A stretch of 64,000 nucleotides of DNA from assembly GCA_000388065.2 (NCBI GenBank), contig KB932201.1. One strand, 5' to 3'. Each line of letters opens with the position of its first letter. Within the stretch, counting starts at the first letter, position 1. This document shows, piece after piece, positions 1 to 64,000 of the stretch. The translations under genes were made by a program, and so were the position numbers. Origin of the DNA: Fonticula alba ATCC 38817. Taxonomy: Eukaryota > Protista > Nucleariida. The notes under the pieces are model-generated. The model was not told the origin of the DNA and did no database searches. It saw nothing but the letters and a program-made list of their open reading frames with translations.

Positions 1-29
1 CACACACACACACACACACTGTCTATCAG

Positions 30-3000
30 CCGCCCACCTTTTCCCCGGTCCCGATGGTCTCCTCTCGCGGCCTGACCAAGTCCAACTCCTCGGACTCGAC
101 TCCCCTGCTGGGATTCGGCGGGTCAACCTCTGCCTCACCGGCCCTGCGATCGTCCTTCTTCCCGTCAACCACCTCTCTCGGGTCATCGGGCCTCTCCTCC
201 TCGACGACACAGCTCCCCTCGTCCGCGGCCGCGGCTGCGGCGGCAGGCGGTCCCAATGCCGGCGCTGCCGCCGGCGGGACCCATCTCAGCTCGAAGGACG
301 CCCGCGTGGACAAGAAAATCCGTCGCGGGGGCGTCTACCTGTCCATTTTGCTGGTTCGCTCGGACGACGAGCGCATTTTGACCAACACATCCACCGGCCT
401 GCTGCCCACGGTGAAGGTATGTCCCGGGCTCTCCTCTTTGTGTGTGTGCCCACCGCGGTTGCCGCTTGCCAAGCCGGCCCCGGACCCCGCCTCCCCCTCG
501 GCAAATGCCGCATCCATTGACCTCCTTCCCTCTGGCCACCGCCCCCCTATTCTTCTTCCTCCTCCTCCTCCTCCTCGTCCTACCCCCTGCGGGGGCTCGT
601 TCGCGCACCCAGATCTGCGGCGACCACCCGCATCCCGACCAGCTGGACTCGGCCAGCGCGGAGTCCCATTGGATGCTTCGTCTGTCCAAGGACTGGGAGG
701 CCCCGGTGCGCTCGGTGTCGGCATATTCGAATGCGGAATTCCGGTGTCCGGCGCTGGTGGAACGCATGGCCCGGTCGGCCAGCCGGTCCTCCGAGGATGC
801 ATCTTCCTCCCTGGGCCCGAAGCCCCCCGTGGCCAGCGAGGCGGCGGCCTCGTTCGGCATTTCGGCCGACGCCCCGGTCCCCCGGCAGCCGGCCATGGAT
901 GCCGAGCCACTCGACTCGGCCTCCACCCAGTCTCTCTTCGGGTCAACCTCGTCGCTCGGCAGCGCCAGCGCCAGCGGCGACGGCAGTGGCCGGCACTCGG
1001 CCACCGACGAGGAAGATGACGATGACACCCCCTCGATGGCGTCCATCGCCGATCGCCGGGTGGTATCGCTGTCGCCGCTGGACGTGCCTTTGGAAGGCAC
1101 CGGGGCAGCCGGGCCGTGGCGCGGGGGCCCAGCCTTCGGCGGTCGGTCCCTTTCCGGGACGCTGCTGCCGGACGGTGCGGGCCCCGGGGCCGCGGCGGCG
1201 GCGGCCGCCGCCGCCGCCGCCGCAGCCACCGGGCCATCCTCGCGTACCCTGTCGCCCCTCGGCGGGGAAGGCCTCTCGGGGACCGCCTCGCCGCTGACTC
1301 GCAGCACCTCGTCTCTGGGGATGAGCGGGGCCCCGGTCTTCTCGCCGCGCTCGGCCCAGCGGCGCCTGTCCAGCCCGCGCTTGCCCTCCTCCCCGGGCCC
1401 GGCTGGATCCGGCCCCGGGACCGGGGGATTCTTCGCCGCGAGCCCGGTTCGGTCACCCTCCTTCGTGCTGGCCTCCCCCGCGCAGGATGGCGGCCCGCGG
1501 CCGATGATGCGTCAAACATCCAGCATGTCCCTGACCGAGGCCCTCGGCACCTCCTCCATGTCCCTGAATGCCATCCTTGGCGGCGGGCCGCTGAGCATGT
1601 CGGGCGAACTGGGCGACTCGGCTGAGTCGCTTTTTGTGCCAGAGGTGAGTTGCTTGCGGCGATCGCTTGTCTGCTCTCTTCGCGTATCCGGCCCCTTGTC
1701 CTGGCCTTCTGCTGCCGGGCTTCATCCCGCCAGGCGGTCTATTGCCACTCGTACTCACGCGCTCCCCTGCCCCCCCTCTCTCTCTCTCTCTCTCTTGCTC
1801 CTCCTCCTCCTCCCTCCCCTGCACGGGCCTTAGACGTCGGCTGCGCTGGACTTCGCACAAAAGGCCGCCCCGGCATTTGAGCGCCTCTGCCTCGGGCTTG
1901 GCCTGTCACACTTGGGGTACTTCTGTCCGGAGCCCTTCCATCTGATCCACAAGAATGCCACAGTCTACATGTTTGTCCGCCGGGTGGCCGACCCAGACGC
2001 GTACCTGCGACAGCTGGAGGCACACCGGCGCTCGGGGCACCTGAAGTGGCGAGCCATCGGCCGGCTGTCGCATCGTGCTCTGAGCCCGGACCAGCTCCTG
2101 TGTGAGTCGGCCTTGCGGCATCGGGCGGCGGCGGCGGCCGCCGCGGTCGCCGCCGCCGCCCCCCGCGGCGTCGGAGTCGGCCATCCGTCACACGGACCGG
2201 GCTCCGTCGGCAGCGGCGCCTCGTCCTCCTCCTCTTCCTCGTCGGCGGCCGACCACCGTGGATATGGCTTGCAGATGTTCGGCCAAGTGGGGTCCCGTTC
2301 GCCCGGGCTCACGCCGCAGGGCCAGCTGGCGCACATGTCGGCTGCCGATGCCACACGGGCCGCCGAGCTGTCGGCATCCATGCCGCTCTACCTGCGGCCG
2401 ATGGACCAGATCACGGCCGGGTGCGCGGTCTCCTCTGACGGCCTGTACGATCCGACGTGGCCTTTGTGGTCGGAGCACTCGCAATTGAGCACGAGTGCCC
2501 TGCGTCGGCTGCCGGCCGGCCTCTATGTGGGGCTGCTGCTGCATGGCGCGGGGATGGTCTCCTCAACCGGGTTCTTCCCCGTTCAATCGATGACGGTCTT
2601 CGTGCCGCGCTACCACCGGGAGATGATTCCGGTGATTCGGGTGCGCGATGAGGCGCGCATCACCCCGGCCGAGTGGGACTGCACCACCTCCGGCCGGTAC
2701 CCGCATGACGCCGCGTCGGATGCGCGCCTCGGCGCGCATGCGGCCTCCATGATGGACCTCAGCGCTCTGACCGCCGGGGGCGCGGGCTCCGGGAGCCCGG
2801 GCTCCGCCTCGCTCGATGAGTATGCCCTGCAGTTGGCTCGGGCCGTGCGCCGGCTTCAGCGCCTGACCGGGATCTACTTCGACCCGCAGCGAGCCCTCTA
2901 CTCGCCGGGCCCGGTGGATGTCGACACGTCGGGTGTGCTGGCCGCCATGTCCGGTGGCAGCGCCGCCAACGCCGGATCCAACAGCCCGGAGCTTGGTGGC

Positions 3001-3999
3001 GCCGGGACCATGCATTCGCCTGCTTCGGGGGCCTCCTCCTCTCCGGGGACCGGTGGCCCGGGGGGGACCCGGCCAGCCAGCATCTCGGTCCCCGGTGGCG
3101 ATCACCATCCCCCCTCGTGCATTGGCTGCCCGAGTTGCGGCCGTGTCCGGGTGATCCTCTTCATCCAGGAGGCCACGCGCGAGATGCAACTCCCGGCGGC
3201 GGCCCCTGCGCCCGGGGCAGGCTCGGCACCCGGTGGCCTGGCCGGTGCCAACTCCCTGCCGACATCCCGGAGCCCGGGCGCTGGTGGCCCCAACCACACG
3301 CTGCTCTACAGCGATGAGGAGGAGGCCCCCTCGGGGTCGGATGTGTCGGCCACCGGGCCGGGCCTCGGGTTGTCGGGGCTCGCGCCATCGCACCGTCGTC
3401 GCCAGGTCCCCGCGTCGCACATCAGCCCGGACTTGGTGCCTGTGCCGCTGGCTCTTTTCGAAATCGCCCACCAGCATGTGTATCGCCATATGCAGTTTAC
3501 CCCCCTGCGCCGGGCCACCATTCGCCTGGAGTTGGCCATTCATGGGCTCAACCAGCGCCTGTTGAGCTTGGGTCAGAAGCCGCCGGCTGGGGCTTCCTCA
3601 AGTGCGGTCGAGCGCTTCCACACCGAGCGCGAGGCCCTGCTCGGCCGTCTGGGAGCCCTGCGCGAGGAGTTGGCCTCGCATCGGGATGCCTGGCGTACAT
3701 GCCAGTCGGCTTCCTTGTCGCCCTCGGAGGAGAGCACCGGCGGGGCACAGGCCGCCCTCACGGTGACCGGGGCCTCCGGCGGGACCACGGTCTACCCCCG
3801 GTCGATGGCCATCGACCGGTCAGCCACCGCCAGCAGCCTGGATCTCTCCGCCCCGCCGGCCGATGTCCCGAGCGAGGCTGCCCTGGCTGATGCTTCCTTC
3901 TCCGGGGTCAGCTGGTCTTTGCGAGCGCTCGACTGGGAGCGTGACCGAGTTTGGAAGGAGAGCGGCTTCGGCTCACTGTCTCACCCGATGCTTCATTAG
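30..3999 (+). CDS. ANKFN1: ANKFN1 / Wide-awake (Banderuola)-like protein, C-terminal part; exons 30-416, 613-1644, 1834-3999; 5' exons lie upstream of the window
   Basis: The spliced frame stays open across GT-AG introns 417-612 and 1645-1833. Blocks match, in order, the conserved C-terminal region of animal ANKFN1 as I recall it: KIRRGGVYLSILL..ILTNTSTGLLPTVKIC (cf. KRGLYIAVIF..ILVTNEDQVPIVEI), HWMLRLSKDWE, LGLSHLGYFCPEPF, RRLPAGLYVGLL..IPVIRVRDEARITPAEWD (cf. RLFPGLYLGYL..VKIRENNNISREEWEW), VPLALFEIAHQHVY, WSLRALDWER. The ankyrin and FN3 domains are not in the window. Confidence 0.75.
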
Positions 4000-4819
4000 T
4001 TGCTGTCGGTCCGAGTGCGTGAGCCTGTGCGTGTGCGTGTGCGTGTGCGTGTGCGTGTGTGTGTATGTTTGCGCATGGAGCGGGACGTGTGCCCTCTCTG
4101 TCTCCCCGTGCATCAGCATCTGCACCCACATCCATGTGCATGCGCACATCCTCCCCGGCCTTCCTCTTGCGAATGCCTTGGGTCGGCAATCGCGCGCGAT
4201 TTTGACCTCTTTTTCCTCCAGCGCGCGGTGCCTGGCCTTCTCCGGGAGCCACCCTTGTCCTTGTATTTCCCCCTCCCTTCTCTCCGCAACTTCCCTTGTC
4301 TCCTCCCTTTCCCCGTGTCCCCTTCCTTTCCCCTTGCCTCCTTCTCTGCTCGCGGGGCAAATGTGCGCGTCCATTTGCGCGCATGTGGTCCTGCGCTCGT
4401 CTGCCCCCTTTCTCTTTCTCTCCCCCTCCCGCCCCCTGGAACAATATATATATAGATATCTGGCGAAATGTGGCTTTTCCCGTGGTTGGTGCATTTTATT
4501 CCATTTCCGCATGTCCTCAACTGCCACCGCTGGGACGGCTTCCTCGCTCTTTGCCCCGAACCGGTGGGGCCAAATCCCGGGATGCCGTCCTCCGGTCCGG
4601 ATACACCCATGCGATGGCCGTGCCCCTCCCTCTCGGTCTCTTGTGCTCTGGTACACCGGCTGGCCGATCACAGCATGCTGCCCCGAGATCTGGCATCGCC
4701 ATTTTCCAGGAAGCATCCTTGCCGGAACGCCGGGCACGGGGGTGGGCATCCCTCCTCTGCCTTTGCCTCGACCTACTTTTCCCGCGAACCTCCTCCCTTC
4801 GCCCTTCGCCCTCGGATAC

Positions 4820-5389
4820 ATGAAGCTTTCCATCGAGTTCCTTGGTGGCTGCGAGCAGCTTTTCGGCGGCGTCTCGCGGTGAGTTTCCCCTGCTTTCTCC
4901 CTCCGCCTCCTTCATCCACGCGCGCCGCACATCGCACCCACACACTGCCCCGGCTTGACCCTCGTCCCTCGCGCTCCTGTGTTTTTATTCTCTCGCTCTC
5001 TCGCTCTCTCGCTCTCTCGCCCCCCCTCCTCCCTCTCCCCTTTTCGGCCTTGCCTGGCCATCCACCTAACATCCCACCATCCCAGGCTCCTTGACCACGA
5101 CACTCCCCTTGAGGATGGGGCCACCATTCGGCACCTATTGGCCTACCTGCGCGATCACCACATGCGCGCCCGGCCAGACCTCTTTCTAGATGTCGGGTCG
5201 GCAGTGTCCGGTGCCACCACCCTCCCGGCGCCGGGCGCCTCCACCGAGGATGTCGATCAGCAGCTGTCCGTGCGACCGGGCATCATCGTCCTCATCAACA
5301 ACGCCGATTGGGAGCTTTTCGGCATGGAGGATTACCGCCTACAGGAGGCCGATCGGGTGACTTTCATTTCCACGCTCCACGGCGGCTAA
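4820..5389 (+). CDS. URM1: Ubiquitin-related modifier 1; exons 4820-4878, 5086-5389
   Basis: [17 protein letters not shown]...RPDLFL...[37 protein letters not shown]-stop. Diagnostic ISTLHGG C-terminus. GTGAGT donor at 4879, CTAAC branch point, CAG acceptor at 5085. Confidence 0.96.
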
Positions 5390-5474
5390 AGCAGGGAAGA
5401 GGCACCACCGGGGGCGGAGAAAGATGCAGTATGTGCATGCGCATGCACCCCTGGCGGCATGCTCCCCCCCCCCC

Positions 5475-5519
<45 letters not shown>

Positions 5520-6313
5520 CTTGAGCCGAGCGCCGGCACTTCTCCCATATGCCGACGTATGACATGCCAACCCTCTGCCCCTGCGAGCAAAACGCCCCCG
5601 CCGAGACAACGAATACACACCCGTCTACTCGGGCTGCTGGAGGGCCTCCGACAGTGGGTCTCCGTTCTTTTGTTCTTTTTTCTTTCCCCCTTCTCCAGAT
5701 CTGGGCCCTGGCGTGGCCGTGTCGGGGGGGGGCGGGGGGGCGGGAACTCGGGATGGGCTCGGGAATGTCCCGGGCCACCAGCCAGGCAGGGCGGCAGGCG
5801 GGGATGGGCGGGGGAACTATGCCCCTTCAGGAAAACCCGGCGGCGCCCTTCTCCAAGACCCATTTTCCGGATTGGGCAACACTCCCCCCTCCCCCCCCCC
5901 CGGTGTCTGGGGAGCTTGTGCGACGACCGAGCAGCACCTCGCCCGGACGTCTGCCCCAAAGTCACACCGCGGGCCCCTCGGCCGGCTTGTGCCCCCTCCC
6001 TCTCGGCGGCCGGCCACACTGTCGGCCCCGATTTGCAGGGCATCGGCCAGGGCACACCTCCAATGCACAAGTTCCCTCACCAGGAGACCCTGGATCTTGG
6101 GCGTTCCCCTCTCTGGCCCGAACTTTGTACCTTTAAGACTTGGGGGACTGATCCACCCCACAGTAACGACAAGTTACTGTTCTTCCCCCCTCCCTGCGCC
6201 CTCCTCCCTTGCTACCTCTTCCTCCCCGCCCCCGCCCCCGCCCCCCTCCCTTTCTTCCTCCCTCCCCCCCTCTCCCCCTCTCCCCCTCTACCCGTTCCAC
6301 CAGCCAGGCCGTC

Positions 6314-8178
6314 ATGAAATACAGCCAGGATAAACTACGCCTCAAGCTGAAGGCTTGCCTCTCGCGACTGAAGCTCCTTTACAACAAGAAGCGCGTGATG
6401 GTGGATGCCCAGCGACGCGAGATCGCCGAGCTCCTTCGCAACAACAAGGAAAACAGCGCGCGCATTCGCACCGAGCAGATCATCCGCGAGGATTACATGC
6501 TGGAGAGCATCGAGCAGGTGGAGGCCCTGTGCCAGCTCCTCCTGTCGCGCATCCAGCTGATTGACCTGTCCAAGGAGCTGGACGCGTCCATCGAGCAGAC
6601 GGTCCACACGCTGATCTACGCCGCACCGCGTATGGAGGCCAAGGAGCTGCTCGAAGTCCGGGCCATGCTGATCAACCGGTATGGCAAGCCGCTGGAGCGT
6701 CTTGTGCGCGAGAACAACATGGATCATGTCAATGAGCGTCTGGCCACCAAGCTCAATTTCCAGATCCCCTCGCGGCAGCTGGTTAACCGCTACCTGAGCA
6801 TGATCGCCGACACCTACAACGTTGAGTGGACCTGTCCGCCGGACATCGAGGACCCTTCCAACTCGGTGAGTTCCCTGGCGCGCGCGCTCTCTCTCTCTCT
6901 CTCTCATTCTTGCACGCACGCTGCCCTTTTGCCCTGCCAGATGCCCATGCCCCCCCCCCCCCNNNNNNNNNNNNNNNNNNNNNNNNNNNNNNNNNNNNNN
7001 NNNNNNNNNNNNNNNNNNNNNNNNNNNNNNNNNNNNNNNNNNNNNNNNNNNNNNNNNNNNNNNNNNNNNNNNNNNNNNNNNNGGGGGGGGGGGGGGTAGA
7101 GAGCCCCTAACTCTGACCCTTCTCCCTGCCCTCCTGCCCTCCCCCTCTCTTTCCTTCGTCTCGGCCAGTTTGATCCCTCCTTCCTTGGGCCGAGCCTGGG
7201 CTCAGCGCTGCCCTCCTCCCACCCGGTGCACCCGAACTTCCACTCGTACCAGCCGACCGCCAGCCTGCAGCCGGGGCTGGCGGATCCTTCATTCCTGCCG
7301 CCGGCCCCGACCGGCGGCCCTGGTGGCAGCCCCGGCGGCGGTCCCGGAGCCCCCGGCGGCGGCGGCGGCGGCGGCACTTCGCTCCTGAGCAACTACCTGG
7401 CCACGGTCGGCACGCCGGGCTCTTCCGGCTCTGCCAGCCCAGCGCCAACCCCGGCCACCATTCCTCACATCGGCGGGACGCCCACCTCTCCGGCTCCGCT
7501 GCCAGGGTTCGGCATGCCGAGTGCCCCGGCGGCTGCGCCGATTGTCGCCGGGGGGCCGGTCGAGCCGATGCTCTCAATGCCCCCCCTGCCGGGGACCGCC
7601 GCGGCGCCGATCCTTCCCCCGGTGCCCCAGCAGCCGTCGTCCCAGGCGCATCAGCATGCCGCGCCGCACCCCGAGGCTGCGGCCCTCTCGCCGGTGCGTG
7701 TCTCACATGGTGGCCCCTCGCGCCAGCGTCTTCTTTCCGGCCGGGAGGAGGGGGGAGCTGGGTTTCCTACTCCCGCCGGACCTAGCCCGCCCCTGCGGGC
7801 GCTCCGCTGCTTCATTGCCGCCACATGAGGGCACCCTGCAGGGCGCCCTCCATCCCATCGGCTTATCTGACACCAATGACTTCCTCTCCCCCTGCTGCTC
7901 GGTGTCGACAGCGCGCTCCGCCGCCCCACTCGGACAAGGCAGCCTACTTCATGGGCCCCGCCGGGTCTGGAGCCCCGGCCGGCTCCGCGCCGCCCTCCTA
8001 CCCGCCGGATGCCTTTGATCTGCCGCCGCCGCCGCCGACGCACGTTCCCTCGGCTGGTGGCGCTCCATCGGCCCCGGGCGCCGATGGGTTCCCTCCCCCG
8101 GAGCCGCCCTCGGTTGACGATGACGACATGTACATGAGCCTGCTGGCCAAGCGCCTGAATGATCTGAACAAGCGGTGA
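6314..8178 (+). CDS. IST1: IST1 homolog (ESCRT-III-associated); exons 6314-6865, 7169-7693, 7912-8178
   Basis: The N-terminal domain KLRLKLKACLSRLKLL..RREIAELL..SARIRTEQIIREDY..LIYAAPR..ELLEVRAMLINRYG is typical of Ist1. A Pro-rich linker follows, then C-terminal MIM-like motifs (FDLPPPPPTHVP; SLLAKRLNDLNKR-stop). Intron phases are compatible. The first intron contains a 120-N gap. Confidence 0.93.
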
Positions 8179-10655
8179 GTCCCAGGGCCACCCTCAAAAA
8201 AAACCCCGGCAGCGAGAGCCTACCGGCGCGTGCGATTGCGAGTGCCCCTCCCCCCTCCTCCGGCGCACCTTGAAGCCCCTTCGGGGGTTGGGGGAGGGGA
8301 GGCGGACAGCAAAATGCAGAGCGTTCCCCCCCCCCCCTTTCGCTCCGCCCTTGTGCCCGTCCGCCGACTTGAAGAGCAACCGTGCGTGGGTGAGTCCTGT
8401 GCACTTCCCTTTTGTACCATAAAATTCAAAAATAAAGCTACGCACCTGCATGCGCATCGTCCCCCGGCCGGCGGCTGCATACCCCCCCCCCCCCCCGTCC
8501 CACCTGGGAGATCGATCGAGGTGTCGAATCTCCTCACGCTGCGGGGGAAGGGGGGGGGCGGTGTTCTGGCCACTGACACGGATGTTGAAGGACCGCAAGA
8601 GGGGGCGGGCCGGGGCAAATCTCTGCCTTTGGGCCAGGTCAGCCAGGGACTTCCCCCCCCCTCCCCGCCTCGCCTTTTTCCTCGACAGAGATCTCCCGAG
8701 GGAGAGAACGTGGTCCGATCAAAAAACCGCCACCCAAGCACTTTGGTGGGCCATGGCGGCTCCTCCAGCATGTGGGAGCCGGTAAAAGAGCATCTATTTA
8801 TTTGTAAATAAGAATACCGATCATGTCCTGGGCTCTCGTGATTTGCCGGACACACTGCGGCTGCCCCTGCCGCACCCTGCCGCGCTGGTTCCGGCGGAGG
8901 GGGGCGCGCGCGCGCGCGCGCGCGCGGAGCACCGCCAGGCGGGCTGCAAGCCAGGACAGCGTGGGTTCTTCCCGGCCCTGTGTTCTGGCGGCGCGGGAGA
9001 CCGGGGGTGCATTTAGTCCGCGCTGCTCGCGGCCGGCAGGTGGACGCGCGGCGCTTACTCGCGCCCGTGGGGCCCAGCCGGCCGGGCGGATTCCCCCGGC
9101 CGGACACTCGGGTCGGGTGTCGACCCGCCGAGTGAGCAACAGAACTTCGGAGATAAACCGCCCCCCCCCCCCCGCCCCCCGGGGGAGGGGGCGGGGATAT
9201 GCGAGCATGGTCTATCTCCCAAGGGAGCGAGGGGAAGGCATGCGTTCATCCATCCCCGGAAACGCGTGGTGGTCGGGGCGCTTGATGGTGCCGTGCGCGG
9301 TCGGGAGCCGGCGGCCGCGCGTTCGCTCTCGCGACCAGGGGAACCCGTCTGGGCGGGCCTGGAACAGGGCTGGCGGCGTGCCGGCGTTGCGGGCGACAAC
9401 AGACGGGGGCTCGGGGGCCCACAACAAGCGATGCGCCCCTTGGGGGGGGGGGGGGCGAGGACGCCGGCGTCGCTGGGCTCTGCCGAAATCGCGGCCGCCA
9501 GTGTCCGTGGGGTGACGGCGGCGGGAAGAGGGGGGCGCGGCGGGAATGTGGGCTGACCACCCCCGGCCTGGGCTCCACATGCCGTTCCGGCGACCGGTCC
9601 CTGGTGGCCTGACCGGCTGGGGCCGTCTCAGCGTTGTCGCCCCCCCCCCCCCATCCCGCCCCTTCGGGTGCGGGCAGGACCGTCGCCCACCTTCTCTCGT
9701 ACGACTGACCGCCAGTTGGCGTGCTGCCTCCGGGGGTCGCCAGCGGCCTGCTTGTCTTTTGCCGAGTCAGGCTCTGGAGGCCCCCGATGGGGGGGGGGGG
9801 GGGAATTATCGGGCGTTCACCAGGTGGGGGAATGTGTGTACGCTCCACAGGCGAAAAACGCGCCGCCCCCCCTCCCCGTCCTCGGGCAGCTGGTTCCGCT
9901 TCCTGGGCTGCATCCGCATGTGGTGAGGCCGGGCCGGGCTCCCCCTCGGGGCGCTGCTCGGCCGGGAGAGCGGCACCCGGAGGCCAGCCCAAATGCTCGG
10001 GGTCTGTCTCCCGTCGCCGGGATGCCCCGCCCCCCCCCCCCCCCCCTCCTGCCCCCTACACTCCCTCCCTTGGCAGCCGCCTCCAAGCAGCCAACTCTCC
10101 CGCCGCCGGCGTGCACGATTCCAAAGAGCATGATGAGATTCCCGTCGGGGACCAGGTGTGGGCCGCCGGGCAGGGGGCCTCCGGCCACGTCCCGGGCTCT
10201 GTCCGGTTCTTCGCGAGGGGAGGCCTTCCGGGCCAAGTGTGTCAGAGCAGGAGGCGTTCCTGCCGGGAAGCATCGGCGAATGGGGGGGGGGGGGAGGCGG
10301 AGGACGGCACGGGGCCCGGGGCTGCGCCGGGCGCGCCCCATATCATCCCATCCACCCCGGGGGGGTTGTTTTTGTTTTCTTTTCAATATCTCCGCAGGCC
10401 AGGCGGCCGCGCCAACCCACTTCGCCGTCCATGCTACTGGGCTGGTGTGTGCTTGTGTAAGTGTGTGTGTGTGTGTGTGTACGCGCGCGTGCACCTGGCA
10501 ATGGATTCTGCCACATCGGGGGCCTCGGACCGGTGAATGGGTTATTATTTAGGTGTGTCGGACCGTCGCCCCCTGCCAGCTTGTTGGCGGGGCTGTGTGT
10601 GCGTGTCTCCGGGCGTGTGTGTGTGTTCATTTCCATGTCAGCTCCAGACAGACAC

Positions 10656-10658
<3 letters not shown>

Positions 10659-10716
<58 letters not shown>
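10659..10716. repeat. (GT)n microsatellite
   Basis: Perfect TG dinucleotide run. Similar runs occur at 1-19, ~13007-13036, ~28655-28684, ~29766-29802 and ~47220-47245. Confidence 0.92.
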
Positions 10717-10717
<1 letters not shown>

Positions 10718-10818
10718 CGAGTCCCTGGCATGGTGTGATCTCTTCGGTCACCCCGCCGAGGCGTCGCTGGCCCCGGGCACGGAAGCATCCCCACACAAGC
10801 ACCCCCCCCCCCCTCCCC

Positions 10819-11671
10819 NNNNNNNNNNNNNNNNNNNNNNNNNNNNNNNNNNNNNNNNNNNNNNNNNNNNNNNNNNNNNNNNNNNNNNNNNNNNNNNNNN
10901 NNNNNNNNNNNNNNNNNNNNNNNNNNNNNNNNNNNNNNNNNNNNNNNNNNNNNNNNNNNNNNNNNNNNNNNNNNNNNNNNNNNNNNNNNNNNNNNNNNNN
11001 NNNNNNNNNNNNNNNNNNNNNNNNNNNNNNNNNNNNNNNNNNNNNNNNNNNNNNNNNNNNNNNNNNNNNNNNNNNNNNNNNNNNNNNNNNNNNNNNNNNN
11101 NNNNNNNNNNNNNNNNNNNNNNNNNNNNNNNNNNNNNNNNNNNNNNNNNNNNNNNNNNNNNNNNNNNNNNNNNNNNNNNNNNNNNNNNNNNNNNNNNNNN
11201 NNNNNNNNNNNNNNNNNNNNNNNNNNNNNNNNNNNNNNNNNNNNNNNNNNNNNNNNNNNNNNNNNNNNNNNNNNNNNNNNNNNNNNNNNNNNNNNNNNNN
11301 NNNNNNNNNNNNNNNNNNNNNNNNNNNNNNNNNNNNNNNNNNNNNNNNNNNNNNNNNNNNNNNNNNNNNNNNNNNNNNNNNNNNNNNNNNNNNNNNNNNN
11401 NNNNNNNNNNNNNNNNNNNNNNNNNNNNNNNNNNNNNNNNNNNNNNNNNNNNNNNNNNNNNNNNNNNNNNNNNNNNNNNNNNNNNNNNNNNNNNNNNNNN
11501 NNNNNNNNNNNNNNNNNNNNNNNNNNNNNNNNNNNNNNNNNNNNNNNNNNNNNNNNNNNNNNNNNNNNNNNNNNNNNNNNNNNNNNNNNNNNNNNNNNNN
11601 NNNNNNNNNNNNNNNNNNNNNNNNNNNNNNNNNNNNNNNNNNNNNNNNNNNNNNNNNNNNNNNNNNNNNNN
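10819..11671. other. Assembly gap (853 N); other gaps at 6963-7082, 17801-17810, 48916-49345, 54549-55233, 60118-60351, 60873-61030
   Basis: Runs of n in the sequence. ORFs in the supplied track that cross them are artefacts. Confidence 1.
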
Positions 11672-11756
11672 CTCCCTTGCATCTTCCTCCCGGGCCTTTC
11701 TCTCACCGATCGCTCCCCCCCCCCCCTCTCGGGGCGCCCCTTCGCCTGGCGAACAG

Positions 11757-12865
11757 ATGACAGCATCGCCGCCAGCAAGCCCTTCTTCGTGCTGGTGTCC
11801 TACCTGCAGCCGCACATCCCGGTGTTTGCCAACTCCCGGTTCAAGGGGTCCAGCCGGCGCGGGGCCTTCGGCGACATGATGCACGAGATGGACGACTCCA
11901 TCGGCCGGGTGATGGCCGCCCTGGAGGAGCGTGGCCTGACCGGTGACACGCTTGTGGTTTTCACCTCGGACAATGGCGCCTGGCCGGATGCCCGCGAGCC
12001 GCTGGTCGATGAGGACCTCTCGGATGACCAGCCGCATGGCGGGTCCAACGGTCCCTTCCAGCAGGGCAAGGGCTCCACCTGGGAGGGCGGTGTCCGTGAG
12101 CCGACCATCATTTCCTGGCCCAACGGCTCCATCAAGTCCGGGGCCACCAGCATGGAGATTGCCTCGCACATGGACGTCCTGCCGACCGTCCTGGAGGCGG
12201 CCGGTGTGTCGGTCCCCACCGACCGGACCATCGATGGTCGGAGCCTGCTGCCGCACATGCGTGGTCTCACTTCCTCCGGGCCGCATGATGCCTACTTCTA
12301 TTGGCGCGAGCGCGAGGTCTATGCCGTCCGTCTGGGCCGCTACAAGGCGCACTTCGTCACCCGGCCCGGGTTCGGCAACGACCGGCCGGTGCGTCACAAC
12401 CCGCCGCTTCTCTTTGACCTGGAGGCCGACATGGGCGAGCAGTATCCCCTGGACTCGGCCGGCCGCTATGCCGATCTGATTGCCGACATGCGTCGTCGCG
12501 TGGCCGAGCACCGGACCACCATCGAGGCGGTTGAGCCGCAGTACGAGTTCGGCGGGACCATCCTGCCCGGCGTGGACTTCTCCGTGGTGCCCTGCTGCAA
12601 CCCGATGGCCCTGCAGGAGTTCACCATCGAGCAGCTGGTCAACGACCACTGGGAGCAGTGCCGTTGTGACTATCTTTCGGGCCAGGCCCCGGCGTCGCCG
12701 GAGGAGGGCACCACCGGCGAGTCGGCCACCGAGGCCGAGCGCTCGGTTCGTCGCACGGCCCAGGAGCTCCTGGCCGCCGACCTGACCCGTGGTGGGCACT
12801 CGTCCACGGCCGCTGTCATGGCTGAGCTTCTGCTCAAGCAGATGTCCGGCCCGCGCCACACTTGA
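11757..12865 (+). CDS. Arylsulfatase (ARSA/GALNS/STS-like), last exon; N-terminal part not visible, probably in gap 10819-11671
   Basis: KPFFVLVSYLQPHIP..FKGSSRRGAFGDMMHEMDDSIG..DTLVVFTSDNG..GSNGPFQQGKGSTWEGGVREPTIISWP..SHMDVLPTVL..IDGRSLLP..VRLGRYKAHF..PLLFDLEADMGEQYPL..PCC..CRC. CAG acceptor at 11756. The catalytic CxPxR motif is not in the readable sequence. Confidence 0.9.
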
Positions 12866-13005
12866 AGCTTGTGTGGCTTTTTCTTTCCCTTCCCCGGGCG
12901 CCACCCCCTTTGTGTCGTCCTCTCCCTTGTGTCCTCCTCGCCCCGCCGGCGGCCCTCTCCCTCCCTCCCTCTCGGTCTCCCTCTCCCTTTCTCTCCTGCG
13001 CCTGT

Positions 13006-13038
<33 letters not shown>

Positions 13039-13484
13039 CTGCCCGATCCCGTGTCACTTGCCCCGGTTGTGTGGTGTCCATTCGCCCGGCATTTTGTTTG
13101 GGACACCGGCCATTGTGCGCATTTGAGAGGAAAAAAAAAGGGACCCCGGGTGTGGGTGGTGCGGCGAGCAGCCAGCTGTGCACAAACAAACACACACACT
13201 CACACACGCACACACATCTTGAGAGTTTCTCTTCGTCCTTTTTTATTTCTCCCTCCCAGGGCATCACCGTGCCCAGGCACGCGCGCACTCGCGCGCGCGT
13301 GCCATCTTGTCATCGATCCCCCTTCCTCCCTGCGCGCTCTCCCCCTTGATATATGGACACATGTTTGTGTGTTTACATACACCATGTTGCCGTGAGGCAC
13401 AAATATATTCACTCTCCCATGCGCATGCGCTCCTTGCGTGTGTGGGGCTCTCTTCTCTGTTGTGTACTCTCTGTTATCCGCCCT

Positions 13485-13520
<36 letters not shown>

Positions 13521-13544
13521 TCGATGATCATGATGATCATGATG
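13485..13544. repeat. (GAT)n/(ATC)n trinucleotide microsatellite, intergenic
   Basis: Tandem ATG/GAT units with a few interruptions, downstream of the sulfatase stop. Confidence 0.9.
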
Positions 13545-14435
13545 CCGGAGAGGGGGCAGTGGTGTTTTCCGTTTCGGCTGGGTATGGACATGCGCGTGCA
13601 TGTGCCTGGATTTCCTGGCGAATGAGTTGTTCGCCCGCTTGGTGTCTCGTGTGAGCTGTTTTTTCCTCCGCCTCCTCTCTACCCCCCTCTGCCGCTGGTC
13701 GAAAGACCCCCCCCCCCCCTCCCTCCGGAGGCACTCTCAGCCTGCCCACACTTACAAGTCACGTCTGGGAATTTATTTTCCTTGGCGAGGGGAAAAAAGA
13801 GGGGCGGGGTGCGGCGCGGTGGGGCGGAGTGGGGGTGAGGAAGTCGAGACGACCTCCACACCGCGAGATGCAGTTGGGTTGGTGCAGGGTGTCACCACCC
13901 AAACATCGGCCACTCCCCCCTCTCTCTCTCTCTTTCTCCTCTCTTTCACGTCACTCTTCCCCCCCCCTGAGCGCACCCCCACACAGTCCAGATGGAGTGT
14001 GTGTGTGTGTGTGGCTTGCGCGGTCCACATGGCGGCACACACGCACACATACATGCGGGTATGTACACACGCAAGCCCGACCGCGCACGCGGCGGATACA
14101 CAGGTGGCCAGAGGCGGGAGAGAGAGAGAGAGAGAGCGACAGGCGGGATTTGCATGGCGAGGCGTCCCAGCGCGGCGCCGGCACAAACTGCGGCCAAGGC
14201 CGCGGGGAGGGGCCCCAAATGGCGCATAGCCTCTCGCGGCATCGGCGTGTGATCGTGTACAGCCTCGCTTCCTCTCCTTCTCTTTCTCTCACGTCTGCGG
14301 GGGAGTCTCATGTCTCTCTGCCCTTAGCCCCCCGGCTCCCCCCCCCCTGCCTCGGTGTCGGGGTGAAAATGGGCTGCCCCATGGGCTCTGCCCTTCAGTG
14401 ACATTCGCATCTTTCGGTGATGGGGCGAGGGCCCC

Positions 14436-14833
14436 TTAGAAGGCCCAGTCCGGAGTGGCGCGAGCAATGGACGCCAGCATGAACATGACCGCCGGTCCCA
14501 CCACACAGGCCATGGTGCCGGCTGTGGCCATGAAGGACCGCTCCGGATGGACAATGGCATCCAGCGACCGTGCCAGCGGCTGATGGTGGACGCCGGCCGT
14601 CGGGATGGCCTTGCCGTCGCCGAGGCCAAGCTGATTGCGCAGGCGCCCGGCCTCGCGCTGGGCCAGGTCCCGGGCCATCTGCGTGCCGGCGGCCGCGGTC
14701 TTCAGCGGGTGGGCAATGAAGTCGAATGCGCGGTTGAGGAGCGGCGACCCGGGGGGGCTCATGGCCCGGCGCACGGCATCCATCCCGCGGCGGAGGTCGC
14801 GAATCGGATGGAAGCCCCCCTCCTCCTCGGTCC

Positions 14834-14869
<36 letters not shown>

Positions 14870-16837
14870 ACGTGCTGCCATACCGGCTGCCACTGCTGGC
14901 GAGGTATGCCGCCCCGGCGGGGCTGAGGTTCGTGGTGACCGAGGTGTAGGGCATGCCCGACTCCAGGACCACCAGCTCGTCGAGGGCCATCTGGTCCTCG
15001 GGGAGGATGTGCGAGCGGGCGTGCCGGGCGCCGCCGCCGCCGTGGGACGCACGCTCCGAGGCCTCGTACGCGGCGCGAAGCCGGGGCGACGTGCTGGCCG
15101 GGACGAAGGTCGTGCGCGAGGAGTAGGACACCTTGTCAAACTCCGACATCTCGTTGTGCCCCTCGGGGATGCTGACATGCAGGCGGGAGCGCATGTCGGC
15201 CGACATGCGCCGGCCGGCCCCGGCCCCGGCCCCGGCCCCGGCCACCGAATCGGCCATGCGCCGGTGCTGGGTGTGGAATTGCTGGTGGTAGTCGTCCGAC
15301 CAGTCGGCCGCGGCGGCTTGCTTGTAATGCTGCTGCTGCTGCTGCTGCTGGTGGTGGTGGTGACGCTCGTGGTGCTGGGCGCGGTGGCTGGCCGGGCCGT
15401 GGCGGGCAGCGGCATCGGCCGCGCTGAGCACCCCCGGGGCCGAGGCCATGTCGGACCAGTCGCTAAAGGCATGCTCCAGGCGGAAGGCCGGGTTCAGGGC
15501 ATACTGCAGGAACTCCCGGCCCCAGAAGTCGCTGGGGATGGTGCCGCCGGCCGGGCGCATCTTCAAGGAGAAGCGCTGGCCCGGACCCATGGCCGCCGCG
15601 CCGGCCCGGTGGTACTGCTTGCCGGGGGCCAGCATGTCGCGCTGGCGCCGAGCGAAGCCCTCGGAACGCGCGCGCCCGGCGGCCGCCGCCTCGCGCGCCA
15701 CCCGGCGATGAAGCTGCCCCATGGCCGACAGCATGTTGTGCCCGGCCCCGGCATGGGCGCTGTGCGTGTGAATGGGCATGCCGGTGGTGGTGGCGGTGGC
15801 GGTGGTGGCGGCGGAGGCGGCGGCGGCGGAGCTCGAGGACACCCGCGAGGAGCCCTTGCTGGCGGCATGGGCACCGATGTGGCGCTGGTGCAGCAGATCC
15901 GCCATGTCCCCGAGCCGGTGCGCCGTCCGGGGGCTGAGCTTCCCATGGTGGGCGCTCTCGTGCAGGGCCTCGCGCCAGGCATCCGGCGTGCCGAGGATGC
16001 TGTAGGCCCCCTGCAGGGTGGCCAGCTGCTCCTCATTCAGCGGGGCATAGTCCGCCGCCCCGTCGGCCATGTGGGTCTGCTGGTCGAAGTGGTGGTGGCC
16101 GGAGGCGCTGGTGCTGGCGCTGTGGTGGCTGTGGCTGTGGCTGTGGCTGTGGCTGTGGTGGCCGTGGGCATGGTGGCGGCCCTCGCGCAAGGCCGCCAGG
16201 CTGGCCTGCTCCTGGGCCAGCCGTGCCTCCAGGCGCCGGATCTCTTCGGTCCGGTCGCGAATGAGCGGCTGCTCGTCGCCGAGGTGGCTCGGCCCGGGGC
16301 TGGTCCCCAGGTTGGACCAGTGCGAGCGATCGGCCTGCCAGGCCTCCTGGTGGGTGAGAATCTGCCCGGCCTCCTCGCCGAAGGGCCGGAACTGGGTCTG
16401 CACCGCGGAGGTGGCCCCATCGAAGGTCAGCGCCCGCGGGGACCCCGGGGCCAGGATGGTCATGGTCTCCTCGCCTTGGCGAGTCCTGTGCGAGGCATGG
16501 TGCCCGAGCATGTGGTCACGCAGGCTGATGTTGATGTCGCCGCCGGCATGGTGCTGCTGGTGCTGGTGCTGATGCTGCTGCTGCTGGTGGTGGTGGTGGT
16601 GGTGCTGGCGACCATGCTGCTGCGACTGGTGGGCGATCCGGCCGCCGGGAGAGCGCGGCGCGTTGGAGGCCGCCCGCTGGCGCGGCGAGCCGGGCTGGCG
16701 CGGGGAGGCCTGCTGGCGACCGCGGCCGCCGGGGCTGCGCGGGGCACCGGCGCCCTGGCGGTGCTGCTGCTGCTGCTGCTGCTGCTGGCGTGGCGACCCG
16801 GGGCCGCCCTGGTTGGCGGACTTCGACGGGATGGTGG

Positions 16838-16873
<36 letters not shown>

Positions 16874-17429
16874 GACCCTTCGGGTGGAAGGCCGGCGCGT
16901 CGACATTCACCTGGATCTTGAGGTCCTGCTGCTTGCGGGCGCCCGAGCCGGAGGCAGGGCCTGCGGCGCGCGCGCGCGGCGACCCCGGCGGCGACCGGAC
17001 CTCCAGCTTCCGGCCATCGGGCGACCGGACCGTGGTGACCACAGGCTGCCCGGGGTCGGCCTTCTTGCCGCCAGCACGGGGACTAGCCGGGGCGGCGTCG
17101 GACTTCTTGGCGCCGGCGCCGGTCGACTCGGCCGACGCCGATGCCCGGGGGCCGGACTTCGGCGACAGCGGGGCCGAGCGCGGGGAGCTCGGCCCGGTGC
17201 CAGCCTGCTGGCGGCGGTCGCCCGATTGGTCGTTCACCACCTCGGTCCAGCGCTTGGGCTGGGACTGGTGCTGCTGCTGCTGCTGCGAGGCGCCCGCCGA
17301 TGCGGACTCCTTCTGGGCAAGGCGCGCGGCCGAGGCCTGCATGGCCGGCGACAGGGGAGGAGCCGGCGGAATGGCGGAGGTGCTGGCCGGGGCCGCACCG
17401 CCGTGCTTCTCGGCCGAGGGAGGCGTCAT
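14436..17429 (-). CDS. Hypothetical low-complexity protein (~997 aa; Q/H/A/S/P-rich) with one C-terminal hydrophobic segment
   Basis: Single uninterrupted ORF from ATG at 17429 to TAA at 14436, with host-like GC3 codon use and poly-Q/H/A tracts. It ends in FMATAGTMACVVGPAVMFMLASIA-RATPDWAF. No family recognised. Confidence 0.75.
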
Positions 17430-19527
17430 GGCAGGCTGCACGTAAACAAAGGCGCGGTGGCGGGGGGGGGGGGGGGGGGGCCGATGGCACAACAAACATA
17501 AAAAGCCCGACTGTCGGGCGGCGGAGTCTCGGGGGGGGCGGGGCCGGGGAAGGGCAAAGGGGAGGCGAGCGCGGGGGAGAGGCACGCAAAGGGGCGAGGC
17601 GATGGGGCTGCAAAAAAGAGCGCTGGCTGTGAGGTGGGGGGCGGGGAAGGAAAAAAGTGTGACGACAAGCGACAGTCAATGTCCAGGCCATTGCTGTCGC
17701 AGGTTCACCCTGCCCGGGGGTCCCCACCGCAAGATAAACCTGCATTCGGCTTCGGTGCCCAACTGACTCCTCTCGCCTGCCCAGTCCCCCTCCCCCCCCC
17801 NNNNNNNNNNCCCCCCCCCCCGGGCCGCGGGCAACCACAGGATGCATGTGCGAGCGCATAGGCGCGCAGTGGGTCGCCTCCTTTGCCGGGCCCCAGATGG
17901 GGGCGTCCAGATCCGATGGTCAGCAGGTGAACGGGGGCCGCAGCAACGACCGGTGCCAGGGGAAAGGCCGGCCGTCCCTCGGCCACCATGCAGCCCCGCG
18001 CCCGGGGAGACCCTGTCGCGCGGGATGGCCCGGAAATGCCTTTCCCCTTGGTCCTCCACATGCGACTGTAAGGAGGCCCGATGGCCGGGCCGCATGCGCA
18101 TGCCCGGCCGCGACACTCCACACAGTGTGCCGGAAGGGCCGCACATTGTGGCGAGCTCGCGCTGGCCGGACCTTTGCACTTCCGATCCAGCGAGCGCAAC
18201 AGCATCCCCCCCCCCCCCGGGAATGGGGTGGCCGACGGCCTCCTGGCCGACAGGCGCTCGATAGAGGCTGGTGAACAAGCGGTCGGCCCTCCCTGAGGCC
18301 GGCTCTCTTGCCCCTCGGCCACTGGCCGGCAGCCCACCTGGCGTGCCTTCGCCGGGACGCCCTTCCCGCGCCTCCCGCGCGTTCCATGCGAGGAGGGATC
18401 CCCCCTCGTCGCGACGGCGCCGAATATCTGGACCACCTCGCCGCGGGGCGGGACGGACCACAGTCCACGTTCGGGCGTGTCTGTGTGCAAATGTATCGGG
18501 GTGCGCCTGTGTGGGGATGGCTGGCTGGGCGCGCGGGCGTGCAACCACACCAGGCATTTCGCGCGTCTTTATTTCCTCCCCCCCATGCTTCTGTGGGGGC
18601 CAATAAAACAGCTGCCAAGAGAGGACAAGGTGCAAGGAGCCCTTCCCCGGGAAGCGGGGAGAAAATATTAATAATAATAAAGAACCCACGCGGGATATTA
18701 TCCACCACCAGCTACTTGGTGCCCGGCCCAGCGTGCATGCCTCCCGCCTGGGCATATGCCGGGCGGATCCACCACAATCCCGCGCGGGGCCCTCCGGTGC
18801 TGGCCCCGATCAGCCCCCTTCGAGCATGGACCGCCCCCCCACGGCAACAGCGAGGGGAACGGAGCGGACCTATTCAATTGTGGACTTAGAGCCGTCTGTT
18901 TATAGCCCTCACCGCGAGCGGGCAAATGTCGGACCATTCGGTAACAGTTCACTCGGGCCTCGTGTGCGCACGGCCGTACACAGTTAAGATCATATGCCCG
19001 CCGGCGGATCACTGGATCAAGGCCTCATTTTCAGCATCAAATGCCCACGCACAAGGTCCCCTCTCCCGGGAGCCCCTCTTGTCCGTAACTTCTCCGGGGA
19101 TGCGCCAGCGTTGGCACCCGGAAATGGAGATGGCCAGAGGGCGGCGGGGATGAGATGTTCCGCGCCGGCACGCGATGGTGGCCGCAACGCCCGGGGAGGG
19201 GGACGGGGCCCGGGGGCGGGAGCCGCGACTGTGGCAGGCTTTGACCTAGACATCATTCCTGGCGGCCGAGATCTCCCTCGCGCTCCTCGCGCCCGGTGTC
19301 AGCGACGGAGGCCGAAGTGAGGGACTCGTGGGGGCGCGGTCGCCGGGGCGGCCTCCGTGCCAGACAAAGCCCCGTCGTGCCTCCTTCTCCCTGCCCTTTC
19401 CCCTTGTCGGTTCTTCGCTCGAGACATCGTCCTCTTCCTGTCCCTCCTTCCCCGCTCTCGCCCGTCCCCCCCCCCCTCCCCCCCCCGGCCCCCGCTAGCC
19501 CGTGAGCGGGCAATTATCGACCACCCG

Positions 19528-20475
19528 ATGGACCCCCCGGCCGAATTCTCACCCCTCAGCAGTGGCCAACTCTTCCCCGAGGTGCCCGGTAGCCCGCCGG
19601 CTGGCTTGGTGTCGGCCGAGGCCAGTGTCTCGGATTTGGATGCCCTGCGTTTGTCCAATCTGTCGGAGGACTCGCTCCGGTATCCGCTGTCGGAAAACTG
19701 CGACATCATCAACCCCCCGCTGTCGGCATCGATCCTGGCCACCCCGGCCGAGGGGGATGCTGACAGCCCGAGTGACCCTTCCAGTGTCCTGCTGGCCGAT
19801 GACGAGGGCGTGTCGGGCACCGACTCCAGCCCGCAGCACCTCCTGCTGCCGGTGGACCCGGCTGTCGATGCCCTCTCCGACAGCGTGGCCCCGGTTTCCT
19901 CGGGCTCGGTGCTGCGTCTCCCGCCGGCGGGCGCACCCTCCTCGAATGTCGCCCAGGCTCCTGGCCCTGTGATGGCGGCGGCGGCGGCGGCAAGCACCGT
20001 GGCAACTCCCCCCGGCGCTTCGAGCCCTGGTCCTGACCCGCTGCAGCAGGGCGCCACCGGGGTCCGGTGGCCGGCCGCCACGGCCACCGCAGCCCCAGCG
20101 GCCCCGACACCGGCCCCGACGCCGGCCACCATGTCCAAAAGCACGGCAGCCTCGCCGCAGACCATTCGCGTGGACACGTCCCCCGGGGTCGGGGGTGTTT
20201 CCCTGGATGGCGGATCGCAATCCGGGCCGACGGGGATCCTGCGCACCGCCGGGGCGGGCGTGCCTCTGCACGGCTTCTCCGAGAGTCTGCTGGAGTCTCT
20301 ACGGTCGACCATGCATGTTTTCGCCGAGCTTGGCCATGGCGGCAGCCCGTTGGAGCTGGCGGCCGAGCGGCTGCTGATCAGCTCGCGCCTGATGGCCAGG
20401 CCGGACACCGCTGTGGAGGCCGGTCCGGTCGCCGTGCCGGCCTCCGGTCCGGGGACTTGCCGGCCGCGCCGATGA
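19528..20475 (+). CDS. 315-codon S/A/P-rich ORF directly upstream of the glutaminase-like CDS; probably its N-terminal extension, separated by a one-base frame break
   Basis: Starts ATG GAC CCC at 19528 and has coding-like composition. Its TGA (20473-20475) overlaps the ATG (20472-20474) of the glutaminase frame. No convincing intron bridges the two frames. Confidence 0.6.
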   Translation: MDPPAEFSPLSSGQLFPEVPGSPPAGLVSAEASVSDLDALRLSNLSEDSLRYPLSENCDIINPPLSASILATPAEGDADSPSDPSSVLLADDEGVSGTDSSPQHLLLPVDPAVDALSDSVAPVSSGSVLRLPPAGAPSSNVAQAPGPVMAAAAAASTVATPPGASSPGPDPLQQGATGVRWPAATATAAPAAPTPAPTPATMSKSTAASPQTIRVDTSPGVGGVSLDGGSQSGPTGILRTAGAGVPLHGFSESLLESLRSTMHVFAELGHGGSPLELAAERLLISSRLMARPDTAVEAGPVAVPASGPGTCRPRR

Positions 20476-20592
20476 GCCCCCTCTCGCCGCCGGCTTTCGC
20501 GGCCCTGCGAAACTCCCTCGCGGAGCTGGCCCGACAGGCGGACCCCGGGCCCGCGGATGCCGGGTCCTATGGCGAGGCGCCGATCGCCACCT

Positions 20593-20629
<37 letters not shown>

Positions 20630-23105
20630 ATCCTTCCCCTCCTTCCGGTCGTCAATGTCCTCGCCGCCAATCCTCCAGTCGGATCTGGGTGGCTTCCTGT
20701 CCGGCGGGCGCCCCGGGGGTGTTGGTGGCTTCGGCGCCGGCGCTGAGGACTGCGCCTCTGTGGCTGGCAGTGTTGCCTCCTCCTCGTCGACCACGGCCGA
20801 AGACACGTACATTCAGAATCTCTTCGCCACCCTGGACCCGGAGGGCACCGGGGCCATTTCCCGGCGGACGCTGGAGAGCATCACCCGCGAGGCCGGGCTC
20901 GACCCCGTGCGGTTGACCCCCCTTCGGGAGCAGCTGGATCAGCTCTGTGACCCGGGCGGTGATAGCGTGCGTCGTGGCTCTGCCCCCCCCCCCCCCCCGC
21001 GATCCTGGCTCCCGGCCTGGCTCCCCCTCTCTCTCTCGTCATCCCCTCTCGGTCTCCTTTTTCTCGCTCCCTCCCTCTCGGCCTCTATCCCTCTCGCCCC
21101 CCCCCCCCCCCTGCCCCCCTTCCACTTGTTCGCCTGCCCCTTGGCTCGACTGACATCGCCTCCACCCCTGCTTGCTCTTCTCCTCCCCACCCCTGTGACT
21201 GGGCGGTACCTCATGCAGGTGGACTATGACACCTTCTATGACCTGATGACGGCACCGGAGCACGCCGGGTCCATCCTGCGCAAGACCATCGGCGGGCAGC
21301 TGGTGATTCCCTCCTTCACGGAGTTCTGCCAGGAGCTGGTGGACATCTTCGAGTCGGTGCGCATGATGAACACCGGCCAGCGGGCCAGCTACATTCCGGA
21401 GCTCAGCCGGGTCCCGTCGCAGCGCTTCGGCATCGCCGTTTGCACGGTCGACGGCCAGGTCTTCGAGTATGGCGATGCCTCGGACACCCGCGGGACCACA
21501 TGCATGCAGGCCACCTGCACGCCGTTTTCCTATGCACTGGCCTTCGAGGAGGCCGGCCAGGAGAAGATCCTCAATCATGTCGGCCGCGAGCCAAGCGGCG
21601 CCGCCTTCAATGCCTTCATCCTAAATGCCGACGGCCTGCCGCACAATCCGATGATCAATGCCGGGGCCATTGTCACGGCCACCCTCATCAAGCCCGGCGA
21701 GTTGACCTCCACCCGCATGCAGCATGTGATGGACCGCTTCCAGTGCGTGCCCCGTCGTCTCGTGGCTTTTGCCGGCCGAGCCCAGCCAGGCCCTCCCTGC
21801 TGACCCCCTCCCCTCTTCTCCCCTCGGCCCGGTGGTCGTCATCGCCCATGCTCCCCCCCTCCCCCCCCTCCCCGCGCGCCTGTCCCGCGTCCTGCTCGTT
21901 TGCCTGCCTGGGCTGCCTCAATTTGCTGACTGATCCGCTTTCCTTGCCTTTGCGGCACCGGGCCGGTGCCAGGAAAATGGCCGGCGGCATGCCGCTGAGT
22001 TTCTCCCAACCCGTGTACCTCTCGGAGTTGGAGACCGCACACCGCAACTTCGCCCTCGGGTATTTCATGAAAAGCCAGGGCGCCTACCCGAGCGACATGA
22101 ATGTCGAGGAGGCATTGGACTTCTACTTCCAGCTTTGCTCGCTCGAGGTGACCTGCGAGCAGCTGGCCATCATGACGGCCACCCTGGCCAACCGGGGCGT
22201 GTGCCCGCTTTCGGAGGAGTACGTGTGCCCGTGCTTTCCGGCCGCGCCCTTTTCCTCCATCGCCCCCCCCCCCCCTGCCCCCTTTTGTGGGCCACCTTTG
22301 TGCGCCGGATCTAACGTGCACCGTCGGGCTGGGGCATTGTCCTCCCCTTGGGCCTTCCTCAAACAGGGTCTGCTTCTCGCTGGAGGCGGCCAAATCCACC
22401 ATCCAGCTGATGTACTCGTGTGGCATGAATGAGTCTTCCGGCGAGTGGGCCTGCACCATCGGCCTGCCGGCCAAGTCCGGCGTCTCCGGCTGCATCATCC
22501 TGTGCATCCCCAATGTCCTGGGCTTGGCCATCTGGTCGCCGAACATCGACGAGTGCGGCAACTCCGTACGCGGGACCAAGTTCTCGCGCGAGCTGTGTGA
22601 CCGCTTCTCCCTGAACATCTTCGACCAGCTGATCGGCACCACGTCGCACATTGACCCCACCCTGCCGATCAACTACGCCGAGGGGGGCCCCAGCGCGCCG
22701 AATGCCTCTCTCGGGCGTTCCGGACGGCATGGGCTCCATGGGGCCGGTGTTGGTGGCATCCAGGGCGGAAGTTTCATCGGACCCAGCTTCGGCGGCGGCG
22801 GCGGCAGCGGCGGCGGTGGGTCGGCGGCTCTCCTGTCGCCGGGGCGCGAGTCGGGCCCGGACATGGGCACCGCCCCGGCGATGTCGGCCGGGCGGGTGTC
22901 CACCGGGCCCGGCCTAAGTGGCGTGACCAGCACCGCCCACGACCCGTCCCTCTTCACGCCCACCCGAATGTCCGAGGCGCCACTGTCGCTGAAGAAGCTT
23001 CACAGCCGCGAGGCCGCCGGCCCACGCGTGGCCCAGCTCATCAACAAGCAGCAGCACCAGGAGCTGCAGCACAAGCGCCACCAGCTGGTCTATCGGAACC
23101 AATGA
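20472..23105 (+). CDS. GLS: Glutaminase-like protein of the animal GLS type with an EF-hand-like N-terminal domain; predicted catalytically inactive; exons 20472-20966, 21219-21742, 21973-22218, 22367-23105
   Basis: QLVIPSFTEF..GQRASYIPELSRV..FGIAVCTVDGQ..VGREPSG..PHNPMINAGAI..KMAGG..SELETAHRNFALGYFMK..ALDFYFQLCSLE..ATLANRGVCPLS..LMYSCGM..IGLPAKSGVSG..GLAIWSPNIDECGNSVRG. All three introns are GT-AG with compatible phases. The SxxK motif reads ATCT and SCGMY reads SCGMN. No C-terminal ankyrin repeats. Confidence 0.92.
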
Positions 23106-23517
23106 TGCTGCTGGGCACTGGTGCACCTGGGTGTGTCTGCGTGCATGTGCGCGCGCGTGTGTGTGTGTCTGCTTGCTTGCTTGCTTGCGGGCGCATGCGT
23201 GCCTTTGTCCCCCTCCCCCAGCTTGTGCCCGTATCATTTGCCCCTTACTGCTGCGGGGGCGGGGGGAGAGGGAAATACACTTGCGATAGATGCGTGTTGC
23301 CAGTCGAGGTTGCGTATGCGTGCGCCCGGGCGGTGACTTGCTTGTTTTGTATATTTTCGAAGCCCGGCGCCGCACTCGAGAGGGAGGCAGGGGAGTGCTT
23401 GGCCTTCGAACACACGCCGTGACTCGGCATGTGGGAATGTGTGGGCCGGCGGGCGGGCGGGCGGGCGGGCGGGCGGGCGCTTGTGTGCGGGGTTGAGCAC
23501 AGACGCCGGCGGCCCTG

Positions 23518-24534
23518 TCAGGTAATGATGAAGGGCTGCACCACGCGGCGGACGTGGGCCACAAACTTCTGGTTTCCCTCCAGCGATCCGGGCGGCTGAT
23601 CGTCAAAGGCATGCATCTGGCCCTGCGACAAGGACTGCAGATAGCCGGTCAGGTCATTGGGGATGTGGGTGTTGGCCACGGCGATGAAGGCCGAGTAGAC
23701 ACCGGCCATGATGCGCGCCATGGATTCATCGTCCAGCTGGATGGCCGCCGTGGCAGCCGGAGGGGCGGCGACATTGCCGGAGCCGGGAGCCCCGGGCGCG
23801 CCTGGGACCGTTCCCGACGGGGTATTGGTGCTGGCGCGCAGGCGGAAGGCACCACCGATGGAGCTGGCCCCCAGGCTCGAGGAGGCCGGTGCCTGGACCA
23901 GAGCCACCACTTGCGTCCGGGTGGCCGAGAGGAAGCCATATGCGTGGATCTCGGCGGGAAGGCCGACGCTCGGGCTCTCCGGTGCCGGCGGCGCGCCGGA
24001 GCCACCGAAGTCGGAGACCGACAGAAGCGATTTCCCGGACGGAAAGGAAGCCAGCAGACCGAGGAAAGGCCTGTCCGAGATCATGGCTGTTTGGGGTGGG
24101 TTTCGCCATCAAAGCGGGCGCGTGTGAGAGGCAGGAGGAGAGAAGAGCGGGGGGGGGGGGAGGAAGGGAGCCAGGAAGGGAGGGTGTCCATCAAGGGGAG
24201 CACGAACCGCGCTCGAGGATGCTATCTAGGCAGGCGTGGAAGATGTACTGGTACTCGAGAGAAACCTCCGAGTCACCGAGGAGAATCTGTCCGGCAGCCG
24301 GGGCTGGAGATCCGACACGCGCACCCCCTTGGGGAAAGGCCGCATAGAAGAGGGGGATATTCTTCGAGACACGATGGCAGGGGGGGGGGGGGGGCGGGGA
24401 GGGTCAGCGTACAGGTGTTGGGTGTGATGGGCCCAGGGGGGGGAGCAGGAAGACGAAAGGAAGGCAGGCCGCACGGAAGAGTTGAAAATAGCCAAGGCGA
24501 CGAGGCGCGGCACGGCCGGGGAGGCTGGGGACAT
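23518..24534 (-). CDS. TRAPPC2L: TRAPP complex subunit 2-like (sedlin/longin family); exons 24534-24475, 24361-24208, 24086-23518
   Basis: Spliced product RLVALAIFNSSNIPLFY..SLEYQYIFHACLDSILER..RPFLGLL..IHAYGFLSATRTQVVALV..MARIMAGVYSAF matches TRAPPC2L/Tca17 motifs (CIAVIAKENYPLY, FHYMVHTSLDVVDEK, YLGLLY, VYGYVTNSKVKF). Confidence 0.8.
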
Positions 24535-24954
24535 GTCGCGTATGTGGGGGCGGGGAGACGGGGCGACGGGGGGCGGGGGGCGGGGGACAGGGGGGAAAAC
24601 GGAGGAGGTGGGGAGAGTGTGAAGCCCGGAGCAGTTCTCCGCGGCGGGGGTTGGTGGCCGAAAAAAAAAAAAAAACAGCGGCAGGAGACAGCACCATGTC
24701 GGGGGGTGATCGAACTCGGATGGGTTGGCAGATGCCGCCCGGGGAGACATGCGATCTACGGGAGGGCAAAGGTTTTTGAGCCATGCTGAAGCGCCACCAG
24801 GCGCTTCCCAGGCCGCGGAAAGCGAGGCCTTTCCCAGCCCGCCCCTCTCCCCCCTGTGCCTCCCTTTGCCCCCTCCCTTTGCCCCCTCCCCCCTCGCCGT
24901 TTGCGCTCTCCTCATCGCACTGCGTGCCGCCTGACTGGGGCCCTTCCCAGCTGG
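24535..24954. promoter_or_regulatory. Short divergent intergenic region, putative bidirectional promoter for TRAPPC2L and the FANCL-like gene
   Basis: Two predicted start codons face away from each other about 420 bp apart. Inferred from gene arrangement only. Confidence 0.4.
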
Positions 24955-27322
24955 ATGTCCCCCGGCTGGACTGGCCGGCGGCTGCCGCCGCTGACCACGC
25001 AGCGTGTTCGCCGGCGGCGGATCTCCGCCCGTCATACGCGACTGCTCGTAGCAGCCGAGGGCCTGACCGAGAGGTACGGCCTCCTGCCGGACGACATTCC
25101 GCCTGGATTCTACGGCCCGGTGCGTGTGTTGCCCTTCGCTCCGCCCTCTCCCGGCCATCCGACTCACCGCATGGGCCTTCTCGCACCCAGGGTATCTTCG
25201 CTCTGGACCTGGTGCTGTCCGATGGATCGGGGGTGATCTTCCGGCCGGAGCCGGCCCTACGCCACCTGCTGGTGCTGCTGCAATTCCCGGCCAGGCCCGG
25301 TGAGCCGCATCTCGCGGCGTTGGCGCGGCTGCTGGATGCGCTGCTCGTGCCGGAGCACCTGTCCCAGTCTCTGCGGGTACGCGCCGCGCGGCAGCACATG
25401 GTGCCACCTGGGGCCGTCTGCCCTCGTTGCTAACGTCAGCCATGTAACTTGCCGCCCGGGCTCTAGGACGTGTCTCGGCGAAGGCACACGCTCAGGGCGC
25501 TGACTTCTCTTCCGGCCCTGCCGGGCATATTGCAAGAATTGCCGTCCGCCCGCGAATCCGCGCCCAGCGGGGACACGCCATTCACCCGGTGGCCGGGGCT
25601 CGGCCGCGTGACGGCCCTCTCCCCGGATGTCGACACCTTCACGATTGCGGCGTACGGACGTCTGCCCGTGGGCCTCGCGGGACTTGGCTGCGGTTGCCCG
25701 AGCGAAATCCTGCTCGAAGTCCCGGTCCGCGTGCGCGTCATTCCCCCCGGTGACAATCCCTTCGGTGGTGCCGCCCCGCAGGTGCGCATCTCGTGCGGCC
25801 GCTTGTGTCCCTTGTGCGGGGTCTTCCCAGCTGACCCGGAGCCAATCAGTTCGAGCTTGACATGGGGGCCCTCCGGCGGCTGGGGATATCGGAGCAGCCG
25901 GGGGGCTCGCCGCGCCTGGACAGCCCGGCTGCCGTGCTAAACCTGGTCGAGGCCCTGCTTGCCCAGCACGCGGCGCGCCTCGGGGATGTTCTTTCGCTTG
26001 GTCTCCATTTCGAGCGGTCTCGATGGCCGGGGACGCTGCCCCCGGGGCCGGTGGCCGTCATCCCGGTCGAGCGACTCCGGCACCTGTCGCCGGCACAGCG
26101 GCTGCTTTTGGCCCCGGGGGCCTGCATCGGGCTGTACTGGCTGGCGCTGGCAGAGGCCGGGGGCTCGGCGGCCGCCAATGCGCCAGCAGGTCGCCCGGCC
26201 CCAGCCACGGGGCCTTTGGACTTGGACTCTCTCCTGGATGAATTTTTCACGCCAAATAGCCAATCCCCGCTGGGTGGGCTGGCGGCCGCGCTGGCGGACA
26301 CGCCCATGCCGGTGCACCCGCCTGGCCCCGTCGCCACCCTTCTCAATGTGCCGGTGGGGGGGCTGCTGCTGGACGGCCGGGCGGCCTTCCTCGCGCAGGC
26401 TCCGGATGACAGCGCACCGGTGGCCGTGGTGGCCGACGGCGCCGAGCCTCCGGCCCTGGCCGATCGCCGGATTCCCGCGCCGGCCGACCGGCCGGTGCTT
26501 GTGTCGGAGTCTTCGGTCTCCGGGCGACGGCTGGTGGCGGACCTCTTGGATCCCGGGGGATCGGCGCCGGCCCCGTCGCTGGTCGGGACGCCGTGCCACC
26601 GGTGCGGCCAGCTGCGCCAGGCTCTGGCGGCCCCTTCGGAAGGCTCGAGCCCTGCACGAAGTGCCCTCGGGCCGGTGCTGGGGCTGTTGACCCAGGCAAA
26701 GGCGCTGAGCGACGTGCGCTTGAGTCCGGGCATCTGGAAAGACGCCCCCCAGGGCGAGCTAGATTGCCACCTTTGTCAGAGATACTGGCATCTGGAGGAT
26801 GGTGCTGCGACGAGGGCCGCTGAGGCCGGGGCGGGGTCTCGGCCATGGCCGGACAGGAACCAGCGTCCGGGCGATCGGGTGCCCACGCCGCCGTCCGCCG
26901 GCGGCCATAGTGAGCACGAATTTCCCTTCCTCCCGCGGGAGAACGACAGCGAGGAGGACATCTTCCTTTCGCAGGAGGTCAGTGCCGGGGCCCACCCGAG
27001 CCAAAAGCTAGCCAGCCAGGGTGGCCCGCCATCTCGGGTCGGCGACTCGCCCGGTCCGACTGACTCGACGGCCCCCCTCCAAGTGGCCAACTTCCCGGCC
27101 ATCACTTGCGGCTGCGGGCGACGCTATCACCGGGCCTGCCTCCTTGAGATGTCGACCGGGCGGCCCACCGCGCGTGCCCACTCCCGGGACCCCTTCTCGC
27201 TGGATCTTGTGCCGAACGACGAGCTGAGCGACCGCGACCGGATCAGGGTCGAGTGCCCGCGCTGCTTCGAGGCCCTGGCGCTGGGCGCATCGGACGGCTG
27301 TCACCGCTCCGCCGCCCTTTGA
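24955..27322 (+). CDS. FANCL: FANCL-like RING E3 ubiquitin ligase; exons approx. 24955-25119, 25191-25376, 25467-25781, 25850-27322 (start uncertain)
   Basis: The C-terminal C4HC3 RING reads DCHLCQRYWHLEDG...ITCGCGRRYHRACLLEM...RIRVECPRC (cf. FANCL DCGICYAYQLDG..VCDNSQCGQPFHQICLYEW..FGECPYC). Upstream blocks resemble the ELF/DRWD regions (ERYGLLP..FALDLVL..ALRHLL; SPDVDTFTIAAY..APQFELD). Introns are GT-AG with CTAAC/CTGAC branch points. Confidence 0.62.
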
Positions 27323-27552
27323 CTTGGCTTCTCCCGTGCCTCCCCCCCCCCCCCCCCCCCCCACCGCCCCTGCTGTCCGCCCAGGCCTCGGTTCTTGATG
27401 CTCGGAAAGATCTATTGCCAGGAGGCATGTACAAGGGCCATGTGCCTGGCTATTTTTGTACAGCTTCTTGCTTCTTCCTTCCCTCGGCCGGTTGGCTGTC
27501 CCTTGCCCCTCGCCCCCCCCCTCTCTCTCTCTCTCTTGCCCGGCTCCAACTC

Positions 27553-28652
27553 TCACAGACATGCGGGAGCCACATGCAAGCGGATCAAGTGCACCCCGTG
27601 GCGCTGGAAATGCTGGACAAGTTCGTGCTCTCGCTCGGGGCTCGGACCTGGCCAGATACCTCCGCCGCTGGAGGCGTCATCCGGCCGGGGGGCGATGACA
27701 ACCCCCCCGCCGGAGCCGCAGAAGGCCGCCGCGCAGCCGGCCTCCGCGGCAAGCGACACCAGGCGCAAGTTGAGGATGTCATTGGAGTGGGCATTGGCCG
27801 GGTCACGAATGTCTGCCTCGGATAGATGCCCGAAGAAGACCTCCCGGCGGATTTGGTGACACTCATCGAGCACCATGCAGAAGGCGGCCAGATCGTGCTT
27901 TTTTTTTCTCGCCGTGTCAGCGCTGCGTCCCCTTCCTGGGCCCCCTGCCGCTTGTTCCTCTCCCCGGCGGCCTGGCACTTTTCCTTGCCCCCGCAAAATG
28001 TAGATTCATAGAGTGCCTCGGCCGGATGCGCCAGCCCGCGTGGCATGCCCACCACCCACCCCGCGCGTCACGTACCTTGGCGAGGGCGTCGACAGCGCGC
28101 TGGGCAAGGTCCGCCAGTCGGGCCATCCGGTCTCTCACCAGCGTCGAGCCGCTGGTGTGCCTGGCGCGAACGGTCCGGTGTGCATCGCCCGAGCTTCCGG
28201 CCCCGGCCGGTTCGGTTCGATGTGCCAGGTATAGCGTCCCGGGGAGCATGCCTGGGGGCAATTGCCCCGAGCGGATGGCCGAGTCGCACAGACACCCAGC
28301 CAGCGGGTGGGCGCATGGGCGGGCCAGCGAGCGAGCGAGCGAGCGAGCCACATGCAAAGGGGGTGGGGAAGGGCGCGGGGGCGAGGGGGTCAGCTGTCCA
28401 GGCACTCTCACTCGGAGGGGTCAAAAGCCACGGCCTCAGGAGACGCCGGCTGGGCATCCGACATACCCTTGGGGCAGCCGGCGGGCCGGGTGATTAGCGG
28501 CCGGGCCCCGGCAAAGTCCATGACAACAAGGCCGCCATGATGCTGAATCAGGCGGTCCTGCGGCCCGGCCACGATGCCCAGGTCCTCCGTCTCGACGGCC
28601 AAAATTTCGAACGGGATCTGAATGCAACGGGATTATGTGCATGCGTGCATGG

Positions 28653-28685
<33 letters not shown>

Positions 28686-29762
28686 AGAGAGAGATCCTTT
28701 GCGAAGGCGGTATCTTGCGGCTTTGTCATCCGGCAGGGCGAGACCTGCGGCGATGCCTGCCTGTCGTGGGGTAGTCGAACATACCTGCTCCTCGCCCCCG
28801 CAGAGGGTCGCCAGGGAAACACGGTGCAAACTGGCCAGAGCTCGCCAGCACGCGGCGATCAGGGCACTCGAGCCGCTGAGCCCGCAGCTGCGCGGGATCG
28901 TCGTCGAATAGGATAGCCCCAGGCCTCGGACCGACCGACCAGCCACCGATACACCGGCCCGGGTGGCCAGGGCGTGGAAACGGCCGACCGCCGCCTCCAT
29001 CAGGCGCATGCCACTGCCAAACTCGACTCCCTCATGCGAGTCGTGCACCGAATGCGGCAGAAGGGCGATGCCGGCCACCTGCCGGAGGTGTTGGAGCTCT
29101 GGCGGACCAGGCCGGGACGCGTGGTTAGCGGCCATTGTCTTGCGGGGGATGGCAGCCTGCAGGGTGGCCAGCGCGGAGAAGGGAGGGCGTGTGAAGGGGC
29201 GAAGGGCGGCCGGATGCAGAGGCCTCAAGGGAGGGAGGTGGGACGAGGGGACCGGGGCGCCGCTGGGCGTGGCGAAGGGCGAGCAAGCGGCACATGGCCA
29301 GGGCGAAAGACCGGCCGACAAGGCCAATGCATGCGGCATGAAACGCACCAGCCTCCGGGCGCTCGGCAATGCACACCTCCGCATAGTAGTTTGCCACCGC
29401 CGCGCCGACCACCCGGCCGGCATACGCGTCCGAGGGGTTCCCGGCCAGCGCAGCCCGAGCAAAGCACCGCCCGGCATGGTGCTCTTGCTCGATGGCGGCC
29501 CTGACTCCCCCCAGAAGGCCGGGGACACATGGGCACAGCCGTCAGTTTCGCATCTCGGGCCACGCGTGTGCACATGCAAAGAATGCGAGCCATCCCCGCC
29601 GTGAGGAGGAGGGAGGGGGGGGCGGGGGGCGCTCCGCAAGGGGGACCGCATACCGATACTCGGCCAAGTTGCCCACATCCATTCGCCGGCGGATGGGGAA
29701 AGCCAGGGCCAAAGAACACCTGTCCAGGAAGATGTGTCAGATCATGCACACGGGCGCGCGCG

Positions 29763-29808
<46 letters not shown>

Positions 29809-31151
29809 CGCATATAGGTCGGTGGGTCAGACTCCGCCAAAAGGGAAACGTCCGAGGCGGGAGAAAGGAGCACGCACTTGGCCAAATGGGAAATCAGATG
29901 CCCCGGGGCATCCATGTTGACTGTGGGGTCGGTGGCGCCGCGCTGGGAAAAGTGAAAAGAAGATCGCCGCCAAGGGCATGCATGGATGGTGAGCTGGCCT
30001 GGGGCCCTGTGTGGGGGGAGGAAAAAAAAAAGAAGGGCAATGTGCTTGCAGGGGGGACAGCGCACAGCAATGTAGTCCAAAACATGCGGCCGCGCATCCC
30101 GAGTCAAGAGGTAGACCGCCGGACAGACAAAGCGCGAGGGGGCCAGCTCGGCCGATGCCGGCTTCTCGACCAAGTCCAGGACCCGACGTGGCGGGGCCTG
30201 GCCGGCGAAGGGCCGCCCGACTGGACCCCTGCCCGGGGCCGAGGGTGGCGGATCCTCATGAGCGGCGGCCCACCCGGCCGCCGGGTCCAAGTGAATGGGC
30301 AAGCCCGCGGGGTCGCCGGCGAAGTGCGCCGCCTCGGCCGACAGGGCCAAGATGCCCCGCTGGGTGGGGTCGTCCAGGGCCGGCAGCGGGTAGCAAAGGA
30401 GCCCCACATCGGCCGGGCGCCCGGCAAAGTGCCAGGCCCGGCGGAAACGCAGGAACTCCGCCAAGTCCAGGCCATCGGCCCGGTGGACCCACGAGTCGCC
30501 GGCCACCACCAGCAGATCGCACTCGCGCGGCAGCTGCCCCATGGCGAGCCCCAGCGAGCCGATGGCACCCAGGCGGGTGGCATTGCTGGTAGACCCGTCA
30601 CTGATGACCGAGAGGGTCATCGACCCGGGGCCATGGCCGCTGGCGTCGGCATCCGAGTCGCGGCAGTCGGCCAGGGCAAAGCGCTCCCGGGCGCCGGCAG
30701 CCCACGCCTCATAGAGGGCCAAGTGGGCGGCATTGGTCACCAGGACCACCTGGGAAATGCCCACATTGGCGGTGTGGTACCGTCCGGCGAGCCAGCTCAC
30801 ACCGGTGGGATTGAGCTCGCGGTTGCAATCCACCGCCGCCTGGACCCACGCATCGCAGAAGGAGTCCCGGGGGGCCGCCGCCGCGCGCCCGGGGTCCGGA
30901 GCCTCGGCCTCGGGCAGGGTGCTGGTGCTGCTGTCGCGCGAGCCGGCCCCCTCGGCCCCGGGCGGGGTGACGACACTCGAGGTCACCGGGCGCCGGAGAA
31001 CCGGCAGCAGGGGCTTGGGCAGGCGACGCACGGCATCCCACCGGGGGTCGGGGTCTTGCTCCAGGTCTCGGGCCAGGCGGGTTCCATACCCGGCGGCCAG
31101 GATCAGGAGCACCGTGCTGCGCCGAGCGGCAGAGTCATGGTCACCGGACAT
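27553..31151 (-). CDS. Bifunctional nucleotidyltransferase-glucuronokinase (GKUP-like fusion); exons 31151-30066, 29942-29878, 29719-29654, 29500-29349, 29098-28785, 28617-28467, 28251-28076, 27897-27553
   Basis: N-terminal NTP-transferase motifs: LILAAGYGTRL..LPKPLLPV, LLVVAGD, DAPGHLI, RMDVGNLAEY. C-terminal GHMP glucuronokinase motifs: FARAALAGNPSDAYAGR, GMRLMEA, YSTTIPRSCGLSGSSA, EDLGIVAGPQDRLIQHHGGLVVMDF, SGDAHRTVRAR, AAFCGSGGG. All seven introns are GT-AG, phases are compatible, and there is no stop between the domains. Confidence 0.88.
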
Positions 31152-31631
31152 GTTGAGAGCCGACAGCCGGGGGCCGAAAGGAGGTGGATGAGCAAGAGAA
31201 GGGAAATAGAGAGAGGGAGAGGGAGAGGGAGAGGGAGAGGGAGAAGGAGGGAGGGAGGGCACACAGGGCAGGTGGTGATGAGGGGAGACCGTGGAAATGG
31301 CCGGGGCCATGCGGGTGGCCGCCTTTAGAAGGGAGGCATTTCTTTGGCCAAGCCCCCACCCAGTGTCAGGGAACCTCCTGTGCGAAAAGCCCGGGGGGGC
31401 TGGGGGGGGGACTTGAGGGCGGGAAAACACTGAGCCGTGGAAAGACACACCCATCCGCGGATCGGAAAAACACACCCACAATGTGCACGCCACCCCGGGT
31501 TCGGTGGGAAGCCCCACCAAGCTGGCAAAAGCCCGCAATCAGGACACACCTGCCCACTAAGCGCGCCGTCATGTGAACGGCGCCCGGGAATCACGCGATT
31601 GCCTTCTATATTGGTGGCCGGACACATGCGC

Positions 31632-33403
<1,772 letters not shown>

Positions 33404-34510
33404 GGCAGCAACGAGACGATGAACTGGGAGAAGGGGCGGGGGGGAAGGGAGAACGAGCGGAGCGAGAGATACAGGTGGGGACCCGCAAGGGAGAGACCCT
33501 GAGCCACGACAGGAAGACGGGGCGCGAGGGGGCAAGGAAGGAGGAGGGCTCAAGGGGGAGGAGGGGGGGGGGCTACCCCAGGCGCCCGAGGAGCGCCGTG
33601 CGCACGCAAGCGGCCCTTCACCTCGGACGCCATCCCCCCCCCCCCCCCCCCGGGGGCGGGGGAGAGCAGGCACGCGTCGGGGCCGGCACCCAATGCCCCA
33701 CCTGCCTATGCAGACTGCCGAATGCGTTGGCATTCGGGAGCTACGTCGGCGAATTCCCCGCCCGTGGCATTCCTCCCCACGCCACACACACGCACACACA
33801 CACACCATCCTGGTGGCCGGGCCCGGGGCGCCCGGGCGATGCCCAGCGAGCCGGGCTGACCGCGGCGCACCCCCGGGGTCGGGAAGTCTAGACTGGGCGC
33901 TTTTGTTCGGCTGCCCGGGCGCGCCGTATGCTTCCCCGGGTTGGCCCCCTGCGCCCCGTCATCTGCGAAGGCTGCCGGCGGCCCCGTCCCCCTTCTCTGG
34001 CCCCTAGCTCCCCCGCCCTCGGTCCCGCCGGGGACCCCAATCTTTTTCTCGCGGGCGACTCCAACGCGCACACAGATCAGGCGCCTCGTCGAGGCAGGAG
34101 TGCGTCCCCCGCGCGCGTTGAGGCACCCTTCTCCGTGCGCCTCCTGGCGTTCCCCCCCTCCCCCCCCCTCTCCCTGGCCGCTGCTCTTGCCCTGTGCCCG
34201 TTTCTCTTGCGCGCCTCCGCGTCCCCCTCCTCCCTGCCGCCCCTCCCCCTCCCTGCCGCCCCTCCCCCCGTCCACTACCTCCTCTCTGTCTGCTCGGTCT
34301 CCTCCGCATCCCTCAGCCGCGCCCGCCTGGCCGGTGGCCTGCTGACAGCTCGCGTTTGGTCGGCACACCCACCCACTCGCGGGGCTCGCTCACCCGGGGG
34401 ACGGCCACGCCGGCTTCTCTCCTCCTCCCGCTCCCGCTCCCGCTCCCGCGTCCGCCTGTCCCTCCCCTCCCGGCCCGCTCCTTCCCCCTCCCTCCATTTT
34501 GACCGGCGAA

Positions 34511-37500
34511 ATGTCCGGCAACACGCGTGCCAACCTGGCGCAAGGGTCTCTGGATTCCGGCGCCGGCGGCGCCCCTCCAGGCTCCTCAGCCCCCGGGTCG
34601 ATGTCGGATGTGAGCACCGGCTCCGGAGTCGGCCCCGGCCCCGGGCCCGGCAGCGTGCCCTCCTCCCTCGAATCGCTCATGGCTGCTGATGGGCGCTTGG
34701 ATCGGATCATACGCCGGTCGAAGCTGCGGGACTTCCTCAGCCCCGACGCCAAGATCCGCAAGCGGCTCCAGGCATTGCAATCCTTTGTCGGTAAGCCTTC
34801 CCGCCTGCGGGCCCCTTCCCTTGCTCGGATTTCCGCCGCGCGGCCTCCCCCCTCTCTCCCATGCAATACTAACCCCACCTGTTGCCCCTTCGCACCCAAG
34901 GCCCAAGTAGCGAATTCGAGGCGGCCTTCTTCCGCGATCATGGCCCGCTGGCGTTGTCGGTGGTTTTCCGATCGATCGAGCGCCAACTGGAGAAGATCCG
35001 CCGTGCGTCCTCCCCCAATGTGCTGCACCCGTCCCCGGGCTCGGGCCCCAAATTGACCTGTCCTCAATGTCCCCCGCCCCCGCCTGTCCCCAGTCCTCAA
35101 GGAGGTGCAGATGTCCACCGCAGCCATCCAGGACCTCCTGGTGGCGGTGGAGATCCTCCGCCGGATGTGCCATCACCTGGGGCCCGATCTGCGAGTGAGT
35201 CCGCAATCCGACAAAATCGTGTCCCTCCTGCGCTTGCTCCTGGATCATGGCAACCATCATAAAATTCGCGTCGAGGGTGTCCATGTGCGCATCCGGCCCC
35301 CGGGAAGGCCGCCCCCTTCGTTCGCCCCGATGCCCTTTCTTCCCTGCGTCTCTCCCTCCATGTGCTGCCCCGGCTGTCGGGCTGGCCACTAACACTGTGA
35401 CTGTCCAGCTCCTCCTGGATTACATGTCGCTCTTCCTGGTGGATGTGCCCATGTTGGTGGAGCTGTATGCCGGGCTGATCAATTTGGCCCTCTTCTTGCC
35501 GGAGCTGGCGGCCCCGGCGCCCGGGAACAAGACCCCCGGCGCCCGACCGGTCCCCGTATCGGGGCATATGCCCCTGCGTCCGCTTCCCTACAATCCCCTG
35601 GTCCGGGCTGACCAGCTGGGCGGCTTCTCGCTGGATCTGCACACCATGCCCTTCCTGGTGCCACACGGTGACACCCCGTCCGCCATCCGGCAACACAATC
35701 TGTCCGTCCTTCGGCTCCTGCTGCAGTCGCTCGGTGCCCATGCGGCCGCCGGGCCATCACGCTACTCGGAGCTGGTGTACTTCTTCGGGCTGCTGAAGCG
35801 CCACTACCTGGTGCTCTTCTATTCCGATGCGCCCGAGCCCCTGCGCGTTCCCCAAGCATGGCCCTGCTCCAGCCTGGCTGCCAATGACCCGGCCCGTGTC
35901 CAGGGCATTCCCCATGGGCCGATGCTCGGCGTGGTGGCCCCCGGCGAGTCGGCCGCCATCGAGCAGCCCCCCGCCGGCGAGGGCTTCGCCGCCGCCGCCG
36001 TCCCGGCAGATGGCCCCGCCATGATCCCCGCCTCGCCCAGTACCACCTTCAACTCGGCCTGCCTTGGGGGCCCATTGTGCGCGGCCCCGTGGGCCATCCA
36101 GCGGGTGCTGCTGGAGTTCGTCCTGCGCGGGTGGGTTGGCCCGATGCGGCTGTCACCGGCCGATCCGGCCCTGGGTCCCGGCGACTGGGCCAGTGTGGCC
36201 TCCTTCGAGCGTCTCTTCTCCGAGAGCCTGCGAAACCGCCTCCTGCTGTTGGACATCCTACGCCAGTGCCTGCGCTTGGCGTCGGATCCCGTGGTTCACC
36301 GGCTGGTGTTCGCGGTGCCCGGGTCGCCGGGAGCCGGTGGCCGGCCGGGGCCCGCCGCCGGGCACACTGCCCCGGCCCCTGCCTCGTCCGTCGAGTCGGT
36401 GGCCTCGGTGACGGTCGTGGCCACGGTCAATGACACGGTCACCGGGTCGGATGGGCATTTCTCCCTGTCTACCGTGGCCGGGCCGGTGCTCTTGCGGAGC
36501 TCGGCCCCGCTGCCTTTGCATTTGGTGTCGGGCGTGGTGCAGCTGTACCACCTGTGGATGGTCAAGACCCCGCCGGTGTTCTTGCGGTATGACGCCACCC
36601 CGGTGGATGTGGTGCTGGATCCGACTCCCGGGACCCCGGCCGGCGCCTCGCGGCGTGGCTCGGCCGGGGCCGGCCTGGCCCGTGCCTCATCGTCCGAGCA
36701 ACCGACCCCCGGCCATGCTGCTTCCGATGGCACGACCCTCGGCATGTCGCACCCGGGGGATGGCCCGGCGGCCGGCCAGGAGGATGACGAGGATGTCGGG
36801 TCCAGCAGCGACGAGGACCTGTCGATTGTGGACATCGACTCCATCCCGGACAGCATCAAGACCGAACCGCTCAAGGGTGGCCTGAGTCCGGATGCCGGGG
36901 GGGCGGCCGGGGCTGCGGCCGGTCGGCCGGCCTCCCCGGCCCTCTCGTCGCTGGTGGCCGCGGCCACTGCGGCCGCCGCCGTCTCCGACAGCCGGCCTGG
37001 CGGCATGCCGCGCTCGGCCGATCCCGAACGCGCTGTCACCGCCGCCGTCAATGCCTACTATCGGACCCTGCTGCGGGACTTGACGCTGCTCTTCGACTCG
37101 CTCTCTCCCCTGGCCCCGGCCTCGGCCGGGCTGCTGCCCTCCGGGCTGCTCCAGCCCTCCAACGAGGGCCCGGCTTGGCTTATCACCTCTGATCAGCGGC
37201 ATTTGGAGCACCTGGAATCCGGATCCCCAGGCGAGGCGGTCTTCATCCCGGTGCATGTACGTGTCCCCACTGGCGGGTGGGGGAGTTGCATCTTTTTTTT
37301 TTTTTTTCCCGGCCCCCCTTCTGACATCCCCTCCCTCGACCTGCTTTTTTTCTCCCCCCCCTCCCCCCCCCCCTCGGGATAACCGCATCCTCCCTCCAGC
37401 TGCATTCGCCCTCGGAGCCCGACCAAAAGCTCCTCTTCAACTTGTACAGTCGCGTCCTGCAGATCATTCGCGTCATCAGCATCCAGGGCGGCCCTGGGAG

Positions 37501-40500
37501 CCTGAGCGAGGCTTGCTTGTCTGCCGGCTTGCCCGGGTCGACCCCCCTCCATGGGGCCGGCCAGTCGAAGCTCGAACGCCGGACTTGGTACACCATCATC
37601 GAGTGCCTGCTGGCCATTGGGCCACGCATTTTGGCCAGCCCCTCGCAGGTGAGCGCCGCGCGGAGCCAGCCGCAGCCCCCGTCGCAGGCGGCCCCGCGAT
37701 CGCCTTCCTCCCATCCGGCAGGGCCTTTGCCCGGGGCCCCGGGGCCCCATTCGGCGTCTGCGGCTCCGCCCCTCTCGAAGCAGGTGGACGCCACTCCGAC
37801 CGGCAGCCTGAGCAGCATTGCCAGCGCTGGCAGCGGCGCGGCCACCAGCGGCCAGGGCTCATCCATGGCCAGCCTCGACTCCTCGACCATGTCCACAGGC
37901 GGGACCTTGACCGGCACCCGTTCGCGCATCAGTCGCCTGACCAAAACCAAGAGCTTCCAGTCAATTGCCTCGCTTGTTGAAGGGGGGTCTGCCGGGCCGG
38001 CCGGCGCATCTGCCATCACACAGCCCACCTCGGCCCGAAGCGAGGAGCCCGCTCGCAGCCGGTCCGCCTCGACCTCCTCGACGGCCGAACGCCTGGCGGC
38101 CCCGGCCCCGGCCCCGGCTCCCGCCCTGGAGGAGACCCTCTTCTCTCGGCCAACCACGGCCCTGCGCATCGACCCCCCAAGGTCGGTCCTGCTGACGGAC
38201 CTGTCGCTGGCGCACAACCTGGCCCGCGAGTATTTGTTGACCCTCTTTTCGGTGCTGGTCCGGTCGCTGGTCACTTCGCGATCGCTGTGGCGTCGATGCT
38301 CGCGCCTGCTGGCCTCGTACCCGCGTCCGGAGTCGGTTGAGCTCTGGTCGGTGCGTTTCCATCTCCCCCCCCCCCCCGCCTGCCGGATGTGCCCTTGTCT
38401 CGGTGCTCTTTTTCTTCCCTCGCTGCACATTCCCCTGGCCTGACCTCCAACCGACGGGCTCCCGGCCATGCATTTGCTGCCCCCTCCAGCGGACGGTCTC
38501 TTCCATCACGCGGCTCCTCTCCCGCGTGGTTTTCCATGTCGACCTTCCCAGCCTGTCGGCCCGTGCGTCCCCCTTGCACGTCCTCGCCCGCGCGCCCGCA
38601 CATGCTTTGACGGCACTCCCTCTCCCGCCCATGATGTTGGCTTTTGATCACTGACGACTGCGAGGAAATGGAAAAAAAAAAAAAAATCCCACCTCAGCCC
38701 CCCAGCCCCCTGGCAGTGCTCGACGTCGGCCGACCGACGCCACGACCGACTCGACGTCCATTTCGCGCAGTGCCATCTCCCTACAGTCATCCACCTCTTC
38801 CAGTAGCTCGATCTCCTCGGGCATCACATCGCCAGCCATGACTGCCGGAACCACCGGCTATCTGGCCTCCACGATTCAGGCCTCCAGGCACTCAGTGGGC
38901 GACATCGCCACTGCTGTGTTGGTGGAGGTACGCGCGCATTCGCCTGCGCCATCACCTGCCCCCTGCTGCCCTCCGGCCCGCCTGCCAGACACTGACCCCC
39001 TCCTTTCCCCTCCTCCGCCTGGCGGATTGGGCCGCAGCGCTCCGCCTCGAAGGATTTGGTTATCTCCCCGATGATCACCGTCCATGTGAATGGGGCTCCC
39101 TTTGCCGCGCGCCCGGGGCCGCAGTACTCCGCGGCCGAGTTGCTGTCCGACCCGGCCGTGCATGTGCCGGACTCATCTATCTCGCCGGAATTGCCGGCCT
39201 ACTTCGAGCTCGAGGTGCGTCCCCAAACCGTGCTTCCTGCCTCTCCTCCTGCTGGTGGTCTGACTCCTTCCCTCTCTCTCTCTCTCTCTCTCTCCCTCGC
39301 CACTTCCTCGTGGCACATGGACCGCCCTCAGAATGTGGACCAGGCCCTTGGCGTTCGGCTGGACGCCTACACTCAGTGTGTCGACGAGTATCGACGCTTC
39401 GTCTACTTCAAATGGCGCTCCGTGCTCTTCCTCCTGGGCAACGTCAGCAAGATCACGGTGCGCGATGGCGCATGCACGCCTGGGCGCCTCTCTCATCAGG
39501 GTCTCTAACCCCGGGCTCTTTCCCCTCCCCCCCCCCCTCCTGCTCCTTGTCCCCACTCCCGCGTGAAAGGTGCCTCACGTCCTGTCCAAGGCCATTGAGG
39601 CTGTGGTCCAATTCATGGACGATCTGATCAAGGTGCGTTTTTTGTGCCGATCCATTTTTCTCCCCAGCCTCGCCACGGTGGTGCTTTTTCTTTTTTTTGA
39701 CACACCCATGCCCGGCCCTGGCGCGATGGATTCCCCCTTGTCTACCTCTGCCCCCAGATCCGTGACATTGGCATCAAGGCACCTCTCTCGGATCATCCAG
39801 TGCCCCCGATCTATCTCTTCACTCGCTGGCTCATCGAAACGGCCAACCTGGACAAGTACGCCTGTTGCTGGCTGACTGGCTCTTCCTCTCCGGCTCCTGC
39901 CAGCCTGCCAGCCTCCCTTGTTCTGTCCTCTTTTTCCGTCCCTCGCATTCCATCCTAGCTCGGCGTCATCTGACCCCTCTTCTCGCCCGGGGGCTCATCA
40001 GGAAATTTGCCTCCGCTCGAGCCCTGGCTGTCGGCGGCCTGATCCGGCTGATGTGTCGGTGGAATGACTCGGCCTCGGAACTGGAAACCCCCGTGCCGCA
40101 GACTCCGCTGGGCATTGAGCGTCTCCCGGCCCCGGCCCATATCCCCCCTCCGGCGGCCCCCTTCCTGCCGGAGTTCTATGTGCTCCTGTCGCGCGCGCTG
40201 ACCGGCCAACAGGAAGCCGGACCCGGGTGGGGAGCTGGCCAGCCCCTGCCGACTGCTGGTGAGGCGCTGGCTCCGGAGTTCGACATGAACCTCCTCTATA
40301 GCATCATTCGCAATATGCCGCGCTTCTTCGCCACCTGTCTGCCAGGCTCTGAGCTTCTGATTCCGGCCGTGCTGCGGGCAGTCCGGTACATTGTGCGGCT
40401 TTCTCTTCCTCTCCTCCGCATCTGCCATCTGCCCTCTCCCCCCCCCCCCCTGGCTCGACCGGTCCCTCCACCTTCCGGGCTCCCTGTCCTCCGAGCTGCC

Positions 40501-43093
40501 GCCCTCGCCCTTGCTCACACTTTGTGGTCCTCCCCCTGGCACAGCTTCTCGGAACCAACCAGACGCCGCCCCAAGAGGTGCAAACTTGTGCCATTCAAGT
40601 GCTGGCCTCCATCGTCGGCACCATCCGCCAGTTTGAGCCGGCTCCCGGTCTCCCAGCCGATGAGCAGATCGTGGTCGGCCTTCTGCCATGCGGGTTTGTC
40701 AGGCCCGATGCCACGGGCTACACCTTCAGTCAGGTACCGCGCCTCTGGCATTTGACTTTCCTCCCCCCCCCCCCCCCCCAGGCCCAATTCCCCCACCCCC
40801 CCCCCCCCCCCCCGCTCCTCCCCTTTAACCCGCAGCTTCAGGCAATCCTTCGCCGGCTGCTTTTGGACTTGATGGAGCACTTTTCCAGCCTCACGCAGCT
40901 GGACCCATCGTCTGGCGCGACGCCTGGCACGCCTTCGCCCCTGACAGCACTGCCCAGTGGCGGCCGGCAGCCCCTTTCATCGGAGGCCCACGCGTCGTTG
41001 GTGTCCTGCTTTGGGCTCTACCTCTTCGAGGAGCTGATGTCCCCAAGGTGCGGCCCTTGCTGTTGCCCCTATCGCGGCCCCCTCCTCCGGTTATCGCCTC
41101 AGTCTCTCACCGCCAGCCACCGATGCAGCCCGGATTTCGATATGGTCCTCTCTGGGCTGGATGTCCTGTTGAAGTACACGCGCTTCATTGACCCGCTCAT
41201 TGGCCAGGCGTGTGTCGATGTCATCCTGCTGTTTGCCTATAGCTGCCACGACTCGACCGCCACGGCCGGTCGCGACCGGCCGGCTCCCAGCACCACCGGC
41301 TCCCGCAGCCCGCCCCCCAGGCAAGCTGAGCCGAAGGACTCGCTGCAGGACTGCGGCTCGCGAACCCCCTCCCCGGAGCCGGATGCTGGAGCCCCCTCGC
41401 CGGAGTCGCCGCGGCAGGGTGAGCGCCGATCGCCGGCATTGAATGATCGCTGGCGTGACCTGGTGTCCTACATCGTCCCGAGCCTGGTATCCTCCATGAT
41501 CTACCTGTTCTCGGCGCCGCCGACATTCGAGAGTGCGCCATCCTGTCCCGAGCTGTTCCCTCTGCCTGCACCTGCCCTTGTTCGGCTCTCCTCTGCTCTC
41601 CGGTCTGCCGTCTTGCTGACCATGGATCCCTCGGCCCTTGTCTGTGGCGTGCCAGTCGGCGAAACCATCTCCCGCCTGCTGGCCTGCCTGGCCGAGCTGA
41701 CGTCCATCTTCCCGACGGAGATTCTCTTCAGCAATCGCAACCTCTCGGACATGGTGCTCGCTGCGCTGGAGAGCCTCCTCAGCCCTGGCGGAGCCGGGGC
41801 CACCGCACACCGGCCCGCAAGCCCCACTGGCTCGTCCTTTTCCTCGGGGGCCGGGTCGGCCTCGGTGCCGAACTCCCCGACATCCATGGGCTTGATTGGG
41901 TCCCTGGGCCGGGCGAATGCCCGGTCCCCGGCCGAGGCCGGTCGTGGTCGCGGGTCCGCCGGCTCAGCCGCGTCCGCCACCGCCAAGCATGCCCTGGGCC
42001 CCGGGGCTGCCATGTCCCCGGAGATTCTCAAAGTGCGTGGCTATCCTGCCTCCGCCTGGCCATCGGACCCTCACACATATGCTGACCTGTGCTCCTGCCA
42101 CGGCTGTGGGGCTTTCCCGGGCCCTGTGTCCCGTAGGAGGCCGCGCGCGAGCTGCTCATCCACCTCCTACACAACTCTCTCTCCTTCCCGGGGTGGAATG
42201 GGCCCAGCCGCATTGACTGGTACGTGGGCCCGCACTTCCGTGGGGAATCTTCACGGACTTGGCCAGGCGGACCGTTCCTCACATCCTCCTCCTGCTTGCC
42301 CGGCGGCTTCCTCTCCCCCATGGGACACCTGCATTTTTCCTTCCCCCCCCCCCCTCCCTGGCCCTGGCTGCTGGCCCCGCGCGCAGCAATGTCACCGAGT
42401 CCGATGACTTGAAGCTTCGCCCCAAGGGCTCCTCCGCCGAGTCCGCGCGCTATGTGGTCTTCAATCAGACGACCATTCTCTCTTTCACAGAGCTCTCCGT
42501 GCAAAAGGGTGCGCTTGGTGATGCATTCCCGTGCTCCCGGTCGCCATGGAGACCGCCGCCACTGACGCCATCGTGTGCCATGTTCCCCGGCCTGGGATGC
42601 TGTTCATAGAATCGGTGGACGTCCGCCTGATCGCTCGGAATATGACCGGTCGGTATGTGTGGGATCTGCGGCTGCTATACACGGAGGATCCGGCGGGCAC
42701 CTTCACTCGCGAGCAGCAGAGCCGGTCGGCCCACGGCCAGCATGTTCCCCTGACCAACGCGGCCAAGGTCTTCCTCGAGGCGATGACCCTGCCAGTTGGC
42801 GATGACGCTGGCCCCCCGGTTCCGGGCCTTCCCTCCGCCGAATCGGCCGACCTCCCCGTGCCCATTGATACCGAGCAGTCTCCTTCGCTATTGCAGCGCC
42901 GGCGCTCGGCCACGCACCGGTACGCCTGACTCGGGCCCCCTCTCGTTCTCTCTCCTGCCTCTGCCTGTTTTCATGGCTGAAACTCACCGATTTGTTTTTT
43001 CCTGCTCCTGATTCTCCTGCTTCTGTTGTTGGGATGGATGCCGATGATGATGATGCTGATGATGCCGATGATGCCGATGATGCCGATGATGCC

Positions 43094-43148
<55 letters not shown>

Positions 43149-45287
43149 AGGTCTGTCGGTAGCCTGGATGCCTCGACGCAGCTGCAACAGCTGTCCGTGT
43201 ATGTGCGCAGTCCGTCAGAAGCACCACATCAGCACCCGGACGCATCTGCCGCCAGTGTGGACCTGCTGGATTCCTTGCTGAACTTCATCGGGGAGAATTT
43301 CCCCCCAGGCACTGATGGCCCTGTCTGGAGCGAGGACTGGCCCCGGAGCACCGAGCCCACCAGCTTGGCCAGCACCGAAGCCGTCCGTCGATTGAGACTC
43401 AGTTCCAGCGGCGGCTTGTATGTCGCCGAGCCCGAGGGCTCAAGTACTCCAGGACTGGCCTCGACTGTGGCCACCCCGGTGCAGGGTGGCCCCCCGACCT
43501 CCGGCCTGTCGGCTCCGATGGGCCCGGCTCAGGCTCCGCCCCGGTCGGCTTCCAATTTGGACTTGCCCGTGGTGGCGATGGTGGGCGGTCGGTCGGCCAA
43601 CCCCTCGGGGGCAGCGGCCGAACCGGCCATTCCACTTCCGACCGGACTGGGGCCTGGTCATTCGGATGCCTTGGCCTTGGCCGCTCTGATGGAACAGCAT
43701 CACCTGGATCTTCACATTTCATCGCTCTACTCGTACGTTGTGCTCCCCTGCAACAGGAGGTCCCAGGGGCACAAGGCAAAAGGGAAAGGGAGGGAGAGGG
43801 GGAGGCGGGGGGAGGGGGTGCCGCCCGACCGATGGTCTCCTTCGAGCAAATGCTGACCCATGCCCTGGCCCCACAGCGAGGCCTCCAGCCTTCAGGTTGC
43901 TGATCTTGAGCCGGTCACCCCGCCGGCGATGGCGACAGCCGGCGGCCCGGGGCGCTTTCGCTTCCAGCCAGCGCAGGAGCCCGTGCGCGACCGAGCCAGC
44001 CCGCTGCCGAACCAGCTTTGCCGGCTCTTCTTCGCGAGTTTCGGCCTGCTGTCCTTCGATTCGCGCCTGCCGACCTTCGAGTTGCTGAAGCGCGATGTGC
44101 CCAAACTTGTTCGAGACATCGGCGCACTGGACCGCCAGCGTGAGCGCCATCATCTGAAGGCGGCCCTGGTGTATGTGGCTCCGGGGCAGGAAACCGAGTA
44201 TGATGTCCTGGGGAACCGGGTCGCCTCCCGGGCGTTCGATGAGTTTGCCGCCACTCTCGGCTGGCCGGTGCATCTGGCCTTCCATACTGGCTACTCGGCC
44301 GGCCTGGACACCAGTGGCTACAATGGCTGGTGGACGGCCTACTTCGCCACGGCTCGGGCGGAGCTTGTCTGGCATGTGAGCACCTGGATCCCGACCGATG
44401 CGCAGGCGGATCTACAGCGTGACCTCCACTCCGGCTCCGGGCCCGGGGCCGGTGACGGCGGTGGCGGTGGCACGGACGACGAGGAGGAGGATCCGTCTGA
44501 CCAGGCCCACATCGTGCCGCCCATTGACTGTCCCCCGCCCACCAGCATGGCACATGCCTTCTGGCCGGCGGCCGCTCCCCCGGTGCCTGGGGGGCCTCCT
44601 TCACCGCCGTCGGCTGCCGCCCTGGCGGCGGCGGCGGCGGCGGCGGCGGCTACTGCTGCTGCTACCGCCACCGCCGGTGCCTCTGCCGCCTCTAGTGCCC
44701 CTTCCGAGCCCCTGCGGCCGCCGCCGGTGCTGGTGATCGGTGATGGGGCTCTGATACCGCCGGGAGCGGTGACAGGCACCCTGTCGGCCCCGCTGGCCGA
44801 TGGCCCTGGGCACTTCGTCCCGGCGCGTGAGCAACTCCGCAAGAAGCGCCACATCGGCAATGACGTGGTCCAGGTCTTCTGGCATGAGCATTACCGGCCT
44901 TACATCCCGAACAGCGTGGTGCGGTCCTCCTTTGGGGATGTGCAAATCGTCATTTGTCCCCTTCCCAATGGGCTGCGCTCGATTGAGGTGCACACTCGGG
45001 CCGGCGGCGTGGCCGATGACCTCGGGCCGCTGATCGCCACGCCGTTGGTCCACCGGGCCATCGTGTCGGCCCGGTGCGTCGGGCCGTTGGTGCGCGCCGC
45101 TGTGCTGGAAACCACCCGCCGGACGCAGGCCGCCGGCTGGACCAACACCGCCTCGGCTGCCGACCGGCTGCCAACCCCGTATGCCAACCGCCTGCGCCTG
45201 ATCGGCGAAATTCGCCAGCGTTACCGGGTGACCACCCTCTCGTTTGAGCAGTTGATGCAGGGCCTGGTCTCGCCGGCGCTCTTCTAG
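34511..45287 (+). CDS. RALGAPA: Ral GTPase-activating protein catalytic alpha subunit (RalGAP-alpha-like), multi-exon; internal exon boundaries only partly resolved
   Basis: The N-terminus RKRLQALQSFV..AFFRDH..LLRLLLDHGNHHKIRVEG matches the RALGAPA N-terminus (TRLKHL..LKKLLHTGNSLKIRREG). The C-terminal Rap/Ran-GAP domain reads RERHHLKAALVYVAPGQ..FDEFAATLGWPV..HTGYSAGLD..YFAT..ELVWHVST..KKRHIGNDVVQVFW. Many GT-AG introns lie in between. Exon 1 is 34511-34790 and the stop is TAG at 45285-45287. Confidence 0.85.
43033..43148. repeat. Compound (GATGATGCC)n-(GAT)n repeat at the 3' end of a RalGAP-alpha intron
   Basis: Directly visible. It abuts the TAG acceptor at 43148-43150. Confidence 0.9.
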
Positions 45288-45846
45288 TCACCGGGGTTTC
45301 CCTGTGCCTTTCGGCCGGTGTCCTCCCCCCCCCCCCTCCCCGTTTCTCGCGCTCCTCTTCTCAGTTCTCTCCTTGTGCGCCGGGCGCATGCCTCCCCCCC
45401 CCCCCTCCTCCCCTCCTCCATTGGCAAGCCCCGGCTTCTTTCTCTCTCTCCAGCCGCACCCGTCGCCGCCCGGAACATCGTGCCTGTCTCGCAATTTCGA
45501 GAAAAAAAAATCCCGCGGACAGCCGTGCCACAATAGACTTCCCCTTCGCACGATTGCCATTCACGGTGGGACCATCCGTCTTGCCATCACCGGTTTTCCC
45601 TTTGAAGAGGCGGGGCAAAAGGCCCGTGTATATTGCAAGACATGGTGTATGTGACATGAGAAAGGGACCGAAGGAGGGCAGCCGGGGGGGGTGAAAAACC
45701 GGGCGAGGATGGCGGCACACAGCATTCCAGGGGCCAAAGCGAGGCCATCGTGTGGTGGTGAAAAAGGCGGACAGGGGGGGGAAGGAAAGAAGCAGGAGGA
45801 GGAGGAGGAGGAGGAGAAGGGACACTGAAAGGAGGCTCGGCCATTC

Positions 45847-47215
45847 TCACAGGGAGGACAGGGACAGAGGGGCGTCGCGCAGCCCACCGGCCACCGGGGC
45901 CCCCCCGGCCAGGGTAGACCCAAGGGTGCTGAGGCTCGCCAGAGGGAAGTACTGGCTGTACTGGCTCTGGAAGTGCCGGGTCTGGCTGGCGGAGTTGAGG
46001 AAGAGATCAACCAACTGCCGGGCCAGCTGCGGAGCCACAGCCCCGATGACCAGCATGACGGAACGCGCATCGGCGAAGGCCGGCAGATGCCGCACCCCGA
46101 TGGCCGGGTTGCCGGAAACCGAGGACGAGCCGCTCCGGTAGCTGTAGTACGGCGCATCGCGAAGGGGACCCTGCCCGGTGGCCGCCTCGCGGATGGTCGA
46201 TGCAAACAGGGCATCAATGCTGGGCTTGGTATTGGCGCTGCCGGTGGCGGGAGAGCCCGCCGGGCCGGCCGAGGTGGCCGGACCGCCCGAGCCACCACCG
46301 GCACTGGCCCCCGCCGGGCCGAGAGACCCACTGCCAAACAGCTGAGATCCACCGGGGGGCGAGGAGACATTGCCAGGGGTCGAGGCACCGCCGACACCGG
46401 CACCGGCAGCACCACTGCTGCCAGGCACACCGGCGGCGCCGCCGCTGCCACCGCTCGGGCCGGAGGGGACCGCGGCACTGGCGACGCCAGAGCCGGCGGC
46501 CGGGGCAGCACCCGGACCAGTGGCGTCCGTGCCGCTGGCCGGCGCCGGCAGGATAAACTGAAGGGAGGCCACATCCGAGGCCGGGAGATCTTGCAGAGCC
46601 GCCAGACCCAGGCCAGCGAGAGACAGCTGCGGCGAGCCGGCCAGCACCGGGCTGGGCTCCGCGGCACCGGGACGGCCCGAGGGGGAAAGACCGCCGGAGG
46701 TGGCCGAGGAGGCATCGGGCAGCCGGTGCCCGACGTACGTCAGACAGGCCACCAGGATGGCATGACCCAACTCCGAGGGGGAGCGCTGGGAGAAGGACGA
46801 AGCCGGCGCCCCGGGAGAGTCTCCCCGGTTGGGGGATGCCCCGCTGGGGGAGGCGGCCCCGGCGCCGGTGCCCCGGCCGAATGAACGGAAGGAACTGAAG
46901 CGTGAAGGGAAGATCCCGGCCTTGGCACGCTGGAGCATGGCCGATCCGGGGGAAGAAGACACCCCGCTGCCAGCAAGCTGGTCGGCACCACCTACACCAA
47001 GGGCATCCCCGCCGTCGGGGGCCGAGGCGTTGGCAAGACCCACACCAAACAGGCGCTGGATGTCCGGGTGCTTGGCGTGGCCCTCGATGATGTTGCCGAT
47101 GAGCTTCTCAAAACGCTCGAACTTGAACTGCCAGCATGAAGAGAAGGGGAAACAGGGAAAATGCAGATACGAGGTGGGTATGTGAGTGCGTGCGTGTGCG
47201 CGTGCGTGTGCGTGC

Positions 47216-47246
<31 letters not shown>

Positions 47247-50200
47247 CCCACTTGTCGAACAGCCGGCAACAAGGGGAACAATGAGACAGAGCCCCACATA
47301 GGTGATGGAAAAGGAGCCGGAGAGCGAATTCCGGGCCAGGCCACGTACCTCCGACTGCAAGGACGAAAAGTGCCGAGACAGACCGACAAGGATGCGGATG
47401 ATCAGGTGCACCTCCTCCAGGTCAAAGAGGGACACCGTGCGCCCGGAAGCAGAGGGGTTGCTCAGGAAGGAAGAATAGTCATGCAGGATCATCATAATCA
47501 GCTCACGGTGTGCGGCCACAAAGGCAGCCACCCGCCGAGCAACCAGCAAGTTCGACCGACAAGTGAGCAACATGCAGCAGACCAGCTCCAGCACCGGCTT
47601 AAAGGTGAAGTGGTAACGATCAGACTGGCTCAGGTCGCGGGACGCGTCTCCTGCCGGATGGGATCGGATGAGGGGAGAGGAGTGGAGACAGCGAAGGGCA
47701 AAGAACGAGAAGGGGGAGCGATTGGGAGGGTCAGCGACCGGATGAATTGGCGGTCGAGAAACAGACGAAAGCCAGGGGGGGGGGGGGCGGAGCGGGGCAA
47801 ACGTACGACCAGCGACGGACTCCTGCTCGGTCGGCCGGTTCTGGAAATACTGGCAGAAGGTCAAGACATCCAGGAGCCGGTGCTCGAAGAGGAAGAGCGC
47901 CCCACTCGGGATGGAGCAGAGCCGAATGAAGAGCGACAAGCGGACCTCCTGCAGGAGAATCATGTTGAGCAGGGAGTCTGGGTGGGTGTGGGTGTGTGCA
48001 GAGACCGAGCAAGGAAGGGACAGAGCATGTCAGAGCCCCTGGCCATTGACAGGGAGACAAAGACAGGGGGGAGGGGGGGGGGTGGCGAGGAGAGAGGAAG
48101 GCAGCAAAAGACGAGGGGAGAAGAACAGGCATGATTGCATTCGTACCGGACCCAGAGACGATGGCTTCACTGATGAGGGCATCATCCTCCTGCAGGCTGT
48201 GAATGAGCTGCGGCAAGCCAAAGTGCGGCAGGTACTGGGCAAATGTAGAGGACTTGGCGGCAGACGAGATGAGAACATTCAAAGCCGAAAGGGCCTGGAT
48301 ACGCTGGATCGGCGGGGCGCTCAGGCAGTCACGCGCCAGACAGTTGAACAGGGACATCCCTTCATGGCAGAAGAGCCCCAAATCGTCGATCGACACGAAG
48401 CGGATCAGGGCACTGAGCGCCGAGAAGAGGGTGCCACGGAAAGCCTGATACCAGACACAAACCGGCCGCCACGATGAGGAAACGGGGGCAGGGCAGCGGG
48501 GAGGGGGATGAGTTTCACGGTGCGCAGTGGGGCCCGCGGACGAGCCAACAAAGGGCAGAGAGAGGGAGAGGGAGGGGGGGGGGAGCAGAGGAAAGCCAGG
48601 TCGTACCACGGTCGACTCGACAGAGATGATGGCAGCAGTGATGGAGAGGATGATGTGGCTGAGGTGATCGGCAAACAGATAGTCAAGACTCTGTGTCGGG
48701 ATTGAGTGCGGAGGGAATGACGGGGTGAGTGAGGAGAAAAAGATGGAGGCAGGCGATGTGGTCGGCCTTAGACCAGAAGGCGAGAGAGGGGAAGGGCAGA
48801 GCGAGCGAGGAGAGGTGCGTGGTAAAAACCTACCGAGGCCGAAACGAGGTCCGAGCACATGGCGAGCACCAGGGACGCCATCGACTCGGAGAAGCCGGGA
48901 TTCAGCGAGAGGTTCNNNNNNNNNNNNNNNNNNNNNNNNNNNNNNNNNNNNNNNNNNNNNNNNNNNNNNNNNNNNNNNNNNNNNNNNNNNNNNNNNNNNN
49001 NNNNNNNNNNNNNNNNNNNNNNNNNNNNNNNNNNNNNNNNNNNNNNNNNNNNNNNNNNNNNNNNNNNNNNNNNNNNNNNNNNNNNNNNNNNNNNNNNNNN
49101 NNNNNNNNNNNNNNNNNNNNNNNNNNNNNNNNNNNNNNNNNNNNNNNNNNNNNNNNNNNNNNNNNNNNNNNNNNNNNNNNNNNNNNNNNNNNNNNNNNNN
49201 NNNNNNNNNNNNNNNNNNNNNNNNNNNNNNNNNNNNNNNNNNNNNNNNNNNNNNNNNNNNNNNNNNNNNNNNNNNNNNNNNNNNNNNNNNNNNNNNNNNN
49301 NNNNNNNNNNNNNNNNNNNNNNNNNNNNNNNNNNNNNNNNNNNNNGACCAATGGCGAAGAGGGAGAGGAGGACGTACGGGCCGAGGAATCCGAGTTGTCA
49401 ACTGGCGCGCTATCAAACAAGGCGTCAATAAGAGCCTCGTTGGCGTCACGCGGTCCATGCGTCGAGGTGATGTGCAGTTCGATGGAGCAGATGCGCAGGA
49501 GGACCGAAATGGTGTCCAGATAGACCCCGAGTCCCTGATTGCTGGAGACGATTTCTTGCGGTGGTGCTGACCACGCCGGCATCAAGCACATACAAAACAC
49601 ACAGGTGAGCATGTGCGACATGGCAAGGGGGAGGCCGGAAAGAGAGGCCAATGTGCACACCGGCGGGGGGGAGGGGGGAGGGGGGGGGGGCAACGCACCA
49701 AAAGGCATGCGCGAAAGGTGGCGCAGGACAAAACCATCCAGGGAGGACCGCAGGAAGCTGGACACGCGGAGGCGCGAGTCGCGATTTGACAGCAACTGCA
49801 GGAGCAGCGAATAGCACTTGAATGCCAGAAGGGGTTGCTGCGGTGGGAGTTAGCGGAGAAAGGCCGGGAAAGACAAGAACGTCGAGGCATCGTTCAGGGG
49901 AAGGTGGAACAGAGTGAGCCCAGGGAATGGGGAGAGCGCACCACACACACGAGGTTCCCACACGAGTTCAGGGCTTGATCCAGCAGGGCAACGATGGCGT
50001 GCAGGCAGGACGAGCGCTTCTGAAGGGACTGGGCATCTGAGAGAGGGAAAGAGCATGGGAAGGAAGCATCGAGAAGAAGGAAGGGTGAGAGGCGGGCTGG
50101 GAGGGGATGGAGGCGGGGGGAGGGAGAGAGAGAGAGAAGAAGAAGGAAAAGGAGACAGCCAGACAGAAGGCCAGGCAAAAGGCCAGACAGAAAGCCAGAC

Positions 50201-52290
50201 ACAAAGCCAGAGAGAGGACAAAAAGGCGCGAAGTTTGGCGCACCCTGGAAGACGGTGGCACTCATGGGATTGGCAATGTCGAACCCCAACAAGAAGTGAC
50301 CGATGCTTGGGAAGGGCGTCTGCCGGATGGACGTCGAGAGGAGCGAGAGAATCTCGATGCGCAGGGCCGAAGGGGTGCACCGACCCGGGCGATCATCATA
50401 GACAGGGGCGACTTCGGCCGACAGGCGAAGCTTGAAGGCGTCCATGATATCGGCCGCCAGCAAGGAAGTGGAGATGATGTTCACCAGGCGGTTACCGGAG
50501 CCGGACTTGTATCGCATACGCGGCGACAGGGCCAAACGGCTGAACACCTGGACCGCGGTCAGCGCACAGGGCAGGGACTTCTGGCACCCGACAAAGAGGG
50601 CCGTCTGGATGAGGCTTGTCGGGCCATCCAGCAGCAGGAGCATCTCCAGCCAGCTCGGGCGCCGGCCGAGGAAATCCGATCCAAGAAGCTGGCTGTCCCG
50701 GCTGAGGATCTCGTGGATGGCGTCCTGTCGCTGCAGGGTGCTGAGCAGGCAGCGCAGCGCCGAGTGTGCGATCCCGGCGTAGAAGTCCACCGGCGGCTTG
50801 GAATCCACCAGCTCCTTGCCGGACTTGATGACAGTGAGGATCTACGATGCCGAGAAGAAGAGCATGGCGATGGGGGGGGGGAGCATGTTAGAACACCAAA
50901 CCCCGGCAAAAGTACCATGGAAACCGGAGAAGAAAGACGCACTTCACCGAGAAGTGGCGACCCACAAAGGATCGACGCAAGGAGATACACAGCGGGGTGG
51001 TAGAGGCCGTTCCACCCGGCAGGAACGGGCGCCCGAGCACCGGATGCAGTGGAGCTGCCCTGAGGACTTCCCCCACTCCCGGCACCGCCCATGGACGAGC
51101 CATCCATGGCCGAGTCGTGCATGGAGTAGATGCTGGAAGTGCCGAGACCGGGGCCATGGCCGAACTGGGAGGTGGTAGCCATGCCGGCGCCGGTGAACCC
51201 GGCTGTCATCTGACCACCCGTCGAGGTGGATCCGGAGGCAGAGACCGGCAGGGAGTAGGGCTCCTGTGGGTTGAACTCCTCGAGGAGGAGGGCGACAAAG
51301 TTCAGGCCCAAAGAGAGGATCGTCCACTGGTCCCGGATGTTCCTACATGTGTTTGCGGAGGCCGATGGTGATATAAAAAGGGGGGAGTGAAAAGAGCAAG
51401 GAGTTAGCGGACAGGGGAGGGCCGGGGGATGACCGGGGGACAAGAAGGGAGGAGCAGGAAGCCGAGGACTTGGACAGCCCGAGAGAGGGAGAAAGGAAGG
51501 GGGAGGGGGAGGGGGAGGGGGAGGGGGAGAGAGAGAGGAAGAGAGAGTAACGCACCGGCACGGGAGATGCCGCGCCCGAATGAGGCAGGTGCCGACCACG
51601 AAGTCCAAATAGCGACGCAGATCCAGGCCATCCGGGGTACCAAACTTGAGCATGGTGCAGAGCATCCGCAAGAAGGCAATAGTCATGGGATAGGAGGCGT
51701 TCTTCACCTCAATGTTGTGGAACTCGAAGGCAATGCCACCTGGGGTAGGACAAACGGTGTGATGAGGGTCAGAGGACGCAGGAAGAAGGGGAGACGGAAA
51801 TGCGGAAACACTACGGATAGGGGGGGGGGGGGGACGAGCTGTCACACGAGTGTGCCCATCATCCATCAGAGGGGGAGGGGGGAGAAACAGAGAGAAAGAG
51901 AGGGGCAGGGGGGGGGAGGCAGGGAAGAAGAAGGAGAGTACGCACCCTCCGGGTTGATGATGTGCGACCCCTCCAGGTGTTGCCACACACGCAGAACCAC
52001 ATCCGGCGTCTGGCACAGGGCATCGAGCACGCCAAACAGAGAGGCCTTCAGCTGGGTCGGCACGGGGGAGACCACCAGCACGCAAAGCGAATCGAAGGTC
52101 GCCCAGTTGGGATTCCCGAGGATCAGCTGCCGAGCCTCGGCGTCTTCCAGCACCAGACGCCGGGTGGCATCCAGGCAGTCGATCAGGATGCGAGCTTCAT
52201 TCGGGAGGATCTTGCGCTCCTCGCCCATGTGTAGCCCGAAGGCGGAGGCATACTTGCCAAGCGAGGTGAAGAAGAGGGACCAGGAGGTCC
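45847..52290 (-). CDS. NUP205: Nucleoporin NUP205/Nup192, multi-exon, interrupted by gap 48916-49345; 5' end unresolved
   Basis: SWSLFFTSL..EARILIDCLD..EARQLILGNPNW..SPVPTQLKASLFGVLDAL..PDVVLRVWQHLE..GIAFEFHNIEVKNASYPMTIAFLRML..DQWTILSLGL match my recollection of NUP205 (VSWEHFFHSL, NARLALCEHPQW, SIPPVLKAELL, PEIAASLWQSLE, GIEVELNEIESRCEEYPLTRAF). Later exons encode helical repeats. The last exon is 47134-45847. Confidence 0.82.
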
Positions 52291-53696
52291 TGTTTGTCGG
52301 GCAAAGGAAGCAAAAGCAAGGGGGGCATGGGGACGGCCGGTGGAGCACAGACGGTGAGGGGATTTGGACACAATGTGGCAGGGGCCAACGGCCTCGGAAG
52401 GGAGACGTACCCAGGGATAGGCTGGTCATACTCGAAGTCCACAGAGACCATTGGCTCGGGCGGTCCCTGGCGCGAGGGGAGGAGGCAGGAGTGGCACCCC
52501 AGGAGACCAGCAAAGGCAGCAAGCGGACAGGCGGGATGAGTGGGGAGAAAGGGGGGAAGATGGATACAGGGGGCAAGATTTGGGGCAGCTGGTGACCAGG
52601 TGGTAGGAAAGGGGGAAGGGGGAGGAGGGGGAGAATTCTGGCCCAGCGCGCCCGGAGCGCCGACAGCCGAATGGCCTGCCTTTGTGAGGGCGGCTTGCCA
52701 CCGATCCCGGCTCGGGGACTCGGCCCGGCGGCAGCACACTCTAGTGCCTACCGGCGCCCTGGGACTGGGGGGGGGGGGGGGGCTGGGGGGAGGCTCCAAA
52801 GTCGAGAGAAAGAGAGGGGGAGCGAGGGAATTGCGAGACACTTCAGCGCCCACAAGACGTTGGGTCTGGTACGCGTGTGCGGGGGCCGGACCGCCGTACA
52901 GGCGGGAACAACAGAGAGTTCGGGGGGGCGGGGGGACACCGCGAGCGCCGGAAGAAACTGCCGCGTGACAAAATCGGGTGCTCCATCTGCGAACTGCCAA
53001 CCTTCTTCCGTGCTCGGGCAAGGCACATGCCGTTGTATAGGTCCATCGGGCAGGGATTGAGGGGTCTCTTGGGTGTGGTTGATCGTTATGGTTTATTCTT
53101 CGACGTGGAGGCAGGTCCGACACACTAATGGCAGGGAGCAACGGAGGCAGTTGTCATCAGGCTCTTCTCCACTCCCTCGAAAAGAGGGGAGGAGGCTGGA
53201 AACACCACACTTGTCTCCGTAACTACTGGGGGGAGGGAGAAAGATGGCGAGGCCAGCGAACCGATGGAAACTGTGGGAACAAGTACAAAGGGATGAGAGA
53301 GATAGAGAGAGGGAAGAAGAGAGAGAGAGAGAGAGAGAGAGAGGGAAGAAGAGAGACCCATAGCTTGGAGTCCATGGCCCGGAGTCGAAGGACCGGTGGA
53401 GGCAGAGATGGAACGATGGCGGGGGCTCTATTACACGACGGCGGGAGATACTTCATGGAGCAGACGTATGAAGAGGGGCACAACAGCGAGGAGTAGAGGT
53501 GGGAAAGAGACATAGAAGGCACAAGGACAGGATGATACTTGACAAAAATGGGTGTTCTTGTAGGGGGGGGGGGGGGTAGAGGCAAGAGGGGGAGAGAAAG
53601 GGAGATAGATCGATGAGGAAATATCCTCGCTCATGCGGAGCATGGCAGTGGGTGGTGAGGAGGGGAAGACCAGCCGATGAGGCAGGACGAGAGAGA

Positions 53697-55998
53697 CTAG
53701 GAGAGATGTTCGGCGCGAGGGGCCACAAGACCACTGGCCGAGGGCTCCGCGAGGCTGCCCCCACCCGAGGAGACAGTGGCCACTGTGGCGCCACTGCTGG
53801 CGACGTCTTCGCCTAGCCCGTCGCCACACATGTCCGAGTCGCTCAAGGCTGGGGCACTTGGCGGCACGAGGGAGGCAAGCAGGGGTGCCCGGAGGATGGA
53901 CGCCGCCGCAGGCATGCTGGCCCCTGCGCCGAAGACCAGATGGCGCGGAGGAGTGGGTGGCGCATGCGCATGCACATGGCCTACATCCCCCATGTGGCTG
54001 GACTTATCCCCAGCATCATTTTCATCCTCATCATCATCATCATCGCTATCGAAGGCCTCCAGGGGCTTCGAGGGCTCCCGGTAAAGGCGCTCAATTGACG
54101 GGGAGTCCGGTGCAATTGCGGCATCCTCGGAGATGGCGGGCAATGGCGGCCCGGAAAGCCCGACTGTCAGGCCACCGGGGCCAGGAGATGAAAGCCGCGA
54201 CCCGGCAGCCGAGGAAGGCGTCGAGCAGGATCCACTACGCTGGAGGGGGGCGAAGGCCAGTGTCGAAGGTGGCATATTGCTGATCGATGCCGCGCCAGAA
54301 GATGATGGATTCCAGGATTCCTCGTTGGCTGGGGATAAACGCTCGCATATCGACGAAGACCGGAGATAGGGCGAGTGGTTGAACTGCAGGAGGCACACAA
54401 AAGGGGGCAACGGCACCAGCACATGTGTGAATATACATGATCGCAAGAGGGAGAGCAAAGGCAGGAGCGAAGGAGCAGGCCAGGGCAGATAGAGAGAGAG
54501 GGAGAGAGGAAGAGAGAGGAAGAGAGAGGAAGAGAGAGGAAGAGAGAGNNNNNNNNNNNNNNNNNNNNNNNNNNNNNNNNNNNNNNNNNNNNNNNNNNNN
54601 NNNNNNNNNNNNNNNNNNNNNNNNNNNNNNNNNNNNNNNNNNNNNNNNNNNNNNNNNNNNNNNNNNNNNNNNNNNNNNNNNNNNNNNNNNNNNNNNNNNN
54701 NNNNNNNNNNNNNNNNNNNNNNNNNNNNNNNNNNNNNNNNNNNNNNNNNNNNNNNNNNNNNNNNNNNNNNNNNNNNNNNNNNNNNNNNNNNNNNNNNNNN
54801 NNNNNNNNNNNNNNNNNNNNNNNNNNNNNNNNNNNNNNNNNNNNNNNNNNNNNNNNNNNNNNNNNNNNNNNNNNNNNNNNNNNNNNNNNNNNNNNNNNNN
54901 NNNNNNNNNNNNNNNNNNNNNNNNNNNNNNNNNNNNNNNNNNNNNNNNNNNNNNNNNNNNNNNNNNNNNNNNNNNNNNNNNNNNNNNNNNNNNNNNNNNN
55001 NNNNNNNNNNNNNNNNNNNNNNNNNNNNNNNNNNNNNNNNNNNNNNNNNNNNNNNNNNNNNNNNNNNNNNNNNNNNNNNNNNNNNNNNNNNNNNNNNNNN
55101 NNNNNNNNNNNNNNNNNNNNNNNNNNNNNNNNNNNNNNNNNNNNNNNNNNNNNNNNNNNNNNNNNNNNNNNNNNNNNNNNNNNNNNNNNNNNNNNNNNNN
55201 NNNNNNNNNNNNNNNNNNNNNNNNNNNNNNNNNATGATGGCCGCCGGCGAAATGGCCGCCGTGGTGGGCACACGCTCGAACAGGGGGGAAGTGTAGTCTG
55301 GCGACTTGCGAGCAGGGGGACGGTCCCCATTCGAGCCACCACCAGGGCCGCTGCTAGAACTGCCAGCCGCCAGTGGGAACTCGAACTCGGCTTCCTTTTG
55401 CAACTGGGCAATACGGTTGACTGAGGGCTGGGTGGGTGCATGCATGCATGTGTGCGTGTGTGTGTTCGTGTGTGTGCGTGTTCGTGTGTGTTCGTGTGTG
55501 TTCGTGTGTGTTCGTGTGTGTTCGTGTGTGTTCGTGTTCGTGTGTGTGTTTCACAGGCAAAACAGCGCAGTGTGAGTGAATCCGCTCGGAAGGCAAGGCA
55601 GGTGCAGAGGGAAGGAGGCAGGGAGGAGATGGGCGACAAAGGTGATGTGCGTACGGCGTTCGTCTCATTCAGACTCATGCGCCGAACCAGGCGGCCACCC
55701 AGAGCCGAGGCAATCTCATCATTGTCGCCATTGGCGATGGCAGCCATGAGAGCGGCGCTGGAAATGACTGCGTCCAGAGCACGATGTGATGTTCGCCGAC
55801 CGGGAGAGGGACCAGGGGCAGAGAGACTCCGGCCGAAGGGCAGCCCCCCGGACTTGGAGGCGGGCGAGGACAAGGACAGGGACAAGGACAGGGAAGAGGA
55901 GGAGGAAGAAGAAGACATGGAAGAGGAGGCAGAAGGTGTGGCCGGAACCGGTGTCACTGGGATTGGCTGATGGTGCGGCCACCGGGGGCCGGCCGTGC

Positions 55999-56031
<33 letters not shown>

Positions 56032-59000
56032 AAACAGCGGCCTTGGCCTTGCCAGCGCGGGCCAGGAGAGAAGGGCCGCCATGGGACCGGAGGCTGGGGC
56101 CGCTGGAGTCAACCATGTCCGATGCCATGAAGGACCCCGGTTGTGAAGCAGGGAGACCGCTGGCAGCAGGGGCCGAACGGGTCGATTCGAAGAGTGTCCG
56201 GCTGAGACTGGGAGCTGAAGCCCCTGCAGGGACCGGGGGCCGATCGCCATCCATGGTAATGGCAGTCCCCTCATCGGCCATCTCCACACAGGAGCTGCTT
56301 GAGGATGAAGCGCAACCAGCATCATCCTCCATGGAACTGTCACCGACATTGCCACTCTCGCCGATGATGGTTGCTTGAAGATCCTGCATGGGGGCCTCGG
56401 ACTCCGGGGCCACCGAATCACCAGCCCCACCCAGGGAATCCGCCGGCAGGGGGAATCCCCAAGGGGCCGCCAGGTGGAGTGGGGCCGGAGGAGGCGCCGG
56501 TGTTGGTGGCAGGGGCGGAGGGGGCGGCGGAGGTCGCGGTGGGAGGACCGCCCCCGCACCGGCGGCAGGCCCCACGATGTCCGCTGAGAGACCCCCAGCA
56601 TGGGGACTCACTCCGCGCGAGGGTGCAGATCCTGGCGCTGTCTGAAAGACGGAACGCAGTGAGCTCTCCAACGGGTGGGAGGGCCCTCCGGAATCAGGGG
56701 CACCAGTGCCAGCCAGCAATGGCGACGAGGGAATCGAGGGCGAGGAACCAACAAACGGACCAACTAACGATGTGACAGGAAGGAATCGAAAGGGCGAGAG
56801 AGGGGGAGAGAGAGAGAGAGAGAGAGAAAGAGAAGGAGGGAGGAAGGGACAGGGAAAAGGAGAGGGATCAGTCTGATGTCGGGTGCGGGTGGCAAATAGC
56901 GGCAGAAGGAGGGGATTGAAGAATGGAAGGAAGGCCAATCGATGGCAAACACGCACTAGTCCGTGAGGGGGTCAATGGGGTGACTAAATCAGCCTGGAGC
57001 GGTGGCTGCGGGCTGTGCGGGGTCATTTCCCGGAGGGAGGGTGACTGTGAGCGGGAGCGGGAGCCGGAGGTGTTTGACGTCGCGCCGGGCATCGGCCCCG
57101 TCGATGCGAGAAGCTGATCGCGCTCGATGCGCCGATCAGCCGATCGGTATTGCCGACGAACACGCCAGGACGCGGGATCCAAGTCGCCGCGCGTTGAACA
57201 AGCCGAGGGGGATCGCGAGCGGCGGAGACGCCGCCGGCGTTCGGAGCGCCCGCTGCCGGAGCTCGAGCGGCCGGCTGACCATTGGACCATTGACACCAAG
57301 TACCCCATCGGAAGGGGCTGGCGGCAAGCAGAACAACATATCCCCCCAGAAGGGGCTCCGGCGCTGACGCCACTGCCGCCCCCGGAGCTGAGACATGATG
57401 AAGGAGCCGGCTCCGGAAGAGGTGCAGACGCGGATGCAGGCACGGACGCCGAATCGCCAGGACTCCCGCCGAGGTTGGTGGCCGGGGGATCCTCGCGGCA
57501 GGCTTGACAGAGGATGTCCCGCCAGCGGTGCAACCGCGGGGGGAGGGTCAGCATCGGGATCGAACTCGCATGATCGCCTCCACTGCTGATGCCACCGCCT
57601 CCAGGAGACGGCGAAGGGGGAAGGGACCCGAAGGAGGACGAGCCGGAGGTCGATAACAGGGGAGCCGGCACCAGGGCAAGGGCCGGCCCCGGTGGAGGCG
57701 GGGACGCGCACACCGAGGAGGAGGAGGATGAAGAGGAGGGGGTCCGTGTTCCGGATGCCGAGCTCGGCCAGTCGAGGTCACTCTGCAAGAAAGAGAGCCC
57801 CTGGGAAGATGACGGGGGCTGATGGCCATGACCATGGCCGAGGAAGTGTCCATAAGCATGGGCAGCGGCCTGACCCCGAGGCCAGGGCCCGGGAGATGGG
57901 GATGCCGAGGAGTGTCGCCGGCGCGAATGGCTCGCAAGGCGGGGCCCATCGAAGGATCCGCCCGGTGCAGCAGGGAAGTCCCCATCCTCCTGTGGTCCCT
58001 CGAGGTCGGAATCACCGTCACTGTTGGATGTGTCGCTTGGCGAGGACGAGTCACAGGATGTTCCCCCGTCGGAATCCGAAGACCCACAGCTGAGGGAAAA
58101 GTCCGAGGACGAGGCGCCGGTGATGGGGCAAAACCCGGGCGAGGATGGGCAGCCCAAGGCCATGGCGGCAGGCAGGGTCGCCAGAGAGGAGGAAATTGGC
58201 GACCCAAGGAGGTCGGCCCCGGGAGAGGCGGTGCCCGACTGTTGCCCGGAGGGTGCGCCAGGGGCAGTGGAATGCTGCCGATGCGCGGCTGCCGCCGCCA
58301 CATGGGCCAAAGAGCGCCCGGCCGATCGGCCGTACGACGACCGGGGACTCGAACTCCCACGGGAGCCGAGTGTGGGAAGGGAGTTGCGCCGGCGGAGGCC
58401 AAGCCTTGTGGACAAGAGAGAAGTCGAGGTGGCCGGTGCCGGTGGCTGTGGCGGCACGATTTGAGGTGGCGGGCCACGCTCGAAGGACCAGAAGCGTGGC
58501 AGACCGCGTGGCTGCTGGGGCTGGTGCGGCTGGTGCGGCTGGTGCGGCTGTGACGGCGAGGGGGATGGTGAGGGTGATGGGGAATGCTGACCCTGAGAGC
58601 CAGCAGAGAAGCTGGTGGGCGAAGCCGAGGGGGATGACTCGAAGGTGAGGGAGATGCTGGTTCCAGCGGCTCCAGCGGCTCCAGCGGCTCCAGCGGCTCC
58701 AGCGGCTCCAGCGGCTCCGGTGAGTCCCGCAGACCCAGCGGCTGTGACGACCCCGGTGGCTCCGGTGATGCCAGCGGCCGGGGAGGAGTGTGCACTAGCA
58801 CCGGGGCTTCGAGTGGACACCGGACTGGCAGGAAGGGTCGGGATCAGGCAACTGGTGGCCGATTGGACGAGGGCCGGGACGTCGGCAGTCGCAATCATGC
58901 TGTCTTCCTCCATGGTGGGCGGCCCGGGCACCGGCAAAGCCGCAGGCGGGGGAGGGGATGTCAAAGACCCGGGGGGATCACACATCCCGCCAGATTGCAA

Positions 59001-59054
59001 ACTGCCCGACAGGAGTGCCGGTGACAGGGGGGGAGAAGAGGAGGAGGCATTGGC

Positions 59055-59093
<39 letters not shown>

Positions 59094-59597
59094 CTCGCCC
59101 GTGGCCGGGCAGAAGCTCAAACCCGAAGAGGGGCCAGGCTCCGGGGCGACCGGCAGCAGAGACCCGGTGTGCGGCGGAGACAAGTGTGCTGACCCGTGTC
59201 CTGGCGGCGAGTCGGCCGTGAGAGTGGCAAAGGCCGCCAAAATCGCCTGGTCGCGAGGCGCCGGCCGCCCGGAAATGTCGCTGGCACCGCTGCCACCAGG
59301 TGGCCAGGGGCGCTGACGGGCAAAGAGGGTGGCCTTGCGCGCATGCATCGCGGCGCGAGGCCGGAGATCCGGGTCAAAGTGCTTGCCGCGGGCTGGCGCG
59401 CCGAGGCGCGGCGAAGGGGGAGTGGCATGGTTCGGGTGGGCCGGCGGCGGGGCCGGCTTGTCGGGCGACCCGGAATCGAGACGGGCCGGCGGTTGTTCAG
59501 CCTGTGTCATGGGGGGGGATTCATTCGGGCCGGCAGAGGGGGCAGGCGGGGCAGATGGAGATGCAGGCGGAGGCACGGCCTGCTGACGGGCGTGCAT
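53697..59597 (-). CDS. Large hypothetical S/P/A/G-rich, probably disordered protein; at least four exons, one interrupted by gap 54549-55233; 5' end uncertain
   Basis: Long open frames at approx. 59597-56958, 56775-55650, 55430-gap and 54390-53697, separated by GT-AG introns with CT/CA tracts. Stop TAG at 53697-53699. The ATG at 59597 is directly preceded by an AG, so further upstream exons are possible. No family recognised. Confidence 0.6.
55447..55548. repeat. Imperfect (GTGTGTTC/GTTCGTGTGT)n tandem repeat, intronic
   Basis: Repeated GTTCGTGTGT units inside an intron of the minus-strand low-complexity gene. Confidence 0.8.
58661..58717 (-). repeat. Coding 9-bp tandem repeat (CCAGCGGCT)n encoding (Gly-Ala-Ala)n
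   Basis: Six to seven near-perfect copies, translated GAAGAAGAAGAAGAAG in the minus-strand ORF. A second 9-bp array at ~58516-58550 encodes (Gln-Pro-His)n. Confidence 0.85.
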
Positions 59598-60352
59598 CTG
59601 CTAGGCAAGCAGGCGGAGCGGGGGTGTATGATTGACACGGGGGGAGACGGCTGTGGGCAGAGGGGAGGCGGGGGGCGGGGGGGGGAGGAAGGAGGGGAGA
59701 TGGATCGCGGCCAGTCAAAACCGGCCGCGATGGAAGGAGAGACGAAATCAAGGAAGAGTCGCCGGGGGAGGCAATCGCGGCGTGTCTAGCGGCGGCGGGA
59801 GCGGGGCAGGGATTGGGAACAATGCATTCGCAAACTTAACACGCATATGGCCGCACTTCAGGGAGGCGGGCGGCCGGAGGGGGGACGGGCACAGCGAGAG
59901 GAAGGCCGGCAATCAGGATGCCAGACACGGAGATGGGGGAAGGGGAGGCAGAGGGCATGGCGATGGTGAGACGGGGAAAGGAGCCTCGGAGGAAGCGGCG
60001 AAAGGGGCGTTGGTCGCACCTGCTGACGGGGAGGAGGGCGGGGGAGGAGGGGGGGGGGGGGGGGGGGGGGGGGGAGGGAGGCACCTGATTAGCATGCAGC
60101 CCGTCGCCACAGGGGGGNNNNNNNNNNNNNNNNNNNNNNNNNNNNNNNNNNNNNNNNNNNNNNNNNNNNNNNNNNNNNNNNNNNNNNNNNNNNNNNNNNN
60201 NNNNNNNNNNNNNNNNNNNNNNNNNNNNNNNNNNNNNNNNNNNNNNNNNNNNNNNNNNNNNNNNNNNNNNNNNNNNNNNNNNNNNNNNNNNNNNNNNNNN
60301 NNNNNNNNNNNNNNNNNNNNNNNNNNNNNNNNNNNNNNNNNNNNNNNNNNNN

Positions 60353-60387
<35 letters not shown>

Positions 60388-62837
60388 AGCGAGCGTTTGT
60401 GACAAAGCAAGGAGAGCGCCAGATGTATCTCCGGAGGAGGATTTCCAGGGAGGGGACAACTGGACGAGGACTGCTCGCAGGCGGGAAGGAGGGCTTCCTG
60501 GGCAAGCAGGCGGACCTAGGGCAGGGGGATGGGTGGACGTTTGCGTGCGAGCATACGTATGCGCGTGTGCGTGGGTGTGTGCGTGTGCGTGGGTGTGCGT
60601 GTGCGTGGGTGTGTTAAGGGAGGGGAGAAAAGGGGTCTAGCCGGCGTCAGAGTGACCAGGGCCTAGGCACCAGCACATTACACCTTGCCCGGGATTGTTG
60701 TGGAGAGTGTGTGTGTGTGTAGCTCATCCGCCACCTGGGCGGGTGGGCGGGTCTTCCACGCCGCGAAACCAGCGCGACGTCTGGGCATCTTTGATCCTGC
60801 GTGGCGGGGAGGGTCCCACTTGGCGGGTGCAAAAACGAAGAGGGGACGCGCCCCCTGGAGAGGATGCCGCGGNNNNNNNNNNNNNNNNNNNNNNNNNNNN
60901 NNNNNNNNNNNNNNNNNNNNNNNNNNNNNNNNNNNNNNNNNNNNNNNNNNNNNNNNNNNNNNNNNNNNNNNNNNNNNNNNNNNNNNNNNNNNNNNNNNNN
61001 NNNNNNNNNNNNNNNNNNNNNNNNNNNNNNGGGGGGGGGGGGGGAGGAGTGGCTGGGAGACGCGTGCAGCGCGGGCCGGGAACAGGTCGCCAAAGGACGC
61101 GCCCAAGCATGCGATAATGTGCAGGCATGCGGGCCGAATGCGCCGGGGTAGGGGACTAGCTTGCGAATGGGATGGCCAGGCCCAGTGCCAGACGGTTGGC
61201 ATGCCGGGCGGTCCCGAAACGACAGAGCGAGAGCGAGAGAGAGAAAGAGAGAGAGGGGGAAAAAAAAGCCCCCAAGACTGGACGACATGCCCCGGCCTCC
61301 CAACGCCCCGCAAGGAAACGGACCGGGAGGCCAGCCCGCAGTGCGTACGTGACAGCGAAATGCCCATCATGGGCACGAGACGGGGGGGGGGGGCCACCGC
61401 CGGCCCGGTCATCGTGGCCAGACACGGCTGCTCCCCCCCCTCCCGGGCCCCGGGGCCCGGCTCTTTGGCGGTCGGGCGCCCCCTCCGCCGCATGCCGTCC
61501 CGCTGGGCCCTGGGCCGGCCGATGAAACGAGCTCCGCCTTCGATCCAGGTTGGGGGGTCAAAGGGAGCGAGCTGGCGGCCGGGCCGGGCCGGGGCAAGGT
61601 GGGCCGGGCCGGGCCGGGCCGGGCCAGGCCCAGGTGTCAAAGGAGCCCGCTATTCGTGCGTCCTCCGTCAGCCCCGAGTGTGAAGGGGGGACCGCACGGG
61701 CCAAGGGCTCGCCGATGGTGCTAATTCGTGGGGCGGGCAGGTGACCCGTGCTGGCCTGTTCCCCCTCTTCCCCCCTCCTCCCCCTGAAGAGTGGGGGACA
61801 GCGCGCGCATTGCCCAGCAAGAGAGGGCCCTGGGCGGAGGGAGGCGGAACCCGGTTTCTCGACGGCGTGTGGAATTGGACCTCGTCCCCGCGCCCCCCCC
61901 CCCCGACCCCTCGGGAGAACAGACCATCAACGGCCAGCCATCTGAGGACCGCGGGACCTAAGGCCATAACAGCGGTCTGGCCATTCCAGCACGCCGGTAG
62001 ACCGCGAGATGCACATGCACTCCCCCCCCGCCCCTGGCCTGGCGCTCAGGCGGGAAAAGCTCGACAGCAAGCACCCGACGCTGGGGCTGAACAGGTCCTG
62101 GGATTAATTATGTGGGCTCTACTGGCTGGGGAGAGAAGGCAGGACTGGGGCGGGGGGGGGGCTGGCGAACGCGCACAGGCGCGAAAAAGGTCCCACCGGC
62201 GCCCCCGCTCCCGCGCCCTTCATCCCGGGGGGGTCCGGGAGGACCAGGCGGAGCCCTCAAACACACCGGCTGGTTGCGTCCAAGCCGGCTCCCTGCGTAG
62301 TCATGCGCCCCCGCGGAAGGCCGAACTCTGGGGGCGGGACGCGGGGGCGGGGGGGGGGGGCCGGGAGGGATGTTTATTTCCCGAGATTGCCCGGGGGCTG
62401 GATATCGTCAAGAGCCAGGGGAGGTGACCTCGCACGCGCGCGCGCGCGCACGCGCGTGCCGGGGCCCGCAGGTGCGTTCATCCCACCCGGCAGGGCTGGC
62501 CCCCGGCGCGAGAACAAGCGGCGCCCGCACGCAAGGGAAAATCTCTTGCAAGGAAAGATAGCCCGCCCACATCGGGGCTGCTGTTCCAGACAGAGGCAGG
62601 CAGCCCCGGTCCAGGCGCCGCGACCAGAACCGGATGCGTTCCCCCCCCCCCCGTGGGGAGATAGACTCCTTTTTCTCTCAAGCCAACCTTGACGGCACCC
62701 GGCGAATAACGAACAATGTGCAGCTGGCTCGGGCAGCTTTCCGATTGAGGCCGGGCTTAGGAGCACACCAGGAAGGACGGGGGGGGGGGGGCAGCGCGGA
62801 CGTGGCCGCCCGTATCGACCCTGCGCGGGTATCCCCA

Positions 62838-62883
62838 GGGGGGCGGGGGCGGGGGCCGGGGCGGGGCGGGGCGGGGCGGGGGG
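62838..62883 (+). other. Strong G-quadruplex-forming motif
   Basis: Eight or more G4-G6 runs separated by one or two C: ggggggcgggggcgggggccggggcggggcggggcggggcgggggg. Confidence 0.6.
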
Positions 62884-64000
62884 ATCTGGAGGACGACAGC
62901 CACTCTCCCGCGCGCCCGGACTCTCTGGCAGTGGACAGTGGCCGCGCTTTCGCCAGGGCGGCTGCGGCCCCAAATACCAACGCGGAGAAGGGCGGAACAG
63001 GACGCATGGAACGGGGCCCGGCGGAACGAGGGACCCGGCCGCACGGTCCAGGGTGCAGAGGGAGGGAATATGTGAAGCGGGGATATTAAATACCGTTATT
63101 GGCCGTTTACAAACGCCGGAGTTCCTTTTCCGCCGCCCCCTCTGGCCTGCCCTGTGCGGCGCGTCCCGGGGAGCCCGGCGCCAGGCCAACCAGGCCTTGC
63201 TACACATGCGCCGGGGGTCCCCCCCCGCTGCTCGGCCTCTCGCCGGGTCGGCCTCCCGAGAGGATGGCGGGCGGCGAGGGCGTGTCCAGCCGGCGGCCGA
63301 GCCGCCCCGCCCGGGTATTATTAGCGCCCAACGCATTGTATCGACAAAACGTGACATTCGATCACATATCACGCCCGACTGCCGCGTGCCCAATCGTTCG
63401 CATGAACTTCCGGCCCCGGCGACGGCGGAGAGGCGCCGCCGCCCCCTGCCGATGTGTCTCTCCAAGGGGGGGGGGAGACCCGCTGGTGTCGGCGGCTCGC
63501 CCGATTTCCGCGCTGCACCGGGCTCCGGACCGTCGAGACGGATCCTCCTGCTTGACATGATGGTGTGCGTTAAAATGAGGACCGGGGGGGGGGGGGGACC
63601 GGCTGGACTGGACAGTGGTTTCTCCCAAGCCGAAGTATGAGGCTTCCGCTTGCCCGCCCTGGGGATGGGCGAGGGCCAGGCAGCGGGGGAGACTTCGCGC
63701 ACCCCTAGGCTCTAGTTCGGGATAGCATCTCATCGGCATCCCCCCCGCTCCCCCTGTTGTTCAACCGAGTGATATTGCGCCAGGCGACCTTGCCCGACAT
63801 GTGTGTGTGTGTGTGTGGCCACCATGCCCGCAAGCCCGTGGCGACCGGGGGCCAAAGCCATCTGGGAGGAGAAGGCCGCGGAGGCCAATCTTCCGTCGAG
63901 AGCCTGTGGCGTGTCGTTCGGCGCGTGTGCCAGGCCAGACATTCGAGTATCTTCGGCGCGACACCCGCGCCTTTGACACTTTCTTGCGTGTGCATCGGTG

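What the first reader, a model, noticed from the sequence alone, without database searches (positions are those of the whole stretch)
21219..22640. Intact glutaminase homolog that has lost all three catalytic residues but kept the substrate-binding pocket: candidate glutamine-sensing pseudo-enzyme
Seen in sequence: the motif that is CLQSCVKP in human GLS reads CMQATCTP here (GCC Ala at 21510-21512, ACG Thr at 21519-21521), and SCGMYDFSG reads SCGMNESSG (AAT Asn at 22428-22430). Established knowledge: serine-dependent glutaminases of the beta-lactamase fold need the SxxK Ser nucleophile and Lys (human S286/K289) plus Tyr466. The other ligand-contacting residues are retained: Y249 (ASYIPEL), Q285, N335 (PHNPMINAG), E381/N388 (SELETAHRN), Y414 (LDFYFQLCS), V484 (AKSGVSG). 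The domain has no stops or frameshifts and its three introns have clean splice sites. Three separate changes falling exactly on the catalytic positions argue against sequencing error or neutral decay. Inference: a non-catalytic protein under selection that binds glutamine or glutamate as a sensor, or acts as a scaffold or regulatory subunit of an active paralog. I know of no described case, but could not search.
Basis: partly seen in the sequence, partly recalled or inferred. Interest (0 to 1): 0.9.

Follow-up and report, generated by a model that had tools for sequence, protein, structure and literature searches.

The report
Dead glutaminase paralog kept by selection
The amoeba-like protist Fonticula alba expresses a well-preserved copy of the enzyme glutaminase that has lost exactly its three catalytic residues, so it most likely works as a non-catalytic glutamine/glutamate-binding partner of its active sister enzyme; similar "dead" glutaminase domains turn out to be common but undescribed.

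Summary
The window is Fonticula alba, and the gene is H696_00684, annotated only as hypothetical protein/glutaminase.

- **Residues:** alignment to human GLS shows Ser286→Ala, Lys289→Thr and Tyr466→Asn at the stated codons. Y249, Q285, N335, E381, N388, Y414 and V484 are kept.
- **Expression:** an RNA contig spans all four exons with GT..AG joints at the predicted sites and no mismatch. Three DNA samples other than the assembly's source carry the same codons.
- **Selection:** the gene is the sister paralog (UFBoot 98) of H696_00453, which keeps Ser/Lys/Tyr. Branch lengths are equal (0.52 vs 0.50). Relative-rate tests are not significant.
- **Conserved sites:** it keeps 38/38 other ≥95%-conserved columns and 6/6 pocket residues, but 0/3 catalytic residues.
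- **Fold:** the AlphaFold model (pLDDT 88) matches glutaminase C (TM 0.89).

Pseudo-enzyme status under purifying selection is therefore well supported. Ligand binding and the sensor or regulatory role remain inference.

A wider pattern emerged. Dead, pocket-retaining glutaminase domains recur independently in other protists, a nematode and bacteria. Of 73 two-domain glutaminases sampled, 66 pair one live with one dead domain, which favours a partner-of-the-live-enzyme ("prozyme"-like) role.

I found no paper describing this. This scan has not reported this gene elsewhere.

The parts
19528..20654 (+). Probable N-terminal extension of the protein (about 376 aa, rich in Ala/Ser/Gly/Pro, no Pfam domain). 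It is in frame only after adding the G that the assembly lacks behind 20450. The start codon is not established.
   Evidence: RNA contigs cover 19632-20582 colinearly. RNA X8 and DNA X5 and X7 all carry an extra G behind 20450. The corrected frame is open from ATG 19528. Pfam finds nothing.
20655..20966 (+). Exon holding the annotated start (MSSPPILQ...) and the beginning of the EF-hand-like N-terminal domain.
   Evidence: P0001 equals my spliced model. The RNA contig covers 20638-20966. Weak EF-hand_7 match, E = 0.013. The model aligns to GAC over about 410 columns.
20967..21218 (+). Intron, 252 nt, GTGCGT...CAG.
   Evidence: RNA joint 20966|21219, GT..AG.
21219..21742 (+). Exon with the end of the N-terminal domain and the first third of the glutaminase domain. 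It includes Y249, Q285, the degenerate SxxK (A-T-C-T) and N335.
   Evidence: Pfam profile 1-118; alignment to human GLS; RNA contig with 0 mismatches.
21510..21512 (+). GCC Ala at the place of the nucleophile Ser286 (the paralog has TCC Ser).
   Evidence: Identical in RNA X8 and DNA X5, X7 and X14.
21519..21521 (+). ACG Thr at the place of the general base Lys289 (the paralog has AAG Lys).
21743..21972 (+). Intron, 230 nt, GTGCGT...CAG.
   Evidence: RNA joint 21742|21973.
21973..22218 (+). Exon with E381, N388 and Y414 retained, and D386→His.
   Evidence: Pfam profile 123-199; ungapped alignment to GLS 364-443.
22219..22366 (+). Intron, 148 nt, GTACGT...CAG.
   Evidence: RNA joint 22218|22367.
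22367..23105 (+). Last exon: the end of the glutaminase domain (Y466→Asn, V484 kept), then a Gly/Ser-rich tail of about 150 aa in place of ankyrin repeats. Stop codon at 23103-23105.
   Evidence: Pfam profile 204-286; alignment to GLS; no ankyrin match; the RNA contig reaches 23131.
22428..22430 (+). AAT Asn at the place of Tyr466 (the paralog has TAC Tyr).
   Evidence: Identical in RNA X8 and DNA X5, X7 and X14.

Best explanation
H696_00684 is a pseudo-enzyme: a catalytically dead but selectively maintained paralog of kidney-type ("glutaminase A") glutaminase. It arose by gene duplication in the Fonticula lineage.

**Shown**
- It is transcribed and spliced.
- It folds, by prediction, like glutaminase C with its N-terminal helical domain.
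- It has lost Ser286, Lys289 and Tyr466.
- It has kept every other highly conserved position, including the six side chains that hold glutamine or glutamate.
- It has evolved at the same rate and with the same site pattern as its live sister H696_00453.

**Inferred**
- It cannot hydrolyse glutamine by the serine mechanism.
- It still binds glutamine or glutamate.
- It acts together with the live paralog as a non-catalytic subunit of a mixed dimer or tetramer, tuning that enzyme's activity or its response to ligand. This is the way trypanosomatid "prozymes" work.

The last step rests on a Rosetta-stone argument. In bacteria and in other protists, two glutaminase domains fused in one chain are almost always one live plus one dead, pocket-retaining domain.
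For: **The residues**
- Identity and numbering of the residues.
- The mutants S286A, K289A and Y466A show a significant reduction in KGA activity: PMC4929687.

**The gene is real and expressed**
- One 1901-nt RNA contig has the three GT..AG joints and 0 mismatches.
- DNA contigs from an organism-B sample, a soil metagenome and a sediment metagenome are identical at the three codons.
- The only coding variant, 21278 G>A, is synonymous.

**It is a sister of a live paralog**
- FastTree support 0.96.
- IQ-TREE UFBoot 98, terminal branches 0.52 vs 0.50.
- Tajima relative-rate tests against 7 outgroups are all non-significant.

**It is under constraint**
- Substitution frequency by conservation class is 0.11/0.24/0.38/0.48 for the dead copy and 0.03/0.24/0.43/0.54 for the live one.
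- It keeps 38/38 other ≥95% columns and 6/6 pocket residues, but 0/3 catalytic residues.
- If the gene had drifted neutrally after a first inactivating hit, losing both remaining catalytic residues and none of 44 other conserved sites has probability ≤2.7e-4.
- GC3 is 0.86 against an intron GC of 0.70.

**Fold**
- AlphaFold2 pLDDT 88, pTM 0.90.
- Foldseek top hits are GAC, TM 0.89.

**Pairing precedent**
- Of 73 sampled proteins with two full glutaminase domains, 60 are live+dead and 6 dead+live.
- One is Acanthopleuribacter pedis "glutaminase A", whose second domain also reads A..T at SxxK.
- 74 of 97 dead domains keep ≥5/6 pocket residues.
- GAC Y466W has been solved with L-Gln bound (7sbn, listed). 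This shows that a pocket altered at a catalytic position can still hold glutamine.
Against: - No binding, activity or interaction data exist.
- Pocket retention in this one protein is not statistically separable from its overall conservation.
- The live paralog's model is incomplete. Its exon with E381/N388 falls in a run of N in the assembly, so its activity and its tetramer-interface residues are not fully visible.
- The tandem live+dead proteins arose independently, so they are an analogy and not orthologs.
- The dead copy has long disordered N- and C-terminal extensions that the live copy lacks. These could point to a different, partner-independent role.
- D386, which is 96% conserved among the closest relatives, is His here.
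- No ortholog closer than about 50% identity was found, so dN/dS on this branch cannot be computed and the date of inactivation is unknown.
Confidence: 0.55

Rival explanations
1. It is a stand-alone glutamine/glutamate sensor or adaptor. The dead domain binds the amino acid and signals through its long disordered N- and C-terminal extensions to other proteins, without involving the live glutaminase.
For: - The pocket is fully kept.
- The dead copy has an N-terminal extension of about 376 aa and a tail of about 150 aa that the live paralog lacks.
- Stand-alone dead glutaminases exist in Sphaerothecum, Percolomonas, Echinamoeba and Romanomermis.
Against: - No signalling domain is detectable.
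- The extensions are low-complexity sequence.
- The strong live+dead pairing in fused proteins points to work with a live domain.
- Glutaminases are obligate oligomers, and their activity depends on assembly (PMC10912226).
Confidence: 0.2
2. It is a recently inactivated gene on its way to decay. Transcription and the open frame are leftovers, and the good conservation reflects selection before inactivation.
For: - No close ortholog is available to show constraint after inactivation.
- In a 64% GC genome, open frames persist by chance. For example, the 252-nt intron 20967-21218 is in frame and has no stop.
- Population variation is too low to test: one synonymous site.
Against: - All three catalytic residues are changed, yet 0 of 44 other ≥95%-conserved sites are. 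The probability is ≤2.7e-4 under neutrality after the first hit.
- The branch length equals that of the live sister.
- Splicing is precise at three introns and GC3 is 0.86.
- The same pattern recurs in many independent lineages.
Confidence: 0.08
3. It is still an enzyme, with another mechanism or substrate. For example, it could use Thr205, Thr203 or Cys204 near the old nucleophile, or act on a glutamine-like compound.
For: - The pocket and oxyanion-hole backbone positions are kept.
- A new hydroxyl (Thr) sits where Lys289 was.
- The changes A/T/N or A/N/H recur in unrelated lineages. This could mean a defined alternative function and not simple loss.
Against: - Thr203 and Cys204 are also present in the live paralog, and Cys is common in the family, so they are not new.
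- No general base replaces Lys289 or Tyr466.
- Single alanine mutants of each residue already show a significant reduction in KGA activity (PMC4929687).
Confidence: 0.07
4. It is an assembly or sequencing artefact at the three codons.
For: The same assembly does contain a 1-bp error 1 kb upstream, at 20450.
Against: The RNA contig and three DNA data sets other than the source's are identical at all three codons.
Confidence: 0.01

Closest known systems
Kidney-type glutaminase GLS/GAC and bacterial "glutaminase A" (Pfam PF04960, serine-dependent beta-lactamase-like fold)
   Same: - Full-length domain match.
- 38-39% identity to human GAC.
- The predicted fold matches with TM 0.89, including the N-terminal helical (EF-hand-like) domain.
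- All substrate-contacting side chains are kept.
   Different: - Ser286, Lys289 and Tyr466 are Ala, Thr and Asn.
- There are no C-terminal ankyrin repeats.
- It has long low-complexity N- and C-terminal extensions.
Fonticula alba H696_00453 (P0012), the sister paralog
   Same: - Same genome and same contig.
- 53% identical over the domain.
- Sister in the tree (UFBoot 98), with equal branch length.
- It also lacks ankyrin repeats.
   Different: - It keeps Ser (TCC), Lys (AAG) and Tyr (TAC).
- Its termini are shorter.
- Its annotated model lacks about 35 residues that fall in an assembly gap.
Trypanosomatid prozymes (AdoMetDC prozyme, PMC5201418; DHS paralog, PMC3663545)
   Same: A catalytically dead paralog made by lineage-specific duplication of a metabolic enzyme that works as an oligomer. 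It is kept by selection beside the live copy.
   Different: - The fold and pathway are different.
- For prozymes, hetero-oligomerisation and strong activation are demonstrated. Here they are only inferred.
Two-domain "glutaminase A" proteins, e.g. Acanthopleuribacter pedis P0292, Engelhardtia mirabilis P0300, Rhodelphis marinus P0123, Andalucia godoyi P0126
   Same: - They contain a glutaminase domain with dead catalytic residues (A..T/H, A..N/H, S..N/N, H..N/Y) but an intact pocket.
- P0292 domain 2 even shares the Ala and Thr replacements.
   Different: - The dead domain is fused in cis to a live one, whereas in Fonticula the two are separate genes.
- The origins are independent.
- None is described in the literature I could search.
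Dead class-I glutamine-amidotransferase domains (CPS1 N-terminal domain; viral pseudo-GATs, PMC7605207)
   Same: A "glutaminase" module that lost its nucleophile and serves a non-catalytic role.
   Different: The fold is unrelated (Cys-His-Glu triad GATase). There is no homology to PF04960.

Membership tests
Glutaminase family PF04960 (homology) | Significant full-length match to the family profile | tested here: met
   E = 7.9e-101, profile 1-286 of 286. The three exons give profile positions 1-118, 123-199 and 204-286.
Glutaminase family PF04960 (homology) | Beta-lactamase-like glutaminase fold | tested here: met
   AlphaFold2 pLDDT 88, pTM 0.90. Foldseek finds GAC chains at E = 1.8e-33, TM 0.81/0.89. 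This is a predicted structure, not a solved one.
Glutaminase enzyme (EC 3.5.1.2, serine mechanism) | SxxK dyad: nucleophile Ser286 and general base Lys289 | tested here: not met
   Ala202 and Thr205. Both columns are 100% conserved in 243 active domains.
Glutaminase enzyme (EC 3.5.1.2, serine mechanism) | Tyr466 assisting proton transfer | tested here: not met
   Asn382. The column is 100% Tyr in active domains.
Glutaminase enzyme (EC 3.5.1.2, serine mechanism) | Substrate-binding residues Y249, Q285, N335, E381, N388, Y414, V484 | tested here: met
   All are identical.
Glutaminase enzyme (EC 3.5.1.2, serine mechanism) | Hydrolysis of glutamine to glutamate | not testable with these tools
   This needs an enzyme assay. 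Loss is expected, because the alanine mutants of KGA show a significant reduction in activity (PMC4929687).
Kidney-type / glutaminase A architecture | N-terminal EF-hand-like helical domain | tested here: met
   The model aligns to near-full-length GAC over about 410 columns, and helices at model residues 9-112 have pLDDT >88. The Pfam match is only weak: EF-hand_7, E = 0.013.
Kidney-type / glutaminase A architecture | C-terminal ankyrin repeats | tested here: not met
   No ankyrin family was found at E ≤ 1. The tail is Gly/Ser-rich. The live paralog lacks them too.
Pseudo-enzyme / prozyme-type regulatory paralog | Derived by duplication from an active enzyme, with the live copy retained | tested here: met
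   Sister to H696_00453 with UFBoot 98. The live copy has S/K/Y.
Pseudo-enzyme / prozyme-type regulatory paralog | Expressed and under purifying selection despite loss of catalytic residues | tested here: met
   - Spliced RNA contig.
- Equal rates.
- Site-class gradient.
- 44/44 other conserved sites kept.
- Neutral bound of 2.7e-4.
- dN/dS itself is not computable.
Pseudo-enzyme / prozyme-type regulatory paralog | Physical complex with the live paralog that changes its activity | not testable with these tools
   There is only indirect support from 66/73 fused live+dead two-domain proteins.

The most novel reading that the evidence does not exclude
Dead, pocket-retaining glutaminase domains form a widespread and so far undescribed class of glutamine/glutamate-binding regulatory modules. 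They work in pairs with a live glutaminase domain, fused in cis in many bacteria and protists and as a separate gene in Fonticula. They would make glutaminase activity allosterically responsive to its own substrate or product. H696_00684 would be the cleanest stand-alone "glutaminase prozyme".
Probability: 0.35. Interest if true: 0.75.

Novelty: new variant of a known kind. Interest (0 to 1): 0.58.

Why it matters
Glutaminase is a central enzyme of nitrogen and carbon metabolism and a drug target. Its regulation by oligomerisation is under active study.

A naturally occurring dead subunit that keeps the ligand pocket would be a new regulatory principle for this family. It would add a glutaminase entry to the list of prozyme-type pseudo-enzymes.

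The repeated live+dead pairing found here gives tractable bacterial models for testing that principle, for example the two-domain "glutaminase A" proteins.

There is also a practical point. These proteins are annotated simply as "glutaminase" or "glutaminase A", so metabolic reconstructions overcount active enzymes.

Tried and rejected
1. **dN/dS.** No ortholog closer than about 50% identity turned up in 5.8 billion clustered proteins or 1.84 billion representatives. At about 1 substitution per site between the paralogs, synonymous sites are saturated. Environmental and strain contigs differ by one synonymous site only. I replaced dN/dS with relative-rate and site-class tests.

2. **Completing the live paralog.** Its missing 35 residues lie in a run of N, and no alternative full-length protein exists in the collection.

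3. **First tree without the paralog.** It put the gene, with weak support (0.44), beside second domains of long proteins. This resolved once P0012 was added, so I rejected it as a long-branch artefact.

4. **Close-relatives-only conservation scan.** It suggested extra losses at \"invariant\" sites, such as His→Leu at P0001 residue 222. In the broader set of 243 active domains that column is under 90% conserved.

5. **Phosphate-site and activation-loop residues of human GAC (K320, Y394, K398).** They differ here, but they also differ in the family consensus or in the live paralog. They are therefore not informative.

6. **Pfam on the N-terminal extension.** It found nothing.

7. **Literature.** Searches for a PF04960 pseudo-enzyme, tandem glutaminases or Fonticula glutaminase returned only class-I amidotransferase, PDX and CPS1 cases.

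8. **Not attempted.** I did not build a multimer model of dead plus live paralog, because the tool takes single stored proteins only and the partner is incomplete.
Full report
**What is there**

The window is GC-rich (64%) eukaryotic DNA. Exon 1 of the gene translates to a protein 100% identical to Fonticula alba H696_00684 (P0001, 606 aa), which sources call "hypothetical protein" or "glutaminase".

My splice model is 20655-20966, 21219-21742, 21973-22218 and 22367-23105. It reproduces that protein exactly. Pfam PF04960 (Glutaminase) is matched over its entire profile.

**Check of the observation**

The three codons read GCC, ACG and AAT at the stated coordinates. HMMER alignments to solved GLS/GAC chains place them on Ser286, Lys289 and Tyr466. 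The same alignments place the retained residues on Y249, Q285, N335, E381, N388, Y414 and V484.

Thangavelu et al. describe Ser286-Lys289 as the catalytic dyad, with Tyr466 assisting proton transfer. They report a significant reduction in activity for the S286A, K289A and Y466A mutants, and they list the same contact residues (PMC4929687).

**Is the sequence real and used?**

Logan contigs of an RNA run of the same organism contain one 1901-nt contig. It covers 20638-20966, 21219-21742, 21973-22218 and 22367-23131, with GT..AG joints exactly at the predicted sites and no mismatch.

DNA contigs from a differently labelled organism's sample, a soil metagenome and a sediment metagenome are identical at the three codons. 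The single coding difference (21278 G>A) is synonymous.

The RNA and two of these DNA sets carry an extra G behind 20450. The assembly therefore has a 1-bp deletion there. With it corrected, the reading frame is open back to an ATG at 19528, and RNA covers 19632-20582 without joints. The true protein probably has up to about 376 more low-complexity N-terminal residues than annotated. The start codon itself is not established.

**Origin and selection**

The genome encodes a second family member, H696_00453 (P0012), with Ser, Lys and Tyr intact. About 35 residues of its annotated model are missing because the exon lies in a run of N in the assembly.

The two are sister paralogs:
- FastTree support is 0.96 on 306 domains.
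- IQ-TREE LG+G4 gives UFBoot 98 on 66 domains, with terminal branches of 0.52 (dead) and 0.50 (live).
- Tajima relative-rate tests against seven outgroups are all non-significant: 29-35 versus 23-33 unique changes.

Where the sister still has the family consensus residue, the dead copy differs at 11%, 24%, 38% and 48% of columns in falling conservation classes. The live copy differs at 3%, 24%, 43% and 54%.

Against 243 active domains, the dead copy keeps 38 of 38 other ≥95%-conserved columns and 6 of 6 pocket residues. It keeps none of the three catalytic residues, each 100% conserved.
- The chance that three changes among these 47 columns hit exactly the catalytic three is 6e-5.
- If the gene had drifted neutrally after a first inactivating hit, losing both other catalytic residues and none of 44 other conserved sites has probability at most 2.7e-4.

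GC3 is 0.86, against an intron GC of 0.70. I take this as good evidence for purifying selection on fold and pocket, with constraint released only at the catalytic residues.

A formal dN/dS is not possible. Nothing closer than about 50% identity exists in the collections searched.

**Structure**

AlphaFold2 with a 66-sequence alignment gives mean pLDDT 88 and pTM 0.90 for residues 40-480. Foldseek finds glutaminase C chains first (E = 1.8e-33, TM 0.81/0.89, about 410 aligned columns), so the N-terminal helical domain is included.

There are no ankyrin repeats. Coordinates are not returned by the tool, so I could not inspect pocket geometry.

I extracted ten functional columns from every glutaminase domain in the proteins fetched. 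Of 440 full-length domains, 97 lack the Ser/Lys/Tyr set, and 74 of those keep at least 5 of 6 pocket residues.

Stand-alone dead copies occur in Sphaerothecum destruens, Percolomonas, Echinamoeba exundans and the nematode Romanomermis.

Among 73 proteins with two full domains, 60 are live+dead, 6 dead+live, 5 live+live and 2 dead+dead. Named examples are:
- Acanthopleuribacter pedis "glutaminase A", whose second domain has Ala and Thr at SxxK and His for Tyr466
- Engelhardtia mirabilis
- Rhodelphis marinus
- Andalucia godoyi

In the tree the dead domains are scattered, so they arose many times. The sample is not random, because it consists of the best hits to the two Fonticula proteins. The frequencies are therefore not population estimates, but the live+dead pairing does not depend on that bias.

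**How it most likely works**

- **Shown:** it is a dead, expressed and constrained paralog beside a live one.
- **Inferred from established enzymology:** it cannot hydrolyse glutamine by the serine mechanism.
- **Inferred from the intact pocket:** it binds glutamine or glutamate. The pocket is kept in many independent dead domains, some retaining all six pocket residues while only 71-76% of other conserved columns survive.
- **Inferred by analogy:** it co-assembles with H696_00453 as a regulatory subunit. The analogies are the fused live+dead proteins, the dependence of glutaminase catalysis on tetramer and filament assembly (PMC10912226), and trypanosomatid prozymes (PMC5201418, PMC3663545).

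Rivals:
- a partner-independent sensor acting through its disordered extensions
- a changed catalytic chemistry
- a young pseudogene
- an artefact, which one search excludes

**Comparison with what is known**

By descent the protein belongs to PF04960 and to the kidney-type/glutaminase A branch. It fails the defining catalytic features of the enzyme, so it should not be filed as a glutaminase.

I found no paper on a PF04960 pseudo-enzyme, on tandem glutaminases or on Fonticula glutaminase. The "inactive glutaminase" literature concerns the unrelated class-I amidotransferase fold (CPS1, viral pseudo-GATs).

**Caveats**

- There are no biochemical data.
- The live partner is incompletely assembled.
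- The date of inactivation is unknown.
- Pocket retention in this single protein is not in itself significant.
- D386→His may alter tetramerisation, if my unchecked recollection is right that Asp386 sits at the dimer-dimer interface of GAC.
- First-stage notes of this scan report dead class-I glutaminase domains in other F. alba genes. I did not test these. If true, they would suggest a genome-wide shift in glutamine use.

Noticed in passing
window 20450: RNA (X8) and two DNA data sets from other samples (X5, X7) have an extra G behind 20450, so the assembly has a 1-bp deletion. Once corrected, the ORF 19357-20475 joins the glutaminase frame. The protein may then start at ATG 19528, about 376 aa upstream of the annotated start.
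   Followed up: partly
L001:4620-4900 (F. alba KB932201.1, gene H696_00453): A run of N lies inside the live paralog's gene. It hides the exon that should encode the E381/N388 segment, so the annotated 512-aa model skips about 35 residues.
   Followed up: partly
P0005, P0010, P0013, P0029, P0043, P0152-P0159, P0280-P0305 and others: Bacterial proteins of about 610-680 aa, annotated "glutaminase A", consist of two glutaminase domains. The first is live. The second has dead catalytic residues (A..N/H, S..N/N, A..T/H) but an intact pocket. In my sample 66 of 73 two-domain proteins are such live/dead pairs.
   Followed up: partly
P0123 (Rhodelphis marinus), P0126 (Andalucia godoyi), P0124, P0131-P0135 and similar proteins of 900-1300 aa: These long eukaryotic proteins carry one live glutaminase domain plus a second glutaminase-like domain. 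The second domain ranges from pocket-retaining to heavily degenerate (0-2 of 6 pocket residues).
   Followed up: no
window 19300-23500, runs X5, X6, X12, X13, X7, X14: Near-identical F. alba sequence (0-1 differences per contig) appears in DNA runs labelled as another organism, in a soil metagenome and in a sediment metagenome. The species, or a very close strain, is therefore present in unrelated samples.
   Followed up: no
window 19973, 22263, 23260: There are small length polymorphisms between samples: a GGC insertion in an alanine-rich coding repeat at 19973, a 3-nt deletion in the intron at 22263, and a GGG insertion in the 3' UTR at 23260.
   Followed up: no
other pieces of the same genome (earlier notes s1-065445, s1-065528, s1-065652, s1-065789): First-stage notes claim catalytically dead class-I glutaminase domains in CAD, GMP synthase and PabA-PabB of F. 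alba. If real, glutamine hydrolysis may be reduced genome-wide. These notes are unverified.
   Followed up: no
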